Part shown: positions 1 to 26,068 of the stretch, piece after piece | How the letters are laid out: each line of letters begins with the position of its first letter | How positions within the stretch are numbered: position 1 is the stretch's first letter | Origin: a virus | Lineage: Duplodnaviria; Caudoviricetes | DNA: 26,068 nt | Strand: one strand, 5' to 3' | Virus record (IMG/VR): IMGVR_UViG_3300022922_000066 | Location: 1-26,068 of that record | Translations under genes and position numbers: made by a program | The notes under the pieces: generated by a model | What the model saw: only the letters and a program-made list of their open reading frames with translations | Told to the model about the DNA's origin: nothing | The model's database searches: none

Positions 1-41
1 CCTGATACGGAGTTAGTTCCTGATAAAGCAAGTAAGGACAT
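1..41 (-). CDS. 5' end of a further tail/fibre-associated gene (partial, MSLLALSGTNSVS...)
   Basis: ATG at 41-39 overlaps the TAA of the upstream gene (TAATG), and the frame is open to the window edge. The product is inferred from position only. Confidence 0.6.
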   Translation of the reverse strand, partial: MSLLALSGTNSVS

Positions 42-466
42 TAGCTTAGTACTAAGTTAAGATTTCTGCCTACCTCAAGCCACTTAGTCCCATTATATCT
101 GAAGGTAAAAAGGTCTCCGTAGTTTGCTGTTGTTGTAAGAGTTGGTGCTGTGTCTGCCGTAAATTCGTAAACAGCGTTCCATGTTAGCGTTCTTGAACCT
201 GTACCATCTTGTATTACTAGCAAGGATATGTATTGTCCGCTACCCACTGCGTTACTTGGGGCTGCTAATGTTCTGTTACCACCCAAAGTTACTTTTGCTA
301 TAGGGGAGGTTGATACATCCCATGCAATCGTTGCACCATCGGTTAGGGTAGCCTCACTACCTAATTTAACTTGACATCCTGTAAGGTCCAGAACATCACC
401 ACTTGCAATTTCCTCGATGGCTGGTGTTCCGCTGCCATCTACTATTAATGGGAATCTAACTGCCAT
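41..466 (-). CDS. Small tail-fibre-associated protein (141 aa)
   Basis: AGGAG RBS upstream. The pattern TLTDGATIAWD...VTLGGNRTL...LLVIQDGTGSRTLTW...PTLTTTAN.GDLFTF resembles a beta-rich domain common in fibre proteins of aquatic phages. Confidence 0.7.
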   Translation of the reverse strand: MAVRFPLIVDGSGTPAIEEIASGDVLDLTGCQVKLGSEATLTDGATIAWDVSTSPIAKVTLGGNRTLAAPSNAVGSGQYISLLVIQDGTGSRTLTWNAVYEFTADTAPTLTTTANYGDLFTFRYNGTKWLEVGRNLNLVLS

Positions 467-467
467 T

Positions 468-1148
468 TTATACTCCTACGTTTACGTTGCCTGCTCGTCC
501 CTCAACGACCAGCGTTCCACTTGTTATTGTTATGTCTGTGTTGCCACTTCTGCCCAGCACGGTTAATGTTTGAGAAACAGCAACGTCACCAAAGCTCACA
601 GCCCCGGATCCGTCTGTAACCAAAGCCTGTCCGCTGGTTCCGTCAGCAATAGGTAAAGTATACACCGAAGTTGAGCTCTTGTTATTAGCATCCCCAATAA
701 ATATCTTACCTTGGTTAAGGTTTGGGGTTGCGGCTGTTCTCCCCGCTCCGCCTACCTTAATAGACCCGTTACTTGCATGGACCCTTTGAACCTTACCTAT
801 GTTCTGTAGTTTTACTGTTTCCCCGCCAGCCGGATCATTCGTTAAGGCACCAGCTGTGGTGTCTACATATAATGTATCTCCTAACGAATAACCGGAGGTA
901 TCTAAACCTGCGAGGGTTCCAAAACTAATAATATCTACTTCTGCGTTGGTGCTAACGGTTGCTTCTGCTAAACCAAAAGCTGGAATTTTTGCAGAGTCAT
1001 CTGCGTCTGCTAAAGATACAACAGGAACTTCACCAGAGATACCGGATATATAAACAGCTTGACCCTTAGTTAAATTTTCCCCCGCCTTAGCGGTGAAGCG
1101 TACAACTGAGTCTTTTAACTGTTCACCATGTATCTTTGTATTTGGCAT
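468..1148 (-). CDS. Virion fibre/decoration-type protein (226 aa)
   Basis: TAATG-coupled to the upstream fibre. The AGENLTKGQAVYI...LADAD...AFGLA...GDTLYV domain resembles phage fibre/cement-type domains. It has the LPIADGTSGQALVTDGSG fibre motif also seen in both long fibres. Confidence 0.65.
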   Translation of the reverse strand: MPNTKIHGEQLKDSVVRFTAKAGENLTKGQAVYISGISGEVPVVSLADADDSAKIPAFGLAEATVSTNAEVDIISFGTLAGLDTSGYSLGDTLYVDTTAGALTNDPAGGETVKLQNIGKVQRVHASNGSIKVGGAGRTAATPNLNQGKIFIGDANNKSSTSVYTLPIADGTSGQALVTDGSGAVSFGDVAVSQTLTVLGRSGNTDITITSGTLVVEGRAGNVNVGV

Positions 1149-2929
1149 TAGCTGTTCTCCAGTGTTGTTATTCTAGCTTCTAGTTCTTGTATTGTTTTCA
1201 CTAGTAATGGAACAAGTTTTGAATGATCTATTTGTTGATAGATAGGTTCAGCGTATGATGCAACCCATGTTGTATCTGCTTCATATGTTCCATCTTCCTT
1301 GCCTGCAATCCATTCTTGTTCTGTTATATTTTCATCAATTTTTACACTTGAAGCATTAAGAACTACATTTGATATTGTGTCTTTAACTTCATCTTTTGTG
1401 CCTTTAACTGCCTCTGGAACAATATCTTCAACTTCGTGTGCTAAAAATCCATCCTGTAAAGTATTTGTTTCGTCTCTTATCCAATTAAATCTAGCAGGTT
1501 TAAGCTGTTTAAATCTAGTTGTAGCATCCCATGCATAATCAACATTTTCTTTTAATCTATAATCTGAAGAAGTGTTAAAAGATGCGTTTGAACCATTTTG
1601 AGTTATAGAGCCAACTGTATTTAAGCCAGTATTATGAATTACCAAGCAGGCATAACCACCATTATTAGCACTTAATAATCTTAAATTTGCGTCAGATTTT
1701 GCACCAAAGAAAGCAGTAGTTTTATTACCACCACCAAACAAATTAGTAGTTCCAACCATAAGCTCGCCATTTGGTTTAATTCTAACTTTAACAGTTGGAT
1801 TTGATGCTCCACTTGCTGTGCCTAAATCTAATTCAGTTGCTCCACCAGTAGTATGTCTACCTTGCATATAAGCATAATGCTTGTTATCTCCACCAATCAG
1901 CAGAGTTGATGAACCACCATCACTCCCTGCTGTACCACTTAATAAAGCTAGTTTTGCAGCAGTTATTGTACCACCATAGCCTGAGCTAGGATCATTGGTT
2001 CCAATGCCAACCCTTCCAGAACTATCAATCCTCATTCGCTCTGCCATGCCTGAATTTGATAATCCAGCAGTTTTAAATACTAGACCACCTGAATCGTTAT
2101 ATGATGGATGACTTACATTTTCTATAGATGCTAACTCATAAGTAGCAGAGTTCCACCAAGAAAGAGCGTTGGTCATTTGATTGCCGCCCTGCAATTGAAC
2201 ATCGCCATTTGAAGCAATCCTCATAGCTTCGCTAGTTGTAAAAAATTCAAGCTGATTAGTAGCACCAGACCTTATAGTGCCACCATTAGAACCTCCAACA
2301 GTAAAGTAAACACCCGATGTTGCAGAGCCATCTATTTGTAATCTAGTGTTTGCTTCACCACCTACAACAAGTTTTTGTGTCATTGAGTTAACACCAATCC
2401 CAACTCGCTCAGAACTATCTATGGTTATAGCAGTAGCATCTGCACTTGAAACAATACCTGCTACGCCACCACCTGCTGCATCTTCCCAAGCAATTCCACT
2501 GCCTGTAGATGTTAAGACTTGTCCGTCTGTGCCTTGAGCACCTGCGATGGTTAGGTTGCCTAATGCTATTGTGCCCGATATATCTGCATCACCATCCACA
2601 TCTAAACTATCAGACTGTAGTTCTCCAGTAATATCTACACCATCAGATTTGGTGGTTAACTTAAGGTTGTTATCATATCGTAAAGCCACTGGACCATTTT
2701 CAGTAGCAGAAATCATCAGTTCGCCACCTGCACCATTTATTTGCACAGTGCTACCTGTTATAGCATTACCATTGACATCTAAATCTCCACCTAGTTGTGG
2801 GCTTGTATCTGCAACAACATCAATAGCATCACTTGCAATTTTAGACGCAGTAATAGCACCATCAGCAATCGCTGAACTGGTTACTGCATTGTCTGCTATA
2901 ACTCTTGATGTGATCTTGGTGTTTGCCAT
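1148..2929 (-). CDS. Tail fibre 2 with C-terminal peptidase S74 intramolecular chaperone (593 aa)
   Basis: IADxAVT/IT N-terminal repeats, DTSPQLGGDLDVNG, ERMRIDSSGRVGIGT fibre repeats, SSDYRLKENV autocleavage motif, GFLAHEV, and a terminal LVPLLVKTIQELEARITTLE coiled coil. Confidence 0.9.
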   Translation of the reverse strand: MANTKITSRVIADNAVTSSAIADGAITASKIASDAIDVVADTSPQLGGDLDVNGNAITGSTVQINGAGGELMISATENGPVALRYDNNLKLTTKSDGVDITGELQSDSLDVDGDADISGTIALGNLTIAGAQGTDGQVLTSTGSGIAWEDAAGGGVAGIVSSADATAITIDSSERVGIGVNSMTQKLVVGGEANTRLQIDGSATSGVYFTVGGSNGGTIRSGATNQLEFFTTSEAMRIASNGDVQLQGGNQMTNALSWWNSATYELASIENVSHPSYNDSGGLVFKTAGLSNSGMAERMRIDSSGRVGIGTNDPSSGYGGTITAAKLALLSGTAGSDGGSSTLLIGGDNKHYAYMQGRHTTGGATELDLGTASGASNPTVKVRIKPNGELMVGTTNLFGGGNKTTAFFGAKSDANLRLLSANNGGYACLVIHNTGLNTVGSITQNGSNASFNTSSDYRLKENVDYAWDATTRFKQLKPARFNWIRDETNTLQDGFLAHEVEDIVPEAVKGTKDEVKDTISNVVLNASSVKIDENITEQEWIAGKEDGTYEADTTWVASYAEPIYQQIDHSKLVPLLVKTIQELEARITTLENS

Positions 2930-5347
2930 CTATGCGTTCTCCAGTGTTGTAATTTTTGCTTCTAATGTTTCAATGCGTTCCATAGCTTCTTGTAAAGCTT
3001 TAATGGCTTTTAAAGTTAAAATAGAATACTTGACTGATTTCGTGGATTCGCCTGTTAGTCTTTCTTCTCTCTGAGTTACATTGTTTCCGTTTTCGTCAAG
3101 AACAGGGTTGCCATTTTCATCAAGAACTACTTCATCATAAAACTCTTTATCATCAGTTTCTTCAACTAATCCATGCATACCTGCAGATTCTAACTCTTGT
3201 GCAATAACTCCTAATTGGTAAGGTGCATCAGCATTAGAAGCAACATCTTGTTTCCATCGGTACTTTCTAAATTGTATTGCTTTAATATCTTCCCACTGAC
3301 TATTTGCATCTTCAATATCTTGCTTTAGTTTTTGGTCAGACAATGAACCATAGCTGTTATTTCTATTAACGACATTTCCATTACTATAAATGTAGATATT
3401 ATGTCGTCCTGCATTGTCACTGTACCCAGCTAAAAAGAAATTACTACTATTTTCATTATTACAGTTGAGGAATAAACAATCACCACCACTATTAGTGTTA
3501 TAGATGTAGTAGGCAATACTTGCATCGCTTCCTATTGTTTCGTGATAGGTTCCTGACAAATTTACAAAAGCTCCAACAGTAGTATATTTTGTATAGCCTG
3601 AACTAGTAATCCTCATACGTTCTACATTACTTGTATTAAGAATTGCAAGGCTACCACCAACAGTTCCAAGATAATGACCTGTAGCATTATTATCCATAAA
3701 TTGAATATATGAACCTGCATCTGTACTTGTAAACTTAGCAGGTACATTTTCAGCACCAGCATTAACATCAAGTTTTACACTAGGATTATTCGTACCAATT
3801 CCAACATTATTACCAAGTGCATTTAATGCTAATGGTTTGCTACTGTAAGACTGAATAGTTGCAACTGTACTAGTTGTATTGAGTGCAAGTTCAATTCCAC
3901 CACCACCATAAACTGAGAATGTCCCACTGGTTGTTGTACCATTAACAACTACGCCACCACCACTGGTAATCCTCATGCGTTCTTCAGTGTTTGTGCCACC
4001 TGAAGCTGTGTAGAACAACATATCAGATGCGTTTGAACCTATATCATAAGTTGTCCTTATGCTTGTATTTCCGTATTTAGCACCTAGATAAAGTTCCCTA
4101 TAGCCTTCTAATAAAAACTCTGTTCCAGCTACGCCTGTGCTATCTCCTACTGATATATGACCACCCAAAACTGATAGTTTTTCTGTAGGACTAGCAGCAC
4201 CAATACCTAATCTATTATTTGTAGCATCAGTATAAATCTCTGAAGTATTTAAATAAGTTTCTACATCTGAATCTGTATAACCTGAAATCGTTGAGAATGA
4301 TAAAGTACCAGCACCATCGGTTGTTAAGACCTGTCCGTTTGTGCCATCTGAGGTTGGGTAAGCAAGACCGCCTGCGGTCAATTGCCCCGAGTTGATGGTT
4401 ACGTTATTGGTAAAAGTTACGTTCTCTGAACTGTCAATGGTGATTGCGGTAGCGTCTGCACTTGTGCTAATCGAGGTAGCAGATTCTAAAACATCAGATA
4501 CCAAAGATTTTTTTAACGCACTATCTGTAGCATCGAAGATCATAAAGTGATCCGCACCTACGGCTGTAACTTCCGTTAAGCCTGAAACGAAGGATGCTGG
4601 TAAAGTGTTTACTTCTGTTTGAGTAAAGGTCATGACTTCTACGGTCGCACCGTTAGAAGGATTTGCGTCTAATGTTAGGGTTGTCCCTGAAATTGAATAA
4701 CTGTTTTTTTGTTGATAAACACCGTCAATAAATACCTGAGTGTTGTTTTCATGAATGGGAGCAATGCTTAATGTAAAAGCTGCCGTGTTTCCATCTGCGG
4801 TAAAACTATCTTGATTTAAGTTGTTACCGGAAACAGCACCCTTAACGTGGTAAACAATAATGTTTCGATCAACGGCCGGTGCTTCATCTAAGGTAAGAGT
4901 TGTTCCTGAAAGAACAAAGTCTCCCGGGTTTTGATAGGCACCTTCTATAAATACAATAAGGTTGTCTTCACTTGATGGTGCTTGGCTTAGGGTAAACGCT
5001 GTTGTGGTTCCGTCCCCCGTAAAAGTATCAACGCTTAGTGTAGAGGTAACTTCTGTGGTTATGTCCTCTAATAAAGCCGCAACTACCCTTAACTCTGCCT
5101 TATCGCCAGAATTAAAAGCTTGTGCAGTTGTGTTGTCTTGCCCTCTAACTACAGTTAGTGTGTTACCACTTCTCGCAGTTACCTTAACGATCTCCCTGTT
5201 GGTGGTGTCATCAAAAGTAACATAGAAATGATCACTGCCAGTAAGAGCCGGGAATACAGAACCATCGGTTACAGATATGCTTGTAACGCTGCTATTGATT
5301 CCTGCGGCAAGAGTTGTCGCTGCGTTGTTGGTGAACTTAACAGCCAT
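2930..5347 (-). CDS. Tail fibre 1 with N-terminal anchor, two tandem beta domains and C-terminal S74 chaperone (805 aa)
   Basis: AGGAG RBS. N-terminal KFTNNAATTLAAGI...EIVKVTARSGNTLTVVRGQD domain, two FT[GA]DGxTxAFTL repeats, ERMRITS and VGIGT repeats, SLSDQKLKQDI, GVIAQELE, and VKYSIL...KALQEAMERIETLE. Confidence 0.9.
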   Translation of the reverse strand: MAVKFTNNAATTLAAGINSSVTSISVTDGSVFPALTGSDHFYVTFDDTTNREIVKVTARSGNTLTVVRGQDNTTAQAFNSGDKAELRVVAALLEDITTEVTSTLSVDTFTGDGTTTAFTLSQAPSSEDNLIVFIEGAYQNPGDFVLSGTTLTLDEAPAVDRNIIVYHVKGAVSGNNLNQDSFTADGNTAAFTLSIAPIHENNTQVFIDGVYQQKNSYSISGTTLTLDANPSNGATVEVMTFTQTEVNTLPASFVSGLTEVTAVGADHFMIFDATDSALKKSLVSDVLESATSISTSADATAITIDSSENVTFTNNVTINSGQLTAGGLAYPTSDGTNGQVLTTDGAGTLSFSTISGYTDSDVETYLNTSEIYTDATNNRLGIGAASPTEKLSVLGGHISVGDSTGVAGTEFLLEGYRELYLGAKYGNTSIRTTYDIGSNASDMLFYTASGGTNTEERMRITSGGGVVVNGTTTSGTFSVYGGGGIELALNTTSTVATIQSYSSKPLALNALGNNVGIGTNNPSVKLDVNAGAENVPAKFTSTDAGSYIQFMDNNATGHYLGTVGGSLAILNTSNVERMRITSSGYTKYTTVGAFVNLSGTYHETIGSDASIAYYIYNTNSGGDCLFLNCNNENSSNFFLAGYSDNAGRHNIYIYSNGNVVNRNNSYGSLSDQKLKQDIEDANSQWEDIKAIQFRKYRWKQDVASNADAPYQLGVIAQELESAGMHGLVEETDDKEFYDEVVLDENGNPVLDENGNNVTQREERLTGESTKSVKYSILTLKAIKALQEAMERIETLEAKITTLENA
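4625..5029 (-). repeat. Tandem duplicated ~62-aa domain (period 73 codons) in tail fibre 1
   Basis: DTFTGDGTTTAFTLSQAP..DNLIVFIEGAYQ...SGTTLTLDEAP (4844-5029) versus DSFTADGNTAAFTLSIAP..NNTQVFIDGVYQ...SGTTLTLDANP (4625-4810). Confidence 0.9.
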
Positions 5348-5365
5348 TAGCTAACTCCTTAAAAA

Positions 5366-5791
5366 TTAACTAACTGTTACAGTCCAAGTAATTGTCATTG
5401 AGTCAGACGCACCCTTATTAACTACTGAAAAAACAGTTCTACAAAGTAAGTCACCGGCAGAAGAGGCATTTAAAATACCAGCTTCAGTTACGGCACCTGT
5501 ACCAGTTCCTGCAGGAAACGTAGCTACGTAAGTTACAACAGCACCTGATACAGTAGTACTGTCTAACGCAACACGACCTAGCTCAGTTCCCAAAGAGGAA
5601 TCGCCAGCTGCAGCTGCAGTAGAACCACTACCAATGGCCATGTGAGACATAGCAGTTGCGGTAGCGTCTTTCATTCGAGAGGCAACATATTCCTTTCCAT
5701 CAGTAACCACAAGGTTATTGACTTCTTGGACAGTTTCTCCGTTAAGAGCAATTTTTAACTTACCTGTAAGTTTTAAACCGTCATTTAACAT
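5366..5791 (-). CDS. Small structural protein resembling a phage tail-collar/fibre N-terminal domain (141 aa)
   Basis: GGAG RBS. The pattern NLVVTDG...HMAIGSG...LGTELGR...VTEAGIL...LLCRTVF..VNK...ITWTV resembles the fibre-attachment (P2 gpH N-terminal/DUF3751-like) domain. Confidence 0.65.
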   Translation of the reverse strand: MLNDGLKLTGKLKIALNGETVQEVNNLVVTDGKEYVASRMKDATATAMSHMAIGSGSTAAAAGDSSLGTELGRVALDSTTVSGAVVTYVATFPAGTGTGAVTEAGILNASSAGDLLCRTVFSVVNKGASDSMTITWTVTVS

Positions 5792-5804
5792 AATTTCTCC
5801 AATT

Positions 5805-6908
5805 TTAATTTAATACACTAGTGTTAAATGCAGAAGTGTTAAGTACACTACTTGATCCAGAGACCAAGACCACATTTATCGATTCTGTTATTGTAGCACT
5901 ATCTGATAAAGATTTACCAAAACTATGTGCTAAAGTTTCTGAAATAGAAGCACCATCTGTAAAGCTGTTTCCAGTCCCGGAAGTTAAAACTTCTGTCAAA
6001 GTTATCCCATCAGCAAAAGTTGTGATAAATTCTATGCTAGGGCTGTCTGTAATTGTAGAAGTATCAGCAAAACTAGTAGAGAATGTAAACACAGGAGCAC
6101 TGTCTCCAATACCTATAATATTCCCTTTATTTATGTTTACATCTGTGCGTAACTCATCAGAAGGGCTTGCAGTATCATCTAATGCATAGCTGTCTGAAAA
6201 AGTCCTGGTAAAGGTTGCAACACGACTAAAGACCTCAGAAATTGTTACAGTTTCTTCTGCAACTGATTTATCTACACTTAAGACATTTGATTCATCTATG
6301 GTTGTAGTATCAGATTGTGGTAGGTCTACATCTAAAACAGGAGCATCAGAAACTGATACGGTGTCACTTTTTGATGGATCAACACTTAGAACCTCTGAGT
6401 CTAAAAATGAAAAGTTGTCACTTTTTACTGGTTCTATATCTAATGCAGCTGATTCACTTAATGTACTACTATCATCAAATGCAGTACTAAAAGCAATAGC
6501 AGGGGCGTCTACAAGAGTTGGGGTTTCACTAAAGGCTCTAACAAAATCTACTACTCTACTAAGAGACTCGGCAATACCGACTGTATCAGACTGACTGGTA
6601 GCAAACGCTAAAGCTAGTTCTTCTGCTATAGAAACAGTTTCTTCTTTTGTTGTACTAAATGTAAGTACTGGTAGGTCGGTTAAACTAAAGCTTTCTGCAT
6701 TAGGATGCCCAGGAAGGAAGTAAAGGTTTTTACTGTCAGCGTCTAAAAATACATTTACGGCTGATAAATTTACGTACTGTAATGAACTTTGTAAATTTGT
6801 AAATGTAACAAGAGATTTTAAATTTTGAAAAACGGAGACGGGTTGAACCGAATCCGTATCAATAATGACTCTTAAATTACTATAGTCAACTGTAAATTTG
6901 AAGGCCAT
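5805..6908 (-). CDS. Acidic Ser/Thr/Asp-rich repeat protein, putative fibre or shaft (367 aa)
   Basis: TAATG-coupled. Consecutive ~18-residue repeats (VDPSKSDTVSVSDAPVLD / VDLPQSDTTTIDESNVLS / FSTAFDDSSTLSESAALD) and a C-terminal LNTSAFNTSVLN. Confidence 0.7.
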   Translation of the reverse strand: MAFKFTVDYSNLRVIIDTDSVQPVSVFQNLKSLVTFTNLQSSLQYVNLSAVNVFLDADSKNLYFLPGHPNAESFSLTDLPVLTFSTTKEETVSIAEELALAFATSQSDTVGIAESLSRVVDFVRAFSETPTLVDAPAIAFSTAFDDSSTLSESAALDIEPVKSDNFSFLDSEVLSVDPSKSDTVSVSDAPVLDVDLPQSDTTTIDESNVLSVDKSVAEETVTISEVFSRVATFTRTFSDSYALDDTASPSDELRTDVNINKGNIIGIGDSAPVFTFSTSFADTSTITDSPSIEFITTFADGITLTEVLTSGTGNSFTDGASISETLAHSFGKSLSDSATITESINVVLVSGSSSVLNTSAFNTSVLN

Positions 6909-7288
6909 TAATCGAAGTCATCACGTACTTTAAACTTAATGAAATCTTGCACTGTTTGAATACCAGCTCCAGCCCCAGTAATTGTCTGTTCAATTTCTCC
7001 TTCAAATGTACCTGCAGTTGTCCAGGTTCCTGCGGGGAATGTTAACGCACAAACACCATTAGAGGCGTCTGTTATTGTAGCAGGAATTGTAGAAAGAACG
7101 GTTGTGTTCCCTACTTCACGGATACGTAGTTTTACAGTTGAATTACTTAGGTCAATTGGTGCCCATGTTGTACTATCTTCTGCATCAAGGGTTTTACCTG
7201 CAGCTGCTGTGTTGCTGTCTTTTAAAGTAAAAACCAACTCTGGAAGTGTATCACCTACTACTAATTTAATTGTATCTGAATATGCCAT
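6908..7288 (-). CDS. BppU N-terminal-like (Ig-like) structural/adaptor protein (126 aa)
   Basis: The pattern LVVGDTLPELVFTLKD...IDLSNSTVKL...ITDASNGVC...AGTFEGEIE...FKVRDDF matches the small baseplate-upper-like domain. Confidence 0.6.
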   Translation of the reverse strand: MAYSDTIKLVVGDTLPELVFTLKDSNTAAAGKTLDAEDSTTWAPIDLSNSTVKLRIREVGNTTVLSTIPATITDASNGVCALTFPAGTWTTAGTFEGEIEQTITGAGAGIQTVQDFIKFKVRDDFD

Positions 7289-7298
7289 AGTCTTTTAA

Positions 7299-10200
7299 TT
7301 ATAACCCAATACTATAACCAGGGAGAACATCTTTAACGTCTAAATCCCCTTCTATAAAATCATAACCTCTTTCTAAAGTAGGCCCTAGCGGTCCTACCCA
7401 GAAAGGGTCTCCATAGCGTTTGCTTTCCATAAATAATGGCATAGCCAAAGCATAAGGCCCAAATATTCCGCTTCTATCTAGTATTTCAAAAGAGTATTCA
7501 CCCCAATCCATACCTACAGACCTTCTATAATTTTTACCAGAAGACTCAAAGAAACCAGAATCTGCGTTTGGACCAGTAAATGGAAGCAACCAGTCTAGCC
7601 CAATTTTAAACCTTTCTCTTATATCTAATCCTAACATAGTTAAAGGTAAAAGGGTTGCTGCACCTAAGAGAAGAGGAATTGAAGCGGAAGTAAATCCTTC
7701 TTCATTAAACCTATTTTTAGACTCTCTCATTAAACCACCAACAATATTTTTACCATAGGCATAGAAAAAAGACTTAAGCTGCCACACTAAAGCAAACCTC
7801 GGATCTGAAGCCCACACGGGTCTCTCTGCTGCATTTGGTCTTACAATAGATTCATCCACAAATCTAGCTAGTGCAAGCCTAATTTGTTCGTTTTCAGGTC
7901 CGGTTACGTTTTGCCCCCTTTGATTCCACCCTTCGACTTGATCCCAAGTAAGGTTTAATTCTTTTAAATAACGTATTGATCTTTTATCACCTAACTTAGC
8001 TCTTTTACCGTGATCTATTAAGAAAGCTTTTCCCATGCCCCCCGCAAAAATACGTGTAAATTTAGTAAACCACTCTAAGCCGATTGTTTTAAAAAATAAA
8101 TCAGAGGCGGCCTTGGCTTTTGGTACCATAAAATCTAACTCTGCTGCGTTTATATACATAGTATTAACAGCATCAGTACTAATTACACCAATATCTTTTG
8201 CAAATTGAGCAAGTTCTTGTCGTTTTTTTGCAGAAAGTTCTCCACCAAAAGTATCGCCAACTAGTCCATCTAAATAAGGTAGAAGAACATCTGTTACTCT
8301 TGGAATAGTTTTTAGTTCTTTAGAGCGTAAGATTGGACCGGCAAAATCGGGCAAAGAGGCTAAAACAGCAAAAGGTAAAAGTGTTATAACATTAAAAGTT
8401 AATAACCAGCTATTTGCCTCTTTAAAGGTTTGGCTCATTTCGGGGTTGACTTTACCCAACATAGCTTGAACAGCAGCTTTAGCCTGTTCTCTTTGTTCTT
8501 TGGGTAGAGTATTTATGAGACGTTGTGCTTTAGCTGCGCCCCCTCGTTTTTTATATTCTGTTTTTTTAACAACGTTAGTAATATATTTCTGTAAAGAAAT
8601 TAATGGGTCTTCGGCTATGCTATCCCCATTTTCATCTTTTGCCTCTCGTAAGGCTTTGTTAGGAATATTAGCAAAAAGTTCCGCTCTGTGTTTTACAAGT
8701 CCAACCCCTATTTCTTGTAGCTCAATATCCGCCGCGTCTTGCCCAGAATCAACTACTTTTTGATCTCCCATATTTTTTATAATCCCACTAACCACTAATT
8801 GTGCATATTCGGGGGTGACTGTAAAATCTTCAAAAACAGGATTTCCATCTTTATCTGCTTCATACATAACCTTCCCATTTTTTACTCTGGGGCTACCATC
8901 TTTGTTTCGTAGTGCTTTAGGTCTTTTAAATACTTTTCCTTGGTTATATTCAACTAAAAGGCCTGCTAGCTTACTTTGTAGCGTAGAACTAGAAACCAAC
9001 ATATCACTTATGACCCGAGGAAAATAATTATTTAGTTTATTTACTTTTAAAGTAGATAAATCCCTTCGTTCATAAAACTCAGACAACCACTCTCTAACTT
9101 GTTTAGCTTTTGGACTAAGATCTTCTGTATTAACTTGATTATCTTCAGCCTCTAAGAGAATATCCATTGCCTCTTGAGTTATACCACTAGTATCTGTTAT
9201 ATCTAAAATTGTAAACAATTCACTTAGATAACCATTTATAGCTGAAATTTTTGCTGTTAAAAAACCTGTTCTTTCTCCAGACTGAGATCTAGAGTAAAAC
9301 ATTTTAGCCAATTCAGCTCCCACCCCATTCGGAAACATTTCTTTACCGGTCTTTTTATCTTTTTGGCGAATGTTTTTACCTAAGGAGCGTACAAAATTAT
9401 CGGTATCATATAACCAATACTTAAGTGACCTAGGGATTTTATTTTCAGATGATAAAATATTTTCTGCCATCTTTTTTAACTGTTGCATTTGTGCCGGAGT
9501 TACAAAACCTTTTAAAGCGTTTGGAATCATTTCATCTGCCATGTTTCGTATAAAAATACGGTCTTCTGCAGTAATTGGGTTTCTAATTGGATCTTTTGCC
9601 CCATCTTTATAACTTTGTAATAAAGCATCTACATAAGATTCAAAAGAGGGATTGATCTCAAAACGTTTTTGCATTAATTGTCCGAATTTTTTAAAAGCCC
9701 GCTCGACTTTATTAGCTATTCTTTTAAAGAAAGATTCGGTTTGGTTTGTAGCTTTTTTAGATCTATTTAAAAGATAAGCTCCAATTTGATCTGCGTACCA
9801 TTCTTCAAAACCATTCTGACCATCATAACTTTTTGAGCCTACTGTTTGTTTTGCTGTTTCAAATTCCTTTAAGAGATTATTAAGAAGAGTTTTATTACTT
9901 AGAGAATTAATTACTTCCTGTTTAAAAACAGCGTGTCCTACTTCATGAAGTAACGCTAACATAGCTTCACTTTGTTGTTGAGCGGTTGCGTTTTCTGGGA
10001 GGTTTATAATAATAACATCTGTTTCAGCATTACTTAGAATCCTACCTAATAATGGTTTTTTAACTCCATTACTATCTTCTACAGCTCCCAAAACAATTTG
10101 TTGTTGGTTTTGTACAAATTTATTTTCATAAGACTCGTCTGCAAGAATTACTTGTAAATTTCTATTAAACTTAAATTCATTTTTAATAATATTTATTAAT

Positions 10201-13200
10201 TCATCAACCGCGCGGCCCTCTTTAAGTCTGTCTTTTAAACCTGAAGATATATTTACAGTAGGTTTTTTTGCTCCTTGTTTTTTAGGGAGCTCTAAAAAGC
10301 TAAACCTATCTCTAAGCTCAAACTCCATTTTTGCTCTAATATCAGCTACATCTGTTGTGTCTGTTGGCGATTCCTCAAAAACAAAAGCGGGTTGTCTACC
10401 AAGCACTCGTCCCGTCTCTGGGTCTCTTGCAACCCCCCTATTTGATACTTGTTCAACACGAGGGGATTCAAACGTGCCTGTAACTAGTCGCTGCCCCTCT
10501 GCAGCTCCAGGCCCCGTTGGTACAAAATCAGTTTCCGATTCGGCCCCAACAATGTCTCTAGAACGACTTCTAATATCTTTTAGCTGTTCTTGGGTGCTCT
10601 TTTTTTGTTCAATTAAATTATCACGCAAAGCCTTTTTTTGATCAAAATTTAATTGAGCAATTGCAGGGTCATTTGGTGTTTCGGATAACGTGTCTTCTAT
10701 ACGAGAATCAAAGTCAGCAATTTTTTGTTCTAATGAAGTAACATTAGCATCAAACTCCCCTCTCGAAGTAATTAATTCAAATAAATCAATATGCCCATCG
10801 GGATTTTCGGGGGTTACTTGACTAGGTAAACTTAAAACAGGGGCTTCATAAAAAAATTGTTGGTTAACGCTATCAATAGTAAAAGGAACGCCCCTATAAT
10901 AAAGTTGATACCCGTTTAATAATAGCTCCGTTATTGCATTCGTAAACCCTTGAAGTGCTCTTTCTTGGGGTGTTTGTGCTGTTTGAGACATTTCGCCTTG
11001 CATATTTAAGTTACGAGTACCAAACTTAGTTATTTCAGGCATATATATCTGTTGCTGTCCTTCTTGCCCTTTTTCTATGTTTGTGATTGTCCAAAAAGTT
11101 GGGGTTTTTTTATCTACTCTAACTCGTTTACTTTCAATTCTTTTTGCTGTTTTAACCCACCTAGCCGTTTCAATTTCCATGTTTTGTGAGCCCATTGGCA
11201 CACGAAGTTTTTTAATATTAAAAAACCCTTTTGGTTCACCGGTCTCATCTAAAACAGGGTCTATTCTAAAAATAAAATTTGAGTTGTTTTCAGATTCATC
11301 AATAAACCTTTTTAATAAAGAATCTGAATAATTACCTTCACTAATGTTTCTATTAAACTCTTCTAAAAATTCTGGGGCAATTAAATCTCTAGCTGTATCT
11401 ATTGTATTTTGATCCTGAGCCCTCCCAGCTTTCCACCCCTCTTTAAATAAATCTGGTTTAACTGTTGTTACAGGAACTACGGGAGCAAGCGGGTCTGTGG
11501 GCGTAGGTTGTTGGCTGGCTTTTTTAGCATCTTCTTTTGCTTTTTGTAACTCCGGACCAATTTTTGCGGGTCGAATGGGGGTAGCATCAGACCCTTCTCC
11601 CTCTTCAACTACTGTTGCCTCATCAAAAAACTGAAAATTAGCTGGGGCCTCTTCATCTGGGGTTAGCGCCCCCTCCTTGTTTGGTTGTAAAGCAATAAAA
11701 TCTTGTCGAAGTGTTTGTTGCTCTTTTGGACTTAATTTATCAATACCCCCAAGTCTTCTTGCTTTTTCAACTAGTCCTAAATATCTATCACGAATTGAAT
11801 CATCAGTATCAGTAATAGTTTCTTCATCAATATTAATATCCCTAGTCTCAACAGTTTTATCTAACTTGGCATTGCGCTCTTCTAGATGCTGCTTAACATT
11901 CTTTTTAATTATTTTTCCTTTAGGAAAAAGTTCTCTAGCTTTAGCTTCTACGGCTGAGGCATCTTTTACATTAGTAGATTGATACCAAATCGGGTTTCCA
12001 TTTTCATCTAAAACTTCCACCACCATATCGTCTTCTGGTTTTCTGCTATGCTCGTATCCTAAAATATCCACTAAAGTATTATCTAAAGCTATACTATTTA
12101 AAGGATTTTCAACTGTAGTTTTTATAAACTGGTCTAGCTTATTTTGGTCTGTGGTAAATAACGCGCCCTGTCTAAAATTTTCGGGTGTTACTTCATTTTG
12201 TAAGAGTTCATTTTTTATTCTTTGTGCAAGTTCGGGGTTACGTTCTATTAAAACATTCATTTGATTAAAACTATTTGCATCTAAATAAACAGAATCCTTT
12301 GAGTTATTCTCATCAAAGACCGCATTAAATTGTGCTTCTAACCAATCTACGGGTTCTTTATATACATCCCCTATTTCAACATCTCCATAACGTTCAATGT
12401 TAAATTGGTTGTATTGGTCATTAGCATATTTTTCATCTACATAAGAACGTGCTTTTTCAACTACTCCTGTTACAGTGCCCCCAAGAGTACCTAATCCCGC
12501 ACCACCAAAAAACCCAGCAAAAGCCGCATGGGCTCTATCTAATTTAGCATGAGCGCTTGTGTAGTTTGGATCAATTGCAAATTTCTGTTGGATGTTTATT
12601 TCTTCTTGAGCAAGTTCGGTTAAGCCTTCAATACCCGCCGTTCTTCCTGCTCCAGCGGCCATAGCTCCAATAATATTTTTATGTATAGGGCCATCCCCTT
12701 TTTTTAATTTATTTAAAAAATATTTAGCAACAAGAGCCTCTCCGCCTACCCCAATTACCGCCCCTGGTATTCCTATACCCGCAGCAGTAAACGCAGAAAC
12801 CGGGTCTGTCATATCTTGTTCAGCGAAAGTGCCAAAAGAAACCCCTGCTAGTTGAGGGTATTCAGAAGCAAAAGCTCCTCCAAGAGCACCACGTGTGCTT
12901 GCCTTTTTTAAATAATTATTTCTTAGTTGTTGGTAGATAGCATCTTCTAAAAGTTCGTCGTCAAGATCTACTGCTTCATTTTTAAGTCGTTTTACAGCTA
13001 AATCTTTAAACTCTTTTTCCGCAACTTTTTTTGCTGCTAGGTTAGTAAGAGCTGCACTTCCCCCCATTCTTAAAGCACTGCCCCCCACAACAGCACCAAT
13101 TCCTGCTCCCGTAAAAGCGGATACAATACTAGCTAAAGCTGTTGGAGTAAATTGTCCTGTAGCAAGAACAGCTTGATTTAAAAAACCCGAAAAAGTTGGT

Positions 13201-13541
13201 TCTTCTAAAAACTGTTCAAATTCTTCAAACCCAGCTGTAGCACTAGCAGCTTGACTTTCATAACGAGCAGCATCTAGTAATGCATCATTTAACCCTTTTT
13301 GGTCTCCTAAAATAGAGTTCCCTAGGGCCCGAAAATAACTTGTTGTAGAACCAAGACCCGCTACTCCGGCTTGACGGCCAGATTCAAAAGCGGCTAAAGG
13401 ATCAAAGCCTGTATCCCTACCCCCGGGCAAAGTGCGATCTCTATCGGCTAGTGCCCCAACAGGCGCGTTTCTTGAGTTATCAGAATCGGCGAGTGCTCCA
13501 ACACCCAAAAAGGCTTGAATAGGGTCTTTTTCATTTGCCAT
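7299..13541 (-). CDS. Large internal virion (ejection) protein with zincin-like metallopeptidase motif (2080 aa)
   Basis: Last and largest gene of the block after the adaptors. Gly/Ala-rich hydrophobic segments near both termini. LLHEVGH (HEVGH at 9933-9947) is followed by FEEWYAD. Confidence 0.75.
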   Translation of the reverse strand: MANEKDPIQAFLGVGALADSDNSRNAPVGALADRDRTLPGGRDTGFDPLAAFESGRQAGVAGLGSTTSYFRALGNSILGDQKGLNDALLDAARYESQAASATAGFEEFEQFLEEPTFSGFLNQAVLATGQFTPTALASIVSAFTGAGIGAVVGGSALRMGGSAALTNLAAKKVAEKEFKDLAVKRLKNEAVDLDDELLEDAIYQQLRNNYLKKASTRGALGGAFASEYPQLAGVSFGTFAEQDMTDPVSAFTAAGIGIPGAVIGVGGEALVAKYFLNKLKKGDGPIHKNIIGAMAAGAGRTAGIEGLTELAQEEINIQQKFAIDPNYTSAHAKLDRAHAAFAGFFGGAGLGTLGGTVTGVVEKARSYVDEKYANDQYNQFNIERYGDVEIGDVYKEPVDWLEAQFNAVFDENNSKDSVYLDANSFNQMNVLIERNPELAQRIKNELLQNEVTPENFRQGALFTTDQNKLDQFIKTTVENPLNSIALDNTLVDILGYEHSRKPEDDMVVEVLDENGNPIWYQSTNVKDASAVEAKARELFPKGKIIKKNVKQHLEERNAKLDKTVETRDINIDEETITDTDDSIRDRYLGLVEKARRLGGIDKLSPKEQQTLRQDFIALQPNKEGALTPDEEAPANFQFFDEATVVEEGEGSDATPIRPAKIGPELQKAKEDAKKASQQPTPTDPLAPVVPVTTVKPDLFKEGWKAGRAQDQNTIDTARDLIAPEFLEEFNRNISEGNYSDSLLKRFIDESENNSNFIFRIDPVLDETGEPKGFFNIKKLRVPMGSQNMEIETARWVKTAKRIESKRVRVDKKTPTFWTITNIEKGQEGQQQIYMPEITKFGTRNLNMQGEMSQTAQTPQERALQGFTNAITELLLNGYQLYYRGVPFTIDSVNQQFFYEAPVLSLPSQVTPENPDGHIDLFELITSRGEFDANVTSLEQKIADFDSRIEDTLSETPNDPAIAQLNFDQKKALRDNLIEQKKSTQEQLKDIRSRSRDIVGAESETDFVPTGPGAAEGQRLVTGTFESPRVEQVSNRGVARDPETGRVLGRQPAFVFEESPTDTTDVADIRAKMEFELRDRFSFLELPKKQGAKKPTVNISSGLKDRLKEGRAVDELINIIKNEFKFNRNLQVILADESYENKFVQNQQQIVLGAVEDSNGVKKPLLGRILSNAETDVIIINLPENATAQQQSEAMLALLHEVGHAVFKQEVINSLSNKTLLNNLLKEFETAKQTVGSKSYDGQNGFEEWYADQIGAYLLNRSKKATNQTESFFKRIANKVERAFKKFGQLMQKRFEINPSFESYVDALLQSYKDGAKDPIRNPITAEDRIFIRNMADEMIPNALKGFVTPAQMQQLKKMAENILSSENKIPRSLKYWLYDTDNFVRSLGKNIRQKDKKTGKEMFPNGVGAELAKMFYSRSQSGERTGFLTAKISAINGYLSELFTILDITDTSGITQEAMDILLEAEDNQVNTEDLSPKAKQVREWLSEFYERRDLSTLKVNKLNNYFPRVISDMLVSSSTLQSKLAGLLVEYNQGKVFKRPKALRNKDGSPRVKNGKVMYEADKDGNPVFEDFTVTPEYAQLVVSGIIKNMGDQKVVDSGQDAADIELQEIGVGLVKHRAELFANIPNKALREAKDENGDSIAEDPLISLQKYITNVVKKTEYKKRGGAAKAQRLINTLPKEQREQAKAAVQAMLGKVNPEMSQTFKEANSWLLTFNVITLLPFAVLASLPDFAGPILRSKELKTIPRVTDVLLPYLDGLVGDTFGGELSAKKRQELAQFAKDIGVISTDAVNTMYINAAELDFMVPKAKAASDLFFKTIGLEWFTKFTRIFAGGMGKAFLIDHGKRAKLGDKRSIRYLKELNLTWDQVEGWNQRGQNVTGPENEQIRLALARFVDESIVRPNAAERPVWASDPRFALVWQLKSFFYAYGKNIVGGLMRESKNRFNEEGFTSASIPLLLGAATLLPLTMLGLDIRERFKIGLDWLLPFTGPNADSGFFESSGKNYRRSVGMDWGEYSFEILDRSGIFGPYALAMPLFMESKRYGDPFWVGPLGPTLERGYDFIEGDLDVKDVLPGYSIGL

Positions 13542-13546
13542 AACAT

Positions 13547-15784
13547 TTAAGGTTGTTCATTTGGGTTTGTTAAAGGAGGAATAACTAGTCTTAAAATTCG
13601 CATTTGTTTTGGGCCCATCTTTCTTTCAAGGCGCCCATAATCTATACCCTCTTCTGACTCAAAGGTCCTGCCCCCTACTCTATTTACTACAACTAATTCA
13701 ACAGGTTTCCCTTCTGAATCTGTCCTCCAAGCAAGGCGATCTGCATAATTTGCAAACCCGCCGGGGTCATCTGCGGCAAGAATATCTCCCCAAAAGTCTT
13801 TATCAAATTGTCTTATAGGAATACCATAGAAAAAATTTGGTTCCGAATCTAGTACACCACCTGTATAAACCATGCCCGAGATTAAACTCCTTACTCTTTG
13901 GAAAGTAGATTCGCCGCCTAATTTTCTTAAAAGACCTAAGTCTGCGCCTTTTTCTCGCATTTCATCAGATAAAGGTATTTCGGCTAAAGCCCCAAGTATA
14001 TCTGCTTCGGCTTTAGCATATTGTTGTTGAAAATTCTCTGCCCCGAAAGCATCTATAGCGGCATCTATTGAAGTATTAGCGGTTTCTAATTTACCTTCAA
14101 ATCTATCTATTGAAGCCTTGTTTTGTGTTGAAAGCCAATCTCTATAGGTCTGTTCTAATTGACGGTTTTGTTGGGTACGCATGACTAAGCTTTCTGGTCC
14201 AGCTTTTGGGTCTCCAGTTTTTATATTATTAAATAATTCAATTGCTTGCGCCCTTATATTAGACTGAGTGCCTCCCGGGCCTGCGATTGCATTAGCAATA
14301 ATTAAACTGTGAACAAACGGGTCTTTAATTTTTCCTTCTTGAACCGCTTGATTAAATGATTGACTATCCGTAATACCCTGTTCCTGTAAAAGATTTCTAG
14401 ATTTAGTAATAACATCTTCAGTTAATAAAGAAGACAACGTACCACTATCTAATAGCTCTAAAGCCTGTTCCTTTGTAGTAATACCTGTTAAATCAGGAGT
14501 TTCAGGAAAATCTGTTTCAACCATAGGCGCTGTAACATCTCGTACATCGCCTACCTCGGTATAATCTTCTAAATAACGTAGATCAAAACCAGCGTCGCTA
14601 ATTTGTTGTCTAGCGGCAGGGAGATACTCTTCTGCTAATTTTTTTATAGCTTCTGCATCATTTGTAACTGTTTTCCATTCTTTTGAATTTCTTGTGAAAG
14701 ACTCATTACCTTCTTTACTTTTCCAAAAATTGTATAAAACAGTTCCCGTAGGATATTTAATATTGTTTCCACTAACGGAACCATCAAGTATACCGGAAAT
14801 TTGTGCTGTAATATTAGCAACACCGCCACCACCTTTTAATAAAGGTAATTTAGAGTCTCTTTTTCCTGCTTCCTTATTAATATCTTTAAAAACTTGTTGT
14901 TTTTCTTCTTTAAATTCAATGCCCCGTTGTCCTACTCTTGGATCGGGCGGTGGGGTACTTCCAACGTTTTGTTGGTTATATTGTTGTTTTAAATTTTCAT
15001 CTATAGTGGTTTCCCACAAAGAAAGAACTTGCCCAAGAGAATCTGTTTGTGCGCCCGTGCCCGCTAAATCTGGATTAGTTTCTACTCGATCTAACTCATT
15101 TGTTAACTCATCCATAAGAGTATCAAAAGTAACTCCTGCTTTACCAGTGCCTGTAGGAGATAAACTTTCTTGCTCTTGAGTTAATATAGCGCCCGCTCTA
15201 TAAGCTTCTGGATTACGCAACCTATTTAATTTATTAGCTCTTGCCCCTATCCATGACGCAACTTGTGACCCACTTAAAATAACTGCTTCGTCGTCGCTTG
15301 GATCAGAAGACCGGTTTCTTGTTAAAAAACTAAACACGCCATCTTTTCTTTTTATAGGAATGGTATAAGCCACATTATTTTTATCATTTAACCAAGCTTG
15401 TTTTTCTTCTTCCGAAGCATCTTGTAACGATGTAGGAAGTTTGTTTTTTACAGGAACTAAACTAGATATCTGCCCAACTTCTATCTTTCCTTTGTCCTCA
15501 TATGCCCCAAGGAAAGACTGTACTCCCGCTAATAAAGACTGCCTTTCAGTCTCAGGGATTTTTTGTAGCTTTTGGTACCAATCTGGGGCGACCATATAAC
15601 TGTTGGTATCTGAATTAAATTGGACGAGCCCAGACCCCTCAAATTCGTTTAATGCTCTGCTTGCATTTTCTGAGTCTAACGCAAGTTGGTTCATCTCCAT
15701 TGTTTGTTGGGTTTGTCGATTTGCTAAACCCTGCCTATTAAATTGAGAAAAACTTTGTACTGCTGAAGTAAATGGATCTGCCAT
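13547..15784 (-). CDS. Putative internal virion/ejection protein (745 aa)
   Basis: Long ORF in the co-oriented operon between the small Ala/Gln-rich genes and the 2080-aa gene. No catalytic motif recognised. Confidence 0.6.
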   Translation of the reverse strand: MADPFTSAVQSFSQFNRQGLANRQTQQTMEMNQLALDSENASRALNEFEGSGLVQFNSDTNSYMVAPDWYQKLQKIPETERQSLLAGVQSFLGAYEDKGKIEVGQISSLVPVKNKLPTSLQDASEEEKQAWLNDKNNVAYTIPIKRKDGVFSFLTRNRSSDPSDDEAVILSGSQVASWIGARANKLNRLRNPEAYRAGAILTQEQESLSPTGTGKAGVTFDTLMDELTNELDRVETNPDLAGTGAQTDSLGQVLSLWETTIDENLKQQYNQQNVGSTPPPDPRVGQRGIEFKEEKQQVFKDINKEAGKRDSKLPLLKGGGGVANITAQISGILDGSVSGNNIKYPTGTVLYNFWKSKEGNESFTRNSKEWKTVTNDAEAIKKLAEEYLPAARQQISDAGFDLRYLEDYTEVGDVRDVTAPMVETDFPETPDLTGITTKEQALELLDSGTLSSLLTEDVITKSRNLLQEQGITDSQSFNQAVQEGKIKDPFVHSLIIANAIAGPGGTQSNIRAQAIELFNNIKTGDPKAGPESLVMRTQQNRQLEQTYRDWLSTQNKASIDRFEGKLETANTSIDAAIDAFGAENFQQQYAKAEADILGALAEIPLSDEMREKGADLGLLRKLGGESTFQRVRSLISGMVYTGGVLDSEPNFFYGIPIRQFDKDFWGDILAADDPGGFANYADRLAWRTDSEGKPVELVVVNRVGGRTFESEEGIDYGRLERKMGPKQMRILRLVIPPLTNPNEQP

Positions 15785-15787
15785 AAT

Positions 15788-16360
15788 TTATATCCCAAAT
15801 GCCATTAAAGCTAGTGAACCGAGTCCCGCACCCATTGACATCATTTGTGAGGAGTGTTGAGCTTTGGCGTTTTTGTAAGCTGCTTGTCTATTAGCAGCCA
15901 TAGCTGAAGCTTCGCCAAGCCCAGATAAAGAGCTTCGGTTTACGCCCTGGCCAATATTTATTAAATCTGCTAACGTGCGCTGGTTAATTTCCCTTTGTTG
16001 TATAAGAGCATTATTTAGCCCCCCAGCAAGGTTTAATTGCGTCCCTCTTTGTAAAGCGCGTTGTTGTTCTTGTTGCTGTGCAGCACTTAAACCCGCTCCA
16101 CCATATCTCTCAATATTTCGTTGTTGCATTTCTTTAGCAATTTGACCCTGTCTTAAAGAATCTTCTCTAGCTCTATCGGTTAAAGATGTGTCATCTTTTG
16201 CTGCAATCAAACGTTCTTCAAAAGGACGAAAATCTTTTAAATAATTCTCAAAATCGTCTCTAGTAATACCGGCATAAACTTTTTCTGGGTCTGCTACCTG
16301 AGGTAAACTGCTTATAGAAGAAATAGTTTTTTGCAGGGGTAAATTATCATATAGAGCCAT
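15788..16360 (-). CDS. Putative small ejection protein (190 aa)
   Basis: Gln/Ala-rich helical sequence with a hydrophobic Gly-rich C-terminus (MMSMGAGLGSLALMAFGI), and typical position. Confidence 0.6.
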   Translation of the reverse strand: MALYDNLPLQKTISSISSLPQVADPEKVYAGITRDDFENYLKDFRPFEERLIAAKDDTSLTDRAREDSLRQGQIAKEMQQRNIERYGGAGLSAAQQQEQQRALQRGTQLNLAGGLNNALIQQREINQRTLADLINIGQGVNRSSLSGLGEASAMAANRQAAYKNAKAQHSSQMMSMGAGLGSLALMAFGI

Positions 16361-16363
16361 AAC

Positions 16364-16987
16364 TTATATCTCCGGAACATTCGATGTTGGGTTCATACCC
16401 AACCCGAAATAGTCTTGTATACCACTGTTCTTCAGCCGGTCTTTCATACTGCCACTCCCAAAGAAACCCTGACCATTAGATATATTTTTTGCGCCCTGTA
16501 ATCCGAAAGTAGTTCCTAACTGAACACCTGCAGCTAAACGCGCGTTTCTAATAGTTTGTTTTGCTTTGGCTTCTTGTAATTGTTTTGTAGATTGAATCCT
16601 AGCAGCTTGCGCTAAACCGGATTGAGCCTCAGCAGCTTGACCTCTTGCGGTACCTAAGACCCCAATTTGTCTTTGTCTTTGAGCACCTAAAGCTTGTGCA
16701 CTACCCTGTAATTGTTGTGCAGAAGCAGCGGAAGCTAAATCAGCGGCTTGATCAACAGAACGAGCTGCAGCTAAGCTAGGTCGACTGCTTAAAGCCTGCA
16801 TAGTATCAGCTTGTGCTGTACCACGCGCTAGTCCTCCTAAATCTTCTTTCTCAGAAAGGTCCCGCATCTCTCGAAGCAAGGGTCCATACTTTTGATTAAA
16901 GTAATCTTTCTCTGCTTTGCTTACAGAAGCAAGTGCTTTCTCTTGTTCAGAAGCTTGAAAATTTTGTTTTTTTGGTTTTGAACTCAT
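16364..16987 (-). CDS. Putative small ejection protein (207 aa)
   Basis: ATGA overlap with the upstream gene. Ala/Gln-rich helical body with a Gly-rich C-terminal part; directly follows the GNAT-like gene. Confidence 0.6.
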   Translation of the reverse strand: MSSKPKKQNFQASEQEKALASVSKAEKDYFNQKYGPLLREMRDLSEKEDLGGLARGTAQADTMQALSSRPSLAAARSVDQAADLASAASAQQLQGSAQALGAQRQRQIGVLGTARGQAAEAQSGLAQAARIQSTKQLQEAKAKQTIRNARLAAGVQLGTTFGLQGAKNISNGQGFFGSGSMKDRLKNSGIQDYFGLGMNPTSNVPEI

Positions 16988-17427
16988 AATTCTTTTTTAT
17001 AAACATAACTTGTTAATTCAAATCCGTGCTTCCGTGCAACCCTGGCCCATCCTGGTCTACTTGTGTGAAACTCTAATGTCTTCACATTTTTTTCTAGGGC
17101 TAGCTTATCTAAAAAAGTAAACCCTACTTCCCTATAATTATACTCTGGTTTTTGATAACTTGCCCAGATAAATAGCGTAGGTTCGCCACCTGGGTCTGCG
17201 ATTAATGAGCAGATAACAAAGCCAACATATTTGTCAGCTTCATAAAACATATATAACGTAGCATTTTTATTACGTAATGCTAGATATATATCTGCTGGTA
17301 TCCAATCAGAGTAACTTTTATTTCTTATGACATGTAGATCAGATTCAATTCTTTCATAAGCATACCGAATCTCATCTACAGGTATTTCTTCGACGGATAT
17401 TCCATTAATAGTCGATCTCTGAACCAT
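16984..17427 (-). CDS. GNAT-fold (acetyltransferase-like) morphogenesis protein; probable start 17427 (147 aa)
   Basis: YVGFVIC...LFIWASY...LDKLALEKNVKTLEFHTSRPGWARVARKHGF fits a degenerate GNAT pattern, and the position matches T7 gp13/P22 gp14. The ATG at 17427 has AAGGT upstream and overlaps the previous gene less than the track's 17466 start. Confidence 0.6.
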   Translation of the reverse strand: MVQRSTINGISVEEIPVDEIRYAYERIESDLHVIRNKSYSDWIPADIYLALRNKNATLYMFYEADKYVGFVICSLIADPGGEPTLFIWASYQKPEYNYREVGFTFLDKLALEKNVKTLEFHTSRPGWARVARKHGFELTSYVYKKEL

Positions 17428-18088
17428 ATCGCTTATACCTTTTACGCGGTGACAACCCTGTACCACGGTATTTAACTAATCTACGTACACCTAAATCACC
17501 GCTTCTTGCTCTTTGTTCTGCTTGTGTTACTTCTTGGTTAAACAAACCTAAATAATCTGCAGCTGCTTGTGAATCAGACCAATCTCTTCTTGGGATTCTA
17601 AGCAATCTATATAGAGCACCATAAATAATTCCGTCTCTATAATCATTTGAAAAATCAGTGCTAATATTGTTTGAGGTTCTAGTTGGTTTTAAAGCAACGC
17701 TTATTTGTAAACCATTTGTAACTGATGAATTAGGGACTGGTACAACCCAAAAAGTATCCGGGTTTTTTTGTAAGTAAACTTGTGGTAAAGCGGTTTTGTT
17801 TCTCCAGTCGGGATAGTTTAGTTCTAAACTTCTAGGACTAATTGGGTCTAAATCATCTCCATCATATGTCATCCAAAGTATTTGATGAACGTCTGTACCC
17901 GCAGGTTGATCAAACTCATACTCATAAACACCACTTATAGTTGTAATTGGATCTAAATCAAAAACATATGCTTTTGATCTTTCACAAAGTTCAATGGTTG
18001 CTGATCTTAAATTAGATTCAATTAAAGTATCCGGACAGTTTGGAACATAAGGTAAAACTTCTTTAACTAAGGAACTAAAATTTGCCAT
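17405..18088 (-). CDS. Head-tail adaptor-like protein 2 (227 aa)
   Basis: GGAG RBS. VLPYVPNCPD..IE..LR.A.IELCERS N-terminus and YRDGIIYGALYRLL.IP..DWSD C-terminal helices fit the adaptor pattern. Confidence 0.65.
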   Translation of the reverse strand: MANFSSLVKEVLPYVPNCPDTLIESNLRSATIELCERSKAYVFDLDPITTISGVYEYEFDQPAGTDVHQILWMTYDGDDLDPISPRSLELNYPDWRNKTALPQVYLQKNPDTFWVVPVPNSSVTNGLQISVALKPTRTSNNISTDFSNDYRDGIIYGALYRLLRIPRRDWSDSQAAADYLGLFNQEVTQAEQRARSGDLGVRRLVKYRGTGLSPRKRYKRYGSEIDY

Positions 18089-18089
18089 A

Positions 18090-18806
18090 CTATACTCCTG
18101 GCGCCGGCATCATTGTTGGACCAGCGTTTCTGTCTGAATTTGGGTCAAGTATTATATCTGCGGAACCGCCGGTTCCAACGCTATTTAAAAATAATTGAAA
18201 ATGCGTACCCGCTCTTTGTTGGTTTCCTGCATACTCAGCGTCTTTTAAATAAGCTCTATATAACACAAAATTTAAAATAGCATTTCCATAAGTATCTTCT
18301 ATATCAATAGTGCTAGAAACAGAACTTAGATCAGTGGGTAATTTTGAGTATATTAGTTCAATATAAGCACTAGAGCCCGAAGCTACTCCCGGATATACAT
18401 AAAACTTTTTAGGATCATCAGCGTCAAAAATATAATTTTTAATGATTGAACCATGCGCTGAAGAACCCGCTACTGTTGGATCATGCCAATCTGGTTCAAT
18501 AGAGTTTAATAAGTCTTCTTCTACAATTCTAATTGCCTTAGAACCTGTCGCATCTGAAGCTGTCCCTGACATATTTCTAGTTATTTTAATAAGACGAAGT
18601 CCGCCGGAAGGCAACGTTTGTTCGGTTCCTGTTGACAACTGAACATTTAAATGTGTGGCAGTTGAGTCAGGTTTTATATTTGCAATCTCGCGTTGTGCAT
18701 CATTAATATAAATTAATAATTCTGCATCAGTCCAACGAACACCAGAGCTATCTTGTAAGGTAAGTCTAGCTCTATCAATAATATTAGTGCCCGTTAGTGT
18801 TCCCAT
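18090..18806 (-). CDS. Head-tail adaptor protein 1 (DUF6682-like, 238 aa)
   Basis: IIDRARLTLQD...RWTDAELLIYINDAQREI...FYVYP...AILNFVLYRAYLKDAE is typical of podovirus adaptor (tail tubular A-like) proteins. Confidence 0.75.
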   Translation of the reverse strand: MGTLTGTNIIDRARLTLQDSSGVRWTDAELLIYINDAQREIANIKPDSTATHLNVQLSTGTEQTLPSGGLRLIKITRNMSGTASDATGSKAIRIVEEDLLNSIEPDWHDPTVAGSSAHGSIIKNYIFDADDPKKFYVYPGVASGSSAYIELIYSKLPTDLSSVSSTIDIEDTYGNAILNFVLYRAYLKDAEYAGNQQRAGTHFQLFLNSVGTGGSADIILDPNSDRNAGPTMMPAPGV

Positions 18807-19060
18807 TATTTCTTAGTTGTTTTCTTCGCTGGTTTTTTAGCCGGCGCTTTTTTCGGTGTAGACTCTTCTACTTTAACCTCGCTAATTGATTCGCTTGGTT
18901 TTTGTTCTTTATTAAAATTAGGTTTAACTTCTGTACACCCTTCTTGTAAACAAAAAATTCCAATATCCATTCCAACTTCTTTTGGTACGCCAGCTTCCAA
19001 TCTGATTGATGCGCCCCAGGTGGTTGATATATACCTGTCTATGTCTGATACGATGATCAT
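18806..19060 (-). CDS. Small hypothetical protein with Lys-rich C-terminal tail (84 aa)
   Basis: AGGAG RBS at 19067-19071, TAATG coupling to the adaptor gene, and an ending of PKKAPAKKPAKKTTKK. Confidence 0.7.
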   Translation of the reverse strand: MIIVSDIDRYISTTWGASIRLEAGVPKEVGMDIGIFCLQEGCTEVKPNFNKEQKPSESISEVKVEESTPKKAPAKKPAKKTTKK

Positions 19061-19071
19061 AATTTACTCCT

Positions 19072-19101
19072 AAAAAAGGGGTGGCTCAAAATGAACCACC
19101 C
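19072..19101 (-). terminator. Rho-independent terminator after the major capsid gene
   Basis: Minus-strand RNA GGGUGGUUCA-UUU-UGAGCCACCC forms a 10-bp stem with one U-G pair, followed by CUUUUUU. It starts 12 nt after the capsid stop. Confidence 0.9.
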
Positions 19102-19113
19102 ACAAAAGCATAC

Positions 19114-20259
19114 TTAGTATGCAACATCCAATCTAATAACACCAAAGTCTTCAACGCCACCATTGTAGTCGCTGTTGTACTTAGGCTTCTTAAGACCGAA
19201 GATTTTGCCAATAGAGATACCGTTTTGGTTCCCGTAGTCGAAGGTGTCTTCAACAATTTCAGGAAGTCCAATATCTGCCATAGCAAGAGCTTGTGCTCCA
19301 CAGAATAAAGCAGCAGAACCGTTGATGTCAGCATCAGCGCCCCACTTATATCCAGCAGAACCGGCATTTGCAGATGTTCCAGTAAGAGCATTAGCAGTGT
19401 TAAACACATGTCTGAACTCATGGACCATAATGCCGTCAACCATCAAGCTTGAAGAACCTGAGAACAAGCTGTTGCTTGGTCCTCTGACTCCAGCATTTCT
19501 GACGTTAGCCAAGAAATCTGAATCAAGTTTAAGGTCAGCCATTACTTGTGGAGATACAAAAAGGTGATATACCTCTTCTCCACCAGCACCTCTTACGCCT
19601 CTGATATAGTTATCTTTAGCATAAGCTTTTAGAGCAACAATACATTCATAAGTAATGGTATCGGCTGCTTCTACAGCAGTTACGTCACCAGCTACTAAGC
19701 CTGAAGTTGCATCCCATCTTCTGTGTCTATTAGAAGTTGGTGCAGTTACATCACTTCCAAACGCAAGGTCGTTAAGATTTTGTCCTGAAGTCAAGACAGG
19801 TCTTAATGCACCACTGTTTTTAAGTGTGTAGTTAATACCAGAAAGCGATAAAAACGCTAATTGGTCAATACGATCAGCCATTGCATATGCAAGTGCGTCT
19901 CGTGAGTGCTCACGGAAATTAACAACTGATTTTTGATCAGCTAATCTACCCGCAAGTCTATTAGCAAATCTCAATTGATCAAGTTGTACAACGATGTCGT
20001 AGGCTCTTAAAGTCTCTTCATTTCCTTCGAGGGTGTTGTCTCCAACAATACCGTCACCAGTCATATCGGCAAGAAGTGTTATAACAGCTCTTGCTCCTTT
20101 TTCTGATTGGGTAAGTTCAGATATTCTCTGAACCATAGCGTTAGGTCCGCTACCCGCAAATTGGTTAATGAAGGACATGTTCCTAGCAACACGCCAAAAA
20201 TCACGCGACCAGATAGTAAGCTGTTCACTGGTCAGTGATGAAAAGTTTGTGTTAGCCAT
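19114..20259 (-). CDS. Major capsid protein (N4-gp56/DUF4043-like); probable start 20259 (381 aa)
   Basis: GGAGG at 20268-20272 lies 8 nt before the ATG at 20259 (MANTNF). Motifs GDNTLEGNEE, DQLRFA, LFCGAQALAMA, DYGNQNGISIGKIFGLKK and DFGVI. Sits after the scaffold and before a terminator. Confidence 0.9.
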   Translation of the reverse strand: MANTNFSSLTSEQLTIWSRDFWRVARNMSFINQFAGSGPNAMVQRISELTQSEKGARAVITLLADMTGDGIVGDNTLEGNEETLRAYDIVVQLDQLRFANRLAGRLADQKSVVNFREHSRDALAYAMADRIDQLAFLSLSGINYTLKNSGALRPVLTSGQNLNDLAFGSDVTAPTSNRHRRWDATSGLVAGDVTAVEAADTITYECIVALKAYAKDNYIRGVRGAGGEEVYHLFVSPQVMADLKLDSDFLANVRNAGVRGPSNSLFSGSSSLMVDGIMVHEFRHVFNTANALTGTSANAGSAGYKWGADADINGSAALFCGAQALAMADIGLPEIVEDTFDYGNQNGISIGKIFGLKKPKYNSDYNGGVEDFGVIRLDVAY

Positions 20260-20299
20260 GATGGCATCCTCCAAATTTAAGATTAAAGTTAAACTAACC

Positions 20300-20452
20300 A
20301 GTCGCTTTTCTGGGCCGACTATTTACCCGTATACCCTTTATCGTTGGGAAACGTTTTCGTGTTTTTACGGGCACGACCCCTGCCAGATTTACGCCATGGC
20401 AGGCGAAAACGTTGTTTTAGCAGAACGACCTGCGTCAAATATCGTTTTGACG
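20300..20452 (-). ncRNA. Candidate structured cis-regulatory RNA (capsid 5' leader)
   Basis: Several inverted repeats in the only long intergenic gap: 20433-39/20446-52, 20420-23/20430-33, 20350-59/20404-13, 20379-85/20397-403, 20358-61/20372-75, 20334-36/20346-48 and 20300-04/20316-20. Loop complementarities suggest pseudoknots. Confidence 0.6.
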
Positions 20453-20478
20453 GACGAATTACTTATATGTTATACCAA

Positions 20479-21531
20479 CTATATACCAAAGTCACCACGC
20501 ATTCTTCGCAAAGTTTCTTCTGGAAGCGCACTAAACTCATCGTCAGATAACGTATTTAAATTTATTTTTTTATCACCTTTAGCAGATTCCCCTTTCATTG
20601 TAGGTGGTTGCGACTCAGCAGCTTGTAGTTTTTTATTAATATTGGCTACTTTTTGCTTCTCAACAACTTGCTCATCTGCTTTTGGGGCTTGTTTTTCTGG
20701 TATAGGATTTAATAATTCTGGTTTTTTTGCTGCTAAAGTGTAATTAGTAGCTTTTTCTAGGGCATCTGGGCCTGTAAAACCTTGTACCATAAATGCATCA
20801 CGCAAATCTAACACTTCTTGAGTCAAATCAGCATCAAAATTAGCACTGTTTTCATCTAAAACAGGATATTGGGCTTGTATTTCGTTTGCTTTTTGCTGTA
20901 AAGCGGTCATTTCTTGACTTTGTTGCACTGTTTGGCCCATTTGTTGTTGTACTTCAAACATAAATTGGGCTTTTTCAGCATTTCTGATCTCATTTCTAAG
21001 TTCTACAGCTTTTTCTGCTTCGCCATTTAATACTAATTCCTGATATTCAGCTTCTTTAGTTGCAAAATCATACTCTGGGAGTTCTTTTGCGGCCTCTTGT
21101 TTTGCTTGGGTTGCCTCATCTAGTTGTTTTTGTAGTGCTTTTTGTTTTGCAAGCACTTCATCTAACCTAGATTTTGGCACCATAGGCGCTTTTGGTTGTT
21201 CTATTTCTTGGGAAACGTTTTCATCGCTTCCTTCAATTGGTTGAATATCTGGTTGTGCATCTGCTTCGCTGTTTTCATCCATTCCTTCTTCGCTAACAGC
21301 TTCTGGCTCTGCAGGTGCTTCTTCTTCCTCTGATGTTTCAGGTTCTTTTTCAGCAACTTCTTCTTCTGCAGAAGCGTCAGTTTCTTCCGTGACTTCTTCA
21401 TTATCAGATTCCTCTTCTTCTACTGTTTCAAAATTAAGGTCCACTTCAAACTTAGTGTCCTCCTGTTTAATGGGCTCACCTCCCGGCATAGCGTCCATAA
21501 TCATTTCATTGGTTTCTTCTTTTTTAGCCAT
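20479..21531 (-). CDS. Capsid scaffolding protein (350 aa)
   Basis: GGAGG RBS. Very acidic disordered N-terminus, MVPKSRLDEV followed by a coiled coil, and a short C-terminal helix-loop-helix (LSDDEFSALPEETLRRMRGD). Located between portal and capsid. Confidence 0.8.
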   Translation of the reverse strand: MAKKEETNEMIMDAMPGGEPIKQEDTKFEVDLNFETVEEEESDNEEVTEETDASAEEEVAEKEPETSEEEEAPAEPEAVSEEGMDENSEADAQPDIQPIEGSDENVSQEIEQPKAPMVPKSRLDEVLAKQKALQKQLDEATQAKQEAAKELPEYDFATKEAEYQELVLNGEAEKAVELRNEIRNAEKAQFMFEVQQQMGQTVQQSQEMTALQQKANEIQAQYPVLDENSANFDADLTQEVLDLRDAFMVQGFTGPDALEKATNYTLAAKKPELLNPIPEKQAPKADEQVVEKQKVANINKKLQAAESQPPTMKGESAKGDKKINLNTLSDDEFSALPEETLRRMRGDFGI

Positions 21532-21532
21532 T

Positions 21533-23641
21533 TTATCTACCTCCTTGGTTTGGTTTCATGGCGACTGATGCTAATTTAGCGGCAGCCTGGGTTTCTGTTT
21601 GACCTCTTCTCATGTCATTGGTCATCGACGACAATCTTTCACGTAAATCTAATTCTTCACGTTTCATTTCCAACTTACTCTGCAGTTCAGCTACTTTAAG
21701 CTGTGGGTCTGCTTCGGTTGATTGTGTTTTAGCTACGTTCAATGCTGTCTCAGATTGAAGTCTAGTTACTTCTGCTTCTAGTTTAGCAATTTCTAATTGC
21801 GTACTTCTAATCTGTGATTCCATTTGGAACTGTTGCAACTGTGCTTGCTCTGGAGTTGGAGGCGCTGTACCTTCAAGTTGTCTTATTCGATCTGCTACCA
21901 TAGCTTTCTTCGCAAGATGCGAGTATTCAACAATTAAATCATTTGGCACAGGCACGCCTGCTTTTCTAAGTTCAATAGCTTCTGCAAACTGAACTTCATC
22001 AAAATTATCTCTTGCTGGAGCATCACTAATAACTACGTCATATTCACCTAAGGTTAAATCATTAATAATCCTACCTTCTGGTGTCATTTGGTTTACAACC
22101 AGTGGGACCCTTTGTTTGTAAGGATCAGCTTCGTCTGTAATTTGAATGATACGTTCTTCTGTATAATAACTTTGTACTAAGTTTAGTATTTTTTCTGCTA
22201 AATAGTGTCGTGTTTTCTTTAGGTTATCTAAAGGTACTTGAATCATTAAAACACCGCGGTTCTGTTTTGCTTGAATTGCAATACCAGAAACCTCTGGACT
22301 ATCTGTCCCCAACATGGCATCAGAAATACCACTTATTGTTTTAATATTTGCTGCCGCTTTTTGGCTTATACGATCCAGACCGGTGGGAATCTGGTTTGGG
22401 GGGATCTTACTTGGGGGAGTAGAGCCTCGATTAAACTCGAGGACTAAACCAGTTTCCGCACCGTGTTCTTCTAAATCATCTGCTGTCATTCCTGTAAGGG
22501 AACCTGACTCAACTACCCAACCACTGTTTGCGGTTGTATTTACAATGTGTAGTTCTTGAGATGAAATTTTGTTTAGTTGTTCTTGTGGTGAAATTAAATT
22601 TCTAACCATACCAAAAGGTTTACCTCTTCTCCAATATGGAAAATAAGGAACCAATGTAAATGAATTATAAGGAGACCAATCATCAAACAAAACAACAGTA
22701 TCAGCTGTTACAGTCCAACGTACTTTTTTAACGGTTTTAGTGACTATGTATAAACCAAAGTCATCAGCAAATTTTTCTCTTTTGCGTTTACTCCAGTCAT
22801 AAGGTACTTCTCTTTGGTCTCCAGTAACTGGGTCGGTGTAGAACATACACTCTTTTAGTTTATAGTGTTGTCTCTCTACAACTCTAATTGATCTTACAGC
22901 TCTTGCTTCTTCTGGGTTATTTGGGTAATCACTTGCGTATTCACCGCTGTAAGTATCTCCGTATCGTTCTTCTTCATATTCAATTGAATCTGAACCTAAG
23001 GTTGATCCTACTTCTGCTATGATTCTTAATTTATCTGCTTTCTCTTGCCCATAGATTTCTTCTATATCATCTATGCTCATCCACTTTGTTTCAAAGATTT
23101 CATTCCAAGTTTTTGGATCATACTCTTTTGCATCTGGATCAATAATGATATCGAGCGGATCTTTTTGAGTAATTCGCACTTCGCCATGAATGTGGTCTGA
23201 AAAATCTATACGAACATCAAACCACCCTCTGTCTTGAATTAAACCATCAGAAAAAACTTGTGATTCTATCCAATCGAGTTTGTTGTTATCAGAAATCTGC
23301 ATGTACAACTTTGTTAGTGTCTCTGCAACTTCTTGCATACCAGCACCACGCGGTTTAAATTCTACATCTGCTCTTCGTGTACTTTGTTCACCAATAACAG
23401 TATTAACTGTTGGTAAAATTGTGTTGATTGTTAAGGCGGGTCTACCTTGGTCATCTAACGCAGCAATATCTGCTTCATCCCATTGTTCACCGCGATAAAA
23501 ATTATCACATTGTTTTGCTATTTCAATATAATCAGTGTGACCGTTGTCCCTGGCTCGTGTATAAGATTCCCATTGCCGACGGGCAATGTTTAGCTCTTCT
23601 GCTGCGTCCAGTTTCTTTTTAGGTTTTTTATACTCTGCCAT
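21533..23641 (-). CDS. Portal protein, P22 gp1-like (702 aa)
   Basis: FYRGEQW...GRPALTINTI, DGLIQDRGW, FGMVRNLISPQEQLNK, SGISDAMLG...SGIAIQAKQ, and a long C-terminal coiled-coil barrel. Directly after terL. Confidence 0.9.
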   Translation of the reverse strand: MAEYKKPKKKLDAAEELNIARRQWESYTRARDNGHTDYIEIAKQCDNFYRGEQWDEADIAALDDQGRPALTINTILPTVNTVIGEQSTRRADVEFKPRGAGMQEVAETLTKLYMQISDNNKLDWIESQVFSDGLIQDRGWFDVRIDFSDHIHGEVRITQKDPLDIIIDPDAKEYDPKTWNEIFETKWMSIDDIEEIYGQEKADKLRIIAEVGSTLGSDSIEYEEERYGDTYSGEYASDYPNNPEEARAVRSIRVVERQHYKLKECMFYTDPVTGDQREVPYDWSKRKREKFADDFGLYIVTKTVKKVRWTVTADTVVLFDDWSPYNSFTLVPYFPYWRRGKPFGMVRNLISPQEQLNKISSQELHIVNTTANSGWVVESGSLTGMTADDLEEHGAETGLVLEFNRGSTPPSKIPPNQIPTGLDRISQKAAANIKTISGISDAMLGTDSPEVSGIAIQAKQNRGVLMIQVPLDNLKKTRHYLAEKILNLVQSYYTEERIIQITDEADPYKQRVPLVVNQMTPEGRIINDLTLGEYDVVISDAPARDNFDEVQFAEAIELRKAGVPVPNDLIVEYSHLAKKAMVADRIRQLEGTAPPTPEQAQLQQFQMESQIRSTQLEIAKLEAEVTRLQSETALNVAKTQSTEADPQLKVAELQSKLEMKREELDLRERLSSMTNDMRRGQTETQAAAKLASVAMKPNQGGR

Positions 23642-25287
23642 TAAGCACTCATCGATGATTTATGTTTCTCGCCTTTAGTTAAATGTTTTAACTTATCTCT
23701 CCAAGATGGAACATGCTCCGGTCTTTCGTAGAAGGTAGCAAATTCTGTCATCATTAAACCTATCCATGCCAATGCATCGACTTGGTCATCATGGGCTCCA
23801 TTTGGAAAACGTAAAAGTTCTGCAACCATGGTTCCAGTCCAAACAGCGTCCTTTGGAAAGTATACCATACCTTGTTGCATTCTACCTTGAATTGCGCGTG
23901 CTCTTGCTTCTTTATCTCTACGACCTACTTTTAGGTCTTTAAAGTAAGCTTCGCTTAATCCCCGTTCTCTAGTACGTTTCTGCAAAAAGGGCCCCAAGGC
24001 CATTTCAATATGACCTCGTTCTATGCCTACTATACCCGGGCGCCAAGTTTCGTACAAGTCTAAAATTTGTTCTACTAATTCAAACCCATCATATTTTCCG
24101 CGAACGACATCAACAACAAATAAATTATCATATTCATCGACCCCGACAACAATACCAACTGAATAATCGTTCCGGTCACGTTGTCCAATCGCAAGGTCCC
24201 ACGCGCAATAGTAATTAAGCTGTGCATATTCAATATCTTCATCCTCATAATAACGAATCATGTCTCGGCTAAAATAATCGCCTTCGTCGGATACTGGATT
24301 CTGTTGATACAGAGCAGACCAATCTCGGGGACCGATGGCTTTCCTTATCTGCTCGAGCGCGTCCACATTATAACGCTCTGGATGTAAACTTTCACCATAT
24401 TTTCTAAAAGTTTCATCAGTTTCTGCAATGGCTGGGTATTTAATTACTTCCCATTGGTCAGCACCTTCTTCTGCTTGTTTTAATAATCGACCAGCTAAAT
24501 CATCGTCGTGCCATCTTGTGAGAATCACAAGTATTCCACCCCCTGGTGATAAACGTGTATAAGCAGTTGATGTATACCAATCCCAGGTCGCATCGCGGTT
24601 GTTATCTGATTCTGCATCTTCGCGGTTTTTTACCGGATCATCGATGACCATTACGTGTGCACCTTTACCAGTAATACCCCCACCAACACCCGCTGCAACA
24701 TAACCACCACCTTGGGTCGTTTGCCACGATTCAATTGACTGAGAATCTTTATCCAGTCTAGCTTTTTCAAATACATTTTTATATACTGGTTCTCTAAGGA
24801 GTTGACGAACTTTTCTTGAAAAATTCATTGCAAGAGAACCTGAATACGAACAACTTATGAACTCGTGATTAGGATGTCGACCCAAGTGCCACGCAGGAAA
24901 TGCAACACTGGCTAAAGTAGATTTACCGTGTCGCGGTGGCATAAAGAGCATCAACCTTGGTGATTCTTTATTTGCTACTTGCTCACTAAATTTTTCTAAC
25001 CTTTGACAGATATCTTTGTGTACCCAGCCGGCTAAATAATCTGGATTAAAACGTTCAACAAATGGGAGTAACCTTTTACGTGCTAAGATTCTTTTTGCTA
25101 GTTCTTGTTCCGCTTTTACTTGTGCGGATAAGTCTTCTTGTTTCGCTTGAGCCGGTTCAGACTTCAACTGGGGCTCGGGAACTTTTTCAGCCTCGTCCGC
25201 CCTACAGTAAACACATATGTCATCTAACAATATAAGGGTTTCATGATATAACCCTTTACATCTTTGGCATTCAATCTTTTGTGTCAT
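23641..25287 (-). CDS. terL: Terminase large subunit (548 aa)
   Basis: Walker A MPPRHGKS, GVGGGITGKGA, Walker B VMVIDDPVK, motif III LTRWHDDDL, and RNase H-like nuclease residues WDLA and HDDQVDA. Confidence 0.95.
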   Translation of the reverse strand: MTQKIECQRCKGLYHETLILLDDICVYCRADEAEKVPEPQLKSEPAQAKQEDLSAQVKAEQELAKRILARKRLLPFVERFNPDYLAGWVHKDICQRLEKFSEQVANKESPRLMLFMPPRHGKSTLASVAFPAWHLGRHPNHEFISCSYSGSLAMNFSRKVRQLLREPVYKNVFEKARLDKDSQSIESWQTTQGGGYVAAGVGGGITGKGAHVMVIDDPVKNREDAESDNNRDATWDWYTSTAYTRLSPGGGILVILTRWHDDDLAGRLLKQAEEGADQWEVIKYPAIAETDETFRKYGESLHPERYNVDALEQIRKAIGPRDWSALYQQNPVSDEGDYFSRDMIRYYEDEDIEYAQLNYYCAWDLAIGQRDRNDYSVGIVVGVDEYDNLFVVDVVRGKYDGFELVEQILDLYETWRPGIVGIERGHIEMALGPFLQKRTRERGLSEAYFKDLKVGRRDKEARARAIQGRMQQGMVYFPKDAVWTGTMVAELLRFPNGAHDDQVDALAWIGLMMTEFATFYERPEHVPSWRDKLKHLTKGEKHKSSMSA

Positions 25288-25792
25288 TAGCTGGCTCTAA
25301 ATATTTTGTATCCGCCCCTGCAATTCTTAGCAACTCTGCATCGGACAATCTTTCCAACTGTTCTACTTTATCCACATTAATATTTATTTGCGTTGCGTTC
25401 TCAGGCATAAATAGACCGTGGAGCTTGCACAACGAATCGACAACATTTTTTTCTTCAGTCGCGGTCGCCGATTTACGGTGCGCTTCTAAATACATTCCCG
25501 TTGCTGTGTTTCTATCAAACTTAACTTCTTCACGCATTTCATTACGTAAATAGGCCAGAGCTTTTTGTAATTTTTCTGTTTTAAATAAAGAGTAAACACG
25601 GTCCACATCTCTATAGCCCGCAGCTCTTCCAGCGGCAGCTTTTGTCATACCGCGTAAATGAAATAACACCAACCTTTCTTCTTGAACAGAAAGCTCGTTT
25701 AAGTGTAATCCGGCATAAGGTAGGTGGGATTGAAACTCCGCTCTATCCTGTTCGGTTATTTCTGTAGGTCTGTCTTCGTCTAATAAACGCAT
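25271..25792 (-). CDS. terS: Terminase small subunit (173 aa)
   Basis: HTH-like LSVQEERLV...GMTKAAAGRAAGY, oligomerisation helices ending LCKLHGLF, and C-terminal LERLSDAELL. Overlaps the terL start by 17 nt. Confidence 0.75.
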   Translation of the reverse strand: MRLLDEDRPTEITEQDRAEFQSHLPYAGLHLNELSVQEERLVLFHLRGMTKAAAGRAAGYRDVDRVYSLFKTEKLQKALAYLRNEMREEVKFDRNTATGMYLEAHRKSATATEEKNVVDSLCKLHGLFMPENATQININVDKVEQLERLSDAELLRIAGADTKYLEPANDTKD

Positions 25793-25801
25793 GTAAATGG
25801 A

Positions 25802-25831
25802 ATTATATTAGTATTCTTCTCTATTTGTCAC
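25802..25831 (-). promoter_or_regulatory. Candidate sigma70-type promoter for the morphogenesis operon
   Basis: GTGACA (25831-25826), an 18-nt spacer, then TATAAT (25807-25802), ending 9 nt before the terS ATG. Confidence 0.55.
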
Positions 25832-26068
25832 GATATTCTTGCACCACCAATAGAGCTCGTGATCATCGAGCACGTGTTTCATGATGTTTACTCTATAACA
25901 AACTAACTGTAAATTCATTTTGGTATATGGACCGTCGGGCTGGATTCGGTCAACGCTGGCATTAAAATCATGGTAGCCCCCACCTTTTCTCCACGTCATA
26001 ATATTATTGGACAACGCACAACGGCCCTCTTGTTCTTGCCACAATTCAAAAAGATCTTCTGGCACAAG
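25808..26068 (-). CDS. HNH-like (beta-beta-alpha-Me) endonuclease-family protein, probably 5'-truncated by the window edge
   Basis: LWQEQEGRCALS...ASVDRIQPDGPYTKMNLQLVCYRVNIMK matches the phage S.DRI...Y...N.QLVC..VN.MK HNH-like pattern. The frame is open to 26068. Confidence 0.7.
   Translation of the reverse strand, partial: LVPEDLFELWQEQEGRCALSNNIMTWRKGGGYHDFNASVDRIQPDGPYTKMNLQLVCYRVNIMKHVLDDHELYWWCKNIVTNREEY

Follow-up and report, generated by a model that had tools for sequence, protein, structure and literature searches.

A predicted array of six H-type pseudoknots in the leader of a tailed-phage capsid gene

The scaffold-capsid gap and its homologues

The window analysed here is the whole of the 26,068-nt stretch IMGVR_UViG_3300022922_000066, which carries a virion-gene cluster of a tailed phage with every gene on the minus strand. 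On that strand the order is terminase, P22-like portal, a 350-aa acidic ORF, and the major capsid gene. The acidic ORF (20479..21531), between portal and capsid, encodes the probable scaffolding protein, as judged from its position. Profile searches of PHROG, Pfam, and NCBIfam gave no match for its product, which aligns weakly (E 0.2) with the syntenic protein of phage KPP25. The capsid gene (19114..20259) encodes 381 aa, and its product matches phrog_334 (E 3e-80), PF13252 (E 1e-42), and TIGR04387 (above cut-off). Its nearest cultured relatives are the capsid proteins of Kochitakasuvirus KPP25 and phiR18, both with 53% identity. The gap between the scaffold-position gene and the capsid gene is 219 nt long, and the original prediction rightly singled it out among short or overlapping junctions, as the other 19 junctions of the cluster range from -62 to +53 nt. 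It is not almost fully made of stems, as was also claimed, and consists of ~18 nt of predicted promoter, a 158-nt array of helices, and a 40-nt AU-rich tail with the ribosome-binding site.

Homologues were collected by capsid scans, pattern scans, and from four annotated records, yielding 439 loci, with 414 entries having enough upstream DNA and 282 of them distinct. Leaders of capsid genes with at least 70% protein identity number 160. Filtering to below 92% leader identity left 87 (mean pairwise identity 61%), and removal of L209, which is without the 3' modules, gave the 86 non-redundant sequences of alignment A1. A 28-letter pattern from the 3' half of the leader occurs at 120 loci among the matches listed. 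Of these, 114 are followed after 53–67 nt by a capsid start in the same orientation, and six run off the end of the locus. Such a fixed position speaks against an independent ncRNA, which the original prediction had allowed for. A compact 158-nt fold released from the message would survive as a decay intermediate and could take a structural or packaging role, but we consider a stand-alone phage RNA of this kind very unlikely: it sits directly upstream of the capsid start in those 114 listed matches, our terminator scan found none between array and gene, and no loop-loop complementarity between modules is conserved among the 86 homologues.

A blastn search with the gap against cultured phages returned 3 chance matches only, each of ~33 nt. 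The region is contained in 14 RNA runs (12 salt-marsh, 2 freshwater) as assembled contigs, from which strand, ends, and level are not readable. Contigs of four of these runs were compared; in one, a deep contig reaches 20904 with shallow contigs upstream, and in the others the breaks fall elsewhere.

The predicted pseudoknot array

Comparison of the homologues indicates that the gap very probably holds a real, conserved structured RNA made of six short, back-to-back H-type pseudoknots on the minus strand, spanning 20457-20300 and referred to as PK0 to PK5. The compact, pseudoknotted, and conserved capsid leader that had been proposed is thus borne out, with six local pseudoknots in place of the fold drawn for it. 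The modules are 20–29 nt long, each with a CG/CG core, stems of 3–6 bp, and a third loop that is short and A-rich. Support is good for four of the six; of the other two, PK4 has an invariant stem 1 and PK1 a weak stem 2.

Covariation was assessed over 13,203 column pairs of the 160 sequences by an APC-corrected G-test (our own script, not R-scape) with tree-simulated nulls of 40 alignments each. Eleven column pairs have E <= 0.1. Nine of them are 95–100% standard pairs, and the other two are a misaligned PK1 register and a non-standard pair. Crossing pairs are among the eleven, 20454-20445 over 20449-20436 and 20403-20394 over 20400-20382. The six-pseudoknot model, comprising 46 pairs, was then counted on A1, an alignment of 86 sequences unfitted to any structure. 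In total, 91.9% of cells are paired, and double changes occur in 35 of the 46 pairs and in 567 cells. None of 500 shuffles did as well, and the model slid along the alignment is only 33–40% paired. Compensatory and breaking events were counted in one parsimony reconstruction on the capsid-protein tree of the 86 sequences, anchored on CG dinucleotides, so that CG:CG pairing is partly built in; the A1 pairing count is free of this anchoring and agrees with it. On 36 core pairs, G-U combinations outnumber A-C ones (93 versus 11), which indicates that the folded strand is the coding strand.

The modules were inspected individually, with events given below as compensatory/breaking. In PK0 (20434..20457), stem 1 (20457-54/20445-42) is 92.4% paired with 10/7 events and stem 2 (20451-46/20439-34) is 96.3% paired with 82/24; both crossing stems are among the top covarying pairs of the unbiased screen. 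Stem 1 of PK1 (20410..20433; stem 1, 20433-30/20423-20) has 4–6 bp in 81/86 leaders when counted per sequence and is 54–67% paired at fixed registers. The weak stem 2 (20427-25/20412-10) often has 2 CG pairs only; its CG core shows a single double change (L092), its third pair holds in 52/86, and its events are 7/17. Both stems of PK2 (20382..20405; 20405-02/20395-92 and 20400-397/20385-82) covary at E <= 0.05, being 97.7% and 82.4% paired with 14/5 and 39/20 events, respectively. PK3 (20357..20381) covaries in stem 1 (20380-78/20371-69, E 0.05) and reaches only E 2–3 in stem 2 (20376-73/20360-57); the core pairs of the two stems have 18/7 and 9/12 events. PK4 (20334..20353) has the same layout as PK0. 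Its stem 1 (20353-51/20344-42) is paired in 86/86 with zero compensatory change, an invariance that makes covariation uninformative, and its stem 2 (20348-46/20336-34) has 19/5 events. Beside stem 2, positions 20345 and 20337 form a strongly covarying non-standard pair (A-A in 70, C-G in 54, and U-U in 21 of the 160 sequences). The stems of PK5 (20300..20328; 20328-26/20314-12 and 20320-16/20304-300) are 98.1% and 96.2% paired with 9/4 and 13/12 events; in the unbiased screen they come next in rank, together with stem 2 of PK3, and individually fall below significance (E 0.8–13). Hence, two crossing stems each with compensatory change are found in PK0, PK2, PK3, and PK5. A conserved CsrA site in PK5 was considered and rejected, as ACGGA is changed to ACGGG in 59/160 sequences including this phage.

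PK0 and PK1 abut with zero linker in 66/86 leaders, and PK2 and PK3 in 82/86. In the model, each of these two couples is predicted to stack coaxially, which would give runs of ~17 and ~15 pairs, respectively. Several unpaired A and U residues are invariant across the 160-sequence set.

The earlier fold was evaluated in the same way. All complementary stretches that it named exist in the sequence at the coordinates assigned to them, and it partly coincides with the local pseudoknots. Evolution has kept GUCAAA/UUUGAC, GCAG/CUGC, CGUG/CACG, CCC/GGG, and AGUCG/CGACU, and of the CCUGCCA helix the inner GCCA/UGGC. The proposed three-way junction fails, its closing helix AACGUUUU/AAAACGUU having 8 compensatory versus 79 breaking events. 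So do the long-range pseudoknots, with 6 versus 42 for CCCGUA/UACGGG and, for GUCGUU/AACGAU, 3 versus 49 (20345-40) or 3 versus 46 (20446-41). These junction and long-range strands look complementary mainly because both sides hold invariant CG. On A1 that fold is 80.2% paired versus 91.9% for six pseudoknots. Its support comes from the helices common to both models, while the helices unique to it are 66–85% paired with few double changes.

Folding energy gives a different view. The nested folding energy of the gap has a z of -1.46, with 19 of 200 shuffles as good, and this value, barely better than chance, counts against a nested fold. A weak z is expected if the six-pseudoknot model holds, because half of its helices are pseudoknotted. 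RNAalifold recovered at most one stem per module. It also proposed an extra 3-bp CG helix, 20353-51/20330-28, which is invariant without any double change and was not retained. Rival nested helices can form in this phage's own sequence, and here the RNA may adopt an alternative fold.

A module descriptor, written after the alignment had been seen, finds a chain of six in the gap, compared with at most two in 200 dinucleotide shuffles and one on the antisense strand; no other chain of three or more occurs on either strand of the 26 kb. Chains of at least three are found in 55 of 75 clustered close homologues, and in 0/75 antisense and 0/75 shuffled sequences. Among 96 distant leaders (38–69% capsid identity), chains of at least two occur in 27, versus 10 antisense and 2 shuffled, and the other 69 have a descriptor chain of 0 or 1 only. 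Removal of L339, whose capsid gene is interrupted, left 95 distant leaders, in which one module type has 98 occurrences versus 9.65 in shuffles. A pair not required by the search is Watson-Crick in 58/98 of these modules versus 51/193. In 50 motif-filtered leaders resembling that of Acidovorax phage AP1, the two top covarying pairs are the predicted crossing-stem pairs, paired in 50/50 and 49/50. In L339 itself, the capsid gene appears interrupted near its start, upstream of position 1501, by a sequence that we take to resemble the 3' end of a group I intron.

For the cultured relatives, the descriptor finds three modules in AP1 and one each in Aeromonas phiA008 and Paracoccus KLEP18-1, and one module in a Pasteurella prophage. 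In the Pseudomonas phage KPP25 it matches once, at the terminator hairpin, and a module there is seen by eye only. Module number thus varies from one to six across phages, and stem sequence is variable. The cultured relatives with modules infect Proteobacteria. Burkholderia phage CSP3 and Klebsiella phage LASTA have no pseudoknot chain by the descriptor. In these two distant relatives (26–28% capsid identity), the capsid gene is immediately preceded by a CsrA-like gene (L440:167-361 and L442:242-451, respectively). No leader was found in five Negativicutes-bin loci and one Endomicrobia-bin locus with 28–33% capsid identity.

Rfam 15 gave no match at the gathering threshold in the 26,068-nt window or in 20 homologous loci, in agreement with the earlier remark that the RNA is not recognisable as a known riboswitch or ribozyme. 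The best of six matches at E <= 10 is TMV_UPD-PK1 at PK3 (20.7 bits versus a gathering threshold of 33, E 0.17). The TMV upstream pseudoknot domain (RF01114; 10.1101/2025.10.12.681957) is the closest in shape, as it also stacks small pseudoknots in series. As described there, however, it lies in the 3' UTR of a plant RNA virus and has three pseudoknots plus a tRNA-like domain, whereas six are predicted here in the 5' leader of a dsDNA phage gene. A capsid leader is not a tobamovirus 3' UTR beside a tRNA-like domain, and the match reflects a similar shape rather than family membership.

The type III antitoxins ToxI, antiQ, and CptI and a phage pseudo-ToxI likewise consist of small H-type pseudoknots in tandem, with A-rich loops (PMC5086642). 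They are near-identical repeats followed by a terminator and then a toxin gene; here the modules are unlike each other, our scan found no terminator on this strand of the leader, and the capsid gene comes next, so the array does not qualify as such an antitoxin. It could still act as a decoy, with ToxI-like pseudoknots on the most abundant late message titrating type III toxins as the pseudo-ToxI of phage TE does. The antitoxins consist of tandem H-type pseudoknots of 34–36 nt with A-rich cleavage sites, and there is a precedent for a phage mimic (PMC5086642); the modules here have 20–29 nt and A-rich loops. We regard this as highly improbable, since the modules are not sequence repeats and have no Rfam match, the same source reports an absence of cross-talk between different toxin-antitoxin pairs, and keeping order and position fixed in many phages suggests a core function rather than an arms race.

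Predicted promoter, tail, and ribosome-binding site

A conserved sigma70-type promoter is predicted directly upstream of the array on the minus strand. It consists of the -35 hexamer GTGACT (20490..20495), the commonest -35 among homologues (21/83), and the -10 hexamer TAACAT (20467..20472), with a predicted start near 20460. A TAnnnT box is present in 83/86 homologues. In combination with an nTG hexamer 16–18 nt upstream, it occurs at a near-fixed distance before PK0 in 71/86, versus a mean of 10.0 and a maximum of 20 in 200 shuffles. A consensus promoter scan called 0 sites, this promoter scoring 8/12. In a sub-clade with other DNA before the leader, the -35 hexamers are of TTG type. With +1 assumed 7 nt after the -10 box, 77/83 leaders have at most five unpaired 5' nucleotides, and a promoter just upstream of PK0 would make the array the very first part of the capsid mRNA. 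Processing of a scaffold-capsid message, another role suggested originally, is not required for a leader that sits behind its own predicted promoter.

The codons for the conserved C-terminal R-G-D-F of the scaffold-like gene double as the -35 element (20495-20490), so that coding and promoter function constrain the same nucleotides. Where the promoter lies outside the scaffold gene, as in one sub-clade (L205, L238, L253, L257, L266, L267, L285, L294, and others), the spacer and -10 box are covered by an inverted repeat, typically of the form TATTAG-N5-CTAATA, located 5–35 nt upstream of the first pseudoknot. Repeats of at least 5 bp occur in 21/36, versus a shuffled mean of 7.1 and maximum of 13, and the element looks like an operator for a dimeric repressor acting on the capsid promoter. 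Inspection by eye shows a terminator-like hairpin behind the scaffold-position gene in KPP25 (L201:2292-2473) and phiA008 (L202:2303-2500), with a TTGCAA-N17-TAnnnT promoter that overlaps or follows it; in these phages the capsid gene therefore seems dependent on that promoter. In L070, an extra small lysine-rich ORF lies between scaffold and leader, ~350 nt after the scaffold stop, with promoter and array remaining attached to the capsid gene.

An intrinsic-terminator-like hairpin with a U tract follows the capsid gene (19070..19101, minus strand; 10 pairs, 6 G-C). The window has 19 terminator-like sites versus 14.6 in shuffles, hence no overall excess. A separate terminator scan called none inside the leader on the minus strand. 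An element of this kind after the capsid gene was counted, without a shuffle control, in 110/244 homologues. An array directly behind a promoter, heading a long same-strand cluster with a terminator-like site after its first gene, could as nascent RNA modify RNA polymerase for read-through past that terminator into ~19 kb of tail genes. Such antitermination is known from the put RNA of HK022, which has two hairpins of conserved sequence. We find it very unlikely here: the array is variable where put has conserved-sequence hairpins, Rfam gave no match, and by our test 134/244 homologues, several with the full array, do not have the terminator-like element.

Between PK5 and the capsid gene lies an AU-rich tail (20260..20299, minus strand) with the GGAGG ribosome-binding site (20272-20268). 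The tail has 27–63 nt and a median of 70% AU in the 86 homologues, is poorly conserved, and includes an extra hairpin in one sub-clade. Its stretch 20295-20283, which is not conserved in homologues, may resemble the epsilon enhancer of T7 gene 10. Predictions that keep the array folded leave the ribosome-binding site mostly paired in 60/86 homologues, and in prediction it is the least accessible of 10 sites compared in the window. Holding the array folded hardly changes predicted site accessibility (median 0.30 versus 0.35), so that the idea of an array keeping the site open is unsupported by these predictions. A small hairpin GCCA...UGGC at 20266-20254 and in homologues has the start codon in or beside its loop, and GCC or GCT stands just before the AUG in 43/86 homologues; it is a possible weak operator.

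A CUCC strand in PK5 is present in 58/86 homologues, and nested folding pairs the ribosome-binding site with PK5 in 22/86. These counts would suit a switch pairing the CUCC strand with the GGAG site, and several riboswitches are H-type pseudoknots. Nevertheless, the strand is absent in 28/86 including this phage (GCCC), and its presence can be explained by PK5's own pairing, as it covaries with its PK5 partner in nine compensatory events. A leader that has no terminator inside it on the minus strand and no Rfam match is extremely unlikely to be a riboswitch or such a switch. The same holds for a self-cleaving ribozyme, as HDV-like ribozymes have a nested double-pseudoknot topology, which pseudoknots arranged independently in series do not produce.

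More weight is due to a translational leader in which the pseudoknots are protein landing sites acting on the AU-rich tail and ribosome-binding site, with either free capsid or scaffold subunits (feedback repression of the kind seen on T4 gene 32 mRNA) or host S1/30S (enhancer) as partners, a possibility that we find doubtful but worth weighing. The modules recur with an invariant CG core and adenines and could each serve as a binding site. Predictions give the ribosome-binding site weak pairing, and the CsrA-like gene before the capsid gene in CSP3 and LASTA hints at translational control of the capsid gene in the wider family. This capsid family, however, is not known to bind RNA. Module number varies from one to six, the tail is poorly conserved with its extra hairpin in one sub-clade, and holding the array folded barely alters accessibility, all of which argue against such a leader. 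S1 has been described to bind and unfold an H-type pseudoknot (PMC7038950), and the layout of pseudoknot, AU-rich stretch, and ribosome-binding site in a phage mRNA leader is that of the gene 32 operator of T4, T2, and RB69 (PMC3014915). That operator differs in having a single pseudoknot, bound by the ssDNA-binding protein that its own gene encodes. The six pseudoknots predicted here precede a capsid gene and have no known binder; the pseudoknot and AU-rich stretch are in place, while the downstream gene is not one for an ssDNA-binding protein.

A possible barrier to RNase E

The best explanation, in our judgement evenly poised between right and wrong, is that the array would block 5'-to-3' scanning by host RNase E, stabilising the capsid mRNA and raising capsid output. 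The original prediction had likewise put stabilisation or translational control forward as a likely role, which agrees with the readings favoured here. RNase E scans from a monophosphorylated 5' end and bypasses orthogonal stem-loops, and it is impeded by coaxial pairing, e.g. of an H-type pseudoknot, in proportion to pair number; pseudoknots of 8, 11, and 15 coaxial pairs were compared, and protection plateaued above 50 A (PMC9943677). The use of pseudoknots rather than hairpins would follow from this difference. If the capsid mRNA starts from its own promoter near 20460, as is likely, and the six pseudoknots fold in the cell at its very 5' end, they would hinder a scanning RNase E of the host, and the message would last longer and yield more capsid protein. 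The predicted stacked runs of ~17 and ~15 pairs are of the lengths at which scanning was hindered most in E. coli reporters (PMC9943677), and demand for the product is illustrated by the related phage A1002 with 535 capsid copies (PMC13730344). Abutting pseudoknots at the 5' end of the highest-demand message fit what the scanning model predicts for a stabiliser, namely coaxial pairs close to the 5' end and ahead of the coding region, here in a predicted structure behind a predicted start. Variable stem sequence and variable module number fit a barrier based on shape. Absence of the leader from the six Negativicutes- and Endomicrobia-bin loci would fit the link to RNase E, but the sample is small and the bin hosts are unreliable, and we give it no weight.

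Like the array, the known obstacles are H-type pseudoknots placed in a 5' UTR before the coding region, with 8–15 coaxial pairs, but those presented are single engineered inserts or a ligand-gated aptamer (PMC9943677). The model here describes up to six in a row at the 5' end of a phage mRNA, occurring naturally and, it seems, constitutively. One or two pseudoknots would already give much of the protection reported in that source, which counts against a pure stabiliser. That there are six modules, with several A and U residues unpaired yet invariant, may be a sign of a binding partner. It is conceivable, though unlikely as a whole, that the array is a modular pseudoknot armour of one to six units with two jobs, blocking RNase E on the capsid message and serving as a repeated docking platform for a protein. 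That protein would be either the unassembled capsid subunit, giving feedback coupled to assembly, or a host defence ribonuclease similar to the type III toxins. In that form it would be family-wide in phages of alpha-, beta-, and gammaproteobacteria, with the abundant late mRNA serving as its own counter-defence. A riboswitch aptamer, too, reportedly acts as a scanning obstacle for RNase E.

Serial pseudoknots are already known from a plant virus 3' UTR and from type III antitoxins, and a single one from the T4 gene 32 leader. In the literature searched, with most subscription papers outside its coverage, no account was found of a phage capsid mRNA that begins with a pseudoknot array. One published candidate to compare is DNAVirus_3698, an 85-nt element from IMG/VR with 180 sequences, mostly marine and freshwater, located upstream of capsid_maj_N4 genes in 37 cases (PMC10690425, Fremin et al. 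2023); the capsid here matches TIGR04387. The element has at most about half the array length, two covarying bases are reported, and its rows give no function. Compared by description only, not by sequence, it may be part of the array RNA.

The array exemplifies a class of RNA that nested-folding screens miss, as its z of -1.46 illustrates. If the stabiliser reading is true, it would explain how capsid output is raised over that of scaffold using the host polymerase, and would provide a compact, portable stabiliser for bacterial expression. It would also offer a dedicated natural system for testing the RNase E scanning model, in which module number runs from one to six and some carriers are in culture.
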